From the IMG/VR virus record IMGVR_UViG_3300033047_000016: a stretch of 64,000 nucleotides of DNA; one strand, given 5' to 3'. The position numbers were made by a program, and so were the translations under genes. This DNA is from a virus. Under the pieces are notes generated by a model. It saw only the letters and a program-made list of their open reading frames with translations, had not been told where the DNA came from and did not search any database. Shown here one piece after another: positions 1-64,000 of this stretch. Each line of letters begins with the position of its first letter. Within the stretch, counting starts at the first letter, position 1.

Positions 1-393
1 CGGACACCGCATTTGTTCTTTGTGCCTGCCTCGAACCTCACCTCGATCCTGAACAGATGGGTCTTTGAAGGTCACTGTTCCTTCGACGCCTACGGCGAGC
101 ACTTGCCGCTTGAAAATACGGCTTGCAAAATACGCGATTGCTTGCCCCTCGCCAGCGCCAGTGTCCTTTGGTGTATACACATCAACCTGAATTAAGCCCG
201 GATTTCTTGATTTGGATTCAATTCCAAGATTAATTGGCAATACGTCTTCCGACGCCAATATACTGATCACAGCGTACTCAGCCACATCTTCGGGCACAGG
301 CGAGTTGGAGAAATATATATTCATTGTCGGGTATTCAGCATTCATGAATGTCTGAAACCGCGATTCGACGAAACTGAAAAAATTAGGTGTCAT
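1..393 (-). CDS. Tail terminator-like protein (DUF4128-like), 3' end truncated by window
   Basis: Manual translation MTPNFFSFVESRF...IQVDVYTPKDTGAGEG...; open to the window edge; follows neck genes. Confidence 0.65.
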   Translation of the reverse strand, partial: MTPNFFSFVESRFQTFMNAEYPTMNIYFSNSPVPEDVAEYAVISILASEDVLPINLGIESKSRNPGLIQVDVYTPKDTGAGEGQAIAYFASRIFKRQVLAVGVEGTVTFKDPSVQDRGEVRGRHKEQMRCP

Positions 394-869
394 ATGGTAT
401 TGCTCTCCAAGAGCGTTATTAATTCCTGCAACGTGACGCCAAACATTCCTTGTGGCGAGCGCGGCGTGAAGGGTTCTTCTGGAAGCTCTCCGGCTTCAAG
501 TCCCCCAATATGTGGCGCGTTATTCACAATCCAAAATGTGGTGAAAGGGTCTGCGTAGCTTACCGATCCAAGCGTAGCCATTGCTCTCGCCTCTGCGCCG
601 CCGCGCAATCTCTCTGCCCCAAGTGCCAATTTATTTGTGGCTTCTATGGGATTCTTTCCTGTGGCGGCTCCACCTGAGAATGGTTTTCCTGCGGAAGCCA
701 CGTAACTCATTACAGCCTGTCCGGTATGCACTGGTGTGCGTCGTATCAAGCGAACCATTGCTGCGTTCATCAACATTTTCATTCTAGCGCGGAACTTCTT
801 TTCAAACCGACGCTGGAATTGATCGAGACCGTTGTTGAATGTAACCGGATTCGACACAACTGAAAACAT
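390..869 (-). CDS. Neck/tail-completion protein (HK97 gp10-like)
   Basis: RRTPVHTG and IVNNAPHI..LE.G motifs; position in head-tail module. Confidence 0.65.
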   Translation of the reverse strand: MFSVVSNPVTFNNGLDQFQRRFEKKFRARMKMLMNAAMVRLIRRTPVHTGQAVMSYVASAGKPFSGGAATGKNPIEATNKLALGAERLRGGAEARAMATLGSVSYADPFTTFWIVNNAPHIGGLEAGELPEEPFTPRSPQGMFGVTLQELITLLESNTI

Positions 870-871
870 AA

Positions 872-1249
872 TTACTCCGTCTTACGCACGTGAAGTATGT
901 GTAGGCTACCGCCCGGTACTCCAAGCAAGCGCTTCACAATGTAATTATCGCCGCCCGCAGTTCTAATCGCGTCGTCAATTTTAGGTTCCACTGGAAGATC
1001 AAGCGCCGCAATCAACGCTTTCATATCTGTTGTGACTACAACTGAATCATCCATTTCCTCTACTGTGAACCGTGCAAACGTCATAGGCACGTCAGCGTGG
1101 TCAGTGCCGTTTGTGGTGTAGGTCCGCGTAGCGGTATTATACGTGCTGCTGGTATTGTCAACGAATGTTTGATTTGGTGCGAGACCGTCTACCTGTCCAA
1201 GAATTTTCATGACGTTCTGGACTTGCTCTTCAAGAAGGCTTTTAAACAT
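872..1249 (-). CDS. Head-closure / head-tail joining protein
   Basis: 125 aa, YNTATRT...DMKALIAA..L...PK.DD pattern; lies between adaptor and neck genes. Confidence 0.6.
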   Translation of the reverse strand: MFKSLLEEQVQNVMKILGQVDGLAPNQTFVDNTSSTYNTATRTYTTNGTDHADVPMTFARFTVEEMDDSVVVTTDMKALIAALDLPVEPKIDDAIRTAGGDNYIVKRLLGVPGGSLHILHVRKTE

Positions 1250-1797
1250 TACCGTATCACCCTTCCAACCCGGATGCGCCCAGTCACAACAATCCCGAGT
1301 CCAGTGATCAGAAATCCAATATTTACTGGCATAAGGTCTGATCCAGTCTTAGAATCTGAGCTACCGTCTTCGAAGAATTCAATCTCGACAACATCGGCCT
1401 TTACGCGCTTAATGCCTTCTGGCAAGTTGCTACTTTGTCCGCCAGACGCGGCTGCTGCACTACCAATCAAGAATATAGAAATCTCAGCTACGGCTTGCTT
1501 CAACTGGTCTGGTATATCATTCTCGCCAATAAGAATGCTGTCCCGATCATATACGCCACAACGAGGCCAGCGGAGTCCGCTGGTCTCGACTGTCTTATAT
1601 CCGTTCCATTGAACGTAATCATCAATGTATCCAGATGCCCATACCAAGTACGTGTCTTTCTCTGTCGGCGTTAGCGCCGTCCATAGTGCATACGAGGTGG
1701 GATTGACGCAAAGAATATCGTCCGCTTCAAGAGCGGTTAGATACGAATTGGCCGTGGTGATGCCGGTGCCGTCTTCGACAATTAATGTTACAGCCAT
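1249..1797 (-). CDS. Head-tail adaptor (DnaT-like ssDNA-binding family)
   Basis: LIVEDGTG...ANSY, L.WPR and IP.QLKQA..E motifs typical of this family. Confidence 0.75.
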   Translation of the reverse strand: MAVTLIVEDGTGITTANSYLTALEADDILCVNPTSYALWTALTPTEKDTYLVWASGYIDDYVQWNGYKTVETSGLRWPRCGVYDRDSILIGENDIPDQLKQAVAEISIFLIGSAAAASGGQSSNLPEGIKRVKADVVEIEFFEDGSSDSKTGSDLMPVNIGFLITGLGIVVTGRIRVGRVIR

Positions 1798-1806
1798 TTG
1801 GACTCC

Positions 1807-2631
1807 TTAAGTGCGCATGAAGCTTGGCAAGTTTGTTTTAAAATCGTTGCCCTCATCCATAGCACAATTATCAGCATCAGACAAGTTCATGCGGTTGAAA
1901 GCCATGACCCACTGTCGCGCCTGTCTGGACCGTACTACGTCTTCCTCGCCGAATTCTATGAGGCCAACACTTTCCATCCATGGCATCTTTGCCATCTGGA
2001 CGACCTGTGCAAGGCCGCTGTTATGGATACGGGCCTGCCGTATGTCACCACACAGCACCATGTTCAATCCTTCACCCTGACGCGTCAGTGTGATATACAG
2101 ATCATCTAAGTCTAGGTTCTCTGCCTCGTCAACGATGCAGGCTGCGTCTCTGAACGTACGCCCTTGTATGAATTCGTATGGAACTTCTTCTATGCACTTG
2201 GACCGGCGCAGGCGTTCAAAGTCAGTGGGGGACATCGCGTCTTTCATGCCTTCAAAGATTGGCACGAGCCACGGGGCTGTCTTTTCTTCCAGCGTCCCCG
2301 GAAGGTAGCCATTACGGTGTTTTGATTTTGCTACATTCGGTCTGGCGACGTACAGCTTGCTTATATCGCCACGGGCAAGCATGCCACCATATACGCACGC
2401 TGGAACGTACGTCTTACCAACACCTGCTGGACCTACCGCAAATGTTAGCTCATTGCCTGTCAAGCTTTTTACATACAGTGCTTGGTTGGCATTGCGAGGT
2501 TCGAGTGGCTTAGGATTGCGCTTTGATTGTCGGCGCGTCTTCTCTGCCTTACGTTGCTGCCGCCGTGTGGCTTTTTCACTTACTCCGTCTTCGGGATTGA
2601 TCTGGCCTGCTGACATATCGTCTTCAACCAT
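1807..2631 (-). CDS. phoH: PhoH-family ATPase
   Basis: Walker A GPAGVGKT, GYLPG.LEEK..PW, IQGRTF, DEAEN, LTRQGEG, GD.RQ, DVVRS; start chosen after GGAG RBS. Confidence 0.92.
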   Translation of the reverse strand: MVEDDMSAGQINPEDGVSEKATRRQQRKAEKTRRQSKRNPKPLEPRNANQALYVKSLTGNELTFAVGPAGVGKTYVPACVYGGMLARGDISKLYVARPNVAKSKHRNGYLPGTLEEKTAPWLVPIFEGMKDAMSPTDFERLRRSKCIEEVPYEFIQGRTFRDAACIVDEAENLDLDDLYITLTRQGEGLNMVLCGDIRQARIHNSGLAQVVQMAKMPWMESVGLIEFGEEDVVRSRQARQWVMAFNRMNLSDADNCAMDEGNDFKTNLPSFMRT

Positions 2632-2723
2632 AAGTAGTCTCCAAAAAAGCTCACCACAAGACACACCAGTACGGATCACAGCCGCGTGTGCTGTGTTATG
2701 TGAGCATGTTAATAATCAAAAGA

Positions 2724-3143
2724 TCAGGGAATTAGTACAGGAAGTACCGCGATAAACGATGCCCCAAATACATTTAGCAGCGCAATAATTCCAGCAACGC
2801 CAGCGCCTAATAAAGCTAGATTGCGTAGAATTTTTATAGGCCCACTCCACGCGGACTCTCTCCGCACCATTTCGGTATTACGGTCTGACATCACGGTATC
2901 TACGTCAGCACGGACCCCGTGCAAATCTTCTCGAATTTTTTCAACGTCACCGCGTACAGCAACGACGTCACCTTTGCTGCTTTCTACTTTTGCAGAAAGT
3001 CCTGTGACATCTTCGCGCAGCCCATCTAACGAGCCGTGTATGCGCCCGTCTCGAAACTCCATACCTTTACGAAGATCGCGCATTTCACTTAATATGAACG
3101 CGATCCCCAATCCCCCATTAGAGGACTGATCTAATTCTGACAT
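2724..3143 (-). CDS. Coiled-coil protein with C-terminal transmembrane helix (holin/XhlA-like)
   Basis: Heptad repeats followed by a hydrophobic C-terminus. Confidence 0.5.
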   Translation of the reverse strand: MSELDQSSNGGLGIAFILSEMRDLRKGMEFRDGRIHGSLDGLREDVTGLSAKVESSKGDVVAVRGDVEKIREDLHGVRADVDTVMSDRNTEMVRRESAWSGPIKILRNLALLGAGVAGIIALLNVFGASFIAVLPVLIP

Positions 3144-3163
3144 TATCGTATTCTCCGGCGCGC

Positions 3164-3397
3164 TTACGCTATATCTGAGTTTTTATCAGCCTCACCGGTA
3201 AAGACAGTCTGGAGCACGTGCGCTTGGTCTTTAGGTTTCCGGCGATACTTTCGTTTGGTTTTCTTTGAAGCATCCTCAACAGGAATTATGGTAGGAGCCG
3301 TTTGGGTCCAACCTTCTTGTAGAATTAACTTGTCCGCAAGATCGCGGCGAGGGATATCGAACGGTTCGCCAGCGGGCGAGTATACACGCGTTGACAT
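3164..3397 (-). CDS. Hypothetical protein related to the repeated domain of 9471-10076
   Basis: RVYSPAGEPFDI...A..L....GW resembles VIYDADGKEYEM...A.DMV....W. Confidence 0.55.
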   Translation of the reverse strand: MSTRVYSPAGEPFDIPRRDLADKLILQEGWTQTAPTIIPVEDASKKTKRKYRRKPKDQAHVLQTVFTGEADKNSDIA

Positions 3398-3483
3398 ATG
3401 ATTACTCCGTCTATATTTCAACTTGCGTTAAACATACCACAGTGTATTAGGAATGTCACGCATTTTGCCGTGCACGGTTTTGG

Positions 3484-4641
3484 TTAGCTTGCGGCCCAGA
3501 CGTGCGGGATTACTTTGTTGGCAATATCTGCCTTGTCTTGTTCTGTGATACTTCCTGCCGAAACAAGACTCTGCACCAATCCATCAATCACTACAGTACA
3601 TCCGGGGCCTGAATTATCCACCAGTTGACATATACCACGCACAACGATAGTGCCAGAGGTACACGTAGAATCCAACACAACACGACCACTCAGCATGTCA
3701 ATACTGGCGTTGTTACCTGCGGAGAAGTTTTGTAGTTCTAACCCACCAGTATAATTTCGTACACTGACTGAGCAATTAGCTCCATTGACGTCAATAACAG
3801 GCGTCCCGGTTCCCGCTACATCGGACACACATTGTATAAAACGTACTGGCACCACTGCGGTAGAATTAATGGTTATTGGTCCAGCGATTGCACACTCATA
3901 CATGAACCCCTTAAAGTCACTCAAAGCATTAATTTGGCATTTATTGAATTCGCCTTGACCTGTTAGAGTGCCTGATACTGACAGGCTACTGAATGACGTC
4001 TTATCGGTAGATGATCCAACCGTTAGAATCATGCTAGAGTCTAGGGGAGAATCCCCCACAAACACCGCGTTATCGGCTACGTCTGTTGCTGAAAACACCA
4101 CGGCACCAAACACGGAAAAGCGGCGTAGTTTCTGTTTCGTTGCAATTATAAATGCGTCAGGATAGTTGTTAACTGGATCAGTTGGGGTGCCACGAGGAAA
4201 CGACGTTCCAGACAGCCCATTATCAATGTCTATGTAAACGGACGCGTTGATGAATGATTGGCTATTTATCTGCTCAGAAAATGTCAAACCGGCAGAGTTC
4301 GCAGAACGTATAGACACTTGGTTAACGTTTGTAACGTCGCCAATATTCGAGTTTGCTCCAACCAAGTTAACAGCATACTGGCCGTCTTCAAACGTGACCG
4401 TATATCCGTTGATAATTTCTACTACACGAGCCAACGTAACCCCACCAACAGTTACCGGTGGGTTGTGGTTGTGTGTGTTGCTGTATACAATGCCCTCTGC
4501 CTCATCCTCTAAGTCTTTCAAGATGAGGCGAAAACCGTCGATATCGAGTTGGCGAATCTCTGTTGGGGCCGCTTGCACCAGTAAGGTGTCGGCTTTAGGT
4601 ATATTGATAACTTTGGTGGGCCAGTTGACAGTTATCGCCAT
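3484..4641 (-). CDS. Virion structural protein (beta-rich, fibre-associated)
   Basis: 385 aa T/V/G/S-rich protein in the structural operon. Confidence 0.6.
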   Translation of the reverse strand: MAITVNWPTKVINIPKADTLLVQAAPTEIRQLDIDGFRLILKDLEDEAEGIVYSNTHNHNPPVTVGGVTLARVVEIINGYTVTFEDGQYAVNLVGANSNIGDVTNVNQVSIRSANSAGLTFSEQINSQSFINASVYIDIDNGLSGTSFPRGTPTDPVNNYPDAFIIATKQKLRRFSVFGAVVFSATDVADNAVFVGDSPLDSSMILTVGSSTDKTSFSSLSVSGTLTGQGEFNKCQINALSDFKGFMYECAIAGPITINSTAVVPVRFIQCVSDVAGTGTPVIDVNGANCSVSVRNYTGGLELQNFSAGNNASIDMLSGRVVLDSTCTSGTIVVRGICQLVDNSGPGCTVVIDGLVQSLVSAGSITEQDKADIANKVIPHVWAAS

Positions 4642-4644
4642 GAC

Positions 4645-4863
4645 TTATGCTGTTGACCCCCCAGTATGGACCATTGCAGTTAGAAGATTAACACGCCCAG
4701 TAAGCGCTTGAATTTGTGCGTTTGCCATTGCTAAGGCGCGTTCATTTGCCACAAGTTTCTTGTGCATATTGTGGTATTGTTTATCAATACGCTTTTGTGC
4801 TTCGTTCAACGCAACAATGTTGTTGCGGTTGATTATATCTTGTTCACTTAGTACAGCCATCAT
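4645..4863 (-). CDS. Small coiled-coil hypothetical protein
   Basis: ORF overlaps neighbours in operon fashion. Confidence 0.6.
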   Translation of the reverse strand: MMAVLSEQDIINRNNIVALNEAQKRIDKQYHNMHKKLVANERALAMANAQIQALTGRVNLLTAMVHTGGSTA

Positions 4864-6449
4864 TCATCCAATATCTGATTTACCGTGACAGAGAATCCTT
4901 GGTCTGTCAACGTTCCCGTGGTCTCGTATGTGACATAGTACGGGGGTGGGGTCGTAGAGTTGCGTACACGTACCTGAAGGGCCTTATCCGCTGTGTAGTT
5001 TACCGTCTGAGAAAATGTGGTGGTGGCCTCAATCTGGTTAAACAACACAATGGAATCCGTGGTGTTCTCAATGAATACGCGACTTCCGGCGATTAGTCCA
5101 GTCAAAGTTATTGTAACGGAGTTATTTACAGTGACGGTTCCTGCGGAAGAATTTCGAATGATCGCTTCTGCAATGTTGCCACCATTGATAACGTTGAGCA
5201 CCAAGTTGCCCGTCCCACCTGCCGGATTAAAATGGATCGCGGCGTCAGTGCCTGTTCCAGAATATCCGGTAAATGTGTTGTTGTCAAACGTGTATGTTCC
5301 GGCGGTGTCTATTTCAATAGCGTGACCGGTACCGGCAGACACAAAGGTGCTGTCGGTTATAAGATTTGGCGTATCAGACAACAGTGCCGGAGTTACTGCG
5401 CTGGCTTCTACCAATATGTCGGTAATGTCTGCGCCATTCTGAGTCACCAATTCAGTGCCACGAAAAGTGGTGCCAATAATGGTGGTGCTTGCTTGGAACG
5501 TGCTGGGGCCAATGCCTGTGAATGTCCCTGTTGTCAGATTGAATGTAGGGTCATTGGCGTCAACAATTACGCGACCTTTGTTGGTCGTCCCAAGTGCCGT
5601 CAAAGATACGTTAGTCCAGTTGCATACGGTACTTGCGTGATCAATAATAATCTGGCTGAAGTCGCTGGCTGCATGTATGGTATCAGCAAAAGAGATAGAT
5701 ACGTCTGAGACTTCAAATCTGGCGAGTGTCGCTGTGCCTGCGTTGTTTCTCCCAATGGCAAACGTGCCTTGAAGTTCAAAACCAGCACCACTGGCTGTAA
5801 GGATTCCCCAGCGATTTGTTACGTTGTCGCTGTCTATAGAAAAGTCTGCAAAGTTGCATGGATCATCACTAGCGTCACCAGCCGAGATAAGTTCTCCGGC
5901 GGTGAGGAAACCACCAAGACCATAGCGCATAGCGTCGATGCCGACGTTTGCACCCTTGACCGATGCCGTGGTATTCAATCCACCACCAAAAACTTGCGGG
6001 TTGGCTGCTGGGGTTCCGGTTAGCGTTCTGTAAGGCTCTGCGGCGTTTGCCGTACGCAGCGCATAATCTATCGGGTAGCAACGTGCAACACGGCCACCGG
6101 CACCGTAGGTGTCATTACCTTCCACGTGGTACTGGCAATAAGCGCCAGTCGCTGACCCAATCAAGACAGAAGCACCCTTCAGAGCGCGTGTATCGGTCAG
6201 TCCGGGCGTAGCTGCAAAATGCCATATCCACACGTGATCGCCAGCACCGAGTGTTATCCCCGCACCGTTATCGAACATTAAGCCTTTATCAGCATTTGTT
6301 ATCTGTTTGTCTACGCAATTTGTTCCTTGCATGGACAAGTCTGGTGATGCCGACAATCCGGCACCACCGCCACCATAGGCAACAAAGCCCGTGGTAGCCT
6401 CAGAAAGAGTGATGTCTGTTAAGTCTTCAGTGTAGCTTGGTACCGCCAT
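4860..6449 (-). CDS. Virion structural protein with probable beta-helix
   Basis: 529 aa, T/G/A-rich, repeated TFTG/TFVS/TF.N beta-helix-like motifs. Confidence 0.6.
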   Translation of the reverse strand: MAVPSYTEDLTDITLSEATTGFVAYGGGGAGLSASPDLSMQGTNCVDKQITNADKGLMFDNGAGITLGAGDHVWIWHFAATPGLTDTRALKGASVLIGSATGAYCQYHVEGNDTYGAGGRVARCYPIDYALRTANAAEPYRTLTGTPAANPQVFGGGLNTTASVKGANVGIDAMRYGLGGFLTAGELISAGDASDDPCNFADFSIDSDNVTNRWGILTASGAGFELQGTFAIGRNNAGTATLARFEVSDVSISFADTIHAASDFSQIIIDHASTVCNWTNVSLTALGTTNKGRVIVDANDPTFNLTTGTFTGIGPSTFQASTTIIGTTFRGTELVTQNGADITDILVEASAVTPALLSDTPNLITDSTFVSAGTGHAIEIDTAGTYTFDNNTFTGYSGTGTDAAIHFNPAGGTGNLVLNVINGGNIAEAIIRNSSAGTVTVNNSVTITLTGLIAGSRVFIENTTDSIVLFNQIEATTTFSQTVNYTADKALQVRVRNSTTPPPYYVTYETTGTLTDQGFSVTVNQILDE

Positions 6450-6470
6450 AACAATTACCTTCCATAGCTA

Positions 6471-8234
6471 TTAAGCGTCGGAAGTACGAATTGCTGTTGA
6501 CGACCCGCCTGATCCACCTAGAACACCCGTGGTTTCGAATGTCTTGATCGGTGAGGCCCCACCATCCCGGACGCGAATGAACAAGCCCAAATCCGCCAGA
6601 TACACTGAGGTAAATGATTCAGAAGTGGCCCCTGCCAACTTGTCGATATATGTGACATATACATTGACGCCTGCGGTGGCAGAGTCAAGCTCATCTGCAC
6701 CGGAGAAGTCTGCCGATGTAATGGTGAAGGTTGACCCTGTGTATGACGTATATGTCAACAGCCTGTCAAAACCAGAGTCATTAACAACACGTAGCGTTCC
6801 CGCCGCTGGTGTGTCGGTAGGAATTGCTGCCGTAGTGACGACTGCGGTTTCCGTACCAGTAATAAGTGTGGTGTTTAGCGACAGTTGTGCTTTGTCAATG
6901 GCTGAAGCATTGTCTTTTGTAACAAGAATTCTGTCTTCACCAACGACCAGACCTGAAACCGTGAACGTTACATTGTTCGGCGGGGTCCGCTGTGTATTGT
7001 CTAAGTCGAACAATGTGTCGGATGCTGTGAGGTCAGTATCAAGAATACCAAGACCATACGAACCAATGATCGCAGAACCGGTCGAGGCTCCAACAAACGG
7101 CGTTGACAAAGAACGAGAAGTGACTGTAATATTCACCAGCGCCGTAGCAGTGCTTACCCCAGTAATCAATTCGTTGTTTACCGGTGGAATACCTGACAAC
7201 AATTGAATCCACATCTTAGTACCGGCAGTGACACTGTCAATTGCCAGCAATTGTCCAGTACCATTTGGCCACGATACTGCCTCTGGCTCAACAAACGTGC
7301 CAGTAGGTGTGTCAATTTCGACCTCGTGCGTGATACCCCGGAACAGGTCACCAGTCAAGCCGTACAGCGTTTCAGCGGTACCACGACGAGAGGCCCACTT
7401 GAGGCGCTCGTAGAAGTCGTTGATGGTCTGTGTGCCGACGGTCCAGTTCGAGTAGTAGAATTCGTTTACAGTGTCGCCCGTAACGTCAATCGCGCTGTAG
7501 CCTTCATTACTGTTTACAACAGACGTCCACGTCGCCACGGTTACAGCGGCGGTTTGGTTGTTAAGGTCAGTCGCGCTGTAGCCTTCATTACTGTTTACAA
7601 CAGACGTCCACGTCGCCACGGTTACAGCGGCGGTTTGGTTGTTAAGGTCAGTCGCTTCAGACAGGGCCAAAACGTTGTTGCCTCGGGAAGTACCGTTGAT
7701 TGAGAATTCGCCGAATGTGAACAAGAATTCACGGTTGAGTCCAAGCAGACGTCGCCCATCAATATCCGTACCAGCGGTACGCGTCTTGACCATGAATCTG
7801 TGTGAAATTCCTGCCGCAGCGTCGGCATTGAATCCGGCAGGGGTTAGGTCATTCCAAAAGTCATTTGCCAATACGGCACCGTCTTGGTGGATGATGATGA
7901 ATACTGGATTACCAAAGTTTACGATACCATCCCAAATGTCGTCGCCACCCGTTTGGATGATCGAGCCATCATAAAGATGCTCAGCCGACGTCTGGTCAAT
8001 GTTATAACCATTCAGGAGCGTGATGATGTTATCAGTCGAACGGTCTGACGGCGTCAGAGACGAAATGTCAAGCAGATCATCGCCAGCCGCCAAGGCGTCG
8101 TCAGCAAAGTCTTGCAGCGCTCTGTGAAATTCGATAACTGTCGCATAGGTCGGTGAACCGCCTGTGTGTGCGTTACCGATGTAACGAATGTCCCCATTCG
8201 TGCCAATGGTCCAGTCTAGTGCGTCAAAAGCCAT
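6471..8234 (-). CDS. Virion structural protein (fibre-like) with internal 27-aa duplication
   Basis: 587 aa T/G-rich; ATDLNNQTAAVTVATWTSVVNSNEGYS occurs twice. Confidence 0.65.
   Translation of the reverse strand: MAFDALDWTIGTNGDIRYIGNAHTGGSPTYATVIEFHRALQDFADDALAAGDDLLDISSLTPSDRSTDNIITLLNGYNIDQTSAEHLYDGSIIQTGGDDIWDGIVNFGNPVFIIIHQDGAVLANDFWNDLTPAGFNADAAAGISHRFMVKTRTAGTDIDGRRLLGLNREFLFTFGEFSINGTSRGNNVLALSEATDLNNQTAAVTVATWTSVVNSNEGYSATDLNNQTAAVTVATWTSVVNSNEGYSAIDVTGDTVNEFYYSNWTVGTQTINDFYERLKWASRRGTAETLYGLTGDLFRGITHEVEIDTPTGTFVEPEAVSWPNGTGQLLAIDSVTAGTKMWIQLLSGIPPVNNELITGVSTATALVNITVTSRSLSTPFVGASTGSAIIGSYGLGILDTDLTASDTLFDLDNTQRTPPNNVTFTVSGLVVGEDRILVTKDNASAIDKAQLSLNTTLITGTETAVVTTAAIPTDTPAAGTLRVVNDSGFDRLLTYTSYTGSTFTITSADFSGADELDSATAGVNVYVTYIDKLAGATSESFTSVYLADLGLFIRVRDGGASPIKTFETTGVLGGSGGSSTAIRTSDA
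7490..7655. repeat. Exact in-frame 81-bp tandem duplication
   Basis: Copies start at 7490 and 7571. Confidence 0.95.
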
Positions 8235-8240
8235 AGTGTG

Positions 8241-8747
8241 TCAAACCTTCTCTGTTGTCACCCGTGTGAGGGTATCGTTTGTGTAAGACAGTATTTTTCT
8301 GTGCCCAGTGTAGTCTTCGTCTACTTGGATAAGCACGTCATTGCCGTCATATGTTAATATTGTCACGTCCCCGGATTCGCGGGTGACACTCGTCAGGTTT
8401 CCGCCGGTATATGCTAGAATCCGGTCGTCAAGCCTTTGGTATTTTATCGGAGATATTTCGTACTCGAACGCAACCACTATCGGCCCGTCAATAGCACCAC
8501 CAACTATAGAAGTTCCCCACATCGAGTCGGTCGGTGTAGTGAATACGCCGTCAACACCAAACAAGGTACTTACAGGCTGGTTATCGCTAAGAACCGAAAG
8601 GTTCAGTGCGTCAGATACCCTAGCGTCAATAATAACATCAGGGGCCGCTTCGTTGTCAAAAGAAAGCGCCTCTTCAGCAACCAAATAAAAAGTCGCTTCA
8701 GACTCTGCAACAACCCCCATACGGTTTTGGGGGTCGAAACCACTCAC
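8241..8747 (-). CDS. Hypothetical structural protein with YD-like C-terminal repeats
   Basis: LAYTGGNLTSV / LTYDGNDVL / LSYTNDTLTRV repeats. Confidence 0.55.
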   Translation of the reverse strand: MSGFDPQNRMGVVAESEATFYLVAEEALSFDNEAAPDVIIDARVSDALNLSVLSDNQPVSTLFGVDGVFTTPTDSMWGTSIVGGAIDGPIVVAFEYEISPIKYQRLDDRILAYTGGNLTSVTRESGDVTILTYDGNDVLIQVDEDYTGHRKILSYTNDTLTRVTTEKV

Positions 8748-9151
8748 TTAACTTTAAACTCTAAAGTTCCGATACCGAAACTAAGAGTGTCTCCGATGGG
8801 TGCCGTTCTAGGAGAAGCAAGGTCCCCTTTGAATATCATGTTGCCCAAATTATCGAACACTGCCGCCGCAACTACCGTTGGCCATATTGTAGTCGATACT
8901 GGGCCAAAAATCAAGGCTATGTCGTTCGCAATTCTTGTGCCTGCATTTTCTGTATGCACGGGTGCGCCGAATGTTATTGCCTGTCTGGAATAGCCATGCA
9001 ACACGTTTGGTTCCGCTAGGCTACTGCCATCGTCGTTTATGCTTGCTGTGCTCAGTGCAACTTCTAACGTTACCGGAGCCGTAGGCATATCCGTTCCGCG
9101 TATCCATGCGGCGATTTGCCCCTGCACATATGTACTAAATCCTGCTGCCAT
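8744..9151 (-). CDS. Small phage structural (fibre-base-like) protein
   Basis: VALST....D......E....GYSRQAITF...W.TV.A.AVFD..GN...G.L...RT...GD...F..G.L pattern of a common virion family. Confidence 0.65.
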   Translation of the reverse strand: MAAGFSTYVQGQIAAWIRGTDMPTAPVTLEVALSTASINDDGSSLAEPNVLHGYSRQAITFGAPVHTENAGTRIANDIALIFGPVSTTIWPTVVAAAVFDNLGNMIFKGDLASPRTAPIGDTLSFGIGTLEFKVK

Positions 9152-9162
9152 GTCTAGTTACC

Positions 9163-9444
9163 TCACTGCTTGGTGAACCAGATGGTGCCATCAATTTCTG
9201 CTGAGTCTCTGATGTACGATAGAGATTCCCCAGAATTAATCTTCACCAATTCCGGGTGTAGGGAATTAACGGGCATTTCCGTTGCGTCCGCCGTGGGAGT
9301 ACCACGGGCGACCACAATGTGCATGAGTCTGTTTGAAAATACACGATACAATGCCGGAGCACTGACGGTCGGGGCAAAGTTGCCCGACACGTTAGTTAGC
9401 GCGGCGCTGGTAGTGTCTGTCGCAGAAAGTTGATGATCTGACAT
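9163..9444 (-). CDS. Small beta-sandwich virion protein
   Basis: 93 aa, beta-rich, in structural operon. Confidence 0.55.
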   Translation of the reverse strand: MSDHQLSATDTTSAALTNVSGNFAPTVSAPALYRVFSNRLMHIVVARGTPTADATEMPVNSLHPELVKINSGESLSYIRDSAEIDGTIWFTKQ

Positions 9445-9470
9445 CTGTATCCCTCAAATTTGCCTATGGA

Positions 9471-10076
9471 TTAGGCTTCGGAAACTACCTGCGCATCATT
9501 TTCGGCTTCGACAATCTTGACGATAGCCGTTTCTTTTGACGCGCGGTGGTGTACCTTCAGCCCGTACCGCTGCTGTGCCATGTCTCGCAGATTCTCTTCC
9601 GAGAACCCTTCAAGATACTTGACAACATCATCACTGCCTGCTACTCGCATAGCTTGTTCTGCCAAAGGCTCTTTGTTGACGTCAATATCGGCATCAACGG
9701 TTGTTGGTTCGGCTTCGGCAGTGACTGCGGCTTCGGTTGCCTCAATAACGGCGTCCAATGCTGCGGCCTCTTTCGACCCTTCTGGGTTGTTCCAGAAATA
9801 CTTTTCAGAATTAACCATATCGCGGGCGTTGGCTTGCGACATTTCATATTCTTTGCCGTCTGCGTCATAAATGACTACGGTTTTTGCGGTTGGGTCAGCG
9901 GGTCCGTCGGCTTCTGGTCGATCTGCCTTTACGTCAACTGACTTCCAGTAATGTTTTCCGCCGCGCACTAAGTCAATAGCGTTAAGGCGTGTTACAACCA
10001 ACTCTTTCCCGTCGTCGTCAAAAACGACAACAGTGTCGATTGCGGAATTTCTGCTGTGTGATGGTGCGTTAGCCAT
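9471..10076 (-). CDS. Hypothetical protein with two repeated N-terminal domains and a C-terminal Rho_N/HeH-like module
   Basis: Two VV.FD.DGKE repeats; C-terminal LRDMA..RYGLKV...ASKE..I.KI. Confidence 0.55.
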   Translation of the reverse strand: MANAPSHSRNSAIDTVVVFDDDGKELVVTRLNAIDLVRGGKHYWKSVDVKADRPEADGPADPTAKTVVIYDADGKEYEMSQANARDMVNSEKYFWNNPEGSKEAAALDAVIEATEAAVTAEAEPTTVDADIDVNKEPLAEQAMRVAGSDDVVKYLEGFSEENLRDMAQQRYGLKVHHRASKETAIVKIVEAENDAQVVSEA

Positions 10077-10109
10077 AAGGTCGGGTCTCCGGCTTGTGTG
10101 TGTTAATAT

Positions 10110-10134
10110 AAAAAGGGGCGGCGTTAGCCGCCCC
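10110..10134 (-). terminator. Intrinsic terminator after the capsid genes
   Basis: GGGGCGGC-TAAC-GCCGCCCC followed by TTTTT on the minus strand. Confidence 0.85.
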
Positions 10135-10161
10135 TCAAACTGTGTGTTGATCCACTACGGA

Positions 10162-10599
10162 TTAACCGTGGCGGTCGTATGCGATCCAAGAACTGAACGT
10201 TACGGACGGTGTGGTACCGCCGACGGTCAGAGTCAGGCCCATTGCTTCGCGATCAGCGGAAAGCTTTTCAGCCGTGTGCGCGTCGATCTTGATAACATAT
10301 TGGCCAGTGCCGACTGCGGAAACCGCGCCTGCAACAACTGCGCCACCCAAACCGGTCGGGCCAATCTTGACCTCGAACAAGTAGGTTTCGTCGGCGTCTG
10401 CGGTGTCAAGTGCTTCGATAGCAATGACGATTGCATAGCCTTCTGCGCCAAGATGATTCTTCTGGTCGCCTTCGCGAGCATTGACCATCTTGTCCAGAGC
10501 GAATTCACCAATGTCTGCGGTTGCAGTTAGTGCTACCGATCCGGGTGCCCGGAATGCGGTGTCGGCTTCATAAATGTAGCTTACTTCAGAGCGTGCCAT
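10162..10599 (-). CDS. Minor capsid / decoration protein
   Basis: 145 aa directly downstream of the MCP; D.ADETY.FEV motif; CbK-like gene order. Confidence 0.65.
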   Translation of the reverse strand: MARSEVSYIYEADTAFRAPGSVALTATADIGEFALDKMVNAREGDQKNHLGAEGYAIVIAIEALDTADADETYLFEVKIGPTGLGGAVVAGAVSAVGTGQYVIKIDAHTAEKLSADREAMGLTLTVGGTTPSVTFSSWIAYDRHG

Positions 10600-10681
10600 T
10601 TTTTGTATTCTCCTAAATTAGGTCTGTGACCTTCTGAGGGTTTGTGGTGGAGGTTAGCTCAACCGCTAACCCCCAGAGTTA

Positions 10682-11608
10682 TCACTTGACGACTGCTGCG
10701 TTGGCGATGCCACGCAGACGTGATGCAGCGCGACCGTGCATGACAGCCATTCCGACCAGCCATTCGACACGAGTACGGAGGACAGGTGCACTTTGCAGTT
10801 CACCAAGGTCACGTACTTCCATCATGCCGTTTTGCAGGCCAACAACACCTTCGTCGGACATGTTGACACAGTAGATGGACGTTGCAGTAGCGGTTGCGCC
10901 ACCAGCACCAACTTCGTCAAAGGAGACGATCTGGTTACCCTGTGCATCGTAGTCAATGACTACAATTGGCAGGCCATCAAATTGTGTTACACGACGACCG
11001 AATTCGTCCTGTGCGAAGGTGATATAACCACCGATGTTCGGATCAGTTGCGGCTGCGGAAAGCAGGTTACGCATCTTCTTCGACATAATCAGGTGTGTGG
11101 GATCATCCACTTGGTCAATCAGGTCACGCAGATTGCTGATCTTCAGTGCGTCGCCGCCGTCTGTTGCACCGTTTTCCAGAAGCTGGTCGCCTTGGATACG
11201 GATACGCAGGCCGTCAAACTCACGAGGATCGGCGGTGGAGTCACCGTTGATCATCTTTGCGCCGATGGTCAGGGACAATGCCTTGACTTTCTTCAGTTCA
11301 TGTGCACCACGGACATCCTCAGACGTCATTTTCAGCGTTGCCAGATCGACGTCAAGATCGCCACCTGAGATACGCAGACGCTCAGTCTCCGGGTTCATGA
11401 TTCCAGCCGATGCGGTATATCCTTCACCGACACCACGGAATGCTACGCCCGGAAGGCTACCTTCCATGTTGTATACATACGCGCCACCATCCACATTCAG
11501 GAATTGGGTGACTCGCAGCAGGTCGCTCGTGCGAGCGAAATGCTCAATAACAGTGTTCCGCAGAACTTCGCCTGAGTTGAGCTTAGAGGCTTCAAACAGA
11601 GTAATCAC
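10682..11608 (-). CDS. Major capsid protein (CbK-like)
   Basis: MITLFEASKL...LPGVAFR...NGDS..DPREFDGL...RTRVEW.VG.AV.H.RAA.RL.GI. Confidence 0.9.
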   Translation of the reverse strand: MITLFEASKLNSGEVLRNTVIEHFARTSDLLRVTQFLNVDGGAYVYNMEGSLPGVAFRGVGEGYTASAGIMNPETERLRISGGDLDVDLATLKMTSEDVRGAHELKKVKALSLTIGAKMINGDSTADPREFDGLRIRIQGDQLLENGATDGGDALKISNLRDLIDQVDDPTHLIMSKKMRNLLSAAATDPNIGGYITFAQDEFGRRVTQFDGLPIVVIDYDAQGNQIVSFDEVGAGGATATATSIYCVNMSDEGVVGLQNGMMEVRDLGELQSAPVLRTRVEWLVGMAVMHGRAASRLRGIANAAVVK

Positions 11609-11793
11609 TTTCGTGTCTCCTACTTTACGGTTTGCTTTACTTCAAATTTTGGTACGGGCAGTGAAGCTGGCTCACCGAGCCTTTATTACCCTCCAACTCA
11701 GCCCAATTAAGTTGAAGGCATTTTAACTAAGAGGCTACTCCGTAATCTCTAGTTATTCGCGGGGCTGTAGGCGTTTCCGCCTACAACGTTAAT

Positions 11794-12597
11794 TCATGTG
11801 AGGCCGTTTGCGCGGGCGTATTTCATACGTTCCGCTGGCTTCATTTTGTCCAACTCAGCGGCGGACAAACGTCCGGTGCTGGTATCAGAACTGCCGGATG
11901 ATCCACCACCCTTGGCACCTTTAAACAGATAGGCGTGCGTCTCACGTTGCTCAAGCAGCCATTCCTTGATCGACTTAGGTGTTACACCATCCGATCCGTA
12001 AATAACTGTGCCGTCGCTATGCTTCGGCGTAAGCTTCCCATCATCACCAACTCTAAAGGTCGTCAACGCGTTCGGCATAAGCATCGTAACCGCGTTTTCG
12101 ATCATCGCTACGTCCGGGTCAGCGGATGCGATGCGGACTGCATTCTCAACCAGCATGGAGTCTGCCCGTGCTTCGGCTTTGTTCCGTGCCGTCTTGTGGG
12201 CGTCACGATCCTTGGCCATGGTTGCCAACTGGTCTTTCATGTTGTTGGTTACCTCAGTGACGCGCGCCGCAGCCGCTTCTTCAAGGGAGGTTTCCTCAAC
12301 CAGTTTGCCGTCCGATACCTTCTTACTGGTATCGCGCAATGCTTCGAGCGTCTTAGCAAAGTCAGACAGCTTGCCTTCTTCAAGGTCAGGTAGCTGAACG
12401 CCGGTGACGCCCTCGTATTGTGCAATTGCCGCTTGAAGAACGTCACGCTCTTTCGTCACAGCAATGTTGTTGTCGCGAAATTCTTTAATCTTTCCAGAAG
12501 CAGTAACCGAAACTACATACTTACCTTCTTCTTCTTTCGCGGCATCTTGAAGGTCGTCCGGGACCTCCGAAAGACTATCATAAGTGAGTGTTGCCAT
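11794..12597 (-). CDS. Capsid scaffold protein
   Basis: Coiled-coil, EFRDNNI, HAYLF..AKGGGS; immediately upstream of the MCP. Confidence 0.75.
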   Translation of the reverse strand: MATLTYDSLSEVPDDLQDAAKEEEGKYVVSVTASGKIKEFRDNNIAVTKERDVLQAAIAQYEGVTGVQLPDLEEGKLSDFAKTLEALRDTSKKVSDGKLVEETSLEEAAAARVTEVTNNMKDQLATMAKDRDAHKTARNKAEARADSMLVENAVRIASADPDVAMIENAVTMLMPNALTTFRVGDDGKLTPKHSDGTVIYGSDGVTPKSIKEWLLEQRETHAYLFKGAKGGGSSGSSDTSTGRLSAAELDKMKPAERMKYARANGLT

Positions 12598-12805
12598 CTT
12601 TATCTACACACCACCCCGTGGCGCGCCCTTCTTAAGTTAACCTCGACACCGTCGGGGGTGAGAACGGGGAGTTCCCTACTGTGCCAATTCGTATACTAAA
12701 TGTCACAAGACACGCATCGTTTTTGGCGTTGATAGTTGAATGTTTAACCCATTGTGCTAAAAATGTCAAGGTCAAGCGTAAAAACGGGTCACATACAATT
12801 TTTAT

Positions 12806-13033
12806 TTAAAGTGTCTCTGGATCGTCGAAAAATCGTTCTGGATCATTGTCGTCACCAAAATGGGCAGCTTTAACTACTTCCGCCGCACTGACCCCAACCA
12901 AGTTTTTCAATTCTTCGAATGTTACTTGGCCATTTGCAAACTCCGCTACGGCGTCCAGCGCATCCGCGTCTAGCTCGTCAAAGTCTGCAAAGTCTTGATT
13001 TATACCACTAATTATTTTCATGACGTGGTGCAC
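12806..13033 (-). CDS. Small acidic hypothetical protein
   Basis: 75-aa ORF in operon after portal. Confidence 0.5.
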   Translation of the reverse strand: MHHVMKIISGINQDFADFDELDADALDAVAEFANGQVTFEELKNLVGVSAAEVVKAAHFGDDNDPERFFDDPETL

Positions 13034-13275
13034 ATAATGGGACCTAATCCCGTTGGGCAGTCATGTCGATTACAACTGTACGACATGGACCCTTTCAATT
13101 CTATCCCACACTTTGGGCATGTTGGTGAATTCAGCATCGGTGGTGCTGGATATGTTGGTGCCGGATAAAAATCGTCTCGTGGGTGCTCTAAATAATTATT
13201 ATGCTTCCGCTGCACCGCAACCAGTTCTTCTAATAGTTCTTCTATGCGCCGTAGCCTATCTGAAAGCTTACTCAT
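13018..13275 (-). CDS. Hypothetical protein with CxxC...Cx4C zinc motif
   Basis: CPKCG...YSCNRHDCP; start overlaps the portal stop. Confidence 0.55.
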   Translation of the reverse strand: MSKLSDRLRRIEELLEELVAVQRKHNNYLEHPRDDFYPAPTYPAPPMLNSPTCPKCGIELKGSMSYSCNRHDCPTGLGPIMCTTS

Positions 13276-14950
13276 CGTCGTCGGTCTCATCATCATCATC
13301 AGACGATTTCATTTCCGCGTCAATTTGCTTGGTCAGCGCACGGGCATCTTTAGTCTGCTGTTGTACTCCCGGCGTGCTTGGTTCACCCGGAGACGCTTTG
13401 ACGTCTTCGGAGGCCATACCAAACTCAGCCCGCATCAAGCGGAATTCGTGGAAGGCGTCTGCATCTGGGAAATTCTTCATTCTCGCCAGAACATCTACCA
13501 TGTTGGGGAATTGATTCGACTGCTTCAGGAGGCTCTTATATTCTTCCTCATCCATCCATTCTGGAATTACTTCCGCGCGACTTAGATAATCGTAGACAAC
13601 GTCCACGGGAATAATGCCATCCATATACATTTGGTGGATGGCGCGGAATTCTCTCGCGCCAGCGTCTTTGATTAAGAAGTCACGGTTCAATTCAAATGTT
13701 ATTGCTTTGATGGTAGATTTAGACGCGTTGCTCCAATCCGCCCACCACTGCAATATTTCGGTCACGGCCTCATCAACAGTATCCGCAATATTGAGCAACA
13801 GTGTTTGCTCGTTGCGCTCTTGCATCACAAGGGAGTTATCTGATTCGGCTGCGCCACGTGATGATCCGGGCATCATGCGTCCACCGATGGATGCAATCTG
13901 ACCTTCTTTTGATCGCAGGATATTTTCCAAATGTTGTAGCCCGCGCCCGTTAAATTCTAGCAGCTTGGCTTCTTCATCTTTATCCAATATCCACACGACA
14001 TCAGGGCCGACCTCATAGTTGCCTTGATCTTGTGAACTATCATTTTGCACGACAAAGATCGGACTACCTGTGTAAAACAGAGCCTGCTCTAACTGTGCAT
14101 AAGACATGTAGTGGGAAAAGTTTAATGTGGCAATATCCAAGATCGGCGGCTTCTGCACGTCTGGATAATTTGTGAACGGGCCAATTATCTTGAATGGAAT
14201 GTAATCGAGCGTCTTACCGCGCACGGTAGGCGTGACTATTAGGTCTGGTGCTGCATCAATATCTGGGATCGCTGCGGCGTTATCGGATTCGGAATACACG
14301 AATTGGCTATAAACCAGATCACCACTAGCGTCTTCTTCCAACGTCAGTACCCGGAACCTAGATTTGAAGTCGTACGGCGACCAGTGACCTTCTCTGGAAT
14401 AGTAAATCTCACGCAGGGTAACCTTCGACAGGACCCACGATCCATTAACCTCTGACATCTGCCAGTCGAGAATATTCTCAGCCGTGTAACACGAAATGTA
14501 TGGGTCTCCGACACCATTAGGATCAGCGTCAACCAACATACCATAGCGACCTACAGCCAAGACTTCCTTTACAGCAGTCTTTGACATTAGGTGGAGGGAC
14601 ATACCCTCTTTCGTGATTCTCTTTGAAGACTCTTTTAGTTTTGGGGTGAACCCAGCTATTTTAGGTAGCCTACGGAATACAGTACCGTACAAGGCATTAA
14701 GTGTCCGCGCGGTCATGTTGTAAAACACAGACCGACGTAAATAAGCTTTGTATTGAGTGGCGTTGTGCGTTGCTTGGCGCGGGAGGTATTTCTCCCCCTT
14801 GCGCTTCACTTCGATTTCACCTATCTCTGCATCGCGAATCATTTCCCAATGTGGGGACCAGTACGCGTAGTCTGGATGCAATACTGGGGATGCGCGATAG
14901 GGAACGGACAACGCCGCCCTAGTGTCTGGATTTGGTACTGAACTACTCAT
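13268..14950 (-). CDS. Portal protein (DUF4055-like)
   Basis: HPDY...W..IRD...G...VK..GEKYLP...Y..YL.R.VFYN, GRYG.LVD, Y.AENI.DW, YIPF motifs. Confidence 0.88.
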   Translation of the reverse strand: MSSSVPNPDTRAALSVPYRASPVLHPDYAYWSPHWEMIRDAEIGEIEVKRKGEKYLPRQATHNATQYKAYLRRSVFYNMTARTLNALYGTVFRRLPKIAGFTPKLKESSKRITKEGMSLHLMSKTAVKEVLAVGRYGMLVDADPNGVGDPYISCYTAENILDWQMSEVNGSWVLSKVTLREIYYSREGHWSPYDFKSRFRVLTLEEDASGDLVYSQFVYSESDNAAAIPDIDAAPDLIVTPTVRGKTLDYIPFKIIGPFTNYPDVQKPPILDIATLNFSHYMSYAQLEQALFYTGSPIFVVQNDSSQDQGNYEVGPDVVWILDKDEEAKLLEFNGRGLQHLENILRSKEGQIASIGGRMMPGSSRGAAESDNSLVMQERNEQTLLLNIADTVDEAVTEILQWWADWSNASKSTIKAITFELNRDFLIKDAGAREFRAIHQMYMDGIIPVDVVYDYLSRAEVIPEWMDEEEYKSLLKQSNQFPNMVDVLARMKNFPDADAFHEFRLMRAEFGMASEDVKASPGEPSTPGVQQQTKDARALTKQIDAEMKSSDDDDETDDDE

Positions 14951-15023
14951 ATGAACACTCTATGGATAAAATACAACATGTCAAGTCAATCACCTAGAAC
15001 GGTCTAAATTATTGACTCAATTA

Positions 15024-15416
15024 TTATACTGTTGGTATGGCGTTCTTCGTATCGCTTGTCACGGAAGCTCCATGACGGTTCACAGCACGAATCTCCACAG
15101 CATAAGAAGTGGTATTCGTCAGCCCAGAAATTGTTATAGGTCCGGTTGCTGTCGCCCCAGACGTCCACGCCCCAGCGTCTACTCTATATTCGATGTCAGC
15201 AATTGCTTCACCACTTGTTGGTAGCTGCGTTACGGTGATGGTAAGATCGCCGTCTGTTACTGGATCGGTCAGCGTCCAGTCACCAATGACAAAAGCTTCT
15301 GAGGGTCCATATACTGGCCCCTTGTACACAGGCTGCGCAAAGATGCCTACAGCAGTGCGTACACTGGCTGGCGGCGCGCCTACGGCGGCGCGCGTAGCCG
15401 AGTACAAGATGCTCAT
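15024..15416 (-). CDS. Fibronectin type III-like domain virion protein
   Basis: IEYRVD.G.W...ITISGLTN.TSY.V.IRAVN..G. Confidence 0.7.
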   Translation of the reverse strand: MSILYSATRAAVGAPPASVRTAVGIFAQPVYKGPVYGPSEAFVIGDWTLTDPVTDGDLTITVTQLPTSGEAIADIEYRVDAGAWTSGATATGPITISGLTNTTSYAVEIRAVNRHGASVTSDTKNAIPTV

Positions 15417-15712
15417 TAGTCGTCCAGACGTGTAGACAGGCGAGCCAGTGCGACACTTACGCTAGGCGTGGTCGATCCAGACATTGTCACGTATACCGTA
15501 CAATCTGGTAGCCAAATAACTTCGCCGGTTGATACCGTGTAGCTGGCTCCGGTGATAGGTGTATCGACTGCCGGTCCAACATTGACCTTCAGTTGTGCTG
15601 TGCCGCCGCCGAAGCTACCGCTTAGCGCGAGGAAGTACTGACCAGATTCTACTGGTACAGCTACAGTGTCGCCATCGGCTACAATGCTTTGTGCAATTAC
15701 TTTAGTTGACAT
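15416..15712 (-). CDS. Small beta-sandwich virion protein (paralog of 20597-20890)
   Basis: Direct alignment with the 20597 protein (G.Y..A..G.F.G.T..K.N.GPA...Y......WLP.CT). Confidence 0.6.
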   Translation of the reverse strand: MSTKVIAQSIVADGDTVAVPVESGQYFLALSGSFGGGTAQLKVNVGPAVDTPITGASYTVSTGEVIWLPDCTVYVTMSGSTTPSVSVALARLSTRLDD

Positions 15713-15801
15713 GGATTCACTCCTATTGAATTCTATGTGCACAATACCACACAGAATCTACCAGCACAAGGCTGTGCGGTCTTTGGGTTCTGAACGTAAT
15801 T

Positions 15802-15873
15802 TGGTCAGGGTATCGGGGATCGAACCCGATCAGCAAGCTTCCAAAGCCCACGCCGTCACCAGAACATACCCTG
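15802..15873 (-). tRNA. trnP: tRNA-Pro(TGG), short D-arm
   Basis: CAGGGTA/TACCCTG acceptor, loop TT-TGG-AA, GTTCGATC, CCA. Confidence 0.75.
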
Positions 15874-15880
15874 TATAAAG

Positions 15881-15955
15881 TGGAGCCTCCAAACGGAATC
15901 GAACCGATTTCTCTGGATTACAAAACCAGCACATCACCATTTATGCTTTGGAGGC
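15881..15955 (-). tRNA. trnT: tRNA-Thr(TGT)
   Basis: Cloverleaf, loop TT-TGT-AA, CCA. Confidence 0.85.
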
Positions 15956-16039
15956 ATTTGTCTGTTACAATAGACACGAAATGGCTTCGTGTCCAGTATA
16001 TAATACATTTGGTGCCAAATTACTCTGACACTTGTGTTG

Positions 16040-16115
16040 TGGTGCTGGCGGTGGGAGTTGAACCCACGACTTCTGCTTTACGAGAGCAGCGCTCTGGCCA
16101 CTGAGCTACACCAGC
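16040..16115 (-). tRNA. trnT: tRNA-Thr(CGT)
   Basis: Canonical cloverleaf, CT-CGT-AA, CCA. Confidence 0.92.
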
Positions 16116-16171
16116 GAGTGCCTGTTACAACGGTCATATAAAGCCTTGTGACCGTTGTAACGGGCATAGTT

Positions 16172-16246
16172 TGGTCTCCCCGGAAGGAATCGAACCCTCG
16201 ATTTTCGGTTTAGAAGACCAAAACCCGATAAACCATCGGCGGAGAG
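16172..16246 (-). tRNA. trnR: tRNA-Arg(TCT), atypical D-arm
   Basis: CT-TCT-AA loop, T-arm GAGGG-TTCGATT-CCTTC, CCA. Confidence 0.8.
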
Positions 16247-16250
16247 ATTA

Positions 16251-16325
16251 TGGCACCCTCGGAAGGAATCGAACCTTCAATTCTCAGCTTAGGAGGCCAA
16301 AACCCGATAGACCATCGGCGAGGGT
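16251..16325 (-). tRNA. trnR: tRNA-Arg(CCT), atypical D-arm
   Basis: CT-CCT-AA loop, CCA; paralog of the previous tRNA. Confidence 0.8.
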
Positions 16326-16456
16326 CAGGAAGACATTACGACACGTTCAATGTCGCAACGGTTGATGCCAATATCGCTAAGTTCGCGCTCTGACATGCGG
16401 TAAAGTTGATCGCGCGCTTTGTTGCGTGCGAGGTAACGGCGGATAGCTGAAAACAT
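16325..16456 (-). CDS. DUF1127 (YjiS-like) small protein, 43 aa
   Basis: Manual translation MFSAIRRYLARNKARDQLYRMSERELSDIGINRCDIERVVMSS behind AAGGAG RBS; L..MS.REL.DIG..R.DI signature. Confidence 0.85.
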   Translation of the reverse strand: MFSAIRRYLARNKARDQLYRMSERELSDIGINRCDIERVVMSS

Positions 16457-16557
16457 TTCGGAAACTCCTTTTGATTGATTTCAAATCGGAGTATACTCTT
16501 ATGCCACACATGCACAACACACACGCAGACATTCCCGTCATGCTTCCACTGCATATG

Positions 16558-16645
16558 TGGCGGAGGGCGGAGGAATCGAACCCCACACGTTTCCGTGCGA
16601 ACCGCTTTCCAAGCGGACCCCGCCGACCAGACAGGATCGCCCTCC
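16558..16645 (-). tRNA. trnS: tRNA-Ser(GGA)
   Basis: TT-GGA-AA, long variable arm, G73-CCA. Confidence 0.88.
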
Positions 16646-16694
16646 ATATGGGCCGCAATACTTACGCATTGTGTAAGCGATAGCGGCCCACTAA

Positions 16695-17201
16695 TCAGTG
16701 CATCGACGGTGTGCTCTTGAACTTTCCACGCACACCGTGGTCTGCCACGTAAGAAGCGGCAAACGCGTCAGGCTTAGTCTTTACCGTACGCCCTGTAACG
16801 CCCCTCAGATAGCCCACTGCCGCGCCGTGTGCGCAGTTAGAGCCGTGCTTTGGGTCGGCGTTGATGTCGAGGTGTACTTCAACCTCGTGCTCCAACAACA
16901 ATTCTTCAAGCTGCTGGTAAGCTTCAGCCGTTTTATAAGCTTCATTCATCATTCGCATAATCGGGCGGTTCATTTTCTGATCGTAGTCGATCATTTTTTC
17001 AGTGTCAGTGAACACCTTACAGCCGTGCCCGATACCGTTCTCGTCAATGTTGTGAATGACTACGGCAGTGGTGTACGACGCATGCCACACGGCTTGTTTG
17101 TCACGATACCTGTTGGAGTCGCAGCCGATGTATACACGAGATTCTGGTGTAGCTTCACTCAGAACTTCTCGGATTCTTTTGACGGTTTTTTCTCTCAACA
17201 T
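16695..17201 (-). CDS. RNase H-like protein (YkuK/DUF458 family)
   Basis: VYIGCDS, RMMNEAYK, EVHLDIN.....GSN, KP.AFAASY.AD. Confidence 0.85.
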   Translation of the reverse strand: MLREKTVKRIREVLSEATPESRVYIGCDSNRYRDKQAVWHASYTTAVVIHNIDENGIGHGCKVFTDTEKMIDYDQKMNRPIMRMMNEAYKTAEAYQQLEELLLEHEVEVHLDINADPKHGSNCAHGAAVGYLRGVTGRTVKTKPDAFAASYVADHGVRGKFKSTPSMH

Positions 17202-17222
17202 GTCGGACTCCTTTCTGTTAAG

Positions 17223-17636
17223 TTACGGATGCAGAGGTAGTTTCAATACTGCCCTGAATGTCAATACTGGATAGTCTGGGCAAAAAACGTACCCACAAGT
17301 TTTAACGGGAATAGCGTGTGTGACGTTACCATCGCGAACCGGATAAGTTGGATCGAGAATTATGTCCGACGGAGCACCCCAAGCTTTTGCTTGTTTTACC
17401 ATATTTACCAATTCGTATTCGCTGTCCACACTAACAACCATTGTCGTGCCGAAGCCTTGCTCCGTCTGGTTGGACCAGTTATGGAACCCCGGAACGTGGT
17501 CACCGGGATTCTCACCAAGACTAGCAACAAATGCGTTGGCAGCGTGCGCCGCTTGCGCCATGCCTTTACCGGGGTTCATTGAATCCATGTCAGTGCGAAT
17601 CAAAATATACAGGATCGGGTTCGGGTCCATGTTCAT
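17223..17636 (-). CDS. pth2: Peptidyl-tRNA hydrolase, Pth2 type
   Basis: YILIRTDM..MNPGK.MAQAAHA, and DPTYP..DG. Confidence 0.85.
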   Translation of the reverse strand: MNMDPNPILYILIRTDMDSMNPGKGMAQAAHAANAFVASLGENPGDHVPGFHNWSNQTEQGFGTTMVVSVDSEYELVNMVKQAKAWGAPSDIILDPTYPVRDGNVTHAIPVKTCGYVFCPDYPVLTFRAVLKLPLHP

Positions 17637-17649
17637 ACTCCTTCGTTGT

Positions 17650-17739
17650 TGGCGGATGGCGGAGGACTTGAACCCCGACCCAATTAAGGGCCAACTCGAT
17701 TAGCAATCGGTTCCGGCGCGCCTGTCCGGTTCACCATCC
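17650..17739 (-). tRNA. trnS: tRNA-Ser(GCT)
   Basis: TT-GCT-AA, long variable arm, CCA. Confidence 0.88.
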
Positions 17740-17840
17740 AATAATATTACCTACTCTTGACACACAGTAAACGGTATGTCAACATCTGCAAGTAAAAAAC
17801 TCACGCCCACGGGAGAACCCTCTAAGTGGTTTCGACAATA

Positions 17841-18095
17841 TCACCAGTACCAATGGTGCGGCTTACGCGCCAATGGCCATGTCATGTTTTCCACATCTTC
17901 GCCGCGTAATACTTTCTGCACCATAAGACGCACTTCCATGCGTTTTGGCCTATGGTGGAAGATGATATCATGGGAGGATGGGGACCCTTGCCACCACTTC
18001 CATTCAAGGTCAGTGCCCGCAAATTTCCTTTTCAAATAATTGCAACTACCCTTGCACGCTAGTACGCGGGAGCGCTTTCTCTTGTGATGTGCCAT
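17841..18095 (-). CDS. Small basic hypothetical protein (MAHHKRKR...KPHHWYW)
   Basis: AAGGAG RBS; very basic and Trp/His-rich. Confidence 0.7.
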   Translation of the reverse strand: MAHHKRKRSRVLACKGSCNYLKRKFAGTDLEWKWWQGSPSSHDIIFHHRPKRMEVRLMVQKVLRGEDVENMTWPLARKPHHWYW

Positions 18096-18144
18096 ATTCG
18101 GTCTCCTTAGTTACCTATAACATGACAAATCTCCTTTTATGTTT

Positions 18145-18219
18145 TGGTGCTGTCGGGGAGAATCGAACTCCCGCTAACCCCCTACCAAAGGGTTGTGCTA
18201 CCATTATCACTACGACAGC
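18145..18219 (-). tRNA. trnT: tRNA-Thr(GGT)
   Basis: TT-GGT-AG, cloverleaf, CCA. Confidence 0.9.
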
Positions 18220-18389
18220 AGGTCTCTTGCGCGGCGCTTACGATCTTCAAGCATTGACAGTGTGTGCTGCCTATCCGCTTCTGGCATTTTCAGCCAATTC
18301 TGTATTTCTGTCAATGTTCGCCCACAAATCTTACAGATGCAAGTTTTAGGGTCGATATGGCAACTAGTGCGGCATGCTGGTTCAAACAT
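18210..18389 (-). CDS. DUF1289-family small Cys-cluster protein
   Basis: C...C.ID.....C..CGRT..EI..W..M...R. Confidence 0.75.
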   Translation of the reverse strand: MFEPACRTSCHIDPKTCICKICGRTLTEIQNWLKMPEADRQHTLSMLEDRKRRARDLLS

Positions 18390-18407
18390 ACTGGTTCCCC
18401 GGTAGTG

Positions 18408-18490
18408 TGGCATCGGTGTGAGGAATCGAACCCCTTACCCACGGCTTTGGAGACCGCTGAGTGGACCACCACCCATTAGGTTACACCGAT
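18408..18490 (-). tRNA. trnW: tRNA-Trp(CCA), enlarged D region
   Basis: CT-CCA-AA loop, ATCGGTG/CACCGAT acceptor, G73-CCA. Confidence 0.78.
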
Positions 18491-18492
18491 AT

Positions 18493-18568
18493 TGGCGCTC
18501 TCGGCAGGACTCGAACCTGCCACCTTACCCTTCGGAGGGGTACGCTCTTCCAGATGAGCTACGAAAGC
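18493..18568 (-). tRNA. trnR: tRNA-Arg(CCG)
   Basis: Canonical, CT-CCG-AA. Confidence 0.92.
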
Positions 18569-18618
18569 ATATTCACACTTTACACCAGTTTGGTTCTAAT
18601 GCAAGCCTCATCGGAGGA

Positions 18619-19380
18619 CTAATCCGTCAAATCTTTTAGACGTTCGCCTAGTGTCCTGTTCCCAACCATCGTTGTCAGCGTAATTGCCTGACGGCGCTTG
18701 CGTGGGTAACGTTCAGCTAGTACCTCGAACGGGTCGCGTTCGATGATGGTCTTCACTTCCACCCGCTGGATAATAGGCTTTGGGTACAACGCCGAAGAAT
18801 GTGTGCGCATCAGGTTCATCTTATCGGGGATTCCTCCGGCAAGATCATACTGGCCATGAATTTTAGCGGCTATCTGCATTTTGCTCCACTCAATACTGTA
18901 CAGCTTGTAACGGTCAATACCGTTGGTCAAGTATACGCGAACTGGGCGTGTGCTATGAATAATGCGCTGCTTCCGCTCCACCAGACATTCAAGCCAATAG
19001 TTGTCCTTCTCCATCAAGTCGGATAGAGACGTCTTTAGTGGGCCAAACCTAAGTGTACGCTCAACCAGTGGGTGCATCTGCTTTATCAGTAAATCCCCGT
19101 CTTCTTTGTCGTTAGTTATTTCCAGAGACGGGCCATCAAAAATTTCGAACCCGTCGCAAGTTACTTGCTTTTCTCTTGCTTCTCCTACGTTTGGAGTATC
19201 TTGATTCATCATCATTTCAGCCAACTCCTTTTCATACTGTTTCAAATCTTTGGGTGCGAAACGCGGGCACGGTCTGCCTTCTTTATTGGTTCCCCACCCG
19301 ACAAAGCGATATGGCTTGCCCTTGGTACAGACGTGTTTGCGAAAAACTCTTGCCATAGCGTTGGGTGGCATTGCTGCCAC
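18619..19380 (-). CDS. Hypothetical protein
   Basis: 253-aa ORF with RBS. Confidence 0.7.
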   Translation of the reverse strand: MAAMPPNAMARVFRKHVCTKGKPYRFVGWGTNKEGRPCPRFAPKDLKQYEKELAEMMMNQDTPNVGEAREKQVTCDGFEIFDGPSLEITNDKEDGDLLIKQMHPLVERTLRFGPLKTSLSDLMEKDNYWLECLVERKQRIIHSTRPVRVYLTNGIDRYKLYSIEWSKMQIAAKIHGQYDLAGGIPDKMNLMRTHSSALYPKPIIQRVEVKTIIERDPFEVLAERYPRKRRQAITLTTMVGNRTLGERLKDLTD

Positions 19381-19389
19381 CCATTTGCC

Positions 19390-19629
19390 TTAGCTTAGCA
19401 CAGCAGCGATGTCTTCTGCCGACAGCCCCGCGCTTTGCAGTTCATCAAGAATGTTCGCGTCGATATCGGCCAAAACCTTTTCCGCCGCTTCCCGGTCGTC
19501 GAGCATCTTGCTGATCTTTCCCTTCAGGGATTCAATCTTCTTCTTGCGCCGCGACGCCTGTACTTGGGACAGAAGCCCCTCGCCTGTTACCTGACTGTTC
19601 TGATCACTCATATCTTTCTCCTTCTCCAT
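19390..19629 (-). CDS. Small coiled-coil hypothetical protein
   Basis: ORF with RBS, downstream of a GANTC-containing promoter-like region. Confidence 0.65.
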   Translation of the reverse strand: MEKEKDMSDQNSQVTGEGLLSQVQASRRKKKIESLKGKISKMLDDREAAEKVLADIDANILDELQSAGLSAEDIAAVLS

Positions 19630-19691
19630 TTGGTTATCATTGTGATAAACACCTAATAGAGTGATTCGGATTCGAATGCAAGAAGAAAGTT

Positions 19692-19767
19692 TGGTGAACC
19701 GGGAGAGATTCGAACTCTCGACGCCGGGGGTAAAAGCCCCGCGCTCTGACCACTGAGCTACCGGTAC
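19692..19767 (-). tRNA. trnK: tRNA-Lys(TTT)
   Basis: CT-TTT-AC, cloverleaf, CCA. Confidence 0.88.
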
Positions 19768-19777
19768 GTGTTGTTTT

Positions 19778-19869
19778 TGGCGGACAGCCGAGGTCTCGAT
19801 CCCCAGACGAGGCTGTCCTCGCCCGATCCGCTTTCAAGGCGGTCCCCGGCCCCGCCGAGTTGACTGTCC
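19778..19869 (-). tRNA. trnS: tRNA-Ser(TGA)
   Basis: CT-TGA-AA, long variable arm, G73-CCA. Confidence 0.85.
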
Positions 19870-19870
19870 A

Positions 19871-20428
19871 TTAAGTGTGTTGCGTTGCGCGTATAACCAT
19901 GCCAGAATTAATCACTTCACCGTTTCCAGAAAGTCTGACCTGTGGAACGATTGGGTTGTCGCGTGTGTTGCTATCACCGATGTAGATGTAATTTGTTGTC
20001 AAGGCAAATCTATGCCCGACCACACCAGAGTCCAGTTTTCCTAGCGAGCTTTCCAACGTGTATGAACCGGCCCCAGTTCCTAACATATACCTGAACGATA
20101 GTATCAGGTTCTGTGCGTCTGGTGTGACAATGAAGTCGTGGCGTATGATGATATCTGATCCGATAGTAAGGTCTGTCACATCAATGTTTCCACCCGCCGA
20201 CATTAAAGCCGCGACGTCAATTGGTAGATACGTCAGCAATGTATTTGGACCCAAAGAATCATTAGTCAACGTCGTCCACGTATCTGTCACCAAGTCGATT
20301 GGTGCTAACACTGTTGCAGCATCATTGTAGTCTGCAAAGCCATGGCGGTCGCGCAAAAATATCTGGTTCGCGTCGAGTTCTGTGTGTGTTAACGCTGTGC
20401 CTTTGGCTGCGCGTGTAAGAATTCCCAT
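19871..20428 (-). CDS. Virion fibre-like protein
   Basis: N-terminal R..KG..LT..ELD.N..FL anchor motif typical of phage fibres. Confidence 0.6.
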   Translation of the reverse strand: MGILTRAAKGTALTHTELDANQIFLRDRHGFADYNDAATVLAPIDLVTDTWTTLTNDSLGPNTLLTYLPIDVAALMSAGGNIDVTDLTIGSDIIIRHDFIVTPDAQNLILSFRYMLGTGAGSYTLESSLGKLDSGVVGHRFALTTNYIYIGDSNTRDNPIVPQVRLSGNGEVINSGMVIRATQHT

Positions 20429-20429
20429 A

Positions 20430-20597
20430 TCACTCTCCCTCTACATACCCTGCATCAACGTATCCGGTGTCTACATACAAATTGATATTTACCGGAATAT
20501 CCGCTTCAATGAATTCCAGAATGCTACCCGTTGGCGCTGTCTTTATCGGAGAAGTAGGACTGCGGTTTGGGGACAAGTCCTTTACCGAAACAGGCAT
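20430..20597 (-). CDS. Small hypothetical protein, 55 aa (ends YVDTGYVDAGYVEGE)
   Basis: Manual translation; translationally coupled to both neighbours. Confidence 0.55.
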   Translation of the reverse strand: MPVSVKDLSPNRSPTSPIKTAPTGSILEFIEADIPVNINLYVDTGYVDAGYVEGE

Positions 20598-20890
20598 CAG
20601 GTAACTTCCAAAGCTACCGGTGCCATGGCTACAGACACATCAGTACTAGCACCTTGTACGCTGACTGTTATGAACGCCGTGCAAGCTGGTAACCACACAA
20701 TCTCGGCTATAGGCGCAGTGTATGCCATTCCCGCCACAGGTACTCCTGTAGCTGGGCCTATGTTAAGCTTGAACGTTACAGTGGCACCGTCGAACACACC
20801 ACCAACGGCAAACAAGTATCTGCCCGCTTGGATTGGTACCGATTGTGTGTCGCCGTTTACTTTTTGATTCTGTGTGATAACGAATGTCAT
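20597..20890 (-). CDS. Small beta-sandwich virion protein (paralog of 15416-15712)
   Basis: Alignment to 15416 protein; GGAG RBS. Confidence 0.6.
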   Translation of the reverse strand: MTFVITQNQKVNGDTQSVPIQAGRYLFAVGGVFDGATVTFKLNIGPATGVPVAGMAYTAPIAEIVWLPACTAFITVSVQGASTDVSVAMAPVALEVT

Positions 20891-20971
20891 GATGCTCTCC
20901 AAGATTGTCCGTCTTATTGATGCGTCGTATTGTAACACCACCGTTACCGTAAAGCAACTGGCGTCGGTTTA

Positions 20972-21046
20972 TGGTACTCCGCCTCAGAATCGAACTGAGA
21001 CCACAAGCGTTATGAGCGCTGCGCTCTACCGTTAAGCTAACGGAGC
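20972..21046 (-). tRNA. tRNA with CAT anticodon (Met elongator or Ile2)
   Basis: CT-CAT-AA, cloverleaf, CCA. Confidence 0.85.
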
Positions 21047-21054
21047 ATGTTCAC

Positions 21055-21393
21055 CTAAGCTGCGAAAAGATCACCAAGCGTTGGTGGGTCTGTGTCGTTG
21101 GCTGCGTCGAATGACCAGCCTTCACCGTCTCCGGTATATATGTCGTGTGGGCAGATGTCACAACAGTCGCAACAGTCTGTTGAAAAGCAAAAAGTGAACC
21201 CGTACTCGGCAGTCTCATAGTCATACCAATAAGGGTCGATCATTCCATCCACGCTACGCGGTCTTGGGCCAGAACCCCAGCGCATGCTAACGATCTTTCT
21301 ATTACCAATTTGTGTTGGAGGTAGCTCTGCGCTATTCAATGCGCGGCGAACGCGGCGTGAAATTACATTTTTGTTTCGCTTCTTCGTGCTCAT
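21055..21393 (-). CDS. Hypothetical protein with basic N-terminus and CCxCCxxC cluster
   Basis: AAGGAG RBS; 112 aa. Confidence 0.65.
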   Translation of the reverse strand: MSTKKRNKNVISRRVRRALNSAELPPTQIGNRKIVSMRWGSGPRPRSVDGMIDPYWYDYETAEYGFTFCFSTDCCDCCDICPHDIYTGDGEGWSFDAANDTDPPTLGDLFAA

Positions 21394-21411
21394 AGCTTTC
21401 TCCTTTTCTGT

Positions 21412-21499
21412 TGGCGGATGGCGGAGGTCTCGATCCCCTAACCGTTAAGTCTTCATCGCTTTCGAAGCGAGCCCGGCGCGCCTGTCCGGTTCACCATCC
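21412..21499 (-). tRNA. trnS: tRNA-Ser(CGA)
   Basis: TT-CGA-AA, long variable arm; body nearly identical to Ser(GCT). Confidence 0.88.
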
Positions 21500-21506
21500 T
21501 AGTATT

Positions 21507-21582
21507 TGGTACGCGAGGTGGGAGTCGAACCCACACTGAACGGGACTTAAATCCGCTGCCTCTGCCTTTGGGCTACTCGCGC
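21507..21582 (-). tRNA. trnL: tRNA-Leu(TAA), short variable loop
   Basis: TT-TAA-GT, A73-CCA. Confidence 0.85.
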
Positions 21583-21586
21583 ATGT

Positions 21587-21664
21587 TGGTACGGGATACG
21601 GGACTCGAACCCGTAAAACTCTAGTGTTTGAAACCAGCGACTTTGCCAATTTGCCCAATCCCGC
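21587..21664 (-). tRNA. trnL: tRNA-Leu(CAA), short variable loop
   Basis: TT-CAA-AC, A73-CCA. Confidence 0.85.
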
Positions 21665-21667
21665 ATG

Positions 21668-21838
21668 TTACAATTCGTGGATGCTTACCAGTTCTGCTGT
21701 ACGAACAGCTTCAGCCAGCTTATCCTCGATGCTGTTTGTATCAATTGGTCCAATGAACCCAGCGTCCAACAAGAACGCTATGTCGATAACCCTGCAACCG
21801 GGGTACTTCTCTTCCAGAGCATCAATCACTTTCTGCAT
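21668..21838 (-). CDS. Small hypothetical protein, 56 aa
   Basis: MQKVIDALEEKYPGC... behind AAGGAG RBS. Confidence 0.6.
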   Translation of the reverse strand: MQKVIDALEEKYPGCRVIDIAFLLDAGFIGPIDTNSIEDKLAEAVRTAELVSIHEL

Positions 21839-21857
21839 CTTCTATACTCCTTGTTGT

Positions 21858-21935
21858 TGGTACGCATGGAGGGACTCGAACCCTCAAAACTCTTGGACCT
21901 AAACCAAGCGACTTTGCCAATTTGCCCACACGCGC
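21858..21935 (-). tRNA. trnL: tRNA-Leu(TAG), short variable loop
   Basis: TT-TAG-GT, A73-CCA. Confidence 0.85.
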
Positions 21936-21941
21936 ATGTGT

Positions 21942-22025
21942 TGGTGCCGATGAAGGGAGTCGAACCCTCAACCCCGAAGGGTACAGTTTCTGAAACTGCT
22001 GCGTATACCATTCCGCCACATCGGC
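21942..22025 (-). tRNA. trnL: tRNA-Leu(CAG)
   Basis: TT-CAG-AA, long variable arm. Confidence 0.92.
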
Positions 22026-22034
22026 TGATGTGTT

Positions 22035-22116
22035 TGGTGCCCGTGACTGGACTCGAACCAGCACTCCGAAGAACAGCCCTCTCAAGACTGCGTGTCTACC
22101 ATTTCACCACACGGGC
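22035..22116 (-). tRNA. trnL: tRNA-Leu(GAG)
   Basis: TT-GAG-AG, long variable arm. Confidence 0.92.
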
Positions 22117-22152
22117 GTGTAGTTGGTTGTCCAATTTGATGAACAACGTAGT

Positions 22153-22227
22153 TGGTTGTCCCGGTTGGGATTGAACCAACGACACATGGCTTATCGGGCC
22201 ACCGCTCTACCACTGAGCTACGGGACA
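22153..22227 (-). tRNA. trnI: tRNA-Ile(GAT)
   Basis: CC-GAT-AA, canonical cloverleaf. Confidence 0.88.
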
Positions 22228-22329
22228 TTGAATAGGCGCGAGCTATGGGGCTTTAGGCCCTGCTGCGGTTACCGTGCGCACGTCACCAACAGCCCCGACT
22301 GCCTTGACGACAATCCGCACCTCGCATAA

Positions 22330-22405
22330 TGGTAGTCCCGGTAAGATTCGAACCTACGACCTTCCACTAATCAGGTGGACGCTCTTCCAACTGAGCTACG
22401 GGACC
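22330..22405 (-). tRNA. trnI: tRNA-Ile(GAT)
   Basis: CT-GAT-TA, canonical cloverleaf. Confidence 0.9.
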
Positions 22406-22575
22406 ATGAGGTCGGGAGCCATGCAACATGTCTCGTCTTTCATCTGGCGCGACCCAGACCGACCGTAATAGTGTGGTGACTTTGCTACGCTGGCGTCACC
22501 GGGCCTCGATAGATTCAAAGCCGATAGGCAGTGAACTCGGTAATTTGGAGCAATCCTCTGGATCACTCGTGAATC

Positions 22576-22649
22576 TGGAGCGGATACGGGGTAACGCTCC
22601 CCGTTAATTTGATTGGCAACCAAGTGCATTACTTTTATGCTATACCCGC
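22576..22649 (-). tRNA. trnG: tRNA-Gly(GCC), atypical D- and T-loops
   Basis: GCGGGTA acceptor, TT-GCC-AA, U73-CCA; T-loop AGCGTTA. Confidence 0.75.
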
Positions 22650-22852
22650 AAATCCACCTTTTACTGCGGGACTTACCCACACCACGTCAAGCGTGGAGGA
22701 CGATGGTGTCCTATTGGCCTATTAAGGTGGCCAGCCACACTACCCGCGCCTTCCACGCATGCTACGCTTAGTTACCGGGCAGTTCCTATATTGCTCGCGA
22801 CCTGTCACCGCAACGCTCGAAGCCTATCTAGGCAACATTACGCAAGCAAAAG

Positions 22853-22926
22853 TGGAGCGGACGGAGAATTTCGAAATCTCGCGCATGGGTTGGAAACCCA
22901 CTGCTCTGCCTCTGAGCTACGCCCGC
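22853..22926 (-). tRNA. trnG: tRNA-Gly(TCC)
   Basis: TT-TCC-AA, U73-CCA. Confidence 0.9.
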
Positions 22927-22957
22927 AAACTCTACGACTTTGTTGTAGCCGCAATCT

Positions 22958-23212
22958 TTATTCAATAACTGGCTCTTCAATGATACACCAATGGGACGGT
23001 ATCCATTCAAGCTCCACTTCTTCTGTTTCCATGTCCCAACAACACCCGCGTGCACAGCGGACTTTTATTTCTCTGGTCATTACCATACCTTCTTCAGTAC
23101 GGTACCAACGGCCATCCATCAGGATCGCCATCTGTAGTTGTTCATCTTGGGACCACGTCAATATTTCTTCGCCGTGGTTTGGGCGGCGGCTTTCAACCGC
23201 TATCCAGTTCAT
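22958..23212 (-). CDS. DUF551-like protein
   Basis: MNWIAVE.RRP..GEEIL...SHW...P. Confidence 0.7.
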   Translation of the reverse strand: MNWIAVESRRPNHGEEILTWSQDEQLQMAILMDGRWYRTEEGMVMTREIKVRCARGCCWDMETEEVELEWIPSHWCIIEEPVIE

Positions 23213-23637
23213 GCTGCTGCCCTCGTGACAGTTTCGTGACAGCTTCCCGACATCTTTGTGACATCTTCGGTGTCGAACCACTCGGTGACGGCGTCAGCCG
23301 TGATCGTTTTATCGTGATACTTCATCAAGAGCTTGTGCACTCGTCCGATGAGTTTTCCACGTGTGTACGGGTCCAACCGTGTATTTCGTTCAATGGTGCA
23401 ATACGCATGCCCTTTAATGAAACTCCGCGCAAGCTGTGTAGCCCGCGATTCCCACCGGACGATTCCGATGCGATGTTCATAAAGGTCTTGTCGTTTGCGT
23501 GCGCACGCTGCACCTTCTTCTGCCTGCTGGTGTTCAGTATACCAATTGGCGGTGCGTTTCAGTTTCAATTCCTCGCGGCGAATGATCTGTGCTTCTACGG
23601 CGAGTGATTTTGCTTTGATCTTAAGTTCGATTGACAT
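23209..23637 (-). CDS. Basic hypothetical protein (MSIELKIKAKSLA...)
   Basis: GGAGG RBS (sequestered in a hairpin); VRWESRATQLARSFIKG motif. Confidence 0.75.
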   Translation of the reverse strand: MSIELKIKAKSLAVEAQIIRREELKLKRTANWYTEHQQAEEGAACARKRQDLYEHRIGIVRWESRATQLARSFIKGHAYCTIERNTRLDPYTRGKLIGRVHKLLMKYHDKTITADAVTEWFDTEDVTKMSGSCHETVTRAAA

Positions 23638-23644
23638 TTTTATG

Positions 23645-23729
23645 CCTCCATATTTACGTTTCAAATAGTGTGTAATGAAACGTCGCTATCATGGAGGTTT
23701 TTCGATCTACAACATGGCCTTCTCCTTTT
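23645..23729 (-). promoter_or_regulatory. Met-Leu-amber minigene plus SD-sequestering hairpin (putative translational attenuator)
   Basis: AAAAGGAG-N6-ATG TTG TAG (23715-23707); CCTCCAT (23697-23691) pairs with the downstream SD ATGGAGG (23651-23645); inner stem ACGTTTCA/TGAAACGT. Confidence 0.6.
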
Positions 23730-23751
23730 CTTCTGGTCTTGGTTACAAATT

Positions 23752-23825
23752 TGGTGCGCCCGGTGGGAGTTAAACCCACTTAAAACTGTTTTAGAGGCAG
23801 GTGCATTCCCCAATGCTACAGGCGC
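23752..23825 (-). tRNA. tRNA with CTA (amber-reading) anticodon, weak anticodon stem
   Basis: GCGCCTG/CGGGCGC acceptor, D stem GCAT/ATGC, loop CT-CTA-AA, T-arm GTGGG-TTTAACT-CCCAC, A73-CCA. Confidence 0.7.
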
Positions 23826-23873
23826 TTACTCGTATCAACATACACGTGATTCGCGCAGTGTCAAGGATTATTT

Positions 23874-23945
23874 TGGCACTCGGTGGGAGAGTCGAACTCC
23901 CCAAGCTGGCTTCGTAGACCCGCCACCGGTTCCGCCGGACCAAGT
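23874..23945 (-). tRNA. trnR: tRNA-Arg(ACG), atypical
   Basis: CT-ACG-AA, reduced D-arm, G73-CCA. Confidence 0.7.
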
Positions 23946-23975
23946 ATTGATGCAACCGAAGGTCACACAATTTAT

Positions 23976-24051
23976 TGGTGCTCCTGATAGGATTCGAACC
24001 TACAACCTCCCGGTTCGTAGCCGGGTGCTCATCCAGTTGAGCTTCAGAAGC
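23976..24051 (-). tRNA. trnR: tRNA-Arg(ACG)
   Basis: Canonical cloverleaf. Confidence 0.92.
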
Positions 24052-24057
24052 GTTATT

Positions 24058-24312
24058 TCAGATAGTCTTCGACATCAATAATTTCGATGCCTGCGTCGTG
24101 TGAGAGTCCCAATCAACAAAAAAAGAGTCAGGTGCAGGAGGTATCCTATTCAGGTCTCCGTACTCATTGATGTAGAACGCGAACTGAGCCAGCAAAAGTT
24201 TCTTAACCTGTGATACTGTCTCGGCTTGTACACAAATATCATACTCAAGGCACTGGGCAACGAAAATACCTAATTCACTGTTTGTGTATACTATAATCCT
24301 GACATGATCCAT
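24058..24312 (-). CDS. HicB-like (antitoxin-fold) small protein
   Basis: FVAQCLEYDICVQAET..........L...PPAP..F motif. Confidence 0.55.
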   Translation of the reverse strand: MDHVRIIVYTNSELGIFVAQCLEYDICVQAETVSQVKKLLLAQFAFYINEYGDLNRIPPAPDSFFVDWDSHTTQASKLLMSKTI

Positions 24313-24334
24313 GTACTTTCTTTCCGTGTGTACG

Positions 24335-24736
24335 TTATTTCAAAAAGTCTTCGACATCAATAATTTCGATGCCTGCATCGTGCATGATCTTCATCATACT
24401 GGAAGTCCCCCGCCCACCGGGGAACGCCACACATATATCAATCGAGAACATGTCGTGCATGAACTTGTTGCGGGCCATCCCGGCAGCATCCCCAAGACCA
24501 GTCCAATTGGCTGGTACCTTGATCTGTTGTATGCCGACTTCCTCAGCCCACCTACCGGAGAGCGCGTCAGCGCCCTTGTAAGCCACTGGGTGCGCCCTGT
24601 AGCCCTGCTTGTACGCGCCAGCGTCACCATGTATCACAAGCGTAAACTTGTGCTCTGCGTGGAATTTATTCATCATGAAACGTAGCTCGCCGTACAGCGC
24701 GTATTCGCGTCCGCCGCATACTAAAACTTTCATCAC
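24335..24736 (-). CDS. SLOG-family protein (YspA/DUF2493-like)
   Basis: KVLVCGGR.Y, VIHGDA..GAD, ANW...G.AAG..RN..M, AFPGGRGT..M. Confidence 0.88.
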   Translation of the reverse strand: MMKVLVCGGREYALYGELRFMMNKFHAEHKFTLVIHGDAGAYKQGYRAHPVAYKGADALSGRWAEEVGIQQIKVPANWTGLGDAAGMARNKFMHDMFSIDICVAFPGGRGTSSMMKIMHDAGIEIIDVEDFLK

Positions 24737-24748
24737 AAAATTCCTTAT

Positions 24749-24823
24749 TGGCGCTGGTAACGAGACTCGAACTCGCCTTTTCCGCTAGACAGGCGGACCT
24801 ATTCCCTGATTAGGTATACCAGC
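24749..24823 (-). tRNA. trnD: tRNA-Asp(GTC)
   Basis: CT-GTC-TA, G73-CCA. Confidence 0.82.
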
Positions 24824-24833
24824 ATTGTCGTTG

Positions 24834-25109
24834 TTAGGAAAGCCCTCGTTCTTTCCAAAAATCGTTTTCATCTTCTTCGGGAATACAGAACAGCGAGTAA
24901 CCTACCGGACCTGTCCACTGATGCCCGTTGTATAGTTGCTCCATCGCTGTAACAATTACGTTCTGGTTTCGCCTAATTTCGTGGGCACGTAAGATACACG
25001 CTGTCTCAGTTCGCGGATGAATGAACTCATCTGACACCCACGTGCATTTCGACATATCTGGCTCACCAGCAATGGCTGCACAGAAAGCAATAATAGGGAT
25101 AAATGGCAT
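24834..25109 (-). CDS. Small exported Cys-containing hypothetical protein
   Basis: Hydrophobic N-terminus, 4 Cys. Confidence 0.6.
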   Translation of the reverse strand: MPFIPIIAFCAAIAGEPDMSKCTWVSDEFIHPRTETACILRAHEIRRNQNVIVTAMEQLYNGHQWTGPVGYSLFCIPEEDENDFWKERGLS

Positions 25110-25127
25110 TCAGTGTCTTTTCGTGTT

Positions 25128-25204
25128 TGGTGTGCCGGGTGGGATTTGAACCCACGATCCAAGATTAAGAGTCAAGAGCTTTAGACCAACTAAGCTACCG
25201 GCGC
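25128..25204 (-). tRNA. trnK: tRNA-Lys(CTT)
   Basis: CT-CTT-AA, CCA. Confidence 0.82.
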
Positions 25205-25340
25205 ATGTTTAAACAAATTGGGCGAGGTCAGCACAGCTTTCCTCGCCCGAAACCATCGGTAAGCTGACGCGCCAGCTAGATGATGGTAAACTTGCGCGGT
25301 AGGCCGCGAATTCGATCATGTTTCAAAAGTCGTTTCATAA

Positions 25341-25742
25341 TCATTCTCCCTCTATTGGGACCAGCCAGAAGCCATTCCCAGTTGTGTGCGGACCAACGAT
25401 TCTCCATCCGAGGGCCTGCATCTTGTCTTTGTTTATCGTCATTAGAACACGAACGTTTCCAACCGGATCAGAAGGCATCGGTGTCAACACATTTGCGTAC
25501 GCCGCGTTTATAATCTCTTCAAGACTTAGCCCACGGCGCATTCTGCGAGACTCCAACAGTGCCGCAATAATACCAACGTAGCGTCCTGACCAATGCCCCA
25601 TCAACCATTCTGGACTTAGCCTGTATGTTGTTGGCTGTCCACATGTTGGGCAAAATGGTGTTTCTTCTTTTCCGTCCACATCGTCCTCGAATCTGGTGCA
25701 GGGTTTTTGTCCAGAACCCCACGAAACTGCATCGAAACGCAT
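25341..25742 (-). CDS. Stand-alone OmpR/PhoB-type winged-helix DNA-binding protein with N-terminal CxxC (true start probably ~25679)
   Basis: CPTCGQP; LS.EEII.A.Y......P......VRV.....K.K....GW.I......GF.L. Confidence 0.55.
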   Translation of the reverse strand: MRFDAVSWGSGQKPCTRFEDDVDGKEETPFCPTCGQPTTYRLSPEWLMGHWSGRYVGIIAALLESRRMRRGLSLEEIINAAYANVLTPMPSDPVGNVRVLMTINKDKMQALGWRIVGPHTTGNGFWLVPIEGE

Positions 25743-25802
25743 CGTGGCTGAACAACACGACCGCTTTGTGAGACTAATACTTACGTCAATCGTTAAATGG
25801 TG

Positions 25803-26177
25803 TCAAGTGCTTTCGGTCGTGTGTTGTAATAATTCTGCGTGAATTTCTCTGTGACAGTTTGCACAAACAAGTATACATTTGTCTAGCTCTTTCTTAACCC
25901 GTTTCCACGATCTGGTGTGCCCGTTGTGGCCCGGACCAAATTCTTTTTCATCTGGGTTTATGTGATGAAATTCGAGTGCCCCTACACATTTATCATATCC
26001 ACATTTGCAGCACTTCCCGCCTTTGTATTCAAGGGACATAAGTTTGACTTTTCGCCTTCGCCTTGAAACAGCATCGGAGCGACATTGGAGGCAGCGCCAG
26101 TATCCACGAGATTCCAATACATGCGCATGTTTTCCATGATGCTTACACGTTAGATTCTGTCTCCTGTTTACTGGCAC
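25803..26177 (-). CDS. HNH endonuclease
   Basis: YKGGKC.KCGY..C..ALEFHH.NP..K...EL.KC.L.CANCHREIH. Confidence 0.88.
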   Translation of the reverse strand: MPVNRRQNLTCKHHGKHAHVLESRGYWRCLQCRSDAVSRRRRKVKLMSLEYKGGKCCKCGYDKCVGALEFHHINPDEKEFGPGHNGHTRSWKRVKKELDKCILVCANCHREIHAELLQHTTEST

Positions 26178-26192
26178 CTACTTATCCTATTA

Positions 26193-26269
26193 TGGCTCCA
26201 CACCTCAGATTCGAACTGAGCACAAACGCATTAACAGTACGCCTTCCCCGCCTAGAGGAACCGTGTGGA
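26193..26269 (-). tRNA. trnN: tRNA-Asn(GTT)
   Basis: CT-GTT-AA, G73-CCA. Confidence 0.85.
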
Positions 26270-26359
26270 ATATGTCGTTTAGATCATAAAGCATCATTAT
26301 GATGATCAGATCATACTTTCTGGTCTCACTCTTGCGCCGCGCGCTGATGAGTATAATTC

Positions 26360-26433
26360 TGGATGCCCGCCGAGGAATCGAACCTCAATTTCTAGAGTCA
26401 AATTCTAGCGTCCTGCCGTTAGACGACCGGGCA
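26360..26433 (-). tRNA. trnQ: tRNA-Gln(TTG)
   Basis: AT-TTG-AC, U1-A72, CCA. Confidence 0.85.
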
Positions 26434-26573
26434 ATGGTGGGCACGGATGGCTTTCGACACCACCTGCACCACTTTCGGTATACTTTACATAGCCATTCCG
26501 ACAGGCTCTCCTTTGACGCGTGTGTTCACAGCCAGAGCTATATAGTAGCTGCTATTAAGACCACATCAAAACT

Positions 26574-26648
26574 TGGTGGATCGCCGGGGAATCGAACCCC
26601 GACTCCCTGCTTGCAAAGCAGGTGTGCTCCCGTTATCACTAGCGACCC
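26574..26648 (-). tRNA. trnA: tRNA-Ala(TGC)
   Basis: G3-U70, TT-TGC-AA. Confidence 0.92.
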
Positions 26649-26653
26649 ATATT

Positions 26654-26725
26654 TGGTGGAGCTACGGGGTAACGATCCCCACCATCAACATTGCAAATGT
26701 CGAGTCCGTCCCATACGGTAGCCCC
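26654..26725 (-). tRNA. trnA: tRNA-Ala(TGC), atypical
   Basis: G3-U70, TT-TGC-AA, T-loop ATCGTTA, short D-arm. Confidence 0.75.
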
Positions 26726-26730
26726 AAACT

Positions 26731-26805
26731 TGGTACGCACTACTGGGATCGAACCAGTGACCTCTTCCATGTCATGGAAGCACTCTACCGCTAAGCTAAG
26801 CGCGC
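26731..26805 (-). tRNA. trnV: tRNA-Val(GAC)
   Basis: AT-GAC-AT, canonical. Confidence 0.9.
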
Positions 26806-26809
26806 ATAT

Positions 26810-26885
26810 TGGTTCTCGATGAAGGAATCGAACCTTCTCTGTCAGGACGTGTAAAGACCCCGCTCTACCAGTGAGCTAATCGAGC
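26810..26885 (-). tRNA. trnV: tRNA-Val(TAC)
   Basis: TT-TAC-AC, CCA. Confidence 0.88.
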
Positions 26886-26886
26886 A

Positions 26887-27459
26887 TTAAAGCGTAATGC
26901 CGCGTCCGAAGAATTCTGGATACGGCAAGTTCTTGCGTGCGTCCTTATCAAACAGGTACCACGCACAATTGTCTTTGCCAGAAACCCCATTCTCTTCCCA
27001 CGATACGCGTCCAATGGACACTATGGTAAGAAGACGATCACGAATGTACGGCGTCGCTTGCTTGGTGTGTAGCCAATCAGCGTCGAACAAGAGCCACGTT
27101 GGGCACAGGTCAGAGAACCGTTCAATCATCGTGTGTAGGAGATACCCAGACTTCTTTGTCCGGTCCCACGGCGGGTTCGTGATGATGTAGTCGCAATTGT
27201 TGCCAATATCACTTCTTGTAAGAAGCGTGGCATCCAGTTGGTCTATACCATCGTCCTGCGGCTCGATATCGTAGGCCGCAGTCAGCATTGCATTACTTTC
27301 CGTCAGATAGTCGATATGTTCGCACATTCTGAAGTCACCAGCACATGGCTCACAGTACGTGAACGACTCCGGCAGGAAAGGGATTAACGGTTCCACAGCT
27401 ACCCGTGGTGTCGGGTAATAGTCGCGTGCTTTGCGTTCAAAGGTTGATCTTTTTGACAT
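26887..27459 (-). CDS. DNA N6-adenine methyltransferase (phage orphan type)
   Basis: RDYYPTP, EPCAGD (SAM-binding), IITNPPW (catalytic), W....GKDNCAW. Confidence 0.85.
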   Translation of the reverse strand: MSKRSTFERKARDYYPTPRVAVEPLIPFLPESFTYCEPCAGDFRMCEHIDYLTESNAMLTAAYDIEPQDDGIDQLDATLLTRSDIGNNCDYIITNPPWDRTKKSGYLLHTMIERFSDLCPTWLLFDADWLHTKQATPYIRDRLLTIVSIGRVSWEENGVSGKDNCAWYLFDKDARKNLPYPEFFGRGITL

Positions 27460-27490
27460 GACACTGATGTGCCACACAAAAGGGGGTGTG

Positions 27491-27685
27491 TCAACCGTTA
27501 AAAACGATAAAGGCGTCGGTGACTTCGTTTTCTTCGTCAGTTTCAACATTCTTGCGAACTGAGAAGATAGAAATCGGACGGTCGCCAAATACGCTCACCC
27601 TGACCAGCAGAGAATCGTCTGCATCCATATCGTTCAGGACCGTCTTAAGGTCCCCAAGCGTCATTGCTTCATTAGAAATTGCCAT
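27491..27685 (-). CDS. Small acidic hypothetical protein
   Basis: 64-aa ORF with AGGAG RBS. Confidence 0.6.
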   Translation of the reverse strand: MAISNEAMTLGDLKTVLNDMDADDSLLVRVSVFGDRPISIFSVRKNVETDEENEVTDAFIVFNG

Positions 27686-27697
27686 GGTAGTCTCCTA

Positions 27698-28672
27698 TTA
27701 AGTTCTGGCGCGAACGCCCATCTGAATTCCGGCCAAGTCGGCTGGTAGCCACGTCGCTGCCGTATCAGGGTTTGTAAGGTATTCGTCCATATACCATTCA
27801 CCAAACAACCCAAGGGATATATCTGCCCCATCTTGCGTGGTTCCGCCCTCATACCTGAAGAAGTGGTTCATTGACGCCAAACCTGACGCCCCTCTTTGTG
27901 CGTGTGATTGAATAACTATCCGGTTAATAATGTCTCCACCAGATATGTTATCCAAGTTGCTGAGGCCAAAAGACACCCGCTCGTTAAGAACATCTGTTGA
28001 TACTCCCGTAGCAAGAGAATCATCCACAACACTGGCGACTGTTCCGTCCCACTGCTTAAATACACCAAATGATTGCGGCTTCAATTCACGCAGCCTAAAA
28101 CCACGCGTGTCTTCGTCCGCGACAATTATTTCTGAACCATATACAGTTGGCTCCACTGCGTCTATTGGGTTACTTATTTCCAATGACGTTGGGTTGGTTT
28201 TGCCGAGCGTATTAAGTACCGTTTGCTGGAACTGCAATGCACCGCCAACGTATGCACTAACACGGATATCTGTTGTCCCAGTAACAATTATTTCAACGTC
28301 TACGGTTATTGGTGTTCCATTGGGAATCAGCGTTCCGCCGGATTCCACCACCGTATCGCCTCTAGCAAAGAAAGACATCAGCGTGTTGTCTAGCTGCATC
28401 TGAAAAATGTCGTTGCTGCCAGCGTCTCTGACCGTTGCTATAGGTTGATCATATAGCGTTTGGTTGACAGCAGCTATATCGACCGTGACTACCCAGTGCA
28501 GCCACGTCGTAGTTCCGGCTGCGGCATCGAAACCTAATGAAGCGATCTTGCCTGCCGCAAGTTGATATGCTTCGGCAACGCGTGTGTTGTCGAACTTACT
28601 TCCATCGGTGGTCATAACCCCGCCGAACGTGGTTATATCAGCGCGCGATGTTGCTATTCGTAATATTGACAT
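27698..28672 (-). CDS. Virion structural protein (lectin-like beta-sandwich)
   Basis: 324 aa; C-terminal NP.T...W...DL...Q.G motif seen in phage adhesion proteins. Confidence 0.55.
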   Translation of the reverse strand: MSILRIATSRADITTFGGVMTTDGSKFDNTRVAEAYQLAAGKIASLGFDAAAGTTTWLHWVVTVDIAAVNQTLYDQPIATVRDAGSNDIFQMQLDNTLMSFFARGDTVVESGGTLIPNGTPITVDVEIIVTGTTDIRVSAYVGGALQFQQTVLNTLGKTNPTSLEISNPIDAVEPTVYGSEIIVADEDTRGFRLRELKPQSFGVFKQWDGTVASVVDDSLATGVSTDVLNERVSFGLSNLDNISGGDIINRIVIQSHAQRGASGLASMNHFFRYEGGTTQDGADISLGLFGEWYMDEYLTNPDTAATWLPADLAGIQMGVRART

Positions 28673-28681
28673 TATATGATC

Positions 28682-29023
28682 CTATGTTGTTATAGCATAC
28701 ATCGTAGTCGATGCTGCTGCAATGTTCCCACCACTGGCTCCTGTTCCGCCCATCAATTCGTATACAGAAAATAGTGATGAAGATATTCCGATGTTTCCGG
28801 GTACACCACCTCTTAGAACGAACACTGCCGTATATGGTACGATCACTCTGGGTAAATTTCCGCCACCAGCAACTGCATAAACGTATGTTCTATTGGTGTA
28901 TATTCTGTCTGGTGACGTTCCTGCCACCATATACATATTGGTACTTTGCGCAAACACAGCAAAGTCCGGGTCCGTGTTGGACGCTTGGACGATATAGTGG
29001 TTTAGGTTGAATACTTCAATCAT
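28682..29023 (-). CDS. Small repetitive beta-strand protein (partner of 27698 gene)
   Basis: Repeated ..Y.V.G segments. Confidence 0.5.
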   Translation of the reverse strand: MIEVFNLNHYIVQASNTDPDFAVFAQSTNMYMVAGTSPDRIYTNRTYVYAVAGGGNLPRVIVPYTAVFVLRGGVPGNIGISSSLFSVYELMGGTGASGGNIAAASTTMYAITT

Positions 29024-29064
29024 TGTGCCGCATCATGCCATATATCGTTATCATTTGCAAGTCA

Positions 29065-29149
29065 TGGTGGGCGGGTGAGGACTCGAACCTCTCCCTGTTA
29101 CAGTACGGCTTTACAGGCCGCTCATCGGAACCCCCGATTTTACCCGCCC
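29065..29149 (-). tRNA. trnY: tRNA-Tyr(GTA)
   Basis: CT-GTA-AA, long variable arm, A73-CCA. Confidence 0.85.
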
Positions 29150-29157
29150 ACGGGTAT

Positions 29158-29232
29158 TGGTACTAGGTAGAGGAATCGAACCTCATCCGCCCGGATCACG
29201 ACCGAGAATGCAACCGTTACACCTTACCTAGC
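29158..29232 (-). tRNA. trnH: tRNA-His(GTG)
   Basis: Loop TC-GTG-AT, cloverleaf, CCA. Confidence 0.78.
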
Positions 29233-29244
29233 ATAGTCCGGGCG

Positions 29245-30207
29245 TTAAGCCCGAACAATTCCTTCATACACGTCCTCAACGAAGTCGTCAATCCATACGC
29301 GGTCGGGCGCGGCAGAAAGTGGGGATTTATCCCCTATTGACTCCAGAATCTCAACTTTTTCGTCGAACGTGTCTAATATCTCGTCGATGTGCACCTCTCC
29401 GGCCCTGATTTTCATCAAGAATGGAAGGTTGACGCACGGAAATTCGATGAATCCGTGTTTGAACAACGAAATCCCTTGATCAGCGATGCGTACAGCGTGG
29501 TACATGGCTTTGCAGTCCATGCCACCAGCATCGCGCGCCGCCTTGGCTCTTTTACCTGCTTCGTCTACCGGTTTCTTGTAAATACGGTAGGCTTCAGCAC
29601 ACTTAACGGTTTCTGGGCACTGTCGCCCATATACATCAAGGTACGGTATGATGCGACCGTCTGGTTGCACCTTATCAACGAATTCTACTCCGTCGATGTC
29701 CTCAAGAGCACTTGCTATATCTGCAACCTTTTTGATCGTGCCATTGCTGTTTGCATACATGGCCAACAAAGCTACAACTGCTTCATACGTCTCCAAACGC
29801 TTGCCGCGCATCGAATATCTAACCGCCTGTCCCTTGCAATATCCAACGAACGCCTTTGAGTTGTTGTTGAGGATTTTGTCTCTATTCTGCACGATCCTGT
29901 CCCAAACCCAATTCTCTAGGATAAGTTGGAGTGGATCGGTTTCGATAAATAGCAGTTCAACCGGAATGGTCTGCATATCTGCTGCCAATTGCAGATAACG
30001 CTGAAGCTCAAAGCTCTCTACGTCAACATCGTCGGCGTCGTTTCGTGTCTCCTTCGATCCAGTAGACTGGCTCGTGATTAATGTTCTCTTCCCCAGAAGA
30101 ATTTGTCTTTTCGTGGGGAGGTGCACTGCTTTGTAGTCGCGATCTGAGTCTGCGGTATTTGTACCGTACAGGCGCGATCCTGCCAAGCATCTGAAAATCT
30201 CTGTCAT
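29245..30207 (-). CDS. DNA polymerase beta-superfamily nucleotidyltransferase (T4 NrdC.11 / RlaP-like)
   Basis: GSRLYGTNT..SD.DYKAV.LP, ELLF, KAFVGYC..QA..Y, DCKAMYHAVRI, L.KIR.G. Confidence 0.85.
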   Translation of the reverse strand: MTEIFRCLAGSRLYGTNTADSDRDYKAVHLPTKRQILLGKRTLITSQSTGSKETRNDADDVDVESFELQRYLQLAADMQTIPVELLFIETDPLQLILENWVWDRIVQNRDKILNNNSKAFVGYCKGQAVRYSMRGKRLETYEAVVALLAMYANSNGTIKKVADIASALEDIDGVEFVDKVQPDGRIIPYLDVYGRQCPETVKCAEAYRIYKKPVDEAGKRAKAARDAGGMDCKAMYHAVRIADQGISLFKHGFIEFPCVNLPFLMKIRAGEVHIDEILDTFDEKVEILESIGDKSPLSAAPDRVWIDDFVEDVYEGIVRA

Positions 30208-30477
30208 GGTGAAGCCCTTTCTATGTTGTGTAGGCGAGCAGTTTTACATGATGCCCAGCATAAGGTCAAAACAGAATTAACTGCCCTAACTCCACCACCA
30301 TGCCAAGTCTGGGGCATGGACCAAAGTTCCCGGTTACGCGTCCGGGGTGCATCTGACGTGTGCACCGCTCTGTTTATATCGCCGATCCGATTTTTTAAAT
30401 TACCCTCGAATTACAGGCTTACGGTCGGTTGTCAAGGGCGCTCCATTTAAAGTATGCGCCGCCGGTTCCGCAAAATA

Positions 30478-30885
30478 AGGTGAGGGATTCTGTTGCTAGG
30501 TTCCCTCGGACCCCCTCACTGATCGGCGTCTGCATTTAATCCTTACGGATTAAGCTGCGATTGCCATTCCAGTAGGTGCTGCATTTACATTTGCTGCATT
30601 TACTTAAGTTCACAGTCCTAAGACTATTTGCCCAGATAACGTTTAGGCCAACCCGACACGCCGCTTTCCCTATTCCATCCTGTCGATCCTAGTTCGCCCC
30701 CATCAAAAGACCCTTTCGAGGCATCGCCAGAATACCCCGCATGGAGCACCTAACCTCTTCCCTCTCCGCGAGAAACGGATGTGAGCGTAATGTCTCTCCC
30801 TCGTAAGGGCCTTATGGTGGAGGCGTCGGGTACTGCCCCCGAGTCCAGAAATGTCTTCACGATTGAAGATATACGTGTGTTTCGT
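30478..30885 (-). ncRNA. ssrA: Two-piece (circularly permuted) tmRNA; tag AANVNAAPTGMAIAA
   Basis: Acceptor piece ...GACTCGGGGGCAGTACCCGACGCCTCCACCA ends at 30815; coding piece starts GGGGGCGAACTAGGATCGAC at 30701 (G3-U70); tag ORF 30597-30550 ends AIAA-stop; AACCTAGCAACAGAA motif. Confidence 0.92.
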
Positions 30886-30940
30886 ACGAACCAATATAGA
30901 GTGATTCGTTTAGTATGTCAACCTCTGAAAAGCCTCAAAG

Positions 30941-31135
30941 CTACTCCGTCCCTTCGTTCGTCGGGCTGTGCGCGAACCGGTTATGGTATTCCGGTGGGAG
31001 GCAAACAATAAGCTTCGTACTCTTCAGAGGAAATGAGGTGTTCTTTCGACGCATCCCAAGACGACCGGATTTGCCAAATGGTTTCGTTTGATCCTTGCAG
31101 GGGCATTCTGTGGCACTTGGTCGCTTCTCATCCAA
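30941..31135 (-). CDS. Small hypothetical protein
   Basis: 64-aa ORF. Confidence 0.4.
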   Translation of the reverse strand: MDEKRPSATECPCKDQTKPFGKSGRLGMRRKNTSFPLKSTKLIVCLPPEYHNRFAHSPTNEGTE

Positions 31136-31204
31136 TGTACGCCTGCTTCATTTATTCCCGTGGCTAACTAATCTCCACGACTACGGTTCCCATCCTCATC
31201 GACA

Positions 31205-31849
31205 CTACGCGGCAGACCGCTGTGGAAACGTCCACATACGGATACTGCAAACTTCATCGGCATCGCGGCGCTTTATGCGGCGCATCGTCAATGCCATTTC
31301 CCGGTGACCTACGGCAGCTTCCAGAGCATCCTCTGCTTCAGGGATCGTATCCCATCCACCGCAGAAATAGCTCTCGGAGTGAAGGCCGTTGTTGGTTACC
31401 AGAAGTTCATGTCCTGCGAGCATTACATGATACACACGGTGCGCTTCGCCAGCGTATCGTGCAACCATGAACTCACCGTACACAGAGTCCGCTAGGAACT
31501 TGGCCGCAGCCAATCCGCGCGTTCCATCCAGAAGAGTAACAGCAATGCCGTGGTTCTTGGTGACCAGAACAGGCTGACCCCAACTCGGATGGTGAATACC
31601 ATACATGGCATCGTTTTCGACGCTGGAACCTATCCACAAAACTTTAGTGTTGAAGCCTGACACAGTCATAAGCTCGTCGCCAATTTCAATGTCTTCTACT
31701 GCGACCGTGCCGCCGTTAGGCGTTGACAGTCGGGTGCCTTCGGCAAAACAAGTTACTTCAGCATCATCGTGCCCGAAGCCGTTACCGTTGCCGTGTGACG
31801 TGTGGCCTACGCCGTTTCCATTATCGTGTCCATTACCAGACATGTGCAT
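31205..31849 (-). CDS. Hint-domain (bacterial intein-like, Hint_2) protein with short Gly/Asn/His-rich N-terminal peptide
   Basis: T|CFAEGT.L.TP.G...VEDI..GD...T, V.WIG, LVT.NH, VYHVML..HE....NG..SES. Confidence 0.85.
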   Translation of the reverse strand: MHMSGNGHDNGNGVGHTSHGNGNGFGHDDAEVTCFAEGTRLSTPNGGTVAVEDIEIGDELMTVSGFNTKVLWIGSSVENDAMYGIHHPSWGQPVLVTKNHGIAVTLLDGTRGLAAAKFLADSVYGEFMVARYAGEAHRVYHVMLAGHELLVTNNGLHSESYFCGGWDTIPEAEDALEAAVGHREMALTMRRIKRRDADEVCSIRMWTFPQRSAA

Positions 31850-31912
31850 TCCTCCAATCAGTTTCGATTGGGAGATACATAAGCATCCAGTTCAACGATG
31901 TCAAGAAATATT

Positions 31913-32065
31913 TGGTCCGGTGGCCGGAATCTAACCGATGAACCCTACTGGCGTGCACGCTTTTCAGGAACACTGCGCCAACCTGCCCGCTCGTTATACC
32001 ACGGAAAATGTGCACTTCCGCTTCTGAGAGGAATTTCAGGTGCTCTAACACTGAGCTACACCGGC
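31913..32065 (-). ncRNA. tRNA-like RNA with ~89-nt structured insert replacing the anticodon loop
   Basis: GCCGGTG-TA-GCTC-AGTGTTA-GAGC, CCTG..89 nt..TAGG, T-arm TCGG-TTAGATT-CCGG, CACCGG-ACCA. Confidence 0.7.
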
Positions 32066-32079
32066 ATAATGAGACTATT

Positions 32080-32155
32080 TGGTAGCGGGAGGTGGATTTG
32101 CACCACCGACCTTCGCCTTATGAGGACGACGAGATAGCTACTTCTCCACCCCGCA
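32080..32155 (-). tRNA. Initiator-like tRNA-fMet(CAT)
   Basis: 1:72 mismatch, GCGGGG acceptor, CT-CAT-AA, T-loop TGCAAAT. Confidence 0.82.
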
Positions 32156-32359
32156 ACAAAATAGTCTAAATAGACACCCAGCATCAATACTGGCGTATTA
32201 ATAAATATCCAGCCCCTCCACTCCGCAGAGCCATCACGCTGATATCATCCTCCCGACTTGAACCGGGCTTACCGACCCACGTGCCGTAGCGCCATGGGTG
32301 TGGTGTATTTGGGAACATAAGCTATATGGCCTGCCCTGTCAAGGGCGGTCGGTCTATTT

Positions 32360-33228
32360 AGTAGCCTGAGAATACAGCGTACAGTGAGAACCTTCTGGAC
32401 CGTACCAAACCCGTTTCACAGGGCATGTTAATCCTTCTTCCACATGCGTGCCGAAGCTACACACGTAGTCCTCAATGGTGCGATTTATAAAGGTCTCGCG
32501 TTTGACCTGTCACCATGTGCTACTCGTCTGTTGATCCTCCGCCTGCCTTCCGACAGTTATTCACCGCTAAGCGCTTACGTTTTCTCTTCAAACAAACATC
32601 GTCGCCTTGCGAGCTATGATGCACCGTGTTCCAAAAGGCACGGTATTAACCACCTTTCACACATGACCGAACTAGTCTTTTGCTTTTATATGACGTGAAG
32701 GATTTGAACCCTCTCCGACAGCGTTGAAAGCTGTTGCTCTACCAATGAGCTAACGAAGTTAACCCCAAAGATGTGCTAGTCCGATTGCTCCGAAGGTTTT
32801 TGACCCTAAGAATACAACACACCTCATGTCTTTCGGCTTGCGACCTAATTAACGGCTCTTCAGGTCTCCGGGGATTATCTCCCCTTATTCCCTTGAACTG
32901 CATGCTGCCCTCTGCCGCGAAGCATCGAACTAGTCATGCCACCTATTGATCATCATCGCTCGTCCGGCTGGCATGTCATGAGCGCAGTCGCCAAACTGCT
33001 TCTATCCACCCTTTTGGGGCTTCAATTATCCTTTCGGACACATGACCCAGACTTACCGACTATCGCCACTCTGGTAAGTGACGCACAACGCTACGGATAT
33101 TCCCGGCGTCGTCGATCTAGGCTTGCATAAATGGACTGTTTCCAGCGGATACTTGGGAAGCACCCTTTGGGCCTGTTGCCAGACTTACCCTTGAAGACCT
33201 CATGCGGCCTTATTCCCGAAGGAACTCC
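32360..33228 (-). ncRNA. GOLLD-like large structured RNA (~870 nt) with embedded tRNA-like domain
   Basis: Own promoter TTGACA-17-TAGAAC (33260-33232); ORF-free; many GNRA/UUCG hairpins; blocks GUGUGUUGUAUUC..GCACAUC, GCAAAAGACUAG, GAAAGGUGGUUAAUAC, CGUAAGCGCUUAGC, GAGUAG, GGUUCUCA..UAUUCUCAGGC recalled as GOLLD-like; tRNA-island context. Confidence 0.65.
32690..32759 (-). pseudogene. tRNA-like domain with TCA (opal-reading) anticodon inside the GOLLD-like RNA
   Basis: GCTC-ATTGGTA-GAGC, ACAGC-TTTCAAC-GCTGT, GAGGG-TTCAAAT-CCTTC; acceptor stem only 3 bp, no CCA. Confidence 0.7.
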
Positions 33229-33287
33229 TGTGTTCTACATCAACTGGAAAACCTTGTCAACAGTTAATTGCAGAAAATTCAAACTTT

Positions 33288-33812
33288 TTAATTTCGCATA
33301 AATTGGCTCGTGCCACCTTTCATCTTCAGGTAGATGGAGTTGAGCCATCTTTCCTGCTTCTCGCTTATCGTTGACCCCCTAACTTCGGCTCGGTTAGCCA
33401 TATCGTGAATGAACGCCGCCTCGTTGGTTTTCAAACTATTTGATTTTGCGTTACATTGGAACGCTTGGCTACGCCAACCGGGGATTGTTCCACCGGAATG
33501 ATATCCGTCTGGGTTGGCTGCAAAAGGGTCAACGTTCGGTTGCCCAGACAGGCCAGAGGGTTGCACGGACCTTACGTCCCGGTACACGATCTTCTCTTTG
33601 ACAATAATTCGATCACGATACACGATCTTTTCGCGATACTCGATACGAGTTGCTCCGCCTTGCATCTTGGCCAAGTCATGGAAGTCGAAATTCTGTGCCA
33701 CCAACAACCTCTGTATGCCTCGTGCTGCGGCTACCACCTCACCATCTTTGTCAGATGCTAGGAGAGGAATGAGCTTTTGCAGCTTAGTGTGACTTTTACT
33801 TGTCAGGTTCAT
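33288..33812 (-). CDS. Hypothetical protein
   Basis: 174 aa, AAGGAG RBS; KL..LLASD.DGEVVAAAR N-terminus and SEKQ.RWL..I C-terminus. Confidence 0.75.
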   Translation of the reverse strand: MNLTSKSHTKLQKLIPLLASDKDGEVVAAARGIQRLLVAQNFDFHDLAKMQGGATRIEYREKIVYRDRIIVKEKIVYRDVRSVQPSGLSGQPNVDPFAANPDGYHSGGTIPGWRSQAFQCNAKSNSLKTNEAAFIHDMANRAEVRGSTISEKQERWLNSIYLKMKGGTSQFMRN

Positions 33813-34309
33813 ATTGCTCTCCTTGTTGGTGTGTGAGAGTTATATAGAGGCGCGTTAGCGCCAAGTCAAGTGTAAATTGTCGGAGCATCGTATACGACAC
33901 TAGAATGAGTGGAGCAGTTTAACCGTACTCAGGGTATTCATCACCGCACGTGGTAAGTTACGCCGAGGCGCAGAAAGGAACTGTGGGCTGAACTGCGGGA
34001 CTTTACTACCACCAAATCCCGCTAGGTGGAACTCGATTAATAGGAAGGGTCTGGCCCAGATCGTCCTGTGGAGGGTCGTGGTTCTTTGGGTATGTATCTC
34101 ACGGTACTCTCCTTTTTGCCTTGAATTGGTTGCAGCGCCGCACTTATGTGTATTCCAAAACCGGTGGGGATCAGCCCTCGGCTGTGGCACATAGCCCGCG
34201 TTTTACCTGACGAATGTTACCATGGATTAGTCAGGACGCTGCGATTTGCCTTGAAGGAATTCGATGGTGTGTCTCACCTAAGCAAGTCCACACCACCAAA
34301 ACCCAATGG

Positions 34310-34762
34310 TTAGAAACTGTAGCCGACACGAATACTGAACAGATCAGTCGAAACGAAGTCAACGCGCGTATATTTCGCACCGATGAATACACCGTTGTCG
34401 AACTGATAGTCAGCACCGATAGACCCGGTCACCCCATCATCGAAGTTTGTGTCGCCGTAGCCAACGGCGGCATATGCCAGAACATCGCCGAAGTCGTATC
34501 CGACACTGATGTCGATATAGCTCAGCCCATCGTCGTTGATGTCGGACACACCAACTTCCACGCCACTTACGACGTTTCCATAGTCTTGACGATAACCAAT
34601 AAACAGTCCGCCAGTGGTGTCGTTGAACGTGTCGGCATCAACGTTGTTTGCTGAAGCTCCGACGTAAAGGCCCGTCCAATCTGTGGTGTCGGCTGTTGCC
34701 AGTGCAGGCATTGCCATGAGTGCTACAGCGGCTGCTGCGATCAGTAGAGTTGCTTTTTTCAT
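34310..34762 (-). CDS. Outer-membrane beta-barrel (porin/OmpA-like) protein
   Basis: Signal peptide, DWTGLYVG, G.F.GY..D.G..V.GVE, C-terminal RVGYSF. Confidence 0.85.
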   Translation of the reverse strand: MKKATLLIAAAAVALMAMPALATADTTDWTGLYVGASANNVDADTFNDTTGGLFIGYRQDYGNVVSGVEVGVSDINDDGLSYIDISVGYDFGDVLAYAAVGYGDTNFDDGVTGSIGADYQFDNGVFIGAKYTRVDFVSTDLFSIRVGYSF

Positions 34763-34833
34763 TGTTTGGTCTCCTATTTGTTTCATGTGTGTTGGTGTTT
34801 AAACCAACAACAATATCATGTCAATAGGAAATT

Positions 34834-34909
34834 TGGTCAGGGTAACTGGATTCGAACCAGCGCCGCTCCCTTCCGAGGGGAGTACTCTACCAGACTAAGC
34901 CATACCCTG
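34834..34909 (-). tRNA. trnP: tRNA-Pro(CGG)
   Basis: Canonical, CT-CGG-AA. Confidence 0.92.
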
Positions 34910-34913
34910 CTTA

Positions 34914-35255
34914 TTAACTCTTTGAGCCTTCGGGTTCAGTTGCTACTTCATTTTCGAATGGGCCAAAACCTAACGTGTTTCCAGTGTCTCCTATGCACAC
35001 CAGTCCATCGTTTCTAATGAACACATATGTGTAGCTCCCAGAGATTGGGTTTACCCAGAATTCAAATCCCATGATTCCATTGTTCTTGTATTTCAAACTG
35101 ACGCCGGACATGAGTTGGCGCTCGTTGTGTGGTTCACCGGATAACTCCGCCACCATAGCGTCACGATTGGGCCAACACCCATTTGGTATTGCTTGTGCGT
35201 TAGCTGATACAGCGGTGGCTCCGGCGATTATTATTGCAAGAATTAGGTTCTTCAT
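34914..35255 (-). CDS. Exported hypothetical protein (Rhodobacteraceae-type C..R..L...E...G...E.W....GSYT...G..C)
   Basis: Signal peptide, two Cys, AAGGAG RBS. Confidence 0.7.
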   Translation of the reverse strand: MKNLILAIIIAGATAVSANAQAIPNGCWPNRDAMVAELSGEPHNERQLMSGVSLKYKNNGIMGFEFWVNPISGSYTYVFIRNDGLVCIGDTGNTLGFGPFENEVATEPEGSKS

Positions 35256-35350
35256 GGTTCACTCCTTTCACTAAGATAGGATCAGTGTAGCACGATCTTC
35301 CGATCCTGTAAAATTGTGCGGCTTATGTGTGGGTCACTGCGCTCATAACT

Positions 35351-35436
35351 ACTACAACAGCGGGTATCGAAATCCGCGCCTCCGGGCTAAAATGCAAATG
35401 CTGGTCCCAGCGATCTTCCACTAATCCATGTTGTAG
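35351..35436 (-). pseudogene. Degenerate tRNA-like element with 19-nt anticodon loop, no CCA
   Basis: CTACAACA/TGTTGTAG acceptor, GATT-AGTGGAA-GATC D-arm, CTGGG/CCCGG stem, TTCGAT T-loop. Confidence 0.5.
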
Positions 35437-35616
35437 TGCTTCCGTCCAATGTAGTCCAGAGCATACTCATCTGCCTTATCTCTTCTGTTCACCAACACCG
35501 CCTGTCAGGCGTTTCACCTGCTCAACGGTTTTTAAGCTTTTGCATTGTTACGTTGTTGATTTCTCTGAAGCCTTATCTCAGGTTTTCTGCCCCTTTTCCA
35601 AAGGACTTCCACGGTC

Positions 35617-35964
35617 TTAACCGGAGACAATGATCGTGTATCCCCTTATCGTATGTATTCCTAACGTAACCGGCTTGTTCCAGCCTGCACGTTTCGCCTC
35701 TTTCATGGAGGCGAAGAAGTCTAAATCACACATGACCGCCGCCATTGAGTTTCTTTCGGCGTAGTCGTGAATGTTTACGCGTTTGGGCCACGGTACCGGT
35801 CGAAATGGCATTATATCGAACGCTGGCCACCAACGATTTTGAATTCCAAATACCCCAGACCAAAAGCCGTCTTCGTCTTTCTTTGTTAAGCCTAATTCGT
35901 GGACGTAAATGTTATTTTGATGAACATCTACCGGTCTGTTTTTCTTATCCAGATAAATCCTCAT
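35617..35964 (-). CDS. Hypothetical protein
   Basis: 115 aa, AAGGAG RBS; F.S..EA.RAGWNKP motif. Confidence 0.7.
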   Translation of the reverse strand: MRIYLDKKNRPVDVHQNNIYVHELGLTKKDEDGFWSGVFGIQNRWWPAFDIMPFRPVPWPKRVNIHDYAERNSMAAVMCDLDFFASMKEAKRAGWNKPVTLGIHTIRGYTIIVSG

Positions 35965-36195
35965 GGTTACTCCTTATTAATTGGCTCTCGTGGCAGGATT
36001 AAACATACACTAAGAAAGGTTTCGAACCCTCTCGTTTCTTTGTCTCCACAAACTGAAATCACAAACCAAGCCGACAGCGCTGTCCGCACCGGATTCGTTT
36101 AAACGTTTGCTTCACCTGCGTCTTGCGGTAGACAACCGCCTGTCCTGATCGGACGACACGAAACTCGGAGCAATCCTCTGGATCACTCATAAACT

Positions 36196-36270
36196 TGGAG
36201 ACGCGAGGGGGAATCGAACCCACCTTAACTGATTTTGCAGACCAGCGCCTATCCATTCGGCATCCGCGTC
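36196..36270 (-). tRNA. trnC: tRNA-Cys(GCA)
   Basis: CT-GCA-AA, U73-CCA. Confidence 0.88.
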
Positions 36271-36289
36271 GTTGTGGTGCCTGCACCAC

Positions 36290-37135
36290 ATTAGTTTGTT
36301 AGGTAGGCTGTTTACTCTGAAACGCCCAGAAAGTCACGCACATTGGGTCCACTATCACTTGGCATACTTGCGGCTAGTTACTCTCCGACTTGATCTAGTA
36401 ACTCATACTTGCTGACGACGACCAACATGATCGCGGTATGGCGTTCGAGTTATATAGCGATAAGAAGGGTGAAGCACTGCGGCGTCGAGCCTCAGAGGAT
36501 GGGGTAGGTACGTTCCCCGCTGTTCTGTTACACACATAGTACGACACCCTATCACTGCTCCCCGGAGTCGAACCGGGGCACCATTTAGCCTCACGTTTTG
36601 CAAACGCTACGCAACAGTTGGGTTTTCTGTCTGGCCTGACTTCGACCCGGTTGGCCAACCTTAAGGTGTCGAACAATGTGTGTTTGAGGTGCTGGTTAGA
36701 CTTGATTATTGGGGTCCCCAACCCAACCACATATCCCCGTGGCAGGCGGGTGCGTTGTTAACGGTGCCAACCCATTTCCGCTGCATTACATAGACACCAT
36801 CCAACCACGGTCGATGTCGGTATATGCAGATGGCGCGGTGTGAGACACGCGCCAATTCTATTTCGTGTGGTCAATTAACGAGGACCATCTGTCTCGTGCC
36901 TTGATTATTGGACCAATACTTTCGTATCAGACATGTTCGGGACTTATTCGTTAAGGCGTATACGCCGTATTGTGTTAGGCCATGCCGCGCGACGGCTGTT
37001 TAACCCTGCCGGTCGCTCGCAGGGTACCACTATTATTTCACAGGCGGGCCTTCGTTCACGAAGCAGTGATCCCTCTATGGGGCTGAGCACATCTACCGAC
37101 GCACACCCGATCCTATTTTGGTGCAACGAAGTCAC
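36290..37135 (-). ncRNA. Unclassified large structured RNA region
   Basis: No credible ORF; long-range helices 37088-37100/36816-36828, 37099-37109/36747-36755 and 36662-36671/36542-36551; internal T-arm CCCGG-TTCGACT-CCGGG. Confidence 0.5.
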
Positions 37136-37271
37136 ACAATTTATTGGTGTCTCGGCGGGGAATCGAACCTCCGCAGCACGGGTAATTACTTCCCGCTCAT
37201 GCTCCCGTCCACTTCACTCTGCCTGTCAGCGACCGGTCGCTTCGGGCTTTGTTGCAGGGCTAGACAAACTT

Positions 37272-37348
37272 TGGTGGTACCAGTTGGGATCGAACCAACC
37301 TACTCTCGGATATGAGCCAAGCGCTTGAACCAACTCAGCTATGGTACC
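37272..37348 (-). tRNA. tRNA with CAT anticodon (Met/Ile2)
   Basis: CT-CAT-AT, GGTACCA/TGGTACC, CCA. Confidence 0.85.
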
Positions 37349-37382
37349 ATTATTCTACTATTCAGTACCGGAGGACTGAATA

Positions 37383-37457
37383 TGGTAGGGAGGGCAGGAT
37401 ATGAGCCTGCACACACTGGGTATGACCCCAGCCGCTATTCTTTTTGCGTACCTCCCC
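37383..37457 (-). tRNA. Atypical tRNA with CAT in a non-canonical loop
   Basis: GGGGAGG/CCTCCCT acceptor, A-rich D-loop without GG, T-loop CTCATAT, ACCA. Confidence 0.55.
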
Positions 37458-37682
37458 GTGAAACACCTTTAGAGCATGCCGTGACGATCCATCGACGTGC
37501 ACCCAAAACACGACTGGTTCATCTTCATAACTTTGACGTCATTCTAACCGGCGCGCGGAGGAACTGACAAACCGCTACCGAATCACGACACACACTAAAA
37601 ATGTTTCATAATGAGTTATAGGGAATTTTCCTATACCTCACTATACTTTGCTATACTCCAGCCGCAGGCGGCTAGAGGTTCA

Positions 37683-37758
37683 TGGTGAAACGGGAAGGAA
37701 TTGAACCTTCGTCTTCGGTTTTTCAAACCGATGTGAGCACCAGCCTCACCACCGTTTC
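37683..37758 (-). tRNA. trnF: tRNA-Phe(GAA)
   Basis: TT-GAA-AA, CCA. Confidence 0.88.
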
Positions 37759-38014
37759 ATTAACAACATGATTATCGAGCTTTCGCTCTACAAATTGACG
37801 TATTCCCATAAGATTGGTTAAAGTACACCGCTCGAATACGTTCAGAACCCATTGGTTGTCAGTCAGGCAACCGGAATAAAATAACGTGGTGCGCTGGCCT
37901 TTCAGCCTTGCCATCCTACGGTCTGGGTAACTGTTTCCCTTTCCGTATCTCTAACCTAGTGACTGTCGTTTAGATCGTCAAGAGGTATTTTCGAATTCTT
38001 GTAGAAAGTTTTTC

Positions 38015-38090
38015 TGGTGCACTCGGCAGGACTTGCACCTGCACCCCCCACCTCAAACGGCAGGTATACTTGTAGTTATACGACGAGTAC
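38015..38090 (-). tRNA. Atypical tRNA (6-nt anticodon loop GTTTGA; Gln/Lys-like or pseudo)
   Basis: GTACTCG/CGAGTGC acceptor, GTAT/ATAC D stem, T-loop TGCAAGT, ACCA. Confidence 0.55.
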
Positions 38091-38091
38091 T

Positions 38092-38165
38092 TGGTGTCAC
38101 CGATCAGATTCGATACTGATGTTTCTCACACTAAAGGCGAGTGTCCTGTCTTAGACGAAAGCGAC
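38092..38165 (-). tRNA. tRNA with TTA (ochre-reading) anticodon, Glu-like body
   Basis: GTCT/GGAC D stem, CTCGC-CTTTAGT-GTGAG, ATCAG/CTGAT T stem with 8-nt loop, ACCA. Confidence 0.68.
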
Positions 38166-38250
38166 ATGATTGTTCTTTTTGGTGTGAAGCCCCGTACCAC
38201 TGACGTGGTCAGTACCGGAGGGCTTTGCGTACGTCACTGTGTGACTTAAC

Positions 38251-38327
38251 TGGTAGGGCATACGGGATTTGAACCCGTGTCCTCCGCATTGAAAGTGCAG
38301 CGTCCTAGACCGCTAGACCAATGCCCC
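38251..38327 (-). tRNA. trnE: tRNA-Glu(TTC)
   Basis: Canonical, CT-TTC-AA. Confidence 0.92.
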
Positions 38328-38359
38328 GAAATGTTCGTGATTCGGAGCCTCAGTGTTCC

Positions 38360-38527
38360 TTAATGGACGAGTTGTTTCTTTGTAGAAACTGGACCATCAT
38401 TAGAACATTGAAGTTCCGAGGTGGTCTCTCGTTCATCGGCATCATCCGCAAACGGATACGGCAGATAAGGTCGCGCTGGCATTCCACCCATGGGGGAATT
38501 AAACATAATGGTTTTAGTAGTCGTCAT
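38360..38527 (-). CDS. Small hypothetical protein, 55 aa
   Basis: AGGAGGT RBS and upstream TTGACA..GAATC promoter. Confidence 0.5.
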   Translation of the reverse strand: MTTTKTIMFNSPMGGMPARPYLPYPFADDADERETTSELQCSNDGPVSTKKQLVH

Positions 38528-38631
38528 ATCATTCACCTCCTATGGTGGTTGGTTTGTAGGTTCTGTATACGCAGGTGATTCTGGTATGTCAAGAACTTTC
38601 TCGTGGTAAGGGTCAGAAACATTATCAAACA

Positions 38632-38931
38632 TCATTCTACGTATCCCTCTTTGCGGGCAACATCACGCCAACACGCAACCTTCTGCATTTTAGCCTTAAT
38701 GGCATCATGGTCCCGAGCAATGTTGATGTCTTCTTCGTCCCACAACATCTGGACGATTCCCAAGACATCATTAAATTCGGCGCTAACGCGCTCAAAATTG
38801 GATAGGGCATCGCCGTTCTGTCTGCCAAACACCCGATCCATTCCAAACTGCTGGGCCTTGATTGCGATCTGCGCCAGTTCCGACGCTTCTTCGGCAAGTT
38901 TACCAAGCAGGTATTGTTCATTCGTCAGCAT
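38632..38931 (-). CDS. MazG-like nucleotide pyrophosphohydrolase
   Basis: L.KLAEEASELAQ...KA..FG......N.ER...E..DV...V.ML. Confidence 0.7.
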   Translation of the reverse strand: MLTNEQYLLGKLAEEASELAQIAIKAQQFGMDRVFGRQNGDALSNFERVSAEFNDVLGIVQMLWDEEDINIARDHDAIKAKMQKVACWRDVARKEGYVE

Positions 38932-38932
38932 A

Positions 38933-39295
38933 TCAAATTACCCCAATCATGTATAAAGCAAAAGAACCGGCGGCGGCGAGCATCGTCAGTAGTAACAACA
39001 CGCCAGCCGCAAGAACATACCAGAACATGAACCTCTCAAATTTGGTAGGGTACTTGTGTGAGAAAGGCGTCGCTTCGGCAGACCGAAGTAGTGCTCCTTC
39101 AGGGGGATCAAACAAAACCTCCGGGCGGGTCACGTCAACCGTGACATACTCTCCGCCATCAATCCTAATGGTTTCTTCCCGCATGGGTTGATCGCGCATG
39201 TAATCCCAGCCATTCATGTCAGCGCCCACGCCGTGATAGCAACAATAGTTGCGACGATCAGTGTCGCCTTCGTTGCCGCGCGGATCATTCCCCAT
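38933..39295 (-). CDS. Membrane-anchored hypothetical protein
   Basis: C-terminal TM helix; start uncertain. Confidence 0.5.
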   Translation of the reverse strand: MGNDPRGNEGDTDRRNYCCYHGVGADMNGWDYMRDQPMREETIRIDGGEYVTVDVTRPEVLFDPPEGALLRSAEATPFSHKYPTKFERFMFWYVLAAGVLLLLTMLAAAGSFALYMIGVI

Positions 39296-39450
39296 GTATC
39301 AACATCTTTGTTTAATGGCATGTCTGGTCCTCCTGTTATTGGTGGTGCGCGTTAGCGCTGGCGCTATTTTCGCTTTGTGGTGATCGTCGTCTTCAACGAT
39401 GAAGTCGATCCACCCTACAATGTCTTGGTCTTCTGCGGCAACCGCTGGCA

Positions 39451-39636
39451 TCAATCGGCCTCGTATTCGAATAGGTCGTTGTCCTCAAACTCCACCCCCA
39501 TGAACGTCCCTCCCTCTATTGGGTTGTCGATGTAGTATACCCGCATGATGCCATCGACGCCGTACGCCTTTCGCACCGCATTCTTTACGATGTTGTTGAC
39601 GTCATTCTCTGTGAGACTGATACGTATTTGGGTCAT
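39451..39636 (-). CDS. Small hypothetical protein
   Basis: 61 aa, AAGGAG RBS. Confidence 0.6.
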   Translation of the reverse strand: MTQIRISLTENDVNNIVKNAVRKAYGVDGIMRVYYIDNPIEGGTFMGVEFEDNDLFEYEAD

Positions 39637-39867
39637 GGGTTGATTGGCTCCTTGTGTAGATGGTACGCGTTAGCGTTAATTGCCGAGCATCGCACCCAAG
39701 ATTCCTGCAATGATCAGTGCTATAATACTGAATGCTCCTGCGCCTGCTGCAAATGCTCCTGCGCCTGCTGCAAATGCAAAACCGATCTTGAACACAGCCC
39801 AAAAAGTAAGTCCTGTCAACATGATATTCTCCTTATTTTTATTTCGTTGAGTTATCGTGTAGGACCG

Positions 39868-40293
39868 TTAGGTCCACATGTCAATGATTCTTTTCAACCT
39901 ATTCTCTGCGAGCTTCCAATCTTTACGTAATACAGCATCGTGCGCCCAAAGTATCTCATGTTTTGCTGGTGACCCACCATCAGCCAAGTCAGACGGTTGC
40001 GCGTCAGCGCCTGCCTGTGGTGCTTTAGGCTTTTCAATTACCACTTCAGCTTCGGTTGGTACTGCCGTGGCTCTCCCAAAATCTACGATTTCGTCAGACT
40101 TCGTTGCCACCCCGAATGCGGCTGCAACCGAGTCTACACCCACCTGTAATTCTGCGATCAACGCGCGCCGCGCGTTCTCATCCGATTCATACCCAGCCCC
40201 AGCGAGGTTTTGTAGCAACAACATGGCGTGTGTTATTTTTGGGACCCGCATATCCCGCAGTCTATCAAATTTTTCACGTTTTGTTTCCGTCAT
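39868..40293 (-). CDS. Hypothetical protein
   Basis: 141 aa, AAGGAG RBS; ETKREKF.RL...RV N-terminus. Confidence 0.7.
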
Positions 40294-41560
40294 GTTTTGC
40301 TCCTTTTGCTTGATTTATAAGTGCCGGTATCGCTCGCAGATTCCACGGAACATGTAGCCCACAGACATCTTTCCCCCGCAATGGCACTTCATGATCGACA
40401 TGATACTGTATGCCCGTCTCTTTTGTCTTCCTTCTGGCACGAAAATATACAGCGTTCATATCGTCCCATTGTTCGGAAGTCAACCATTCAGGTGTGGCCT
40501 TCTCTAATTGCCGCTTATACCTAAGTTTTTTGGCTTTCACCTTTGCCGGATTATTCTGGCTCCACGCTCGATCACGTGCCCGGTGTACGTCTATATTCTT
40601 AGTGCGTGAGGCTTTGGAGTAGGCGCAGCACTTCTTTCTGTATTCGGGATCAGATTCAAACTGCAATTTATGGTGACGCTTTTTCATTATTGCTACGCAG
40701 TACGGACATTTTGAAGAAGACAGCGTAAACTTTCGTATCTTTGGATGTCCTTTATTACAGGACTTATCTGATTGATGAAACCGTGATCCACATAATTTAG
40801 CAGCCATTCTGGTCCTTGGAAGATCGTCCAATCGGTTGTTATCCACAATCTCTTTAGCAGACATCTTGTTCAGTTCTTCAATATGTTCAGTGACTCTATT
40901 GGCTTCTTCTTGTGAGACCGCGTCAGCGGTTGCCCACACTTTGTATGTGTACATTTTTGTATTTTTTTTACCGGATGCCACTCGCCATAGAGTTCCATCT
41001 TCCTTCTTAAATATTGGTAGATCATAGTAAAGCGCGCGTGAGCGTGAAGACGGAAACCAAATACTATCATCATGACATTCTGTCCACAGTTCAGCGTAAG
41101 CTGTTTTTACCATATCTGCGTGTTTTGCTAAGTGCTCTTCTCGTTCTTTAAGTTTTTTCTCTGCACGTAATTTTTGATTTTTCTTGCGTTGAACCTTAAG
41201 TGGCCCAGAGCGCTTTTTTGTTGTTGTTTTAATTTCTATAGCGCGACACATCACACAAGACGTGTAAACCTTCCCGCACGGTGCTGGATTTACTGACGTT
41301 ATCATCCTCAATGGTGAATGGCCATGTTTGCACGGTTTTGTTGAATAATACCGGACACCTAGATTATACGCCACACGTTCATTGTGTGGAAGTATTTTTA
41401 TATTTGTGACACCCCGCATTTCTTCTATAGACAGATTTGTTATAGTGATCAACTGGTGTTGTATTTGGGCACACCTATCATATTCTAAGGTATGGTCTCC
41501 GCTTCTACAAATCAGCGGTACAGTTGTGCTGGGGATAAACATAAAATATGCGTAGAGCAT
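40274..41560 (-). CDS. HNH homing endonuclease with tandem zinc-binding repeats
   Basis: KPCKHGH / KSCNKGH repeats; ATP.WLT...[20 protein letters not shown]. Confidence 0.88.
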
Positions 41561-41849
41561 TAACTATCCAATGTCAAGGCACATATGAATATTACCCTAA
41601 GCTAAATACATTATCAAAATTTGAATCTAAAATTTTACCTAAAATAATTGTGCTCGCTTTTTTTACTACTTTATTTCAGGTCCTTTTCCACTAACTGTGC
41701 CCCAACTTTGCACTTAACACACACCCAGTTACTGTGGCGAATTGCTGGCCCCGGTGGGTACCCCACCTTGGGTCCCGCCATGTTGCATATATGTAACAGT
41801 GACCTTTTTGTCGATGTTGAGAGGCTTTCACCTCTCAACACCTTGACAT

Positions 41850-42089
41850 TCATTCGCATTCAATGAGCGAGTCAGTCACGTAATCCATGTGATTCGTTTC
41901 AATATAATCAATGAGGCGGGCGCTGATAGGCTTGCCTGTGACTGGGTGGGTGTAGGCCACGCTGTCCACGTCCGACCATGTAGGCTCATCGCTACCGTGT
42001 GAGTTGCTGCCACCGTGGGTTACATCAGCCTCAGCAACAACGTCGAAGGTGCAGCCCTTGGTCTCGAATGTGAGTGTGGTGTGTGTCAT
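41850..42089 (-). CDS. Small early hypothetical protein
   Basis: Follows repeated early promoter at 42124-42152. Confidence 0.65.
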   Translation of the reverse strand: MTHTTLTFETKGCTFDVVAEADVTHGGSNSHGSDEPTWSDVDSVAYTHPVTGKPISARLIDYIETNHMDYVTDSLIECE

Positions 42090-42280
42090 GTGCTCAGTCC
42101 CTTGTGTGTGTGTCTATACATTCAATATAGGGATGGGGTAGGTGATTCGCAACCCCTAATATGCACATTATGCTAAATACTTGCATTCGCTGCCCTGCCT
42201 TATATGCGGGCCATACAGGGCGGGTTGCCTGTGGCATGGGTGGCAGGCCATGGGGCAGGGCTTGGCCCTGCCCTGCGCTC

Positions 42281-42556
42281 TCAGCCTTCCCGGCGTAGGT
42301 GGTAAAGATAATCGCCGAGTCCGTCCTGTGCGTCCTGCGCTGCGCTCTCCTTACCTTTCAACCACGTGTCAATCATGGCCTGTACTTCCAGCCCATCAAT
42401 GTCATAGTATCCCGCCCAGCGGTCACCCTCTGCGCACCATGCCTGAAACTCTTCATATAACGCATCTGGCATGTCCCCCATTGTTTCATGATCACAAACA
42501 AAGAGTTCGATTGTTTCGGCTGCTACCTGTGCGTCTGTGGGGATGATGTGGCTCAT
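42281..42556 (-). CDS. Small acidic early protein
   Basis: AAGGAA RBS behind early promoter. Confidence 0.65.
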   Translation of the reverse strand: MSHIIPTDAQVAAETIELFVCDHETMGDMPDALYEEFQAWCAEGDRWAGYYDIDGLEVQAMIDTWLKGKESAAQDAQDGLGDYLYHLRREG

Positions 42557-42653
42557 GGGATAGTTCCTTGTGTGGGTGTGTCTCTCTATACCCTCAATCT
42601 AAGGGTTGCGAGGATGATTCGCAACCCCTAATATGCACATTCTGCTGAATACT

Positions 42654-43040
42654 TTAAGGGATGGCCCAAACAACCGGCGGCTGGCCTTCATTGGCAAGCA
42701 TGATCAGGCTCGCCACAGTGGCCACAGGCGCGCCTGTATCCTTGCGATAGAAGTGACCCGCCTTGTATGGGTTATAAGCCACTAGAACGGCGCTGTGCAG
42801 GCGCTCAACAAAAGCTGTCCAGCCTGTCACATCGTCGCTGATTATACCATGGTCTATGCGCGCAAAGGCGTGCACATTCTTGCGCCCTTCTTTGACCACG
42901 CGCAACCGGCCCGATTCTCGCACAACCATAGCCGCGCCATGGCTGGCAATCACAACCCTTGCATGCGCTGTCACGCGCCCCGTTTTACGCGATCTGCAAG
43001 ACCACACTTTCTTGTGTAGGTTGTAGTACACATCGGCCAT
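42654..43040 (-). CDS. Conserved phage early protein (VYYNLHK..WS...V.E.GR.RV..E..KNVHA...YNPYK)
   Basis: Recognisable conserved phage motif set. Confidence 0.75.
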   Translation of the reverse strand: MADVYYNLHKKVWSCRSRKTGRVTAHARVVIASHGAAMVVRESGRLRVVKEGRKNVHAFARIDHGIISDDVTGWTAFVERLHSAVLVAYNPYKAGHFYRKDTGAPVATVASLIMLANEGQPPVVWAIP

Positions 43041-43279
43041 TATGAGCGAGTCCATTATGCCAACCCTTTGGTGCAAAGGGCGGCAAGGGTCGCAACCGCG
43101 AACACATAGAAGGCGGCTGGGTATACCTGCGCCAGTACCTGCGCCTGCTGCAAGATGTCGGGGTTTGCTGTAATGAATTCCATTATCTCAGTTCCTTGTT
43201 TAGCGTTTCGTTAAATTCAGAATAAGGGGTAAGGCGATTCGGGTCAACCCATAAAATGCACATTCTGCTAAATTCTTTT

Positions 43280-43414
43280 GTTCCCCATTTGTTCTCTGCG
43301 TTTTCTCTTTGTTCACCTTTTGTTCTCCTTTTGTTCTTTAGATTGGGAACAAAAGGTGAACAAAGGGGGAACAAAAGGTGAACGGCGAGAACAAAACGTG
43401 AACAAAGGGTGAAC
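43280..43414. repeat. Palindromic array of alphaproteobacterial LexA (SOS) boxes: 3x GTTC-N7-GTTC then 5x GAAC-N7-GAAC
   Basis: GTTC at 43280, 43291, 43311, 43322, 43333; GAAC at 43347, 43358, 43369, 43380, 43389, 43400, 43411. Confidence 0.8.
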
Positions 43415-43456
43415 ACGCCAGACAAAGGAAATTGGCGGGTTTCCCCGCCTTTTTCC

Positions 43457-43669
43457 TTATATGTCTTTTAAGCGGCTGTCATATCCCGTTGGGCCTTCCT
43501 GCCAAGCGATCATCCGGGCTTTTGCCTCAGTGCTTCCAGTATCGGCGCGGATCAAGCTAACGTGTGCGTCAAAGTCATTTCCGCTTGCTTTTGCTTTAAG
43601 AAAGTTTTGAAAGTGCATTGCGTCTTGTGCGTCGCGGTTGGTGGCGGTTGTGAGAATGATGCGGTTCAT
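43457..43669 (-). CDS. Small early hypothetical protein
   Basis: RBS and early promoter upstream. Confidence 0.65.
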   Translation of the reverse strand: MNRIILTTATNRDAQDAMHFQNFLKAKASGNDFDAHVSLIRADTGSTEAKARMIAWQEGPTGYDSRLKDI

Positions 43670-43752
43670 GTTGCTATTCCTTGTTTAGCGTTTCTGATAA
43701 CCCTTTCTTGCATAGCCGGTGATTCTGGTCAACCCATAAAATGCACATTCTG

Positions 43753-43989
43753 CTAAATTCTTTTGTTGAGGCGACTCCATCTGATATTGTCCCGGATATT
43801 GGCGGCGCGGCGGCTGGCGAGCCAATACACCGCCAGTGCAAGGCCGCAGGCGACGGTTGCCGCCAATGCGGCGCTAACCCCTATCAGGGCCGCGCAGGGC
43901 AGGTCTATCCCCATGCTCTCGACTATGGCAAGCAAGGCCAGATCAGTTTCATAAAAAGGCGCGGTTGGGGTTGTGCAAGCTGTATACAT
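43753..43989 (-). CDS. Small membrane protein
   Basis: TM helix. Confidence 0.55.
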   Translation of the reverse strand: MYTACTTPTAPFYETDLALLAIVESMGIDLPCAALIGVSAALAATVACGLALAVYWLASRRAANIRDNIRWSRLNKRI

Positions 43990-44302
43990 GATTCAGCCCT
44001 TTCCATTTGTGCGGCTGGCAATGATAGAGGCGAACGATTCGCCGTCCATGGCACGGGCCAATTCAGCGGGGTTGCGCGGTGTCAGTATTTCGACGCTCTC
44101 AGTGATTTCGATTTCTTTGGCCATTGTCTCAGTTCCTTGTTTTGTTTCAGTCCGGGCGGGCCGCTTTACCCCGCCCCGGTTCTTCCCCTTGTGCAGTCCG
44201 CCGGGGTAGCGGCTGGCGGGTTCTAATCCGCTCTATACCCTCAATCTACAGGCAAGGATGATTCGGGTCAACCCATAAAATGCACATTCTGCTAAATTCT
44301 TT

Positions 44303-44598
44303 TTAAACGTCGATTGCGTGGGTGTTGCTGATAACAACCGCAAATTCTTTGGGTTCATTTGCCGCCAGCCATGTCAGGGCATCAAGGTGATTCTTGCTAC
44401 CCTCTTGCGCCCTCTTGATCACAAAGGCGTGGGCCATAGGATCGCCGGAAAACTGGGCGCTTTCATCGTGCCGCTCCAAGCGCCACGTTGTCCCATCCGG
44501 GTTGCCGCTTGCGTCGCTGATAAACCATCCCTCACTAAGCGCCGATTCATAATCATAGTTTTTTGACGGGTCCGCGCGATATTCCTTTGGGCCGCTCA
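44303..44598 (-). CDS. Small early hypothetical protein (MSGPKEY...)
   Basis: RBS AAGGAA; coupled to upstream ORF. Confidence 0.6.
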
Positions 44599-44824
44599 TG
44601 GCTTCATTCCTTTCATAGTTTGCGCCACAGTGTCGGCAAGGTCCAGAGTGAACCCGGAAACAAAATTGGTTGCCAGAGGGGAAACAAACATTACGAACAG
44701 GGTAATGACCATTATGGGGAAGAGATATTTCATTGTCGCGTTCCTTGTTTTGCGTTTCTGATAACCCTTTCTTGCATAGCTGGTGATTCGGGTCAAGCCC
44801 TAAAATGCACATTCCGCTAAACTT

Positions 44825-45065
44825 TTACATTCCCTCCAAATCTCGCATAATCTCGGCATCGGTTGGCGCTTTCCAGTTCAGGATTTTCCCGGTTACAACG
44901 TCAATTTCCAGAATGACATAATCCCCATAGTGTTGCCCCGGCATAAAGCTGGGCACGTATCCGTCACCGGCTTGGATAGTATCCCCCGATTCGTTGGTCG
45001 CAACCGCGTTGCAAAGGTCGCTACACTTGGCAGTGATTTCGATCACAGTGATTTTCCGTTTCATA
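44825..45065 (-). CDS. Conserved phage early protein (AKCSD...DGYVP.FMPG.HYGDY..L.ID..TG.ILNW)
   Basis: Recognisable conserved motif. Confidence 0.7.
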
Positions 45066-45263
45066 TTAGAATTCCTCGCCTTGGTCTTGCTCACATGAAA
45101 GCCAGCCCTCGCCCATCAGGGCATAAGCCGGAGTCAACTCTTCAAGCAATTCGACGCAATCGCTACCGGTCAAATTTGTGTCCAGCGCGTAAACGTAATT
45201 CCCGCCTTGCCCCTCAAGATCACCGCTTTGAATGAACAGTGTGAAAAAAAGTGCAAACTTCAT
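45066..45263 (-). CDS. Small hypothetical protein
   Basis: 65 aa, RBS AAAGG. Confidence 0.55.
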   Translation of the reverse strand: MKFALFFTLFIQSGDLEGQGGNYVYALDTNLTGSDCVELLEELTPAYALMGEGWLSCEQDQGEEF

Positions 45264-45410
45264 TTTGTGGCCTTTCCGGCGGGGGTTTTCCCCGCCTTTG
45301 TTTGGGTGGTGCCCCTCGCCTTTACCGGGGTCCGCGTTCTCTTTTGATAACCCTTTCTCGCATGATTCGCGGCATGTGTCAACAAGAAATACACATGCCG
45401 CTAAACTATG

Positions 45411-45797
45411 TCAGGCGGCGCGGGCGCTTGCGCCCATCGCCTCCACATAGCGGGCGATGTTTTCGCCCTTGTGGATACCATTGCAGAACAGGAAAAATTC
45501 CACATCATCGGCACGGGTTGTCAGCCCTTCCCCGTCCAGTTCCCACCGCAAGGCGGTTTCAAAGGAAACGCCAAACGACTCCGCGTGCGTATCAAGGCGA
45601 TCATTCAGGGCGACCAGTGCCGCGCGCTCTTGCACGTCCGCGTCACGCATCACGTGCACAAGGTCAGTGCACAAGGCGTTAAACTCGCGCACCTGTTGTA
45701 GGGTTGTCAGTGCGTCCCAGCGGTTGCCGTCTACAGGGCGCACACCGTGCACATCTTTGTGCAGGTCGCTGTAAGTTCCGAAGTCAATCCGTTCCAT
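45411..45797 (-). CDS. Early hypothetical protein (YSDLHKDVHGVRP)
   Basis: Conserved-looking SDL.KD..G.RP motif; RBS AAGGAA. Confidence 0.7.
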   Translation of the reverse strand: MERIDFGTYSDLHKDVHGVRPVDGNRWDALTTLQQVREFNALCTDLVHVMRDADVQERAALVALNDRLDTHAESFGVSFETALRWELDGEGLTTRADDVEFFLFCNGIHKGENIARYVEAMGASARAA

Positions 45798-45870
45798 TGT
45801 CTCAGTTCCTTGGTTTGTGTTTCCGATAACCCTTTGTCGCATGACAGGCGATTCGGGTCAAGCGAATAAG

Positions 45871-46062
45871 TTTAGCAGAATGTAAATATTGTTCTTGACC
45901 ATTGCCACCGAATCGCCTATTCTGATTATGAGGTCAGGAACACCGGGTGCGGTTAGTAGGGGACGGGTTGGGAGTGCGGAGTCCGCCCTTTAAAAAAAAG
46001 GAACAAACAAGGAGCAAAACGTGAACAAATAGGGAACGATAAAAAGAGAACAAAACGTGAAC
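45871..46062 (+). repeat. Module copy 1: upstream motif + promoter + G-rich ~60-nt element + LexA boxes
   Basis: TTGACC-17-TATTCT; GAGGTCAGGAACACCGG...GGGACGGGTTGGGAGTGCGGAGTCCG; GAAC at 46001, 46023, 46034, 46048, 46059. Confidence 0.75.
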
Positions 46063-46118
46063 ACTTTGAGGCAAAGAAAAGGCGCGCCGGTTAAGGCGCG
46101 CCTGATTTGTTGCGGGTT

Positions 46119-47018
46119 CTACTTCCCCTTAAACCCCGCAAGGCTCTCTGCAAGGGTCCACAGGTCGCGGTTAAGCTTAGCCGCGCCACCTATACCCGTG
46201 ACGGCTTGCACCTTGGCACGGCGCGCCTTGCCGTTGCTTCCAGTGATCCAGCCGCGTTGTCCGCCCTTGATGCAATTTTCTTGCACAATATTCAAGGCGT
46301 GCCACAGGGTGTTATGGCGATCCTCGGAACGGCGCGCCCGCAACAAGTCCAGCGGTTGAACCGCCGCGCGGGTTTCATTCAAAACCGGGCGTTCATCCGA
46401 GTCCAGATCATACGCCGCCGGGAACCGCAACAAGTGAGCGGCGCGGGCGTAAATCATCGCCTCGTCACGGTCCAGCCGGATTGCCTTGAATTCATCAATT
46501 TGTGCCAGCACGCGGGGGGCCATTTCAAGGATTGTTTCCGCGCCATCTTTCACCGACTCGATCACACCCTTGCCATTGTGACGGACACTTACCGGCGCGA
46601 AGGTGTCGCCAGTGAAAAGGCCATTGAGGCAAACAAAGCGAAACACGCCAGCGATCATTTTATAAGCGCTTGTGCCGTCGTTTGCATTGGTAAGGATGAT
46701 TTCAAAGGCGCGGCCCTCTGTATTGGTAAGGGAACGGTGACGCAAGCGCAGCATGTGCCGGGTAAACCGTTCCTTGCCTTCAATGCGGGTCCGCGCCTGT
46801 TGTGCGTATACCGGTTGAAAGTCAGCCGCGCGCAGTGCTGTAAGCACCTTGCAAGTGGCGATAGGCACAAAGCGGTCAGACCGCGACTTATGCGCCTCAG
46901 TGGCAAACAGAGCCGGAACCGCCGCCGCCAGTTCAGAGTCTGACAAAGGAGTCACGCCGTCAGGGGATGCAATCGCGCCACCGTTTGACATTCCGTTCAT
47001 GAAGCGAGTGTAAGACAT
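46119..47018 (-). CDS. DUF932-family protein
   Basis: P..FA...H.SRS.RF..I.T, F.RH.LRLR, EIIL.N.NDG.SAY...AG.FR.VC.NGL, LW...N.VQEN..KGG. Confidence 0.9.
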   Translation of the reverse strand: MSYTRFMNGMSNGGAIASPDGVTPLSDSELAAAVPALFATEAHKSRSDRFVPIATCKVLTALRAADFQPVYAQQARTRIEGKERFTRHMLRLRHRSLTNTEGRAFEIILTNANDGTSAYKMIAGVFRFVCLNGLFTGDTFAPVSVRHNGKGVIESVKDGAETILEMAPRVLAQIDEFKAIRLDRDEAMIYARAAHLLRFPAAYDLDSDERPVLNETRAAVQPLDLLRARRSEDRHNTLWHALNIVQENCIKGGQRGWITGSNGKARRAKVQAVTGIGGAAKLNRDLWTLAESLAGFKGK

Positions 47019-47280
47019 TTTATATTCCTTTTTGTTTGGGCTGGCGTTTTGCCTTCCCTACAATCTTTATTGCATAGGCCAAAGTGATTCGCAAGATTTA
47101 AATTGCGTCAAGCTAAAGTTTTCTTTCTACTGAACACTCTTTAGCAAAGTTAATTTTGTGGGTTGACAGCACCTGATTCGGTTTGGTATAATGGATTGAC
47201 GACGTATGCGCACACGGCGAATCGTTATAGGTCGTCAGTCCATTTTAGCACAACGAATCAAGTGCGGTCAAGTAAATAAG

Positions 47281-47449
47281 TTTAGCAGAATGTTAATTTT
47301 GTTCTTGACTGCCAGCCCCAAATCACTGTAATCTAAATGTGAGGTCAGGAACACCGGATGCGGTTAGTAGGGGACGGGTTGGGAGTGCGGAGTCCGTTCT
47401 CTTTTTTTTTGGCGGGCAAAAAGAACAAAACGTGAACACTTTGCTGAAC
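47281..47449 (+). repeat. Module copy 2 (promoter + G-rich element + T-tract + LexA box)
   Basis: TTGACT-17-TAATCT; element 47341-47396; GAAC 47423/47434. Confidence 0.75.
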
Positions 47450-47485
47450 AAAAAAGCCCGCGTTAGCGGGCCGATTCGTTCTGTT

Positions 47486-47785
47486 TCAGATGTTAACCAC
47501 CCTGTCAAGGTTAAAGGAAAAGCCAAACTTTTCCGGGCGCGTGTTGTGAAAAAACACGTTGCCGTGATGGGCCAGCGCCTGCCGCGCGTTTTCTGAGCGC
47601 TTGAGGGATTCGGGCGTCGCCTTTGGGCCTGCCGAGCCACCTACAAGCCGCTTGTAAACCTTTGGCATGCCGGTGCGTCGCACCACATCGCCGTTCTTTT
47701 TGGCGAAAACCACTGTGGTGATTTTTGCGCCGCGTTTTGCCAGCTTGGCTTGGACGGTCGCGCGGGGGAGAAATTCGGTTTTCAT
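47486..47785 (-). CDS. Small basic early protein (WYL_2/SH3-like, V.F.KKNG.V.R)
   Basis: TVVFAKKNGD.....G...FSF.LDRV. Confidence 0.6.
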   Translation of the reverse strand: MKTEFLPRATVQAKLAKRGAKITTVVFAKKNGDVVRRTGMPKVYKRLVGGSAGPKATPESLKRSENARQALAHHGNVFFHNTRPEKFGFSFNLDRVVNI

Positions 47786-48172
47786 GTTGTTCCCTTTCCG
47801 GGGGTTGCGGGTTGGCTTGTTTGCCTTCCCTATATCTTTGATAGCATAAGCAAAATGATTCGCATAGAGCTAATTTCACTTATGCTAAAGTTTTTTCACT
47901 TAAGCCTTCCAGCCTTTCCCGCCTTCAAATTCGCGCCGATTCCCTTTGGCGCGCCGCGCGGCCTTGTGCTGTTCTTTGGCACTGTGGCGGTCGCGAGTCT
48001 TGTCGCGGTTAGTTGATTCATCTTGCTGAGTCCGTTGCTCAAATTTTGGCTGTTTCATCTTTTCTTTCCCTTCAGATTGGCAGGGGAATCATCCCCCGCC
48101 TTGTTTCAAAAATGCCCTAAAACTACATATAAGGCAAGCAATAATAAAATGAGTCCTATAGCGATTCCTTTC

Positions 48173-48919
48173 CTAGTTTGCGCGCCGCTCAAACGCCGCG
48201 ACCTTGCTTGTCATTCCATGCGCGGGAATAAAAACGCTTGCCCGATTCGGGCTGGACAATCCACCGCAGGCAAGGCACGCCGCGCAATTTGTTTTTGCGC
48301 CCGCCTCTTTTGACGCTGGACAAAGGAATTCGCCTTTAACAAGCGACTCCGCCTTTGTGCCGACGCGAAAGGTTCGATACCCCAACGCTTGCGCCCATTG
48401 CGACTCGTGCACGTTGTCAGCGCTTGCCATACAATAGCGCGCAAAGCGTGAATCGCATTCTTTCCACTGGTGAGTGTAACCCGTACCGCGCGCCGCAAGT
48501 TTAAGGATACGGTCCCAAACATGGAACGGGACCGCCGCAGGGTCACCATAAGCGCCGAGTCGAACGTTGCGACCCGCCAGCAAGGCTTGCGCGTTATCCC
48601 GCTTTATACGCTTGTAAACGCCGCGTTTTGCCGTGCCAAAGATATTCAAAGGCGCTTGAAAAATTGTCACGTAACAGGACCGCCCCACGTTTTTACCGTC
48701 CACAATTGTGCCCCGATGTGGACACGCGCCGCAGATGCTGGCATCCTCGCCAGTTTGGACCGCCGTTGTTGGTTTCACGTCTGCCCGAAGAATCCAAGTC
48801 TGAACCAGATTGCCCGTTTTTGCGTTAGTCGATCCCGTTTTGAGACCGGTCGCAATCAACATAATAGGCGCGCCGTCAATCCGACTCTTGCCTTCCCAAA
48901 GTATTGCACCGTTTGCCAT
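48173..48919 (-). CDS. Conserved Cys-rich phage protein (gp88-like)
   Basis: N.KTG.LVQTWIL, ICG.CPHR, CYV, VRLG.YGDPA, GYTHQW, MASAD, C..C.AC. Confidence 0.75.
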   Translation of the reverse strand: MANGAILWEGKSRIDGAPIMLIATGLKTGSTNAKTGNLVQTWILRADVKPTTAVQTGEDASICGACPHRGTIVDGKNVGRSCYVTIFQAPLNIFGTAKRGVYKRIKRDNAQALLAGRNVRLGAYGDPAAVPFHVWDRILKLAARGTGYTHQWKECDSRFARYCMASADNVHESQWAQALGYRTFRVGTKAESLVKGEFLCPASKEAGAKTNCAACLACGGLSSPNRASVFIPAHGMTSKVAAFERRAN

Positions 48920-49067
48920 TTTGTATTCCTTTCAAGAATAGCGTTTCGATGATTCGTTTATTGCATATCCTGAAAAGTATAGCAAGGAAAACTTTGCGCT
49001 TGCTATACTTTCCCCTATATGCTAGAAACGAATCAAGTTAACCGGCTAACAGGGAAGGACCCGCGCC

Positions 49068-49232
49068 ATGGAAAACTTTACTACTCTTCACAATGCGAGC
49101 GATGCAGACATATGCGCGTATTTCGATACGTTGCCGAATCTGACTGTCATGGAATTGGCGCGCCGCACTGGTAAGACTGTTCAGGAAGTCAAGCGGATTC
49201 TGATCCCAAAAAATTCAAGGGGGGAGTCGTGA
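49068..49232 (+). CDS. Small HTH-like protein, 54 aa
   Basis: LTVMELARRTGKTVQEVKRIL; AAGGA RBS; divergent promoter. Confidence 0.6.
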   Translation: MENFTTLHNASDADICAYFDTLPNLTVMELARRTGKTVQEVKRILIPKNSRGES

Positions 49233-49426
49233 TGAAACCACTTTTTTACGACGTCCCTTGTGTCAATCATGTGTCGGAAAAAACCGGCATGCTGTATATG
49301 ATTTTTGACTGCCCATTTGCCGCGATGTCTTTTGCCGCGCGCAATGGGTTGCTGGTCAATCGTCGCCAATGGGATTCAGGTATTTTTGCCCGCACGCGAA
49401 TCGGTGATCTTAGGGGCGTTTACTGA
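49229..49426 (+). CDS. Small hypothetical protein
   Basis: Coupled to upstream ORF. Confidence 0.5.
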   Translation: MMKPLFYDVPCVNHVSEKTGMLYMIFDCPFAAMSFAARNGLLVNRRQWDSGIFARTRIGDLRGVY

Positions 49427-49581
49427 TGGCGCGCCCTATTGAATTGTCAAGTCATTACCAAAAAGGATTCCGTGACGCGTCGCGGGGTTCTTTTTATGAT
49501 CCGCCCTATTGCGGACACATTCAAAAAGAGGAATACCTTGCCGGGTTCGATGCAGCTAGAAACAATTTAGCAGAATGCTAA
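49426..49581 (+). CDS. Small protein with RMF-like pattern, 51 aa
   Basis: YQKGFRDASRG...PPY......EEYLAGF. Confidence 0.45.
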   Translation: MARPIELSSHYQKGFRDASRGSFYDPPYCGHIQKEEYLAGFDAARNNLAEC

Positions 49582-49776
49582 TTTTGTTCTTGACAGCCCG
49601 CCCCGAATCACTGTAATCTGAATGTGAGGTCAGGAAAGGCGCGCCGCCCGCGCCCGGTACGGGACGGTTTAGGAGTGCGGAATCTGTTCTCGAAAACAAA
49701 AGAACAAAAGGGGAACAAACCGTGAACAAAAGGTGAACAGAACAAAAGGGGAACAAACCGTGAACAAATGGTGAAC
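49566..49776 (+). repeat. Module copy 3 with six perfect LexA boxes
   Basis: TTGACA-17-TAATCT; element 49626-49686; GAAC at 49702, 49713, 49724, 49735 and 49740, 49751, 49762, 49773. Confidence 0.8.
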
Positions 49777-49837
49777 AGATTTCTAACCTTCGTGTGTGTC
49801 AAATCCGCAACAGTTGCATTCTCTCCAGAAAAATCGT

Positions 49838-50038
49838 CAGGAATCAAAAACGGCGAATCGTCTAAATAAAAATGACGACTCGTCAAAACCGTCGCGCGTC
49901 AAAACGACGACGCGTCAAAACAAAAACGACGACGCGTCAAAACAAAAACGGCGAATCGTCAAAACAAAAACGCGAGAGAGTCAAAACAAAAATGAGTGAT
50001 CGTCAAAAGAAAAATGCTCTCCCGTCAAAACGAATCAC
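49838..50038. repeat. 22-bp-period iteron-like array (GTCAAAACAAAAACG...)
   Basis: GTCAAAA at 49914, 49936, 49958, 49980, 50002, 50024 (exact 22-bp spacing) plus 49882 and 49898. Confidence 0.85.
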
Positions 50039-50290
50039 CCTCACCACCAGCCGAATCAGTCCAGCACATCGCCCGCTACGCGGGCCTTCAGCAGTACACA
50101 CTCAGATGCGTGCTTCGCACCCACCTTCGTCAGTGTTGGTAACCCGCAAACCAATAGCTCAGCAAACAGCCGAGCACACCGCAAGCAACCCTCTGGCTTG
50201 TCAGAGCAACCGATCAGCCTAAGAACTGAACAGCAGGATAACCTAACAAGTGAGCACGTTGATACTGTCCCGCGTCAGCGGGCACGTTGA

Positions 50291-50689
50291 TCACATGTCG
50301 TCGTCGTGTTGCCACGATGGGTGCCTGTTCGGATGGTACTTTGAATTGTAGTGTGGGAGCCAGTCAGCGTCAGTCGATGGGAGCCATTTGTATGGCCTCA
50401 CATGCTTGTACTTTTTTGGCCTGACGATGGCTTCACGCTGTACCAAGAGCACCATCAAGGCAATGTGCTTGGGTATCGCCGCATAGCCGTTGCAATAGCG
50501 TTCAACAGTGGCCCTGTTCAGCCCTGCATATCTATGGAATTCTTTGATGCCCTGCTTAGGTCCCCAGATGCTTTCGATGATCGCGTGCATGTCTTCAGGC
50601 CACATGTATCCGATCTTGCGACCACGTGAGTCTGTGATCCACCAATCAGCGCGTGGGGCTTCTTTTGTCTGGTCGAGTTTAAATGACAT
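50291..50689 (-). CDS. HTH-containing hypothetical protein
   Basis: EF.RYAGLNRATVERY.NG..AIPK.IAL. Confidence 0.6.
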   Translation of the reverse strand: MSFKLDQTKEAPRADWWITDSRGRKIGYMWPEDMHAIIESIWGPKQGIKEFHRYAGLNRATVERYCNGYAAIPKHIALMVLLVQREAIVRPKKYKHVRPYKWLPSTDADWLPHYNSKYHPNRHPSWQHDDDM

Positions 50690-50808
50690 CGGGGTATCCC
50701 TTAAGGTCGAGAACTGATCACAACTGATCATATATGCACAGTTAAAGCGCGTTAGCGCTCATATCTGCATGGTTATGGTTCTATAGCATGAATCTTTATA
50801 GCAATCAA

Positions 50809-50980
50809 GACCCCAAGCCCTCTCCGATTCGGTAGGGTCCCCGCCCCTTCTTCGATTCGTATGGGTCCCTCTGCTGATTCGTTTTTATACCCAAGCCCTC
50901 TTTGATTCGGATGGGTCCCCCTCATGTCAATACCCCAAGCCCGATTCGTTTATTATGGGTCCCTGCGGTGATTCGTTTTA
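50809..50980. repeat. Interspersed repeats ACCCCAAGCCC / GATTCG / ATGGGTCCC
   Basis: 3 CCCAAGCCC, 6 GATTCG and 4 GGGTCCC copies in 170 bp. Confidence 0.75.
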
Positions 50981-51553
50981 GGTGGGGTGGGTAATTATGT
51001 TGCGTACTTATTGACAGTGTTAAGCGATTGTTAGGCGCGTTAGCGCCCCTTAATTCACTGTTTTTCGTGTAGTTGTGCTATTTTCAGGGAAATGTCACAT
51101 CTTTTTGAGTTTTGTGACATTTTATATTGTGTTAAATCAATGGTTTACAGGAGGGGGTGATTCGGGTACGGTGATTCGTGCCACTTCATGGTTTTTCATG
51201 GTACTGCCTGATAAAATGTCACAACATATACATCCTGACAAAAACACGTAAAAGTGTCAGAGATTATTCTCATGTGATAAATTGGCCACAGCCTACCGAT
51301 TCGTTACCGATTCTTACGCAAGTGATTCGAACGACGATTCGCTCGCGCCCGGTGTTTAAAGTGGTCTTTGCAAAGTCAGCGAATGCTACTCCAAGCAAAT
51401 TGCAAACCTGCAAACCCTGCCGAACTCGTCAGTTCAAGGGCCAGAATAGCGTCGTCCAGCGCCTCACTCTTGGTGTCTCTGCGCGGTCCAAAGAACAGCC
51501 GTCCGTACACAGTCCCATAGTACCCAAGGGGACCAGCGACGATTATGATTGGA

Positions 51554-52213
51554 TCAGTTTGCATTGTACTTCCTTATGTTAATTTTACTGTTGGTGCGAT
51601 GTCCTGCCGTGCCAAAGGCTTCATGGAAAGACGTCCACGCATTATCCTCTGTCGGTGCCGGGTCGAAGGTCCAACCAATAGAGTCGTACGTCTCACACAC
51701 CCGCTTAACAATAGCCACTTTTGGCATCGCGTGGCCTTTTGTGCCATTGCATTTTTTACAAGATGGCATGAGGTTGTCGCGCAGTCCAAATCCCAGATGC
51801 CGGGGGAATACGTGATCCACGGTTACGCTGTTGAAGGGTACCTTATTACCACAAATGTAGCACGTCTCATCTGCTGCCTGCCATAGCTTCCATACAGTGG
51901 CGCGGCGGTATGTGCGCTGACGATATTTTTGATATTGACGCTTACTGGCGGCGCAATATGTGATCAAGCTTTTCAACGTCTTCGGTATGGTGTCCCACTG
52001 ATCCAGTGGAACCTCAAACCTCACACACATTTCCCGAACTCGACGGGGTAGCCATTGTAAATTCGGTTGGGTCCCTTGCTTATCATCCTGCATCGAAGTC
52101 AGCCTTTTTGATATCAGTTCCTCGAATGTCCATTGCGTATTTTCCTTTCTGTGATGGTCTCGTTTCGAATGTTTGGGGTGGTTGTTGCTTCCTTGTCCTG
52201 ACAGTTTTCGCAC
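51554..52213 (-). CDS. HNH endonuclease
   Basis: CYICG.....TVDHVFPR..G....DNL..SC..CN..KG. Confidence 0.82.
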   Translation of the reverse strand: MRKLSGQGSNNHPKHSKRDHHRKENTQWTFEELISKRLTSMQDDKQGTQPNLQWLPRRVREMCVRFEVPLDQWDTIPKTLKSLITYCAASKRQYQKYRQRTYRRATVWKLWQAADETCYICGNKVPFNSVTVDHVFPRHLGFGLRDNLMPSCKKCNGTKGHAMPKVAIVKRVCETYDSIGWTFDPAPTEDNAWTSFHEAFGTAGHRTNSKINIRKYNAN

Positions 52214-52289
52214 AGGGAACTCTCGGCCCAGTTGGCAAATCTACCACACAAGACACATGAATCCTCGTTGTCGAGGTCGCGCCAGTCGC

Positions 52290-52685
52290 TCATTTTTGTG
52301 CCTCACCAGCATATATAGGTGCCATGACAGCATCAAACAAATTTTGTGCGGCGATAGGACTACACTCAAATTGACTTTTCACCACCTTCGTTAAGTGCAT
52401 ATGAATGGTCTGAGTTGCTCCAAATGTCTCCAACATGTCTTTGACGTGGTCGCAGCGATTGTCGGGTCCCTCAAGGATGATGTGGTCAACCATCTTAGCC
52501 TTGGCGGCGTGGACCGTTGCAACAACCATCATCTGGGCCTGCATGGAGCCGCCGGTAAACGTGGCAAGCACTGTCTTGTGTCCACGATAGTTAGAGAACT
52601 CAACTACCCAGAGAGCTTCGTCGTACTTCATTGTGATGAGTGATGGTGTTGTCATTGTGTGACCTCCGTTTGTTTCGATAGCCAA
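52290..52685 (-). CDS. Hypothetical protein
   Basis: GGAGG RBS before MTTPSL (52655). Confidence 0.65.
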   Translation of the reverse strand: MAIETNGGHTMTTPSLITMKYDEALWVVEFSNYRGHKTVLATFTGGSMQAQMMVVATVHAAKAKMVDHIILEGPDNRCDHVKDMLETFGATQTIHMHLTKVVKSQFECSPIAAQNLFDAVMAPIYAGEAQK

Positions 52686-52902
52686 TACATAAGGTAGATG
52701 AGTGTGCTTTGCAAGAATAAAATGCGCACATTGCTAAACTTTCTGCATAGGGCAGGAAAAAAGGCCCGCCGTGAGGCGAGCCAGTTTGGAGGGTAGGAAT
52801 TTATACAATAGAAGAAATAAGCAACAACGCAATACCTAAGCGGTTGACATAGGCAAATAAATGACTAAGTATGACTCAACCGAAATGAGTGGGAGGTGAA
52901 CC

Positions 52903-53445
52903 ATGTCGATTGATCAAGGCCATATAGTGCTGTTCTTACGAGGATTGGCTCCGCATCCTACCGGGTACATCTTTGATGAAATCGTCAACTTTGAGTGGGG
53001 AGAGTTCGAGCGGCGTCACAACATGATCCAATGGCTGTTCCCTACCATGCACGCGTCAACATGTCAGACCAACACTCCGGTAATGTCTTGGAGTACGGTG
53101 GCCGCAATCCGCGCCGACCTGACAGCACAGGAAAATATCAAGCGCGCAACTACGTACATGTCGCGGTTTTACTTTCTACATCAGGACTTGTGGCTGTGTG
53201 AAAATGATCACAACCACCTGCGTATCACCCGCATCATCGAGAGTTTGTCACTGTTGCGCATCCCTTCGGACGCCGCTAAGTTCTACCGATCTAGATGTCT
53301 GATGAATTTGAATGCAGGTAACCCGGTCAACGAGATAAGCCAGAACTACTGGAGTGAAGCGTTGCAATATAGCAACAGTTTGGAGGATGCCCACGAGGAT
53401 TACCTCTTGTCGCAAGCCCCATCTTCATGCCCAAGCCTATTTTGA
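52903..53445 (+). CDS. OGFr (opioid growth factor receptor conserved region)-domain protein
   Basis: E..H..IQWLFP, F..FY, DHNHLRITRII.SL; GGAGG RBS; own promoter. Confidence 0.85.
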   Translation: MSIDQGHIVLFLRGLAPHPTGYIFDEIVNFEWGEFERRHNMIQWLFPTMHASTCQTNTPVMSWSTVAAIRADLTAQENIKRATTYMSRFYFLHQDLWLCENDHNHLRITRIIESLSLLRIPSDAAKFYRSRCLMNLNAGNPVNEISQNYWSEALQYSNSLEDAHEDYLLSQAPSSCPSLF

Positions 53446-53459
53446 TTCTGATGGGTCCC

Positions 53460-55112
53460 TTATGCTACGCCGTGTCCGCTGTTGACTCTGAGCGTGCCTC
53501 GTTGGGTGCGCCCTTTCTTGGTGTTCGCAAGGTATTGTGACACCGTGTCAACATAGTCGTCGTTCTTGGCGTTGGGAAACTTCAGCATTTCATCTTCGAT
53601 ATCTGCGATCCAATCGACGCCGCGTTCTGGTAGTAAAACCAACCCTGCCGCGAACATGGGTGTGACCCCGTCGAAACGGAATTGTTTGGAGTTGTTATTG
53701 GTGCTGATCGGAAGGACCGGCGCGGGTCCGGGGTTGTCCTTGCGCACCTGAATATATTGGGTGCCAGCGCCTTTGTCTTCCACCAACACTTGATCGACAT
53801 TGAATGTCCGAGCCAAATTGTCAATCCATTTTGTCATGGTATTGAATTCCTCACGGCATCGTACCGCGTGAATCAGGTAATGCTTTTTGTCGAACGTCTC
53901 GATCCATATAGTCGCGGCTGTCCAGTCAGAACGTTGTGTGTTCTTTTCAGCACAGTCAACAGATAATGTGGTGCGGCGAATGATCTTCTTGAATAGGCTC
54001 CCATCCTTACGCTTTATGTCTTGTGGCACAGCTTTGTAACGGCTGATGTCAGTACGTTGTAGCACGCCCCCTTCTTCATCGGACGGTTTTCCTTGGTACA
54101 GGCTGTTCCATGACCGGGCTGAGCTATCCAATTTCTTCAGACTATACCATTCGGTACCAAAAACCTCTGGCCACAATCCATCACCAACCACTCGACCTAG
54201 TGGGTCGTCGTCTTCTGCCAGCGCGGGGATATTGATAACCTCCCACGGATACGCTGTTGCACCGTCCGCCATTTTCTGAAGCTCATACCCAATCAGATCG
54301 TCTTCATGCCAACGTGTGGCCACAACAAAAATAGGTGACCCCGGCATCGGTCGTGTACCAAAGTCGTCCTCGAACCATTCATGCAGCTTACGGCGCATGG
54401 TCGGGCTTTCGGCGTCTTCACGAGAAGCGATTGGGTCGTCAATGGCACCAATGTCAGCACGGAAACCAGAGATACCCTGACCCACACCAATGGCCTTGTA
54501 ATAGGCTACGTTACTGTTTGAGAATTCAAAATAATCAGCAGCAGATGAGGACGCAGACAGGCTGCGTTCAGGAAATACTTCACGGTATCTCGGCTGATTA
54601 ATTAAATTTCTTACCGGTTTTCCGAGGCGGTCTTTAGCAAAAGTTTGTGTGTGTGCACCCTGCAACCAACGATCATCGACACGTCTTCCGAGGTGCCAAG
54701 CCGCAAAACGAATTGACGCGTAAGAGCTTTTTGCACTCCCCGGCGGCATCGAAATTGCCAATCGCATTATTTCTTTATTGTGAATTGCTTCCATGTAGTC
54801 GATCAAAAACTCATGGTGCATTGCCGGTGGTTCATGTCGAAACATAAATTCGCAGAACGGACTAAACCTGAACTGTGCTGCATAACGAAGCTTTTCATCA
54901 TATTGCGTGTCAATGGTTTTATGTAGAACATCAATGGCTTTGTACTGCGAAGTTAATTCCGTCGTCCCAGTCATGCTCTCCATAGCGTGCTTGGTTCCCA
55001 CGTCAAGAGGTTCGCCCCGGCTGATACTATTGTCGAGCTTCCCTTTCAAATTGGACAGTTGTTTCAGTGCCTTACGATATTCTTCGCGTTCAGGTATCGT
55101 TATCAGGGTCAT
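53460..55112 (-). CDS. terL: Terminase large subunit
   Basis: ISMPPGSAKS (Walker A), GFRAD...IDDP (Walker B), TRWHEDDL.G, LYQG.P, VEDKG.G, FPN.K.DD.VD. Confidence 0.93.
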   Translation of the reverse strand: MTLITIPEREEYRKALKQLSNLKGKLDNSISRGEPLDVGTKHAMESMTGTTELTSQYKAIDVLHKTIDTQYDEKLRYAAQFRFSPFCEFMFRHEPPAMHHEFLIDYMEAIHNKEIMRLAISMPPGSAKSSYASIRFAAWHLGRRVDDRWLQGAHTQTFAKDRLGKPVRNLINQPRYREVFPERSLSASSSAADYFEFSNSNVAYYKAIGVGQGISGFRADIGAIDDPIASREDAESPTMRRKLHEWFEDDFGTRPMPGSPIFVVATRWHEDDLIGYELQKMADGATAYPWEVINIPALAEDDDPLGRVVGDGLWPEVFGTEWYSLKKLDSSARSWNSLYQGKPSDEEGGVLQRTDISRYKAVPQDIKRKDGSLFKKIIRRTTLSVDCAEKNTQRSDWTAATIWIETFDKKHYLIHAVRCREEFNTMTKWIDNLARTFNVDQVLVEDKGAGTQYIQVRKDNPGPAPVLPISTNNNSKQFRFDGVTPMFAAGLVLLPERGVDWIADIEDEMLKFPNAKNDDYVDTVSQYLANTKKGRTQRGTLRVNSGHGVA

Positions 55113-55665
55113 TACTCAAGTCCTCAAGGTGTTGCAAAATAGCAACAGGTTCAACTTCTGGTGGAATTATATCTATGAGTTCTGGCTCAGACAATTCCCT
55201 TGTGGCGGAAATTACCTTAGCCATATTCTCCAACAGAGTGTTAACTTCACCGATTTTTATTCTGGATTCATCATCTTCTGGAACGATTGCTGTACCTGTT
55301 CCTTCAATTTCTACCATCTTTTGTATATTAGCGACAGCCGAATTTGCTGGCGCAAACTGCCCAGCTTCTACCGCATTTAAATATATTTTCTTAAAAGCAT
55401 TAGCACACCAAGTCATTGTCAGCCCCATTTCTCTTAGGGATTTAAATGTCTCTTCATTAGGCTCATCCATCGCATCATTAATGCGCTGATATATTTCAGT
55501 CTTCAATTCTTTTACGCGTCTTTTAACAACCGGAGAGGTTGCCAATCGGGACGCCGCTGAATCATTAGGGGCGTACCCAGCTAGTGTGTACGCTTCTTTT
55601 TGCTTAAGACCTTTGGCGATCTGATAAGCAAATGCTTCATGTTTTGGGTTATCAATTGTTGGCAT
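55090..55665 (-). CDS. terS: Terminase small subunit
   Basis: N.KHE.FA....G....EAY..AGY......ASRL...V..RV.EL; directly upstream of terL. Confidence 0.8.
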   Translation of the reverse strand: MPTIDNPKHEAFAYQIAKGLKQKEAYTLAGYAPNDSAASRLATSPVVKRRVKELKTEIYQRINDAMDEPNEETFKSLREMGLTMTWCANAFKKIYLNAVEAGQFAPANSAVANIQKMVEIEGTGTAIVPEDDESRIKIGEVNTLLENMAKVISATRELSEPELIDIIPPEVEPVAILQHLEDLSNDPDNDT

Positions 55666-55903
55666 CAGTTACGTGCCTATATCCAGAGCGTTGATACGCA
55701 TATTTTTTTGTCTGACGATACACTTCTTCAGCGCGGGCGCGTATTGGTGCCGTGTTCGCCAGCACCCATGCAGCGTCGGGGTCGCGGGGATAGCCAACAC
55801 CAAAATAACATACGTGTGGTTGGTTCCCACCGGCTAAGCACCGGGCGAACTGTTCGTGGCGTATATTATCCAGTCGGGGGTGGATCGGGGGTTTCTTGGC
55901 CAT
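55652..55903 (-). CDS. Small protein resembling the TerS N-terminal HTH
   Basis: LDN.RHEQFA..LA.G......Y...GY......A..LA....IR.R..E aligns with TerS. Confidence 0.6.
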   Translation of the reverse strand: MAKKPPIHPRLDNIRHEQFARCLAGGNQPHVCYFGVGYPRDPDAAWVLANTAPIRARAEEVYRQTKKYAYQRSGYRHVTDANN

Positions 55904-55904
55904 G

Positions 55905-56165
55905 TTACCTGCGTCGTCGGAGCACCTCTGTTCCAGATACTCTGGACTTTTTCTTGGTCATAGGTGCGGTTGAGTTACGTTTCTGTGCGGCAGTACGGTC
56001 GTCTATCCGTGACACTGAGAAGGCCCTGTTGGCCTGCTTAGGGATCGGGTTTGCCGGTTGCACACTACCAGAGCTTACGCCGGATCGACGTACGGTCTCG
56101 TTTGCAATGGTAGTCTCAGAGTCCGTCCTGTGTCTGAACGGACCCTGAATTACTTTTGCTACCAC
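55905..56165 (-). CDS. Small basic hypothetical protein
   Basis: 86-aa ORF in operon. Confidence 0.5.
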   Translation of the reverse strand: MVAKVIQGPFRHRTDSETTIANETVRRSGVSSGSVQPANPIPKQANRAFSVSRIDDRTAAQKRNSTAPMTKKKSRVSGTEVLRRRR

Positions 56166-56321
56166 TTACGCCTTCTTACGTGTGAACGGCAGGCCGTCCT
56201 TCTGCTTTCCAGCAGATACGCTAGTGCTAATCGGTGCAGCAGGCTTTCCAGCACGCAGCATCGCAGTCTTCTCGCCTTCGGTCTTTACAGCCATGATATC
56301 AATCTCCTTGGCTTGTGGCTT

Positions 56322-56834
56322 TTATACCACAGTTATAGGTGCGGTCGGTGCACACCCAAGTTCAAGCGCCCCATAGAGCGCCAATATTGCAGCTTCTGCA
56401 CGTCCATCAAGGATACCACCACGTGGTCCCTTGAAGTGCGTTGCTGCGCCGGGGATTAGCTGTGATGCACGTTGACAAGCTGCACGCTTGTCGGCTGGCA
56501 CCCGCATATCCTTCTTCCATCTTGCGGGCTTCACTTGTGTCAAGGGGATTTTTAACCCGGCGACGATGCCCTCAATCATTCCTTTGCCTTCACCAAAACT
56601 GAAAGCTGACACGACACCCATCTGCGGGGAGGCGTAAACCTCTTCTAGGTACACATGTGCCACCTCTTGCTGTTGCAACTCATGCACGATTGTGTACGGG
56701 TCGATCTTGACGCGGCGTTTGTTCGTTTCATACTCGAACGTAGGTGTGTCTACCAGACGTATAGTGCAGTCTTTAACATTCAAGAATGCGAATGCACCGC
56801 TGAGACCCGGATCAATACCACAAATTATGGTCAT
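56322..56834 (-). CDS. RuvC-like Holliday junction resolvase
   Basis: GIDPGLSGA, LEEV..SPQMGV.SAFSFG, V.P..WKK, DGRAEA.ILA.YG. Confidence 0.88.
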   Translation of the reverse strand: MTIICGIDPGLSGAFAFLNVKDCTIRLVDTPTFEYETNKRRVKIDPYTIVHELQQQEVAHVYLEEVYASPQMGVVSAFSFGEGKGMIEGIVAGLKIPLTQVKPARWKKDMRVPADKRAACQRASQLIPGAATHFKGPRGGILDGRAEAAILALYGALELGCAPTAPITVV

Positions 56835-57436
56835 ACACTATTTCCTTTAGAACAGTTCTCGTACATTGTCAACACCTGCAAATTCCACGGTACATGTAGT
56901 CCCCTCACCAGTGCTCCGCGTAGCGGTACAATATGATCTACATGGTGTTGTACCCCCGTTTCTTCGGTCAATTGTTTGGCTTCAGTATACTTTGCCAAAA
57001 TTTCCCCAACTTGGTCTTCCGTCAACCACGGCGGTGTTGCTTTAATTTTGTGGGCTTTTCTCATCGCGTTTTTTGCCGCAAGCTTGTCTGGGTATTTTAA
57101 CCTATACACTCTACCACTGCGGCGGTTAAATGTCGCCACACGCTCTTTATTATTAGCTGCCCAAGTTTTGGACCGCATCTTTACAGCGTCAACATTTCGC
57201 AAGTAATATTCATGTTTTAGTTTTGCCATTCCTATTGGATTATTTTTTCTCTGCTCTCTTGCTCTCTGTAGATATTCTTCTTTATTCTCTTCATAATGTT
57301 TTGTGTGCAGCGCCGCCTTACAAATTTTACATTGTTTTGCTACAAGCTTTCCTCCTTTGTCTACCCTAGTGTAGTGAGGTGTGTTGATTTTGCAGGTCTC
57401 ACACAATTTAGCAACAATAGGCAAGGTTATCCTCAT
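56831..57436 (-). CDS. HNH homing endonuclease
   Basis: ATPPWLT...[22 protein letters not shown]...EN.SKGN; related to 40274-41560. Confidence 0.9.
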   Translation of the reverse strand: MRITLPIVAKLCETCKINTPHYTRVDKGGKLVAKQCKICKAALHTKHYEENKEEYLQRAREQRKNNPIGMAKLKHEYYLRNVDAVKMRSKTWAANNKERVATFNRRSGRVYRLKYPDKLAAKNAMRKAHKIKATPPWLTEDQVGEILAKYTEAKQLTEETGVQHHVDHIVPLRGALVRGLHVPWNLQVLTMYENCSKGNSV

Positions 57437-57777
57437 TATCGTTTCGCATTCATGTTCTGGCGGTCGGTCTCGCGATCAGCCTCATATTTCTTAGCAGGGA
57501 TGGCTCGCACAAGGAACTTTTCACGTAGAGATTCTTCCAGAAACTCAGAATCCTCATGGTATTGTCTGCGCTCTCCTTCGGTCGGTACTGGCTTTGCCAA
57601 ATAATCCTTCACACGTTCGCGTACTTGGGCCATTTGTGTGTCTGGCAGAGCATGCCAGCGTTGGTCGCTAGGGGTCAGGACTAACACAGTGCCCCGGTCA
57701 GCATCCGTATACGGTGTGCCTTGCGGTGTTCCATCCTGCTTCTTACCAAAGAACAGCCACTGGAAAAAATTCTTCAT
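57436..57777 (-). CDS. Hypothetical protein
   Basis: 113-aa ORF in operon. Confidence 0.6.
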   Translation of the reverse strand: MKNFFQWLFFGKKQDGTPQGTPYTDADRGTVLVLTPSDQRWHALPDTQMAQVRERVKDYLAKPVPTEGERRQYHEDSEFLEESLREKFLVRAIPAKKYEADRETDRQNMNAKR

Positions 57778-57778
57778 G

Positions 57779-58312
57779 TCACTTACCTTTTTTGTTGCTG
57801 GGAACTACCCGGTCTTCTTTGGTACTGACAATTTCAAGCACCTCTTCAGCGTTCACATTCAACAGCTTACCGTTTCCATTCAGGGCTACAATTCCTACAG
57901 CCTCTGAGTGTAAAACCTCAATCACCTCACCACCCAACTCTACAGCGCCCACACGGCACTTGACGATATCACCCTTCTTAGCGGGGAACCGCAGGCTGGT
58001 GCGCATCACCCACTGTTGTACAAACCCTTTGACCATGAACGGCATACGAGCGTAGCATCGGTCCAGTATGGACAGTAGATCACCCGCCACAGGCCAGTCA
58101 AAGAAGTCGTCCAGATAACGTCCGGCTTGGTAGGCGTCTGCGCTCTCTTGCAGAGCTAGTGTGAACCCAGCAAGAAACTCTCTGGAGTCGGCGTTAGCAC
58201 CCTTAGCGCCATACATATTGGCCCACGACTGCACTTCGTCAACATATTCCACAGCAACCGCTGCCTTGACGTCATTATGGTGCCAACATGGGCGCACATT
58301 ATTTTCTGTCAC
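57779..58312 (-). CDS. Hypothetical protein
   Basis: 177-aa ORF with RBS and promoter. Confidence 0.65.
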   Translation of the reverse strand: MTENNVRPCWHHNDVKAAVAVEYVDEVQSWANMYGAKGANADSREFLAGFTLALQESADAYQAGRYLDDFFDWPVAGDLLSILDRCYARMPFMVKGFVQQWVMRTSLRFPAKKGDIVKCRVGAVELGGEVIEVLHSEAVGIVALNGNGKLLNVNAEEVLEIVSTKEDRVVPSNKKGK

Positions 58313-58450
58313 TGTTCTGTTCCTATAACAGTCTGTTGTTTAGGTGACATAATATACATAAAAAGTCACATGTCAAGCGATTATGGGTTGACAAACAGAA
58401 AAAGGCCCGCGTCAGCGGGCCATTTCAGTTAGTTTATGTCGAGTGATTCG

Positions 58451-59671
58451 TTACGACATTCCGAGCGCTGCAAGGCGTGAGGCCAGCATGACACTGTTTG
58501 CTTTCAGGTCAAACCGTACAGCAGATACAGAGAATGCTGCCATCAATGCCTCTGCTACTTCCAGTTCACTGGTTACGGTAACGTCGATGTGTGTGTCACC
58601 ATTCCCTGCGGCCCCCGTAATAATGTCGGTGATGTCACCGGGGCTTGGCATTTCAACATCAGCAATGACGTCTTCGATGTCAACGAAGTTGTATTCCTGC
58701 TTTAGTCGGGTTGCCATGTCTTCTGAAATGATGCCACTGATGGAAGCCGCGTCAGCGGTATCTCGGTGGTATTTCATGACCGAATCGTAAGTGCTCTTGA
58801 CCTGATCTTCGTTCGAGAAGTCAACATCATCGAATGTGCCAAACACATATACCATGAGGGTGCCTTGTTCTGTGATGTGCCCACTACGCGGCTTAGTGCG
58901 TGTGGTGGTGAATTTAGGCCACACAGGGGCCTCAGAGCCTGTGATGGCCTCTGGGGGTACTGCACCCATGGTAGCAGCGTGTGCTGCGTCGTTTTCGAGG
59001 GGTACCGGCGTAGCAATAATTTCACCTTCTGGCAAAGCAAAAATGTTAGGAGTTGCACCTTCCGCGTCCTCAAGTTCTTGGTAGGCTTCGCCGAGGAGTC
59101 CGTTAAGGAAGCTTTTAGCCTCCGTGCTATTTGCGTTATCCCGTGCCTCCACCAGAGCTTCGATCAAAGCATTACACCGTTCAGTGGTTGTGGCGAAGGG
59201 TTCACGCTCAGCCTTAAGTTTCGCTTCGCGCTGCATGATTTGGGCGATATCAGCGGCAGCAAGCTTGGCGACAGTATCGGCGTCAATCTGGGTCAAGTCC
59301 TCATCGACCGCAGCAGCAACCTTATCGAAGTCCTGTTCGGCGGTGGTAGCCGTATCGAATTCCGTTGGGTCCCCCTCCTTAGAGAGTTCGGCGATAGTTT
59401 CCAACTGCTGTGCCATGTCCGCCATAAGTTCTTCTAACTTGGCCTTAGTATCGTCGTCCATGGACGCTTTATCCACATCAAGGGCGAGGTGCTTGGCGAT
59501 CAACTCAATGCGTGCGTTTATCACCAGCAACGCAGCACCGACGGCGTTGAACCCCATAAGAGTGCCAGCCTCAAACATCAGGCGCTGACGCGCCTCTTCA
59601 GTAATATCCTTCACGACACCTTGGGCATCAGACTTCATAGTAGACATAAGATTCTCCTTTTGATGGTTCAC
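58451..59671 (-). CDS. Acidic hypothetical protein
   Basis: 406-aa ORF; AAGGAG RBS before MSTMKS (59647). Confidence 0.75.
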   Translation of the reverse strand: MNHQKENLMSTMKSDAQGVVKDITEEARQRLMFEAGTLMGFNAVGAALLVINARIELIAKHLALDVDKASMDDDTKAKLEELMADMAQQLETIAELSKEGDPTEFDTATTAEQDFDKVAAAVDEDLTQIDADTVAKLAAADIAQIMQREAKLKAEREPFATTTERCNALIEALVEARDNANSTEAKSFLNGLLGEAYQELEDAEGATPNIFALPEGEIIATPVPLENDAAHAATMGAVPPEAITGSEAPVWPKFTTTRTKPRSGHITEQGTLMVYVFGTFDDVDFSNEDQVKSTYDSVMKYHRDTADAASISGIISEDMATRLKQEYNFVDIEDVIADVEMPSPGDITDIITGAAGNGDTHIDVTVTSELEVAEALMAAFSVSAVRFDLKANSVMLASRLAALGMS

Positions 59672-59692
59672 CCGCTACGCGGGCCTGTGTAA

Positions 59693-59815
59693 GTTCTGTG
59701 GTCTTCGTGTTCTGTGGTCTTCGTGTTCTGTGGTCTTCGTGTTCTGTGGTCTTCGTGTTCTGTGATCGTTTGTGTTCTTCGTGTTCGTGTTCATTGTTCG
59801 TGGTCTTCGTGTTCA
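59693..59815. repeat. 16-bp tandem repeat GTTCTGTGGTCTTCGT (4.5 perfect copies, then degenerate)
   Basis: Copies at 59693, 59709, 59725, 59741, 59757. Confidence 0.92.
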
Positions 59816-59990
59816 TCGACTGTATCTTGGTGGACATACACGACAAGGCTTTGGTCGTCAAGGTATTTTGGTGTGTTAACGACGACATCCCATTAACATT
59901 GAACAAAAACAATAAGTTACACAAAAATAACGTGACCAACGACACCGTTTTTAGTGTATTTTCTGACGAGTGCGAACAGGAATTAGTCCC

Positions 59991-60280
59991 GTTCGCAATC
60001 TGGACTCAATGAAATCAATAGGTTAAGAGAAAATGCGAACGGATGTTAAGAGAATCCCCTACTCCGTATAGCTCAAAGATAGTTTATTTAGAACGTCATG
60101 TCCCTTACTCAACACACCCACGAGGACGTTCCTAAGTGCGGGAAAAGCACATATAGTTGAGTACGACGACGTGACGTCCTAAAAAAACATCTTTTGAGCA
60201 CTATGGCCTGATGCTCACCAGTTCACACTCGTTCGCACTCGTTGTAACCTATTGATTTTATTGATACCACATTGCGAAGG
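59991..60280. other. ~290-bp imperfect inverted-repeat element flanked by inverted IHF-consensus sites
   Basis: AATCAATAGGTTA (60014) and TAACCTATTGATT (60246); long stem 60068-60113/60157-60204. Confidence 0.6.
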
Positions 60281-60462
60281 GCGATGTTAACGGAATGCAA
60301 AACGCACTATATTGGTGATAATCCGCGTCAGCGGAGCCATTAAATTATAGTTGAGGCGTGCTACTGCCACTATTTTATGGCAATAATTGCTTGAATAAGT
60401 TCCTCGCGGTACGTCCATTTTAAAAAATATGTTGACACCGTTTCAATAGTTGAGTATGTGTA

Positions 60463-61479
60463 TTGACAAGCCTCAACAAGGAGAAAAAAGTGACGAGACT
60501 GGTAAAAGCATCAACAATATCCAAACACAACAAGAAAGTACTGTCTTCGAATGGTGGCAACATCAGGGTGCATGGTTACAATTATCGGTCCTCTCAGAAC
60601 GGTGCAGGCAATCATCGTGACACTGAAGAGACGAAACGGTTGAAGGCAGAACACAATGCAGCGAAGAAGGTGTTGGTGGATATTGCCTTGGCACCTTATA
60701 TTGCTGTACAGAAAGAATCACAACGTGTCAAGCGGAAGCTACCAGCGTTGTTTCGCAGGATGGCGGCTTGGGGGTCCAGTTTTGTAGAGGAGCATGTTAT
60801 CGAGGACATCACACAGTTATCTGTGTGGAACACGAAGCGCGTCAAGGTGCGCTGTAAATGTGGGAGATTGTATCATGCCACGCCGGATTACCTCATGACT
60901 ACCAGAGCAAAATATGGGGGGTGCGTGGCGTGTGCCGCAGATGCCCGCCGGGGTGGTGGAAGCACCAACAACAAAGACGCCCGCATCAAGTACTCCATGC
61001 GTATGGATGAACAAGGTCGTGACATCACAAAGTTCACTACTATGGCTTCTCCGGCGGAGGTCACCGACAGGGCGACAGAACTTTCCGTTACCATGTACCC
61101 AAAAAACGCTCAGCGCTGGCAGTTCGTTGAAGGGAATGGTGGGTGGGTTCGTAGGACGACTAAGGCCCACATCGACCGGCGCGTTAAGTTTGTCGCGGAC
61201 CCAGATGATCACGTCTTCTTCTTTATAGGCCCGACGCCGACCGTTATTCACCCATTTATTGCTGATCTGTTAGGGACACAGCCAGTGGAAATCTATAACG
61301 AGCTAACCGGATCGCGCGGTCTCGGGGTAGGGATAAAAGAATGTCTTGACGCAGGCGACAAGGTTGTTAATATGTCTCAAAACGAATCATGGTTGGGTGA
61401 CGATAAATACTCTTGGGGAAAACTGCCCGACCTCAAAGCCTACATCAAATACAACAAAGACCTATGGAAGGAGAAATAA
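60463..61479 (+). CDS. Hypothetical protein with CxC...CxxC zinc motif (homing-endonuclease-like)
   Basis: RCKCG...GCVAC; AAGGAG RBS before GTG 60490. Confidence 0.6.
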   Translation: MTSLNKEKKVTRLVKASTISKHNKKVLSSNGGNIRVHGYNYRSSQNGAGNHRDTEETKRLKAEHNAAKKVLVDIALAPYIAVQKESQRVKRKLPALFRRMAAWGSSFVEEHVIEDITQLSVWNTKRVKVRCKCGRLYHATPDYLMTTRAKYGGCVACAADARRGGGSTNNKDARIKYSMRMDEQGRDITKFTTMASPAEVTDRATELSVTMYPKNAQRWQFVEGNGGWVRRTTKAHIDRRVKFVADPDDHVFFFIGPTPTVIHPFIADLLGTQPVEIYNELTGSRGLGVGIKECLDAGDKVVNMSQNESWLGDDKYSWGKLPDLKAYIKYNKDLWKEK

Positions 61480-61480
61480 T

Positions 61481-61684
61481 ATGAGCTTTCAACCAGACGA
61501 CCAGCGCATCAAGACCATCACCCGCGAGGTTGTGGCCCACATCATGCTTCGCGTGGAAGAAGAATTTGGACCCAATGACGATGGGATCGCTGCGGCGGTG
61601 GCCATCAGTGGTCATGTTCAACGTGGGATGAATATGGCGTTGGAACATACCATCACCCGCTTCGCACAGGAGGAATCAGTATGA
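61481..61684 (+). CDS. Small hypothetical protein
   Basis: AAGGAG RBS, MSFQPDD. Confidence 0.6.
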   Translation: MSFQPDDQRIKTITREVVAHIMLRVEEEFGPNDDGIAAAVAISGHVQRGMNMALEHTITRFAQEESV

Positions 61685-61884
61685 ATAAGCATGAAGCGGC
61701 GTGGATCGTTGAGCGGGTCAGCGGTGAAATGATGCTGATGATCATGCAGCGGGTTCTGGAAGAATGTGGACCCAACGACACCAGTATCGTCATGGAGTCA
61801 GCCATCGCCGACCATCTATCCGCGCGACTTCGTCGCGACTTGGCGGTTGCCCCACTTAACTTTGAACAGGAGGAATCAGCATGA
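61681..61884 (+). CDS. Small hypothetical protein (similar to upstream ORF)
   Basis: IM.RV.EE.GPND shared with 61481 ORF. Confidence 0.6.
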   Translation: MNKHEAAWIVERVSGEMMLMIMQRVLEECGPNDTSIVMESAIADHLSARLRRDLAVAPLNFEQEESA

Positions 61885-62106
61885 GCATTCAATGGCGCTG
61901 GAAGTGGAAAAAATAGCCGCCGCACTTCTTGGTGACGGTGGCAACGACAATCCACCTGCAAAGTACGAAGACAGCATCCATCGCGCTGTCGCCCTGCACA
62001 TGTATGAGCTTGGATTGCAGAATGCTGAGGATAGTTGAGTAGCGACACTTGACGAATCATTCTTTAGCTCATATATAATATTAAACTGAAACGAGGAGGA
62101 ACCAAC

Positions 62107-62430
62107 ATGATCATGCAACAATATTATTCAGTAATGGGAACCGACGATACAGGAAAAAATGTTTTCTATGCTGAAGACGAGAATTCCGGTGGATATCCGT
62201 ACGCGAGTGGTTTTAATGGAAAACAAACGCCAGACCTGATCACAGCCGTCGGGTGGTTGCAGGAGTGTGGCAAGAATAAATTTGCAAAAATGGATTCACC
62301 TACCGTGGTCCGTATTGTGTATGAGCCGGTAGACACAGAAGACGTTCAGTTGGCTGAGACCAGTGTTGACAACATCATCAAACACTTGTCACGTGATGAA
62401 TTGGCCATCATCAAGAGGAAGCTGAAGTGA
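62107..62430 (+). CDS. Hypothetical protein
   Basis: GAGGAGG RBS; D..SGGYPY motif. Confidence 0.7.
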   Translation: MIMQQYYSVMGTDDTGKNVFYAEDENSGGYPYASGFNGKQTPDLITAVGWLQECGKNKFAKMDSPTVVRIVYEPVDTEDVQLAETSVDNIIKHLSRDELAIIKRKLK

Positions 62431-62744
62431 ATACTTTCAACACCCCGCAAAACCGCGCCAAATTTGTTGTGCGTTTCGGCTGCAAGCATCCAGACGGACC
62501 ATACGCCGTTGATGTGGATACGGCAACCATCATCCTGCACCGTTTCGACATGCGGTACGATGATCACCAAGACCCACTTTTTTTATGGACGATGATCATG
62601 CAGAATCGTGACACCTACATGCTCGGGGAGATACACCTTATCGAGGCCAAAGCGCGGGGTGTGAACATAGGCATCAAGCGCTATGCAACCATTGGTGCAC
62701 ACGTGACCACTGCTATTTACACATTCATCGACGAACTTAAATAA
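62427..62744 (+). CDS. Hypothetical protein
   Basis: 105-aa ORF, coupled. Confidence 0.6.
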   Translation: MNTFNTPQNRAKFVVRFGCKHPDGPYAVDVDTATIILHRFDMRYDDHQDPLFLWTMIMQNRDTYMLGEIHLIEAKARGVNIGIKRYATIGAHVTTAIYTFIDELK

Positions 62745-62754
62745 GGAGAATGAT

Positions 62755-63624
62755 ATGGGATGCCTTAACGCCGATCAGAATTTTGAACACTGCTTCGGCA
62801 ATATCCATCTGAGTGGACCATGTAATCGGTCCTGCTATTTCTGCATCGGGCAGTACATGCCCGGTCAGGATATGAACAACAACCTGAGTGGTGAGTTGTT
62901 GGGGCTGGAAAAATTCACCAACATGTGCCGTGACCGTAAGGTCACAGAAGTGAATATCACTGGTACCAACACCGACCCGCTGCTGCGTAGGGATATCTCA
63001 GCGGTGTTGAAGACTTTACGCCTGTCAGGGTTCACCAACATTGGCATGCGTACCAATGGTGTGAAGACTTCTCGGTTGGTTGAATTGATGCCTCTGTTGG
63101 ATAAGGTGAGCATCAGCATCACATCGTTCAACTCCGATCTGTATAAGAAGACCATGGGATCGTGGACCGTGCCAGACATAGCCAAGATTGTCCGCGCCGC
63201 CGACGAACACGGGGTATTCTTGAAGCTGAATGTTGTACTGTGCCCTGAAACGGTCAACAGCGGTGACATTTATGCAACAGTACACGCCGCAGAAGAATTG
63301 GGGATCGAAAAGATCAACTTCCGTGAGCCATATGGCCAGACACACATCGGTGACCCATTTGCACAACACGGGCGTCGCCCGGACAAGGTGGTGTTTGGCA
63401 ACCCATGCTACTTTTCCACCTACGGCGTCCAATGCACGTATTGGGACGTCCACTATACCGAGGTTGAGTCAATCAACCTGTACGCGGATGGTAAGGTGTC
63501 CACAGACTATCCTATCACGCTTGGTCACAGCGAAGAGCACGGTGACGTGAAGGATCAGGATCACTTCGACCAAGGGCGGCAACGCCCGCAATGGGTTGGC
63601 ACAAAGATGGAGACAGCGGCCTGA
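62755..63624 (+). CDS. Radical SAM protein
   Basis: CNRSCYFC (CxxxCxxC), ITG..TDPLL, RTNG. Confidence 0.9.
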   Translation: MGCLNADQNFEHCFGNIHLSGPCNRSCYFCIGQYMPGQDMNNNLSGELLGLEKFTNMCRDRKVTEVNITGTNTDPLLRRDISAVLKTLRLSGFTNIGMRTNGVKTSRLVELMPLLDKVSISITSFNSDLYKKTMGSWTVPDIAKIVRAADEHGVFLKLNVVLCPETVNSGDIYATVHAAEELGIEKINFREPYGQTHIGDPFAQHGRRPDKVVFGNPCYFSTYGVQCTYWDVHYTEVESINLYADGKVSTDYPITLGHSEEHGDVKDQDHFDQGRQRPQWVGTKMETAA

Positions 63625-63696
63625 TTAATTTAGGCTGTTGACATAGGCAATTTTACGCCTATATAACACACCTGAAACAACACTAAGGAGAATATC

Positions 63697-64000
63697 ATGA
63701 AGAAGACAATTTTCGCGGCATTGGTTTTTGCTGCACTTTCAATCGCACCAGCAAACGCAGGCAACCTCAGTGATGGCCTCGCCGATCCTGTTGTAACGAC
63801 ACCAACATGCACCCGGTGGTTTATTCACCCGAAGCTGTTTTCGTGGCAGGGGAAGTGTAAAGTTGGACACAACACGGCAACCACATCGAAATCTGGCGAA
63901 TCAGACGGATGGGTAACGGTGCCCGGCAACGGCAATCCCGGCAACGGCAATCCCGGCAACGGCAATCCCGGCAACGGCAATCCCGGCAACGGCAATCCCG
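63697..64000 (+). CDS. Exported protein with (GNGNP)n tandem repeat, truncated by window
   Basis: Signal peptide MKKTIFAALVFAALSIAPANA; 15-bp repeat CCCGGCAACGGCAAT from 63922. Confidence 0.75.
   Translation, partial: MKKTIFAALVFAALSIAPANAGNLSDGLADPVVTTPTCTRWFIHPKLFSWQGKCKVGHNTATTSKSGESDGWVTVPGNGNPGNGNPGNGNPGNGNPGNGNP

Follow-up and report, generated by a model that had tools for sequence, protein, structure and literature searches.

The locus at positions 32360-33260 of the virus record IMGVR_UViG_3300033047_000016 raises the question of what a tRNA-shaped fold, with a defective acceptor and an opal triplet in its loop, does inside a giant RNA. Hereafter, the window is the whole stretch of 64,000 nucleotides that was analyzed. 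An earlier note, made from the letters alone, had described the locus as a GOLLD-like RNA and proposed a search with the Rfam GOLLD covariance model. That class was right: cmscan gave a match to RF02032 (GOLLD) at 32825..32363 on the minus strand, with a score of 163.0 bits against the curated gathering threshold of 150 and an E-value of 6.7e-44. The alignment spans the entire model (positions 1-416 of 416). All the helices of the 3′ domain and both strands of the long-range pseudoknot enclosing the core were aligned, and few non-canonical pairs were flagged. The earlier note gave no strand for the unit, which lies on the minus strand.

The RF02032 model describes the conserved 3′ domain of GOLLD only, and the 5′ half lies outside of it. 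This 5′ domain (32826..33226, minus strand) was delimited by nhmmer and MAFFT, which aligned it over its full length (~33226-32826) with the GOLLD loci of five cultured phages, and by RNAalifold covariation. The consensus structure derived from 22 diverse sequences contains 46 pairs, and compensatory double changes occur in 41 of these. The whole unit, from ~33226 to 32363, is thus ~864 nucleotides long. It is overlapped only by chance ORFs of at most 84 amino acids, in agreement with the ORF-free unit of ~870 nucleotides initially described. Judged by covariance model and covariation, the region encodes, on its minus strand, a GOLLD RNA of ~864 nucleotides.

The 3′ half begins with the first hairpin of the 3′-domain model (P14-type; 32768..32825, minus strand, cmscan model positions 1-60). 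Just upstream of this hairpin is an invariant junction motif, which is kept in six of the six aligned phages. The variable linker follows. Comparison of linkers delimits its 5′ flank, UGGGGUUA (32760..32767, minus strand), whose core GGGUU is present in most homologs whether they carry a tRNA insert or none. Next comes the tRNA-like insert (32690..32759, minus strand), defined by the Rfam tRNA model, ARAGORN, a cloverleaf parser, covariation and folding energies. The rest of the unit (32363..32689, minus strand; cmscan model positions ~130-416) consists of the A-rich 3′ flank of the linker, AUAAAAGCAAAAG, and of the conserved GOLLD 3′ core, which includes the pseudoknot strands and the terminal hairpin and ends in ...UCUCAGGCU. 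The tRNA fold had been placed between the 5′ and 3′ halves of the RNA; it is indeed internal to GOLLD, and its actual position is in the linker, after the first hairpin of the 3′-domain model.

The source of this RNA is a tailed phage distantly related to the DSS3P8-type roseophages. Genes for a portal protein, a major head protein and a large terminase are present in the window. ARAGORN called 33 tRNAs, and there is a tmRNA of the two-piece alpha type; all of them lie, like GOLLD, on the minus strand, so that the phage tRNA-cluster setting proposed before is borne out. The gene order tRNA-Met/Pro, GOLLD, tmRNA, nucleotidyltransferase is common to the window and the roseophages. A distant BLAST search with positions 32300-33400 matched six phage records: the roseophages DSS3_MAL1, MD18, DSS3P8 and vB_RpoS-V10, Caulobacter phage BL57 and Sinorhizobium phage Phosso. 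Five of these six phages were examined with the GOLLD model; all five scored above the gathering threshold at the corresponding place, and they align with the window over ~950 columns. The host is probably an alphaproteobacterium.

A promoter-like site is found ~6 nucleotides upstream of the start of GOLLD conservation (33232..33260, minus strand). Read from the sequence, it consists of TTGACA at 33260-33255 and TAGAAC at 33237-33232, separated by a spacer of 17 nucleotides. The −35 box aligns with TTGAC or TTGAG of the roseophage homologs. A simple scan for the sigma-70 consensus did not call the site at 33260-33232, because its −10 hexamer is devoid of the final T; TAGAAC would fit TANAWC, an alphaproteobacterial −10 consensus. 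The description of the unit as promoter-led is therefore upheld as far as the boxes and the aligned −35 element are concerned, and is left without support by the sigma-70 scan. It is plausible that the GOLLD RNA has its own promoter, from which it would probably be transcribed. At the other end, folding predicts a hairpin without a U-tract directly after the GOLLD 3′ end (32330..32348, minus strand), possibly a weak terminator or an end-protecting hairpin. This hairpin overlaps a promoter-like site detected by the promoter scan at 32342-32314, which faces the downstream tRNA-Met. BL57 and Phosso have hairpins followed by T-runs, typical of terminators, at the equivalent place.

We then consider the insert itself. 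The Rfam tRNA model matches it with 51 bits at 32759-32689 over the full model, and ARAGORN assigns the anticodon tca, the triplet being located at 32727-32725. The D arm (4/4), the anticodon arm (5/5) and the T arm (5/5) are fully paired, and the elbow nucleotides U8, A14, G18G19, T54-T55-C56 and A58 are all present. The acceptor reads A-U, C.A, U.C, U.U, C-G, G-C and U-A, i.e. four pairs of seven with three contiguous ones. It is followed by A-UAAAAG, and no CCA is encoded. The same scan applied to the other 33 tRNAs of the window gave an acceptor of 6-7 pairs out of 7 in all 33 and an encoded CCA in at least 32 of them. Furthermore, the 3-bp acceptor adds no folding energy to the structure (−15.5 kcal/mol, compared with −15.8 kcal/mol for the three arms alone). 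All the elements of the fold reported from the sequence, namely intact D, anticodon and T arms, a 3-bp acceptor and a missing CCA, were thus recovered. Minimum free energy folding of the insert with its flanks (97 nucleotides) did not recover the cloverleaf and yielded another fold (z = −1.3). Such folding is often uninformative for tRNAs, and support for the fold of the insert rests on covariation and on the covariance model scores. By its predicted structure, the insert is devoid of the 7-bp acceptor, the CCA end and the conserved anticodon of a functional tRNA, and it has the arms and the elbow of one. Its anticodon loop of seven nucleotides, UU-UCA-AC, is fully canonical, with U33 and A37, a property that counts somewhat against a tethered mimic.

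The significance of these features was evaluated by comparison with homologous inserts. Homologs were collected in viral, metagenome and genome contigs with the junction motif located upstream of the linker, and a second set was obtained by scanning viral contigs with a motif made of the T-loop and the linker flank. These motifs are independent of the particulars of the window's insert. Cloverleaves were detected with a neutral finder anchored on the three arms only, and the acceptor was measured afterwards. A first loose scan of viral contigs with a core motif had been dominated by chance matches: of 32 loci, 5 were GOLLDs at the gathering score. In total, ~64 distinct homologous inserts were available, 18 of them aligned and 46 further distinct ones from IMG/VR.

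In the 18 aligned inserts, the D arm is paired at 100% and both the anticodon arm and the T arm at 98.9%, and double changes occur in 16 of the 21 pairs. The observed pairing was reached by none of 500 shuffles, and controls slid along the sequence were 30-44% paired. Concomitantly, the elbow nucleotides are nearly invariant. These compensatory changes in the arms, together with the near invariance of the elbow, indicate that purifying selection acts on the L-shaped core. The acceptor shows another pattern: it is 75% paired, pairs 1 to 3 are broken in 6-9 of the 18 inserts, and pairs 6-69 and 7-68 are kept in all of them. In the 46 further inserts, the acceptor has between 3 and 7 of its 7 pairs, mostly 5-6, CCA follows the stem in only one, and U33 is kept in 45. 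The triplet at the anticodon position takes at least 15 different forms among the homologous inserts, GUU, UUU and CUU being the commonest. Nearer relatives of the window vary likewise: the triplet is UAG in contig L062, CUU in L042, UCC with A33 in BL57, UCU in Phosso, and UCU with G33 in MAL1 and MD18, while the loop of L010 has eight nucleotides. The pseudo-tRNA insert in the linker is, on this comparative evidence, a family trait.

We also compared the core of the window's insert with the possible sources. Its identity to other GOLLD inserts has a median of 71% and reaches 83%, versus a median of 48% and at most 54% for the window's own tRNAs. A recent origin of the insert by capture from the phage's own tRNAs was thus rejected, and the greater proximity to GOLLD inserts indicates that the insert is an old GOLLD module which was vertically inherited.

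GOLLD linkers that hold a tRNA or pseudo-tRNA are already known, and the novelty implied in the earlier note does not stand, since they are in print (PMC6582537, PMC12286853, PMC12990946); the window adds one more lineage. Examples are the GOLLDs of Mycobacterium tRNA arrays (PMC6582537; Morgado et al. 2020, as cited in PMC12990946), and Northern blots detected no separate transcript for the pseudo-tRNA of one Mycobacterium GOLLD (PMC6582537). The published structures of GOLLD are RNA cages of 12 to 14 protomers (PMC12286853, PMC12990946), comprising the env-38 14-mer (PDB 9MEE), in whose map the linker is unresolved (PMC12286853), and the Streptococcus agalactiae 12-mer (PDB 9L0R; PMC12990946). 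The linker faces the interior of the cage (PMC12286853), and 'inhibited storage' has been proposed for the linker tRNA or pseudo-tRNA (PMC12990946).

The GOLLDs of Mycobacterium tRNA arrays resemble that of the window by the RF02032 family, by an insert in the variable linker (J13/15) and by a tRNA array of phage origin. A further common point would be a tRNA-shaped element without expression of its own, a property deduced for the window from the insert's features. In contrast, the phage of the window is related to roseophages and has a probable alphaproteobacterial host. The UCA loop and an acceptor (4/7) that is among the weaker ones of the family differ in detail only. With the solved cages (9MEE and 9L0R), the window's RNA shares a 3′ domain that can be matched helix by helix, a separate structured 5′ domain and a linker at the equivalent place, which points inward in the cages.

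Together, these observations make it likely that the window encodes a GOLLD whose linker displays a permanently tethered tRNA mimic, neither released nor charged, and in which UCA is incidental. The linker module of this lineage would be old, derived from a tRNA and vertically inherited. Selection would retain an L-shaped core, made of the three arms (D, anticodon and T) with the elbow nucleotides and of the innermost two or three pairs of the acceptor, and the outer acceptor and the CCA end would have been lost from the module. The outer acceptor and the CCA end are required for RNase P cleavage, 3′ processing and charging, and with both lost the module is most likely never released or aminoacylated. 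We infer that the insert is unprocessed and uncharged. It would stay covalently tethered and would act via its shape and not via decoding or charging, the UCA triplet being best read as one variant at a freely varying position of the homologs and not as an opal-decoding anticodon. By analogy with the solved cages, the RNA would assemble into an RNA-only multimeric cage, in which the variable linker would face the interior. The earlier proposal of a domain that can be neither excised nor charged and is permanently displayed fits the comparative pattern of pairing and CCA, and we retain it in this conditional form.

The loss of processing may not extend to the whole family. A freshwater subgroup of GOLLD inserts has an acceptor of 6-7 pairs out of 7 plus CCA, and the insert may still be processed in some lineages of this kind. 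The existence of this intact subgroup suggests that the loss of processing in the window is a derived state, as far as can be read from the sequences. Moreover, bacterial RNase P tolerates some acceptor mismatches, so that some cleavage of the window's insert is possible.

Several other explanations have to be weighed against the tethered mimic. The insert could be a working opal-suppressor tRNA, excised by the host's RNase P and a 3′ endonuclease, given its end by the CCA-adding enzyme and reading UGA. The match to the full-length Rfam tRNA model (51 bits), the canonical loop with U33 and A37 and the intact elbow would suit such a tRNA, as would the family members that have an intact acceptor and CCA. 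Two other stop-anticodon tRNA-like genes of the phage also carry CCA. The acceptor of the insert, however, has four pairs of seven, three of them contiguous, and contributes no stability, and its missing CCA contrasts with the at least 32 of the 33 other tRNAs of the window that encode it. Excision would split the GOLLD RNA in two, and the orthologous inserts bear many other triplets. The coding sequences of the window also argue against UGA decoding. TGA is the commonest stop, ending 35 of the 72 long ORFs, and the genes pack tightly under code 11. Comparison of code 11 with a code reading TGA as sense revealed no convincing gene fusions in the window. The only notable pair of ORFs in the same frame on both sides of a TGA (8243-8241) was rejected as a case of recoding: 8747-8241 and 8240-6471 are two genes, the downstream one having its own Shine-Dalgarno sequence and ATG. 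Phage suppressor tRNAs of TAG- or TGA-recoded phages similarly bring a stop-type triplet to the anticodon position in a phage; in the window, there is no in-frame TGA or other sign of recoding, and the insert has neither a full acceptor nor CCA. We regard a working suppressor as highly improbable.

The mimic might instead remain tethered and engage ribosomes, or a release or elongation factor, at UGA, maybe as the opal part of a set covering the three stop codons. The phage does hold all three stop anticodons. A free-standing CUA tRNA-like gene (~23752-23825) has an acceptor of 7/7 pairs, CCA and a weak anticodon stem, and a free-standing UUA gene (~38092-38165) has an acceptor of 6/7 pairs, CCA and a T-loop of eight nucleotides. 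With its threshold relaxed, ARAGORN made numerous additional weak predictions, some of them again tca or cta, which were not counted as genes. The CUA gene is orthologous to the annotated 'tRNA-Pyl' of MAL1 and is conserved there with compensatory changes in the acceptor, and GOLLD-ribosome pull-downs are cited by Kretsch et al. (PMC12286853). Against this reading, the UUA gene resembles a tRNA-Glu derivative and, with its 8-nt T-loop, looks like a decayed copy. The three-stop pattern is absent from the relatives examined, since MAL1 shares only the CUA gene and DSS3P8 has none, and the GOLLD inserts of MAL1 and DSS3P8 carry UCU or only a relic. Stop-type triplets are found in ~2 of the ~64 distinct inserts, for a chance expectation of 3/64. 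Finally, the location of the linker inside the cage in the published structure is hard to reconcile with access to the A site. The completion of the CUA/UUA set by the UCA of the insert is a coincidence of roughly 1 in 64, taken alone. The engagement of ribosomes at UGA, which the earlier note had raised, is thus left unsupported by the at least 15 triplets of the homologs, by the use of TGA as main terminator and by the lack of any sign of recoding in the window. The opal triplet in the loop is most likely incidental. The presence of the CUA and UUA genes in the phage leaves a small probability for a role related to stop codons. We judge it very doubtful that the tethered mimic engages the translation machinery at UGA. 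It would be just as surprising if the UCA loop were functional as the GOLLD-displayed opal member of a three-stop set with the free CUA and UUA genes, and we give equally little credence to the idea that such a set would act on terminating ribosomes, on release factors or on a host defence targeting them.

Two further explanations do not involve stop codons. The anticodon loop might be a docking element that pairs, within or between protomers, with an internal loop rich in purines in the 3′ domain; such docking would explain the variation of the triplet. The candidate target is UUGAAG at ~32600-32590 (columns ~691-716 of A1-HMM). In a first sample, 6 of 12 lineages showed at least five contiguous complementary bases at one and the same position of the alignment, against a background of ~7%. 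The site was also the top one of an unbiased scan, the probability that any site reaches six under permutation of the loops being ~0.012, and the loops of BL57 and contig L042 differ and yet match one target. These data are weakened by the composition of the partners, since pyrimidine-rich loops and a purine-rich target inflate chance matches, and by the conservation of the target in GOLLDs devoid of a tRNA insert. In a pre-specified held-out test with 45 new loop/target pairs, three hits were obtained for 1.4 expected (p=0.15). The four held-out sequences nearest to the window all lacked a match, as did L062, one of the two closest relatives of the window's insert. Loop docking was consequently rejected, the first signal being taken as an effect of composition or chance, and we consider it very unlikely. 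The other explanation is that the insert is the decaying relic of a once-functional embedded tRNA, which has no present role and is being lost. The insert is indeed dispensable: the linker of DSS3P8 keeps only a remnant of the anticodon arm and T-loop, and several jumbo-phage GOLLDs have only a short hairpin as remnant of the tRNA insert. The decayed acceptor and the drifting triplet are also consistent with a relic. The decay is, however, uneven, as none of the 14 arm pairs of the window is broken compared with three of the seven acceptor pairs. Over the 18 lineages, the arms are 99-100% paired through compensatory double changes and the elbow is nearly invariant. A relic is therefore an unlikely explanation, although it deserves somewhat more credit than loop docking.

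Tethered tRNA mimics are found in other RNAs: the tRNA-like domain of tmRNA, the YrlA-type bacterial Y RNAs (RF02553) and the viral 3′ tRNA-like structures. As in these RNAs, the window's insert is a tRNA-shaped domain within a larger RNA, with conserved elbow and arms. Unlike tmRNA and many of the viral structures, which have a functional acceptor and CCA end and are charged, it has neither. The Y RNAs differ by their Ro60-type protein partner; for the window's insert, there is no sign of such a partner or of any other protein.

For the GOLLD family, the comparative constraint is that the L-shape is kept, while the acceptor end, the CCA and the identity of the anticodon are free to vary. What the tethered module does probably depends on its tRNA shape, given by the elbow and the arms, rather than on decoding or charging. 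Stop-codon suppression should not be deduced from the UCA triplet of the loop; if the highly improbable opal-member reading were true, GOLLD would acquire a first concrete function. The window adds a lineage that is related to cultured phages, namely roseophages and phages of Caulobacter and Sinorhizobium, and in which experiments are feasible.

The tRNA-like inserts of the homologous GOLLD loci differ in how much of the tRNA they keep. Intact insert ends were observed in a freshwater subgroup of metagenome and viral contigs (loci L044, L065 and L048, and also L045 and L054), in which 6-7 of the 7 acceptor pairs are formed and CCA is encoded. The tRNA body is almost constant across these inserts, and the anticodon arms are very different. 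In three of the freshwater loci, the loop shows complementarity (6, 6 and 9 nt) to the stretch directly 3′ of the GOLLD terminal hairpin, and an apparent compensatory change was found in this pairing (TATGAA/TTCATA versus TACGAA/TTCGTA). One mismatch to the same flanking sequence is present in the loop of L045, and no match to it was found for the loop of L054. An anticodon loop enlarged to 8 nt, CUGAUAAA, was found in the insert of L010 (389-462; acceptor 6/7), located on a roseophage-like IMG/VR contig of 98 kb. The held-out set of GOLLD inserts contained two others with 8-nt anticodon loops (L097 and L182).

Two free-standing tRNA-like genes of the window, both on the minus strand and ending in CCA, carry the anticodons CUA (23752-23825) and UUA (38092-38165). 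The CUA gene has a complete acceptor (7/7) and an anticodon stem with only three Watson-Crick pairs; its ortholog in the roseophage DSS3_MAL1, annotated as tRNA-Pyl, differs by compensatory changes in the acceptor. The UUA gene combines an 8-nt T-loop with a tRNA-Glu-like body. Together with the UCA of the GOLLD insert, these genes match all three stop codons, which nevertheless serve as normal gene ends in the window. Two more irregular tRNAs lie at 37386-37457 and 26655-26726, both on the minus strand. One of them was detected only by its Rfam match (35.6 bits), with no ARAGORN call. The other, a second tRNA-Ala(UGC), lacks the regular discriminator plus CCA at its 3′ end.

The tRNA island around GOLLD, read on the minus strand, also contains protein genes. 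An outer-membrane beta-barrel gene (34313-34786; PF13505, E=3e-12) lies within it, immediately upstream of GOLLD. A promoter-like sequence match (TTGACA, 17 nt, TATGTT; 32314-32342) overlaps the hairpin directly after the GOLLD 3′ end and points toward the downstream tRNA-Met (32155-32080). Between a tRNA-Met and the tmRNA, a Hint-domain gene (31208-31849; PF13403, E=1e-15) may represent a self-splicing or homing-type element. The phage-encoded tmRNA just downstream of GOLLD (30459-30925) is of the two-piece, permuted alpha type with the tag peptide AANVNAAPTGMAIAA. After it comes a nucleotidyltransferase gene (29248-30243) of the RlaP family, which is associated with RNA repair. The same GOLLD, tmRNA, nucleotidyltransferase order is found in roseophages MAL1 and DSS3P8.

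In DSS3P8 (L003, 1960-2010), all that is left of the tRNA is a hairpin resembling an anticodon arm plus a remnant of the T-loop, and jumbo-phage GOLLD versions retain a short hairpin. Since most of the tRNA is gone from these GOLLDs of the same clade (L003, together with L038, L039, L041 and L043 on contigs of 40-465 kb, mostly of jumbo-phage size), the tRNA insert is dispensable in some lineages.

Follow-up and report, generated by a model that had tools for sequence, protein, structure and literature searches.

Does a stretch of about 850 nt without a credible reading frame, lodged among the tRNA genes of a phage, specify one very large RNA, several smaller ones or nothing that is maintained? 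The question is raised by positions 36290-37135 of the window, the 64,000-nt stretch of DNA that was analyzed as a whole. The window comes from a large, uncultured phage of ~144 kb; an ENA scaffold of 144,372 bp contains its contig at 100% identity, as do JGI and Logan assemblies. The 35 tRNA and tmRNA genes of the window all occupy the minus strand, from 15.8 to 38.3 kb, and the tract lies among them with the following neighbors.

30479-30925, minus strand: permuted tmRNA of the alphaproteobacterial type (window scan)
32363-32825, minus strand: true GOLLD RNA (Rfam, 163 bits)
36196-36270, minus strand: tRNA-Cys(GCA), the 3′ boundary of the tract (ARAGORN and Rfam, 42.3 bits)
36273-36290, minus strand: perfect 7-bp hairpin directly 5′ of tRNA-Cys, a 22-nt insertion found in this phage only
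37145-37270, minus strand: tRNA-like element interrupted by a large insert and ending in an encoded ACCA, the 5′ boundary (sequence and fold)
37348-37272, minus strand: tRNA-Met, upstream of the tract (window scan)
37457-37386, minus strand: weak tRNA match, upstream of the tract (Rfam)
37570-37541, minus strand: sigma-70-like promoter site, upstream of the tract (promoter-like site scan)

The tRNA-like element at the 5′ boundary is called by neither ARAGORN nor Rfam; its acceptor stem and T arm are visible in sequence and fold, and a partial homologue is present in the related locus L031. A site scan of the minus strand from 35200 to 38700 returned no terminator-like site, and the hairpin at 36273-36290, which the aligned sequences of L001, L022 and L031 lack, is terminator-like on the plus strand only. 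A gene for an RlaP-type nucleotidyltransferase is found in the neighborhood of the tract, beside the tRNAs, the tmRNA and GOLLD. The island recurs in the related loci that were scanned, with tRNA-Glu and tRNA-Phe in most of them, tRNA-Met and then the tmRNA, and a GOLLD match was obtained in all five loci searched against Rfam (the window, L001, L022, L031 and L033).

The original prediction saw no credible ORF in the interval from the tRNA-like element (37270-37145) to tRNA-Cys (36270-36196), and this is upheld by Pfam searches and by public gene callings: the longest minus-strand ORFs, of 111 and 63 aa and both starting with GTG, have no Pfam match, and gene callers placed no gene in the tract in three public assemblies of the same phage. 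That the tract lacks the signatures of RNase P, SRP and 6S RNA also stands, as Rfam gives no match to them. The proposed check against ROOL, GOLLD and other known families gave no hit from Rfam 15 at E<10. These searches, run at the gathering score and at E<=10 on 35900-37500, on module A alone and on modules A and B of L031 (both defined below), yielded only tRNA matches and wrong-strand noise, and no match to ROOL, HEARO, OLE, raiA, manA, RNase P, SRP, 6S, tmRNA, group I or group II introns or T-box. GOLLD (RF02032), for which a score of at least 150 bits was taken as the mark of membership, gave no such match in 35900-37500 or in the isolated modules at E<10. Likenesses seen by eye to RNase P CR-I/P4, group I P4-P6, group II domain V and the glutamine riboswitch were set aside, the pairings being unconserved and without Rfam support. 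The folding stability of three sub-segments of the tract does not exceed that of shuffled controls (MFE z = -0.64, -0.94 and -1.74), and the abundance of hairpins is no evidence in itself. The signal that can be followed is comparative, and it is confined to 36865-36305.

Syntenic loci were recovered from IMG/VR (L001), JGI (L030) and Logan/JGI assemblies (L022, L031, L033, L034, L037, L038 and L040) by way of homologues of the RlaP-type nucleotidyltransferase, the terminase and a 99-aa MazG-like protein and by core-pattern scans. The 428-aa or the 99-aa protein used alone led to no related locus, and neither the region (BLASTN) nor a neighboring 587-aa protein (TBLASTN) has a match in 50,697 phage genomes. 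When run against IMG/VR, JGI metagenome contigs and GTDB genomes, the core patterns retrieved only the L001 contig and L030; two further gapped-pattern matches, L035 and L036, were judged to be chance, having neither a model match nor tRNAs. Each family comprises 7-8 sequences, all from one clade of related phages, a relatedness that inflates the shuffle statistics given below. Collecting homologues and testing covariation, as had been proposed, revealed compensatory pairs within 36865-36305 and no homologue for the 5′ 270 nt.

The first part of the conserved region, which we call module A, came to light as an 86-nt BLAST block common to the window and L001. Six loci were aligned with MAFFT without regard to structure; in the fold that RNAalifold derived from this alignment, compensatory changes affect 21 of 41 pairs, and a covariance model, R1, was built from alignment and fold. 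Module A is organized as follows.

36684-36865, minus strand: module A, a structured RNA of ~180 nt with helices P1-P6 and a single-stranded tail (covariance model R1, 149 bits)
36831-36854, minus strand: P1 hairpin, in which seven of seven pairs change on both sides across the eight copies
36781-36829, minus strand: P2 (36829-36824 with 36786-36781), enclosing the P3 hairpin (36818-36793; covariation)
36748-36781, minus strand: invariant 30-nt stretch (36781-36752) comprising the junction, with P4 (GGGU/ACCC) and its 18-nt loop (six seed copies)
36709-36742, minus strand: P5 (CCAC/GUGG) and P6 hairpins, read from the sequences and in part helix 8 of the covariation count
36688-36708, minus strand: unpaired 3′ tail, …AAGnCUAACCAGCACC, conserved in seven of eight copies

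R1 finds exactly one copy in the window, at 149 bits, and none elsewhere in it even with filters off. Seven further copies scoring 70-194 bits occur in six related phage loci (one each in L001, L022, L030, L034 and L038, two in tandem in L031), for a total of eight copies in seven phages; L033, L037, L040 and the other loci have none. Over the eight copies, 91.1% of the cells in the model can pair; sliding the partners by 1-3 columns lowers this to 37-54%. Double changes affect 24 of 41 pairs, against 4-10 in the slid controls. None of 500 shuffles reaches any of these measures, a statistic inflated by the kinship of the eight copies. Most of the covariation is contributed by P1, P2 and P3, and both the L031 paralogue and the L038 copy, which are outside the model seed, keep these three helices with new pair types. 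P1 exists in a longer version with a conserved loop in three relatives. P2 reads CUGCAU/AUGCAG in the window, CCAUGC/GCAUGG in L022 and L031 and CCACAC/GUGUGG in L001 and L034, and in helices 2-4 pairing reaches 94-96%, with compensatory changes at 13 of 18 pairs. P5 is CUCC/GGAG, CUUC/GAAG, CUACG/CGUAG or CACA/UGUG in relatives, and P6 varies among GGGUU/AACCC, GGGCG/CGUCC and CGGGA/UCCCG. Helices 5 and 6 of the RNAalifold fold are probably wrong; the local P5 hairpin fits the variation better.

The 30-nt stretch of module A, GGCGGAAAUGGGyUGGCACCGwUAACAACG, has two variable positions among the six seed copies, one of them covarying (U-A in the window and L038, C-G elsewhere); in the L031 paralogue the whole stretch is replaced. 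The P3 loop GUGGUU (36808-36803) is likewise invariant. The AACCA of the tail (36697-36693) is complementary to UGGUU in that loop, so a pseudoknot between P3 loop and tail is possible; the L031 tail, GACCA, would still permit a U.G with the loop, and this pairing shows no double change. GUUAAC in the P4 loop is present in only three of the six seed copies, and no conserved palindromic loop was found. One G.U pair is invariant in all eight copies and one U.G pair is kept in six of seven (U-A in L038); these pairs, together with indels of 1, 4 and 10 nt, indicate that module A functions as an RNA on the minus strand and not as a protein. The fold energy of 36866-36684 is unremarkable (MFE z = -0.94).

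The second conserved region, module B, precedes tRNA-Cys.

36305-36526, minus strand: module B, a pseudoknotted RNA of ~215 nt (nhmmer profile and helix covariation)
36501-36518, minus strand: H1 hairpin (GGGG/CCCC), with six stem variants
36309-36351, minus strand: 3′ end of module B, with the long-range strand 36351-36348, the pseudoknot strand and the U-rich box …CAGAGUAAACA (alignment)

An nhmmer profile locates module B in seven phages, namely the window, L001, L022, L031, L033, L034 and the held-out L037. The H1 stem is GUGG/CCAC, GAGG/UCUC, GGUG/CACC, GGGA/UCCC or GGAA/UUCC in the relatives. Its loop ACGUAC (36513-36508) pairs with GUGCGU (36341-36336) ~170 nt downstream to form the pseudoknot, which has the general form ACGUNC with GNNCGU and is paired in all seven sequences; its position 4 is U.G, G.U or U-A and its position 5 is A-U or C-G. 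A long-range helix joins 36351-36348 to 36499-36496 in the form NCCN/NGGN, both outer pairs of which vary, and reads GUCA/UGAC in L037; the window retains three of its four pairs, the inner end being U.U. Taken together, the substitution patterns identify modules A and B as undescribed RNA families kept through compensating base-pair changes.

In the window, the two modules are separated by an insertion.

36542-36671, minus strand: closed four-way domain with the closing helix CGACACC/GGUGUCG, common to L022 only
36553-36619, minus strand: tRNA-like minihelix with a 6-bp acceptor-like stem and the T arm CCCCGG-UUCGACU-CCGGGG (MFE fold)

The window and L022 share ~170 nt after module A, all of it missing from L031 and L001. 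Folded independently by MFE, the two sequences arrive at one four-way architecture, in which one arm consists of an acceptor-like stem stacked on a T arm. The minihelix (36619-36553) has no D arm, anticodon arm or encoded CCA, does not form the cloverleaf of tRNA (RF00005) and is called as a tRNA by neither ARAGORN nor Rfam, and its T stem covaries between the two phages (CCCCGG/CCGGGG in the window and GCACGG/CCGUGC in L022). L034 and L030 carry a tRNA or tRNA-like element in the same position, ~70 nt after module A. A comparable design is that of the bacterial Y RNA YrlA, in which a module closed by a stem combines a canonical T arm with an acceptor-like stem but lacks an anticodon arm. The predicted fold of 36671-36542 likewise has an acceptor and T-arm module closed by a terminal stem, but the domain has no Rfam Y-RNA match and is an insertion in two phages only. 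GUCGAAG, its candidate motif for Ro binding, is absent from its sole homologue, that of L022.

The arrangement of these parts across the loci bears directly on whether the tract is one RNA or several. Modules A and B are adjacent and in the same order in five of ten loci; in three of these a tRNA or tRNA-like element stands between them and in two A is directly followed by B, and in every locus they are flanked by tRNAs or tRNA-like elements. Two loci, L030 and L038, carry module A but no B, and two others, L033 and L037, carry B but no A; L040 has neither module, and in L031 A is present twice. The order in L034 is tRNA-Met, 18 nt, module A, 67 nt, tRNA-Ile (ARAGORN), module B and tRNA-Cys; A is bounded there by tRNA processing sites and lacks room for a promoter of its own. 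That each module is found without the other, and that a tRNA lies between them in L034, makes them separable, and the absence of module A from three related phages makes it dispensable. The interpretation that we favor, with a probability of roughly 0.55, is that the tract would be a chain of independent RNA modules within a polycistronic phage tRNA operon, two of them conserved small RNAs. Where the original prediction spoke of a giant ncRNA or a cluster of ncRNAs, the cluster wording fits better and the giant RNA is unsupported, since A and B are separable; its further proposal of an undescribed large phage RNA of the tRNA operon is borne out as regards undescribed conserved RNAs on the same strand as the tRNAs, but not as regards a single RNA of ~850 nt.

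An unlikely alternative is that A and B are the 5′ and 3′ domains of one composite GOLLD-like RNA with a variable linker, which module D, located beyond tRNA-Cys, may extend. The linker would then contain a tRNA in L034, a tRNA-like domain in the window and L022, and nothing in L031 and L001, a design also found in GOLLD, which can include tRNAs in its linker and occurs near tRNA islands (PMC12286853). Such an RNA would account for the constant order of neighboring A and B in five loci, for the lack of a terminator or promoter between them when adjacent, and for the conserved cassette made up of B, tRNA-Cys and module D, but not readily for the two loci with A without B and the two with B without A. 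Neither module resembles the GOLLD model, whereas the true GOLLD of this phage reaches 163 bits, and no conserved covarying A-B pairing was noticed on inspection by eye. A more elaborate proposal strikes us as quite doubtful: A, B and perhaps D would be domains of a second GOLLD-like composite RNA, with tRNAs or tRNA mimics in its variable linkers, and would assemble, as GOLLD, ROOL and manA do, into a multimer made of RNA only by which tRNAs are held or presented in the infected cell.

The long-range pairings that could have tied the tract into a single structure do not help the composite RNA either, being unconserved. Two such complementarities had been quoted, and both are in the sequence as described; they are not above chance. 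The duplexes score -15.3 and -14.3 kcal/mol, where shuffled upstream strands average -10.8 and -11.1 and the best shuffles, at -17.5 and -18.1 kcal/mol, beat both. Across five relatives, no equivalent duplex outperforms its own shuffles, and in L034 the 18 nt between tRNA-Met and module A allow no upstream partner at all. Both duplexes also use the same nucleotides as the covariation-supported local helices P2 and P4 and clash with them. Their upstream partners lie in the remaining, 5′ part of the tract.

36866-37135, minus strand: 5′ segment, lacking homologues in all relatives and read as a spacer or insertion specific to this lineage

The same segment holds the first of two copies of an 11-nt motif that the original prediction had pointed out. 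The motif, CAATAATCAAG, is indeed present twice, at 36910-36900 and 36711-36701 (an expectation of ~0.09 by our own arithmetic), and the repeat is specific to this phage; its upstream copy sits in sequence without similarity to module A or to the relatives.

A second alternative concerns module B alone, which would be a cis-acting structured 5′ leader of tRNA-Cys, affecting its transcription, RNase P processing or stability, with A unrelated to it. In six of seven loci, 6-35 nt separate the end of module B from tRNA-Cys (35 nt in the window, 6-12 nt in the relatives); the module has never been found without a tRNA-Cys homologue downstream, and is most conserved in its U-rich box just before the tRNA, all of which a leader would explain. 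L033, where ~460 nt separate B from tRNA-Cys, is an exception that it would not, nor is there any terminator-like expression platform, and we know of no precedent for a 215-nt pseudoknotted tRNA leader. The U-rich box was also considered as a sigma-70 promoter and rejected, as its spacer varies from 12 to 19 nt, it occurs singly and it fails the consensus scan; a degenerate pattern of the box matches once in each of four loci, and the window copy, 1 nt shorter, escapes it. We regard a role limited to such a leader as improbable.

That the tract is non-functional debris, made of decayed tRNA genes and the spacers of a tRNA array, is very improbable for the conserved region and fits 37135-36866 only. 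This 5′ segment of 270 nt has no BLAST match in any related locus and folds no better than shuffles (37144-36866, MFE z = -0.64), and its 63-aa ORF has no Pfam match. Its local similarity to module A is not significant (z = 1.3), nor is any similarity to the paralogue of module A, and the upstream segments of relatives align to it with z <= 0.5 in all cases but one, the exception (z = 2.3) falling within its shuffled range. A decayed duplicate of module A in 37144-36866 was also considered and rejected, with no model match when filters were off and no significant local alignment; L031 does carry a tandem paralogue of module A. Decay would likewise accommodate the tRNA-like remnants, namely the minihelix 36619-36553 and the weak tRNA match 37457-37386, and the lack of module A in three relatives. 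It is contradicted by the invariant 30-nt stretch and the many compensatory changes of module A, retained while the flanking intergenic DNA is unalignable, and by the similar compensatory conservation of module B. Finally, the minus-strand ORFs of 63-111 aa do exist, but with no Pfam match, no gene call in the three assemblies, no ORF conserved among relatives, reading frames that run across conserved helices, non-triplet indels of 1, 4 and 10 nt and substitutions that preserve base pairs and not codons, the chance that they encode small proteins is negligible.

Within the favored reading of the tract as a chain of independent modules, the operon would be transcribed from one or more upstream promoters, and host RNase P would cut the 5′ ends of the tRNAs and of the tRNA-like minihelices. 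Modules A and B probably owe their release to tRNA-processing enzymes: nucleases acting at tRNA 3′ ends, together with RNase P, would free them as stable small RNAs, and the RNase P site of tRNA-Cys would set the 3′ end of B. The invariant unpaired nucleotides of both modules may be binding surfaces for a conserved partner. As the island consists of tRNAs, a tmRNA, GOLLD and an RNA-repair-type nucleotidyltransferase, this partner would most likely be found in host translation or tRNA metabolism, and since module B is tied to tRNA-Cys it may act on the maturation of that tRNA. We infer these functions from genomic context; a search for antisense targets of the invariant segments found no conserved sites within the phage loci.

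A narrower lead on function comes from the P4 region of module A, GGGy-UGGCACC-G, which we take to resemble the helix and ensuing bulge of the T-box core, GGG-UGGNACC-G. In T-box RNAs, the UGGN of the antiterminator bulge pairs with the NCCA end of tRNA. As a lead only, the invariant UGGCACC bulge of module A might bind a tRNA NCCA end in a T-box-like manner. Module A differs from T-boxes in having no Stem I, specifier loop or terminator and no Rfam T-box match at E<10, and no aminoacyl-tRNA-related gene lies downstream of it.

Modules A and B are new families of a known kind, that of phage tRNA-island RNAs such as RNAC and RNAD of phage T4 and GOLLD. RNAC and RNAD are cut from a tRNA precursor by tRNA-processing enzymes. 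They are small RNAs of unknown role that come from the T4 tRNA region and are co-oriented with the tRNAs (PMC3014915). Modules A and B are similarly non-tRNA RNA genes in a phage tRNA cluster, on the same strand as the tRNAs and flanked by them; however, the T4 RNAs were detected as transcripts whereas A and B are known from DNA alone, the host clade and phage type are unlike, and no relation in sequence or structure is expected. GOLLD is phage-encoded and found near tRNA islands, in one case downstream of a Met-tRNA, and combines a conserved 3′ domain and a variable 5′ domain with a linker in which a tRNA or tRNA-like insert is possible (PMC12286853). It is present in this phage ~3.5 kb from the tract, in the same island, but it is a single RNA of at least 800 nt, while A and B are ~200 nt each and occur independently. 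Some of the other large phage RNAs, among ROOL, further 'ornate' RNAs and the manA motif (RF01745), self-assemble into RNA-only cages (PMC12286853; bioRxiv 10.64898/2026.07.01.735769). The group resembles A and B in comprising structured RNAs from phages or prophages that combine numerous conserved helices with pseudoknots and have no known protein partner; A and B differ in having no Rfam match.

Phage tRNA islands are emerging as reservoirs of structured RNAs, as GOLLD, ROOL and T4 RNAC/RNAD illustrate, and this locus adds two, probably three, covariation-supported families absent from Rfam, whose neighbors are GOLLD and a phage tmRNA; the phages that carry them form a clade of uncultured phages of ~140 kb. 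Very large collections yielded no more than 7-8 sequences of each family, and this rarity makes their general importance uncertain. The gain, loss and duplication of the modules and their interleaving with tRNAs amount to a natural experiment on how such RNAs are made and what they need. Two features offer a way to search for partners: the invariant surface of 30 nt in module A and the strict association of module B with tRNA-Cys.

The minus-strand tRNA operon carries a third conserved block downstream of tRNA-Cys, and in the window two insertions flank this tRNA:

35433-35616, minus strand: module D, the third conserved block, ORF-free
35617-35964, minus strand: 115-aa ORF between tRNA-Cys and module D
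36273-36290: perfect 7-bp hairpin within an insertion directly upstream of tRNA-Cys, present in this phage only

Module D contains two copies of GAGAUAAGGC and lies 26-46 nt downstream of tRNA-Cys in four related metagenomic phage loci, L001, L022, L031 and L037. Its fold, obtained with RNAalifold from four sequences, comprises 22 pairs, six of which show compensatory changes. Together, module B (the pseudoknotted RNA that immediately precedes tRNA-Cys), tRNA-Cys and module D look like a conserved cassette. Relative to the same four loci, the 115-aa ORF and its flanks constitute an insertion that splits tRNA-Cys from module D; the ORF has no match in Pfam. Read on the plus strand, the hairpin resembles a terminator site and is followed by a T run, and no plus-strand gene is found near it.

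Variants of the modules were observed in the relatives:

L031 12978-13161: tandem paralogue (70 bits) of module A, the conserved structured RNA
L038 7131-7160: leftover of module B's terminal box (…UUUCAGAGAAAACA…), adjoining module A on its upstream side

The L031 paralogue retains helices P1-P3, P5 and P6 as well as the tail, while unrelated sequence replaces the invariant 30-nt stretch and P4; it is a natural domain-swap variant of module A. Apart from the box remnant, L038 lacks both module B and tRNA-Cys. This configuration suggests rearrangement among the modules.

The inserted tRNA-like domain that separates modules A and B in the window contains a short inverted repeat:

36649-36660, minus strand: 12-nt palindrome GGTTGGCCAACC

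An identical copy is present in L022. The palindrome is predicted to form a hairpin and could alternatively serve in dimerisation.

Further upstream, three additional elements were located:

37145-37270, minus strand: tRNA-like element that has both an acceptor stem and a T arm, holds a large insert internally and carries an encoded ACCA at its end
37386-37457, minus strand: weak tRNA match (35.6 bits), uncalled by ARAGORN
37541-37570, minus strand: sigma-70-like promoter site (TTGTCA-18-TAGAAT), the best in the region

Neither ARAGORN nor Rfam called the tRNA-like element, a partial homologue of which, devoid of CCA, occurs in L031. The promoter-like site precedes the weak tRNA match, and the two likely mark the start of the operon segment that carries the ORF-free tract. 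Non-canonical tRNAs may exist in L034, in which two ARAGORN calls both fall below the Rfam tRNA gathering score:

L034 5035-5111: tRNA-Met
L034 5382-5457: tRNA-Ile

The neighborhood also includes a small protein gene:

38632-38931, minus strand: 99-aa protein, named NTP pyrophosphatase (MazG-like) by JGI in two homologues

This protein has 53 metagenome relatives, and in more distant phages its gene is found within DNA-replication modules, away from the tRNA island.

What the first reader, a model, noticed from the sequence alone, without database searches (positions are those of the whole stretch)
43280..49776. Four arrays of consensus alphaproteobacterial LexA boxes in the early region: a candidate DNA decoy ('LexA sponge')
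Seen: GAAC/GTTC tetramers recur at exact 11-bp spacing in four non-coding patches (43280-43414, 46001-46062, 47423-47437, 49702-49776). By my count they give 8+2+1+6 = 17 perfect, partly overlapping GAAC-N7-GAAC / GTTC-N7-GTTC sites with spacers such as AAAACGT and AAAAGGT. Established: GTTC-N7-GTTC (GAAC-N7-GAAC) is the SOS box of alphaproteobacterial LexA, and normal operators carry 1-2 boxes over the promoter. Inference: none of these boxes overlaps a -35/-10. Three arrays lie downstream of a short transcript and one lies between a terminator and an upstream element. They sit in what looks like the first-injected or terminally repeated DNA. That fits a protein-free decoy that titrates host LexA and switches on SOS (recA, repair, division arrest) at injection, amplified as the phage replicates. 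Alternatives are LexA-mediated looping or roadblock control of early genes (a lysis-lysogeny sensor), or A-rich RNA motifs.
Basis: partly seen in the sequence, partly recalled or inferred. Interest (0 to 1): 0.92.

Follow-up and report, generated by a model that had tools for sequence, protein, structure and literature searches.

The report
LexA-box-like repeat arrays in roseophage
A large phage of marine Rhodobacteraceae carries four promoter-less arrays of an 11-bp repeat that matches the binding site of its host's DNA-damage repressor LexA; the same repeat recurs in about a hundred uncultured phage contigs, so it is a real protein-docking element, but which protein binds it and why is untested.

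Summary
GAAC-N7-GAAC occurs 19 times in the window against 2.6 expected, and 17 of these lie in the four patches. The unit is an 11-bp repeat, GAACAAA-n-S-G-K, arranged in blocks of 2-4 half-sites that always end on GAAC.

The host is very probably an alphaproteobacterium. Relatives infect Ruegeria, Phaeobacter and Rhodobacter, and the phage carries an alpha-type tmRNA. Spacers and flanks fall within the range of real alphaproteobacterial lexA, recA and uvrA operator-zone sites.

The arrays avoid -35/-10 hexamers, are unstructured as RNA, and one box sits between two convergent terminators. This points to a DNA-level docking function.

New findings:
- The same heterogeneous repeat class occurs in at least 119 IMG/VR contigs (reversed-motif control: 18), with unrelated terminases, often as inverted arms.
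- One metagenomic relative (L018) keeps arrays at syntenic places.
- Five cultured relatives and 78 further metagenomic loci carrying a conserved neighbouring gene lack them.

Best reading (about 0.4): docking arrays for host LexA, which sequester it or sense its state. At most 12 dimers fit per genome, so titration "at injection" is implausible; it would need replication. Main rival (about 0.3): iterons for an unidentified protein. The lineage-specific DUF932 gene next to array A is a weak lead.

An earlier first-stage reader of this scan also noted the first array (e1-5705395, an overlapping window of the same genome).

The parts
43280..43336 (-). Left arm of array 1: five GAAC half-sites (blocks of 2 and 3) read on the - strand. 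It ends 9 bp before the upstream element of the - strand promoter.
43347..43414 (+). Right arm of array 1: seven GAAC half-sites (blocks of 4 and 3). With the left arm it forms a near-perfect palindrome.
43434..43449 (.). Bidirectional terminator hairpin bordering array 1; it ends the - strand gene 43457-43669.
43219..43271 (-). Promoter of the TTTAGCAGAATG / TTGAC / TATTCT family, immediately beyond array 1.
45872..45992 (+). Unit A: promoter (upstream element, TTGACC-17-TATTCT) followed by the conserved ~60-nt RNA element.
46001..46062 (+). Array A: two perfect boxes plus decayed units. The syntenic array in L018 has eight perfect boxes.
46080..46103 (.). Bidirectional terminator between array A and the DUF932 gene.
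46119..47018 (-). DUF932 gene. It is the only gene of this region shared with the array-bearing relative L018 and missing from 12 array-less relatives. It is a weak candidate for the binder.
47282..47401 (+). Unit B: promoter and RNA element, ending in its own hairpin plus a run of nine T.
47423..47437 (+). Single box B (GAACAAAACGTGAAC), lying between two convergent terminators. It is identical, with its flanks, in L018.
47455..47472 (-). Terminator of the - strand gene 47486-47785, facing box B.
49567..49690 (+). Unit C: promoter and RNA element.
49702..49776 (+). Array C: two blocks of four half-sites, 1 bp apart. The first block (37 bp) is identical in L018.

Best explanation
The four patches act as DNA, not RNA. 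They are helically phased multi-site docking platforms for a protein that reads GAAC tetramers 11 bp apart, and the most likely reader is the host SOS repressor LexA.

The arrays sit in transcriptionally quiet gaps of the early region: between convergent terminators, behind short early transcripts, or just upstream of a promoter. They therefore do not work as classical operators.

One genome copy can hold at most about 12 LexA dimers. Any sequestration of LexA, and the partial SOS derepression that would follow, would therefore grow with phage copy number rather than act at injection. Bound LexA could also form barriers or loops that report whether the host is DNA-damaged.

Shown here: the arrays, their phasing, their placement, their recurrence in other phages and their fit to the LexA motif. 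Inferred: LexA binding and every downstream effect.
For: - Enrichment is about 7-fold over shuffles and confined to four non-coding patches.
- The core equals the published alphaproteobacterial LexA motif, a direct repeat GTTC-N7-GTTC (PMC8565304; PMC9578287).
- The host is very probably alphaproteobacterial. The nearest phages infect Ruegeria, Phaeobacter and Rhodobacter, and the phage carries an alpha-type tmRNA at 118 bits.
- Operator-zone sites from sampled Alphaproteobacteria read GAACA-N6-GAACA with A-rich spacers, for example GAACAAAAATAGAACA upstream of recA.
- On a weight matrix of the non-core positions the array sites score -4 to +7. Genuine sites have a leave-one-out median of 5.2 (IQR -1.4 to 9.1). 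The two stray window sites score -7 and -9.
- Blocks always end on GAAC and restart after 0-3 bp, so the tetramer pair rather than a full 11-mer bounds the unit.
- The same heterogeneous repeat class occurs in at least 119 IMG/VR contigs against 18 for the reversed motif. Sixty of 98 distinct loci belong to this class.
- These contigs have unrelated large and small terminases. A shared host factor explains that more simply than a shared phage protein.
- The nearest cultured relatives of three of four sampled terminase lineages are phages of Pelagibacter, Roseobacter, Paracoccus and CbK-like alpha phages.
- L018, at 69-75% nucleotide identity, keeps arrays at syntenic places. A 37-bp block and box B are identical.
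- The arrays are unstructured as RNA (z = 0.65, -1.2, 0.3), and box B lies between convergent terminators.
Against: - No binding data exist.
- Spacers are not free. AAA at positions 5-7 is 81-92% conserved, and the same few spacers (AAACCGT, AAAACGT, AAAAGGT) recur across unrelated contigs. This is more than the GAAC core LexA is known to need.
- Positions 10-11 are G and T/G in the arrays but mostly T and A in lexA and recA operators. Two of four uvrA-zone sites do carry T before GAAC.
- Block sizes show no preference for even numbers; triples are commonest.
- The arrays are absent from five cultured relatives that infect the same host family and from 78 of 80 metagenomic loci that carry the neighbouring conserved gene.
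- Hosts of the other array-bearing contigs are unknown. Two look-alike arrays lie on contigs binned with Bacteroidota, whose LexA motif is different.
- According to a Caulobacter study, 97% of real SOS promoters carry a single box. Arrays have no precedent as LexA targets.
Confidence: 0.4

Rival explanations
1. The repeats are iterons. They would be cooperative binding sites for a phage-encoded (or unknown host) DNA-binding protein that serves replication initiation, partition or genome-end processing. The match to the LexA core would then be a coincidence of a short motif. The adjacent DUF932 protein is one candidate binder.
For: - The arrays are tandem, helically phased and often inverted, as in iteron origins and centromeres.
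- The whole 11-mer, spacer included, is conserved.
- The first array is a perfect long palindrome.
- In other contigs the arrays sit near terminase genes and contig ends, typical sites of ori or pac regions.
- DUF932 is the only gene in 42-59 kb shared by the window and L018 and missing from 12 array-less relatives.
- DUF932-like genes occur in 8 of 119 array loci, against 1 of 84 relatives' loci and 1 of 18 control loci.
Against: - No recognisable initiator, ParB/ParR or helix-turn-helix gene is linked to the arrays.
- DUF932 is absent from most array loci. The eight positive loci probably represent only two lineages.
- The confident DUF932 model (pLDDT 93) shows no DNA-binding fold match; best Z is 7.2, within noise. 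Its conserved His/Cys/His/Glu residues look enzyme-like.
- One motif shared by phages with unrelated terminases and gene sets argues against a private phage protein.
- A core replication or packaging site should be present in close relatives, but it is not.
Confidence: 0.3
2. The arrays act through DNA shape alone. Phased A-tracts would give curved DNA that serves as an upstream activating or insulating element. Alternatively they are expanding and contracting repeats with little function.
For: - An A3-4 tract recurs every 11 bp.
- Some arrays abut promoters: 43280 next to the upstream element, and several IMG/VR arrays run into TTGAC.
- Array A is partly decayed in the window compared with L018, which shows turnover.
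Against: - GAAC is invariant by construction of the search. However, the bases after the A-tract (C at 67%, then G/A, and never C before GAAC) are also constrained.
- A 37-bp block is identical in a relative that is about 25-30% diverged.
- The reversed motif, which has the same A-tracts, is at least 6 times rarer.
Confidence: 0.1
3. The repeats work in RNA. Arrays A and C would form the unstructured A-rich 3' part of short early transcripts that soak up an RNA-binding protein such as Hfq.
For: - A promoter plus a conserved RNA element lies upstream of three arrays, and a hairpin lies downstream of array A. The same layout is found in L018.
- The arrays are unstructured and A-rich.
Against: - Box B lies after the RNA element's own terminator and before a convergent terminator.
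- Array 1 lies between a terminator and a promoter and occurs in both orientations.
- Thirty-two of 98 loci have both orientations in one cluster.
- Relatives keep the RNA element without any array.
- Only 2-3 consecutive A-R-N triplets occur per unit (read from the sequence).
Confidence: 0.05
4. The arrays are pac-type recognition sites wrapped by the small terminase ring.
For: - In IMG/VR loci the commonest neighbours are terminase genes. Putative small-terminase genes lie a median of 119-131 bp away.
- The window's large terminase lies 3.7 kb from array C.
Against: - The window's candidate small terminase (55090-55665) has no homologue among the small terminases of array-bearing contigs, and those belong to at least two unrelated families.
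- Relatives with homologous terminases (for example L337 and L338, 82-83% identical large subunit) have no arrays.
- Four dispersed arrays are not expected of a single pac site.
Confidence: 0.05

Closest known systems
SOS (LexA) boxes of Alphaproteobacteria, GTTC-N7-GTTC / GAAC-N7-GAAC
   Same: Same tetramer, same direct-repeat geometry and 7-bp spacer, an A after GAAC and an A-rich spacer start, as in the recA-type sites sampled here (PMC8565304).
   Different: Real operators are single (97% in Caulobacter) and overlap promoters of damage-inducible genes. Here there are 2-8 overlapping boxes per patch, none on a promoter. Positions 10-11 prefer G-T/G instead of T-A.
Iteron arrays of phage and plasmid origins and centromeres (P4 ori/crr octamer TGTTCACC; R1 parC with ten 11-bp repeats bound by ParR). 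Recalled from memory, not checked here.
   Same: Short direct repeats phased with the helix, in two opposed or flanking clusters, lying in non-coding DNA. GGTGAACA within the unit is the complement of the recalled P4 octamer.
   Different: No cognate initiator or ParR-like gene was found nearby. The motif is shared by phages with unrelated gene sets and is absent from close relatives.
Mobile elements that exploit LexA (SOS boxes in phage, integron and colicin promoters; PMC9578287, section 12)
   Same: A mobile element carries sites for the host SOS repressor.
   Different: The known cases are single operators that control a promoter, mostly in temperate elements. Here the sites are promoter-less arrays, and no lysogeny gene was identified in the region examined.
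pac regions bound by small terminase (SPP1/SF6 type). Recalled from memory.
   Same: Phased repeats and bent DNA near terminase genes.
   Different: There is no co-variation with the small-terminase family, and the arrays are dispersed.

Membership tests
Alphaproteobacterial LexA (SOS) box | Direct repeat GAAC-N7-GAAC (GTTC-N7-GTTC) | tested here: met
   17 exact sites in four patches; 2.6 expected in the whole window.
Alphaproteobacterial LexA (SOS) box | Host is an alphaproteobacterium that has LexA | tested here: met
   The evidence is indirect. Relatives infect Ruegeria, Phaeobacter and Rhodobacter, and the phage carries an alpha-type tmRNA. lexA scored over the family cut-off in 93 of 121 sampled Alphaproteobacteria. 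The actual host is not known.
Alphaproteobacterial LexA (SOS) box | Spacer and flanks resemble those of genuine operators | tested here: inconclusive
   Array sites score within the genuine range and well above the stray sites. Positions 10-11 differ from lexA and recA sites; uvrA-zone sites allow T before GAAC.
Alphaproteobacterial LexA (SOS) box | Overlaps or abuts the -35/-10 of a damage-inducible gene | tested here: not met
   All boxes lie at least 30 bp from predicted hexamers, between terminators or behind short transcripts.
Alphaproteobacterial LexA (SOS) box | Bound by LexA in vitro or in vivo | not testable with these tools
   Needs EMSA, footprinting or ChIP.
Iteron-type replication origin | Tandem, helically phased direct repeats in non-coding DNA | tested here: met
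   Period 11. 481 successive GAAC-to-GAAC distances in the IMG/VR arrays equal 11; the next most frequent distance occurs 20 times.
Iteron-type replication origin | Cognate initiator gene next to the repeats | tested here: inconclusive
   No Rep, DnaA, primase or helix-turn-helix family among the neighbours. The adjacent DUF932 gene has unknown function and no significant fold match.
Iteron-type replication origin | Conserved among relatives that share the replication module | tested here: not met
   Absent from five cultured relatives and from 78 of 80 metagenomic loci carrying the neighbouring conserved gene (the other of the two close relatives, L333, also shows none); present only in L018.
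pac site of small terminase | Motif co-varies with the small-terminase family | tested here: not met
   The same motif lies next to unrelated small terminases. The window's candidate has no homologue among them.
ParR/parC-type centromere | Partition ATPase and adaptor genes beside the repeats | tested here: inconclusive
   None was recognised among the ORFs of 42-59 kb that were scanned (Pfam for eleven, PHROGs for ten). The remaining small ORFs were not scanned and stay unassigned.

The most novel reading that the evidence does not exclude
A scattered set of marine phages of Alphaproteobacteria, this one included, carries promoter-less arrays of host LexA boxes as a protein-free DNA decoy. 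As the genome replicates, the arrays soak up LexA and derepress the SOS regulon without DNA damage. This would give the phage repair capacity for UV-damaged genomes (Weigle-type reactivation) and arrest host division.
Probability: 0.12. Interest if true: 0.9.

Novelty: new variant of a known kind. Interest (0 to 1): 0.6.

Why it matters
If LexA binds these arrays, apparently lytic phages would be tapping or manipulating the host's DNA-damage circuit with nothing but DNA sequence. That mechanism has not been described.

It would be especially relevant in sunlit surface waters, where both phage and host suffer UV damage. It would also add roughly a hundred uncultured phage contigs to the list of elements that exploit LexA.

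If another protein binds, the arrays still define a widespread and easily searchable phage DNA element whose reader is unknown. Either way a single pull-down or gel-shift experiment would decide the question.

Tried and rejected
- BLAST of array C against the cultured-phage collection found nothing, probably because of low-complexity masking. No survey of cultured phages was therefore possible.
- Five cultured phages related to array-bearing contigs (Pelagibacter Baldr and HTVC023P, Roseobacter CRP-902, Vibrio 1.262.O and KIT05) have no arrays.
- Triple arrays were found in only 2 of 401 sampled Alphaproteobacteria genomes.
- The bacterial-genome scan returned mostly other perfect tandem repeats from many phyla, with different spacers. 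It says nothing about host range.
- Guessing hosts from Shine-Dalgarno usage was too noisy.
- Block sizes show no even-number preference.
- Nucleotide searches with two array-bearing loci found no close cultured relative.
- Rfam finds nothing real in 43200-50100. The microRNA hits merely reflect the palindrome.
- No paper in the library holds the 15-mers.
- DUF932: no PADLOC family. The 9-sequence model was unusable. The 135-sequence model is confident but has no significant PDB match by Foldseek or VIA-align; best Z is 7.2, and PsiB, MotA and TnsE-like rows are within noise. Atlas look-alikes are another family of unknown function.
Genome ends and terminal repeats could therefore not be examined.
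- Genome G034 (unpublished) was part of the sampled sets only for the tallies. No site used here comes from it.


Full report
**What is there.** GAAC-N7-GAAC occurs 19 times in the window. Shuffles that preserve dinucleotide content give a mean of 2.57 and never more than 7. The unit is an 11-bp repeat, GAAC-AAA-n-(C/G)-G-(T/G).

The 26 half-sites form nine blocks of 2-4. Each block ends on GAAC, and the next starts after a linker of 1-16 bp. Patch 1 (43280-43414) consists of two opposed arms that form a near-perfect palindrome (-71.5 kcal/mol, z = -9.1). The single-orientation arrays have no RNA structure (z = 0.65, -1.2 and 0.3).

**Context.** The window belongs to a roughly 147-150 kb siphophage of the DSS3P8 / MD18 / RcXuper / RpAliso / DSS3_MAL1 group, with 70-75% nucleotide identity in patches. 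It carries 35 tRNA genes, an alpha-type tmRNA and a GOLLD RNA. The host is therefore very probably one of the Rhodobacteraceae.

The region 43-50 kb is packed with promoters of one family: an upstream element TTTAGCRGAATG, then TTGAC, 17 bp, TAnnCT. There are seven copies.

Three + strand copies each drive a conserved ~60-nt element that starts GAGGTCAGGAA. It contains a hairpin whose stem covaries, and it is present several times (two to four) in four of the five cultured relatives' loci and in L018; no copy was found in the RcXuper locus. In the window, and only there and in L018, GAAC arrays follow these elements.

Box B lies between the element's own terminator (47381-47401 plus nine T) and the convergent terminator of the next - strand gene (47455-47472). 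Array A is followed by a bidirectional hairpin that also terminates the DUF932 gene. Array 1 lies between a terminator and the upstream element of a - strand promoter. No box overlaps a -35 or -10 hexamer. This placement, together with the lack of RNA structure and the occurrence in both orientations, points to a DNA-level function.

**Spread.** The same motif read backwards found 18.

- Of 98 distinct loci, 60 carry the same heterogeneous spacer set as the window. AAACCGT, AAAACGT and AAAAGGT are the commonest spacers. Thirty-two loci have inverted arms and 14 have several clusters.
- In units that were not part of the search seed, positions 5-7 are A in 81-92% of cases, position 9 is C in 67%, and the base before the next GAAC is never C. 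481 successive GAAC distances equal 11; the next most frequent distance occurs 20 times.
- The commonest neighbours are large terminase (43 of 120 loci), putative small terminases (median 119-131 bp away) and portal genes, from several unrelated families.
- The window's candidate small terminase has no homologue among them.
- Bacterial genomes give mostly other, perfect tandem repeats in many phyla. Only 2 of 401 sampled Alphaproteobacteria carry a triple array.

**Within the phage's own lineage.** The five cultured relatives have no GAACAAA-N4-GAAC arrays. Among 80 IMG/VR loci that encode the conserved 248-aa neighbour gene, only L018 has arrays.

L018 is syntenic at 69-75% nucleotide identity (large terminase, the 248-aa gene, DUF932) and keeps arrays at the places of units A, B and C. 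The first 37-bp block of array C and box B with its flanks are identical. Array A has eight perfect boxes in L018 but is partly decayed in the window. The arrays are thus maintained in one sublineage and also turn over.

**Is it LexA?** The alphaproteobacterial LexA motif is the direct repeat GTTC-N7-GTTC (PMC8565304, PMC9578287). I derived operator-zone sites from sampled Alphaproteobacteria.

- Upstream of lexA, 24 of 31 genomes have a site, mostly GAAC(C/T)(A/T)AA(C/G)TAGAACA.
- Upstream of recA, 12 of 30 genomes have one, for example GAACAAAAATAGAACA.
- Near uvrA there are four, two of them with T before the second GAAC.
- On a weight matrix of the non-core positions the array sites score -4 to +7. 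Genuine sites have a leave-one-out median of 5.2 (IQR -1.4 to 9.1). The two stray window sites score -7 and -9.

Three observations fit a dimer that needs two GAAC 11 bp apart and is supplied by the host: blocks are bounded by GAAC, the motif is shared by phages with unrelated gene sets, and the nearest cultured relatives of three of four sampled terminase lineages are phages of Pelagibacter, Roseobacter, Paracoccus and CbK-like alpha phages.

Several observations count against it.

- The spacer is more conserved than LexA is known to require.
- Positions 10-11 differ from most genuine sites.
- Triples are the commonest block size.
- Close relatives on the same host family lack the arrays.
- The hosts of the other contigs are unknown, and two look-alike arrays sit on contigs binned with Bacteroidota, whose LexA motif is different.
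- In Caulobacter, 97% of SOS promoters carry a single box.

**The sponge idea.** At most 12 dimers can sit on one genome (the sum of floor(n/2) over the nine blocks). From general knowledge, cells hold hundreds of LexA dimers, so derepression at injection is not plausible. It would need tens to hundreds of genome copies. A benefit is conceivable: SOS-dependent Weigle reactivation of UV-damaged phage is recalled in PMC9578287. No step of this has been tested.

**Rivals.** A phage-encoded reader cannot be excluded. DUF932 (46119-47018), which lies 57 bp from array A, is the only gene in 42-59 kb that the window shares with L018 and that is missing from 12 array-less relatives. DUF932-like genes occur in 8 of 119 array loci, against 1 of 84 relatives' loci and 1 of 18 control loci.

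These eight loci probably represent only two lineages, and most array loci lack the gene. A confident model (pLDDT 93.1) matches no solved fold above noise. The small-terminase, curved-DNA and RNA readings each conflict with specific results listed under the rivals.

**Verdict.** The LexA reading is the best single candidate, at about 0.4. An unbiased pull-down or a LexA gel shift would settle the matter.

Noticed in passing
window 45931-45992, 47342-47401, 49627-49690 (+); also L001, L002, L003, L005, L018: A conserved ~60-nt promoter-proximal element (GAGGTCAGGAA, a variable hairpin with compensatory changes, then AGTAGGGGACGGGTTRGGAGTGCGGAATCCG, often followed by a T-run). It occurs two to four times in the window and in the loci of four cultured relatives and L018; none was found in the RcXuper locus. 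It is transcribed convergently to the early - strand genes and has no Rfam match.
   Followed up: partly
window 43271, 43756, 44295, 44820 (-); 45872, 47282, 49567 (+): Seven copies of one early-promoter family with a conserved upstream element TTTAGCRGAATG about 12 bp before TTGAC. It may be an UP-like element or an operator.
   Followed up: partly
window 32363-32825 (-): GOLLD RNA (163 bits, above gathering score) with a tRNA embedded at 32689-32759.
   Followed up: no
window 30459-30925 (-): Phage-encoded two-piece (permuted) alpha-type tmRNA with tag peptide AANVNAAPTGMAIAA.
   Followed up: no
window 15802-38327 (-): 34 tRNA genes on one strand (ARAGORN lists 35 genes including the tmRNA).
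   Followed up: no
window 49832-50014: A second, different repeat array directly after array C: about 5-8 copies of a 22-bp unit (AAAACGACGAAGCGTCAAAACA) with an internal GACGCGTC palindrome. It looks more like classical iterons than the GAAC arrays do. It was not found at the syntenic place in L018.
   Followed up: partly
window 59693-59816: Six copies of a 16-bp repeat (GTTCTGTGGTCTTCGT) that produce a GTTC-rich patch unrelated to the 11-bp arrays.
   Followed up: no
window 63922-64000 and 7481-7655: A perfect 15-bp tandem repeat (5.3 copies) running off the window end, and an 81-bp tandem repeat (2.2 copies, 97% identical).
   Followed up: no
window 46119-47018 (-): The DUF932 protein gives a very confident AlphaFold model (pLDDT 93, pTM 0.89) with no significant match in the PDB. 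His88, Cys130, His147 and Glu247 are invariant, which suggests a metal site or an enzyme. The family has more than 4,300 cluster representatives.
   Followed up: partly
window 48173-48919 (-): A 248-aa Cys/His-rich protein (phrog_2554) is the most conserved gene of the early region. 354 IMG/VR stretches encode a relative. Its function is unknown.
   Followed up: partly
L146, L150, L152, L163, L176, L179, L181 and others (Acidobacteriota genomes): A conserved element GAACAAATCGAGAACAAATTGGGAACAAAC followed by GAACACCCGTGAA recurs in many Acidobacteriota genomes. Collinsella genomes carry long perfect GAACAAACGGC tandem repeats.
   Followed up: no

Follow-up and report, generated by a model that had tools for sequence, protein, structure and literature searches.

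The viral DNA of IMG/VR record IMGVR_UViG_3300033047_000016 carries one plus-strand module three times. Is this module a gene for a small RNA, and, if so, how might the RNA act and what is its relation to the repeats that follow it? In the window, meaning the whole 64,000-nt stretch analyzed, the modules lie at 45871-45992, 47281-47403 and 49566-49693, where the original prediction had placed them, and their 21-nt core pattern was matched three times compared to zero matches in 100 shuffles. The order is the same in all three: a promoter, a G-rich element of 59-64 nt and a GAAC array with an 11-bp period, which was expected after each copy and found after each. The modules very probably constitute a gene family for a structured RNA of about 65 nt.

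In the first module, the promoter (45871-45929) begins with a 12-mer at 45871-45882, followed by TTGACC at 45895-45900, GAATC at 45910-45914 (about -20 to -16) and TATTCT at 45918-45923. Its 17-nt spacer separates the two hexamers (45895-45923), and it was also called by a promoter scan. The RNA copy (45930-45988; model match 45930-45992, 62.4 bits) leads into TTT and eight consecutive A, then into array 1 (45999-46065, about six units). The first hairpin downstream of both is a two-way terminator-like hairpin at 46080-46103, which ends the minus-strand DUF932 gene (46119-47018). In the second module, the promoter (47281-47340) carries the 12-mer at 47281-47292, TTGAC at 47305-47309 and TAATCT at 47329-47334, and RNA copy 2 (47341-47399; model match 47341-47403, 61.6 bits) runs into nine T at 47402-47410. 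Array 2 (47421-47452) has three units and is followed by the terminator hairpin (47455-47472) of a minus-strand gene. The third promoter (49566-49625) has the 12-mer at 49566-49577, TTGACA at 49590-49595, GAATC at 49605-49609 and TAATCT at 49614-49619; RNA copy 3 (49626-49689; model match 49626-49693, 68.9 bits) differs from copies 1 and 2 in the sequence of its P2 hairpin, which is still paired, and array 3 (49698-49777) has eight units, with a 38-bp unit present twice. The promoters of copies 2 and 3 have an 18-nt spacer if the -35 is counted as six bases, and were not called by the scan because their -10 fits the consensus at only three of six positions. The upstream 12-mer, taken at first to be specific to the module, turned out to precede seven minus-strand promoters at 42166-45405 as well. 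The three copies are mosaics: the RNA and the far upstream part are common to copies 1 and 2, and the promoter to copies 2 and 3. The cassette is mostly oriented opposite to its flanking genes, and copies 1 and 2, with no same-strand genes downstream, face the 3' ends of convergent genes.

The core pattern was matched on 11 viral contigs, and a looser pattern recovered 65 distinct metagenome copies, all of which also have the parts that the pattern left unspecified. Among 50,697 phage records, the only matches were in five isolated roseophages, which are phages of marine Roseobacter bacteria, with whole-record scans giving three copies each in DSS3_MAL1 and MD18 and four each in DSS3P8, V10 and RpAliso; none of these five GenBank genomes has an annotation under the matches. 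Beyond these isolates, viral and metagenome contigs contribute about 65 more distinct copies, for about 90 distinct sequences of 62-69 nt in the family as a whole. Copies lie among the early genes and, inside one genome, are homogenised and mosaic. In many contigs, copies of two RNA types are convergent neighbours, and such pairs in relatives are only 11-24 nt apart. An exact scan for the core across 185,579 species genomes found the full element in no sampled bacterial genome. We rejected a bacterial origin: the three core hits there match the 3' hairpin only (14.6-20.3 bits) in unrelated contexts, and are thus chance matches. Three viral hits (L004, L009 and L014) are of the same kind and were likewise set aside as chance.

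The only Rfam 15 families matched in the whole window at gathering thresholds were tRNAs, tmRNA and GOLLD, and at E values up to 10 no match at 45800-50100 overlaps the elements. ARAGORN found no tRNA or tmRNA gene at 45700-50100. Full-text literature searches did not find a description of the RNA, and the MD18 paper mentions no small RNAs, promoters or repeats. On comparative sequence evidence, the element is a real RNA family, absent from Rfam 15 and seemingly specific to this phage group.

The RNA begins with an invariant 11-nt 5' segment whose first base is G. The P2 hairpin that follows has 4-6 pairs, a variable sequence and a loop that is often 6 nt with GGA. After it, GUA is invariant, and the 3' domain beyond is rich in G; G residues are paired by the pyrimidine-rich 3' strand of this domain. 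About 38 positions are invariant, the composition is 46% G and 17% C, and long invariant stretches, one with AGGAG, are unpaired. The original prediction had staked itself on structural conservation in homologues, and the hairpin is indeed kept by compensatory changes: in a gap-free alignment of 35 copies, both sides are altered in six of the six P2 pairs and 93.8% of cells are paired. Over the whole structure of this alignment, 74 cells are doubly changed, compared to 19 in shuffles, the observed structure score was reached by none of 500 shuffles, and slid controls collapse. The P2 result was repeated on 93 distinct sequences, the six column pairs with the highest mutual information are exactly the P2 pairs, and RNAalifold recovered P2 unaided. 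Single-sequence folding energies are no better than those of shuffles (z of +0.4 to -0.6), so the case for structure rests on comparison. Mutual information outside P2 gave no convincing sign of a pseudoknot or a tertiary pair.

Most variable positions of the 3' domain are restricted to one kind of exchange, C with U or A with G. Three positions of the 3' strand, opposite G, vary only between C and U, with G-U pairs in 13-14 of 35 copies; the opposite strand would give A-C mismatches there. The variation thus fits pairing on a plus-strand RNA. The exact 3' fold is ambiguous, with three alternative pairings having 81-99% of cells paired and two-sided change in none, and a comparison of four 3'-fold models gave no basis to choose one. 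RNAalifold also proposed a short closing helix between the 5' and 3' parts (columns 4-6 with 39-41), which fits column 40, where only A and G occur, and excludes the long 3' stem. This domain further contains an invariant G-A-N-T-C at alignment columns 56-60, with N being all four bases, and a 9-nt near-palindrome whose centre varies freely. Likenesses noticed by eye, to loop E/sarcin-ricin (GAA and AGUA strands flanking P2), to the 5S rRNA 3' strand and to a possible two-layer G-quadruplex, had no supporting helix and were set aside.

The 3' end of the RNA is clear only in copies with a T-run, which lies within 16 nt of the 3' stem in 23 of 67 distinct copies. Window copy 2 is among them and, as anticipated, was called terminator-like, with a GC-rich stem leading directly into the U-run; this form is missing from copy 1, with its A-run, and from copy 3, with neither run. 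A coding role, already discounted in the original prediction, was rejected since the only frame is one of 34 codons over copy 1, with no frame conserved, and lengths in the family do not differ by multiples of three.

Conservation of the sequence starts precisely at the predicted +1 (45930, 47341 and 49626 in the window), which, together with the covariation, supports the prediction of a non-coding, G-rich small RNA that is present in several copies, each driven by a promoter on the plus strand. The -10 hexamer occupies -12 to -7 and TTGAC -36 to -32. Across 67 distinct upstream regions, T(-12) is found in 64, A(-11) in 66, T(-7) in 60 and T(-35) in all 67, and invariance sets in from +1. Host sigma-70 polymerase would therefore be expected to start at the first G of the invariant 5' segment. 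Most of these 67 regions have GAATC at about -21 to -17, as do window copies 1 and 3; copy 2 has lost the G of GANTC (AAATC). The GANTC near -20, between the -35 and -10, resembles GcrA/CcrM-dependent sigma-70 promoters, in which sites of the GcrA motif YGAKTCK are centred around -20 (Haakonsen 2015, PMC4647560), and its flanks fit this motif when read on the other strand. By motif and position, most of the promoters would be of the GcrA/CcrM type, with a putative dependence on adenine methylation and on GcrA; the likeness concerns the promoter, not the RNA. They form a clean natural set of GANTC-at--20 promoters, which could show whether the first transcription of a lytic phage is coupled to the host CcrM/GcrA cell-cycle system. 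GANTC sites in the window are concentrated at 48-52 kb.

How might such an RNA act? The reading we tentatively prefer, while holding it to be somewhat short of probable as a whole, is that of a structured RNA gene acting early in trans as a decoy, with the arrays separate. The element promoters would be of the same class as the phage early gene promoters, usually with GANTC near -20, so that three to four genes would produce the RNA simultaneously within minutes of the onset of infection, making it an abundant early RNA. Its invariant, purine-rich unpaired segments, with several GGA and AGGAG-like motifs, could then act in trans by binding and titrating a conserved factor of host or phage, be it a protein that binds RNA or an RNA rich in pyrimidines. 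This decoy step, taken alone, is doubtful. The five GGA motifs of each type-A copy with the common P2 loop are not clearly above the expectation for 46% G, and several subfamilies, including all three window copies, lack GGA in this loop. Of 301 sampled alphaproteobacterial genomes, only 62 had a CsrA match, a count over genomes listed without taxonomy that does not single out the host family. The recurrent fixed distance to the iteron arrays and the invariant G-A-N-T-C of the 3' domain also count against the decoy, since they might reflect a cis-acting or DNA-level function.

Several known systems share features with the element. The CsrB/RsmY/RsmZ sponge sRNAs are likewise small and non-coding, with several GGA in loops or unpaired segments; most family members have GGA in the P2 loop, and likeness in abundance is predicted for the element. 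It differs in matching no Rfam model and in a GGA count not clearly above that expected from composition. The put RNAs of phage HK022 are cis-acting antitermination RNAs of about 65-70 nt with two stem-loops, found downstream of early promoters, in more than one copy per genome, with no reading frame and upstream of operons to be read through. The element is alike in size, in its probable two stem-loops, and in early-promoter position, copy number and independence of a frame, but has no sequence similarity to put and forms convergent pairs in relatives. Copies 1 and 2 are not followed by any gene on their own strand, so the element does not lie, as a put-type antiterminator would, between a promoter and terminators ahead of same-strand genes. 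PeSLs, the promoter-plus-stem-loop cassettes of T4-type phages, are likewise early-promoter cassettes repeated among small early genes, and the copies in one genome are again homogenised and mosaic. However, they point with the genes and have no conserved 65-nt RNA, whereas here the cassette runs mostly against the flanking genes and the transcribed part is its most conserved piece.

The GAAC arrays bear on whether RNA and repeats are one unit. GAAC-N7-GAAC occurs 19 times in the window compared to 2.6 expected, with 17 of these sites in four arrays with an 11-bp period, and the fourth array (43280-43414) has no RNA element beside it. In a survey of 32 arrays, 12 begin 9-14 bp after a same-strand element and 20, including that at 43280-43414, stand alone. 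MAL1 and MD18 have the RNA and no arrays, related contigs and other lineages have a different 11-bp iteron at the array position, and A-run and T-run are interchangeable ahead of the array across the family. The predicted single duplicating unit therefore survived in part: the pairing of RNA and array recurs, but the RNA without arrays, the lone arrays, the other iteron and the mosaic window copies speak against duplication as one. By distribution, the arrays are a DNA feature separate from the RNA, and they would be sites for a separate and probably phage-encoded binder. The phage P4 ori/crr iterons resemble them in being short GAAC direct repeats at one helical turn, with several arrays per genome, and some array units contain the reverse complement of the P4 octamer.

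A cis-acting leader, in which transcription through the folded RNA into the A/T tract and iterons serves the DNA downstream, is unlikely, as are its variants, in which transcription activates or primes a replication-type site by an R-loop or primer, as in T4, T7 and ColE1-type origins, or is stopped by an iteron-bound protein. It would account for the 12 independent cases of close same-strand spacing, for a different iteron kept at the same position in other lineages, and for the exchange of A-run and T-run, which looks like a property of DNA rather than a terminator; an RNA with so much G and so little C would also favour RNA-DNA hybrids. It does not fit MAL1 and MD18 or the 20 lone arrays, read-through would be pointless for convergent pairs 11-24 nt apart, and a primer or R-loop leaves the covarying hairpin and about 38 invariant bases unexplained.

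We regard it as rather unlikely that the RNA is a base-pairing regulator or associates with itself. The invariant 5' segment or the 3' loop would pair with a conserved pyrimidine-rich target, such as an anti-Shine-Dalgarno-like sequence, host sRNAs with CCUCC loops or a phage mRNA, or else two RNAs would pair through the near-palindromic 9-nt segment of the 3' domain. The long invariant unpaired stretches with AGGAG and the freely varying centre of the near-palindrome agree with this, and two RNA types encoded as convergent neighbours would be made together. Nonetheless, no complementary site was found in the window at up to three mismatches (18 matches compared to 25.7 expected), the complement of the conserved loop is not above chance there, and the only exact matches in the window are the elements themselves. 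The invariant positions also far exceed the needs of a seed region.

A composite in which RNA and LexA-box array form a single working unit, the arrays sequestering host LexA and the RNA being a second decoy, is quite improbable. The array unit fits GAAC-N7-GAAC, the alphaproteobacterial LexA site as cited in PMC3091678 and used for a Roseobacter-group bacterium in PMC6473078, and shares with it the direct repeat at one helical turn; the excess of 19 boxes and the repeated adjacency of RNA and array also agree. However, with only eight bases defined in this site, every 11-bp GAAC repeat will fit it, and the array units keep further positions that it does not require. As operators, the arrays would be expected at promoters with the motif kept in relatives of the same host group; instead they are found 70-150 bp to the 3' side of +1 or apart from any element, not over promoters and not at SOS promoters, and relatives have another iteron or none.

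That the element works only as DNA, with incidental transcription, as protein-binding or methylation sites (GANTC in the promoter and the 3' near-palindrome) or as a recombination cassette that shuffles early genes, is very improbable: it would suit the invariant G-A-N-T-C with its free N, a further such palindrome between convergent pairs that makes three sites 18 bp apart, the GANTC concentration at 48-52 kb and the homogenised, mosaic copies, but the compensatory changes in P2 and the one-strand G-U pairs are marks of a folded single strand, and conservation starts at the +1 of a well-kept promoter.

The trans-acting early RNA thus remains our preferred reading. A bolder extension, a new class of phage effector RNA, is unlikely. 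Produced in large amounts as infection begins, such a compact, G-rich fold might capture a conserved host factor, for example the anti-Shine-Dalgarno end of 16S rRNA or a regulator of translation, or the RNA and its downstream iterons might form several transcription-primed start sites for phage DNA replication. Either, if true, would be a mechanism undescribed for alphaproteobacterial phages. Most known phage-encoded small RNAs come from phages of enterobacteria and Pseudomonas, and we know of very few with comparative support for a fold. This family, with textbook compensatory changes, a start visible in its promoter logo, three to four copies per genome and about 90 distinct sequences, is a ready candidate for Rfam. 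It occurs in cultivable phage-host pairs, Ruegeria pomeroyi DSS-3 with DSS3P8, V10 or RpAliso and Phaeobacter inhibens with MD18, and is therefore directly testable. The phage group with the RNA also encodes GOLLD, a tmRNA and some 30 tRNAs.

Three plus-strand copies of a repeated module had been proposed in this part of the genome, and all three are present as described. Each has four components, namely a 12-mer upstream, TTGAC as the -35, TAnnnT as the -10, and a G-rich stretch (the element) that starts at 45930, 47341 and 49626 in copies 1, 2 and 3, respectively. An array of 11-bp GAAC units lies behind every copy, and the 3′ end of copy 2 forms a stem followed by nine T. The upstream 12-mer is also common to seven minus-strand promoters (42166-45405) and thus marks a promoter class of the phage rather than the module. 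The window copies are mosaics, with copies 1 and 2 agreeing far upstream and in the RNA, and copies 2 and 3 sharing 93% of the promoter with a different first hairpin. The source of the sequence is a large siphophage of Rhodobacteraceae that encodes capsid, portal and large terminase proteins, and the modules are interspersed with small minus-strand genes without known function, including one for a DUF932 protein (46119-47018). RNA genes abound in this phage, with a two-piece alphaproteobacterial tmRNA (30479-30925), a GOLLD RNA (32363-32825, 163 bits), about 30 tRNA genes (15884-38327) and an RlaP-type nucleotidyltransferase of the RNA-repair type (29245-30207).

The interpretation of the module as an RNA in the original prediction was right, as seen from the start site, covariation, strand bias and the lack of coding. 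First, we aligned 67 distinct upstream regions on the first conserved base. T occupies -12 in 64 of these regions and -7 in 60, A occupies -11 in 66, and every region has T at -35; the stretch between the -35 and -10 is variable except for GAATC near -20. The element is invariant for seven bases from +1 and nearly so for eleven, such that conservation starts at the promoter-predicted start site. Second, the hairpin following this invariant segment (P2) shows two-sided change at all six pairs, with 94% of cells paired. The observed covariation was reached by no shuffle and collapsed in slid controls, the top six mutual-information column pairs are exactly the six P2 pairs, and RNAalifold predicted the helix unaided. 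In the window, P2 is a 4-bp stem in copies 1 and 2 and an unrelated 6-bp stem in copy 3. Third, three positions facing G in the last strand of the G-rich 3′ domain take only C or U, and one purine varies only between A and G, opposite U in one model. On the opposite strand, the many G-U pairs would turn into A-C mismatches, which argues that it is the plus strand that folds. A coding function was excluded by the spread of lengths in the family (62-69 nt) and the absence of a common reading frame.

The element was then sought in related phages and beyond. At the nucleotide level, the stretch at 44500-52000 matched only DSS3_MAL1 (MAL1), Phaeobacter phage MD18, DSS3P8, vB_RpoS-V10 (V10), RpAliso and Rhodobacter phage RcXuper, with 69-75% identity across roughly one-tenth of the stretch. 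A 20-nt core occurs three times in the fetched MAL1 sequence, three times in that of MD18, and also on 11 further viral contigs, and all these relatives have the 5′ segment and promoter, neither of which was specified by the search pattern. A looser pattern yielded 95 metagenome loci, with 65 distinct sequences being true copies and 40 being chance matches. A covariance model built on 35 gap-free copies gave 134 matches (93 distinct) across the loci and found the three known copies and no others in the window. Whole-record scans revealed three elements each in MAL1 and MD18, four each in DSS3P8, V10 and RpAliso, and none in RcXuper; a complete 139.5-kb viral contig had one strong and one weak match. 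Among 50,697 phage records, BLAST of copy 3 retrieved only MAL1, MD18, DSS3P8, V10 and RpAliso, with no annotation beneath the matches, and exact scanning of bacteria, with each species represented by one genome, produced just three matches, partial and unrelated. Together, these scans indicate that the family is confined to this group of phages, old relative to the group's divergence, and multicopy in every complete member except RcXuper. Neither Rfam nor the annotation of the five published phages contains the family, which belongs among the phage-encoded small RNAs.

In all these phages the elements lie within a block of small, presumably early, genes near the terminase. Their usual orientation is opposite to that of the adjoining genes, and RNA and gene promoters stand back to back. 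The DUF932 gene of the window, confirmed with Pfam, has elements on both sides pointing against it, and the same layout is found in at least four unrelated contigs around a gene of similar size (~300 codons; L003:8601-9497, L034:2596-3504, L060:5589-6491 and L098:2113-3024), judged by size and position only. There are exceptions to this orientation: three small plus-strand frames precede copy 3, and in DSS3P8 and V10 one copy lies ~115 nt upstream of a conserved 248-codon gene on the same strand. The convergent pairs of elements in many metagenome contigs, described below, also depart from it. In RcXuper, the gaps corresponding to element sites hold five copies of a different conserved module of ~175 nt (L115 37080-42756, minus strand of the locus), on the strand opposite to the genes, with a TTGCGAATCG-type promoter of the same kind as that of the element and a small hairpin with a GGA loop. 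This module could be a very distant relative of the element or its replacement, the position having been kept even where the sequence was replaced.

What might such an RNA do? We tentatively place first an RNA that would be made in bulk and bind a conserved partner. This reading fits the small size, the early-type promoters and the presence of several genes in each genome, as well as the ~38 invariant positions set between flanks diverged beyond recognition, and the GGA and AGGAG-like motifs in purine-rich segments left unpaired. Less probable is a role in cis tied to the downstream iterons. The original prediction had joined the RNA and the arrays in one duplicating unit, and this linkage holds in part: 12 of the 32 arrays in loci carrying elements begin 9-14 bp after a same-strand element. 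However, the other 20 stand alone, and relatives carry another repeat or none. Either a T-run or an A-run joins element to array, depending on the copy. In another group of contigs, the 3′ flanks of elements (L015:8140-8100 region, L031, L054, L055) have a different 11-bp repeat in place of the GAAC array (AATGTG, then G or T, then C), and MAL1 and MD18 have no repeat array at that place. The window holds a fourth GAAC array (43280-43414), with two arms in opposite orientation and no adjoining RNA element.

Single-sequence folding gave energies no better than shuffles, and no pairing in the 3′ domain is provable because its G-rich 5′ side is invariant. We compared four models of this fold: a long stem closing a 16-nt loop (94% paired), a short outer stem combined with a hairpin of three pairs on a near-palindromic 9-mer (88% and 99%), a terminator-like stem suiting copies 2 and 3 (81%), and the RNAalifold model with a closing helix of columns 4-6 with 39-41. 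A type-B RNA keeps the 5′ half and last 11 nt of the element, with a different sequence between them that has its own small hairpin. In many metagenome contigs type-A and type-B elements are convergent, each with its own promoter and with 3′ ends 11-24 nt apart (L016:391-539, L025:1757-1905, L080:4000-4148, L003:8274-8422 and L060:6674-6823, among others). Many of these pairs are separated by a 12-bp palindrome with a GANTC centre; the L080 pair has three GGANTCC-like sites 18 bp apart.

A base-pairing or dimerising RNA ranks third and seems rather unlikely, and the composite with LexA boxes of the original prediction is improbable. The array unit consists of GAAC with an A-rich stretch behind it and conforms to the alphaproteobacterial LexA site in the literature (PMC3091678), also used for Dinoroseobacter (PMC6473078), but that site specifies two GAAC blocks only. 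As the binder, a DNA-binding protein specific to the lineage and probably encoded by the phage would fit better than host LexA, given the other iteron or none in relatives, the variable joining tract and the solo arrays. A purely DNA-level element, facing the covariation of P2 and the strand bias, is the least credible of all.

The GAATC of the element promoters lies at about -21 to -17 and is flanked by C and G, with the other strand reading YGAKTCK. According to Haakonsen et al. (PMC4647560), the sigma-70 cofactor GcrA activates promoters with methylated GANTC sites that fit YGAKTCK, one cluster of sites being narrowly centred around -20. Because of this match in motif and position, we infer that the RNA would be synthesized early and depend on the host CcrM/GcrA system. 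Copies 1 and 3 fit at the GANTC position and copy 2 reads AAATC. The whole window has 248 GANTC sites in 64 kb, as expected from composition. They are concentrated at 48000-52000 (44 in 4 kb vs ~15 expected from the window average), many within repeats (22-bp iterons at 49842-50031 and repeats at 50805-50966). In the gap from the DUF932 gene to RNA copy 2, a near-perfect 87-bp palindrome (47174-47260) overlaps a perfect plus-strand consensus promoter (47163-47192, 12/12) and a minus-strand promoter (47271-47242, 10/12); Rfam gave only a spurious microRNA-like match there. A second repeated promoter/leader type precedes minus-strand genes at 43700-43740, 44760-44796, 45346-45382 and 45825-45861. 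It has TTGAC with GAATC immediately after, no good -10 at the usual distance in these four sites, and a conserved purine-rich stretch ending GGGTTATC. A similar conserved stretch is found in the gene promoters of RcXuper.
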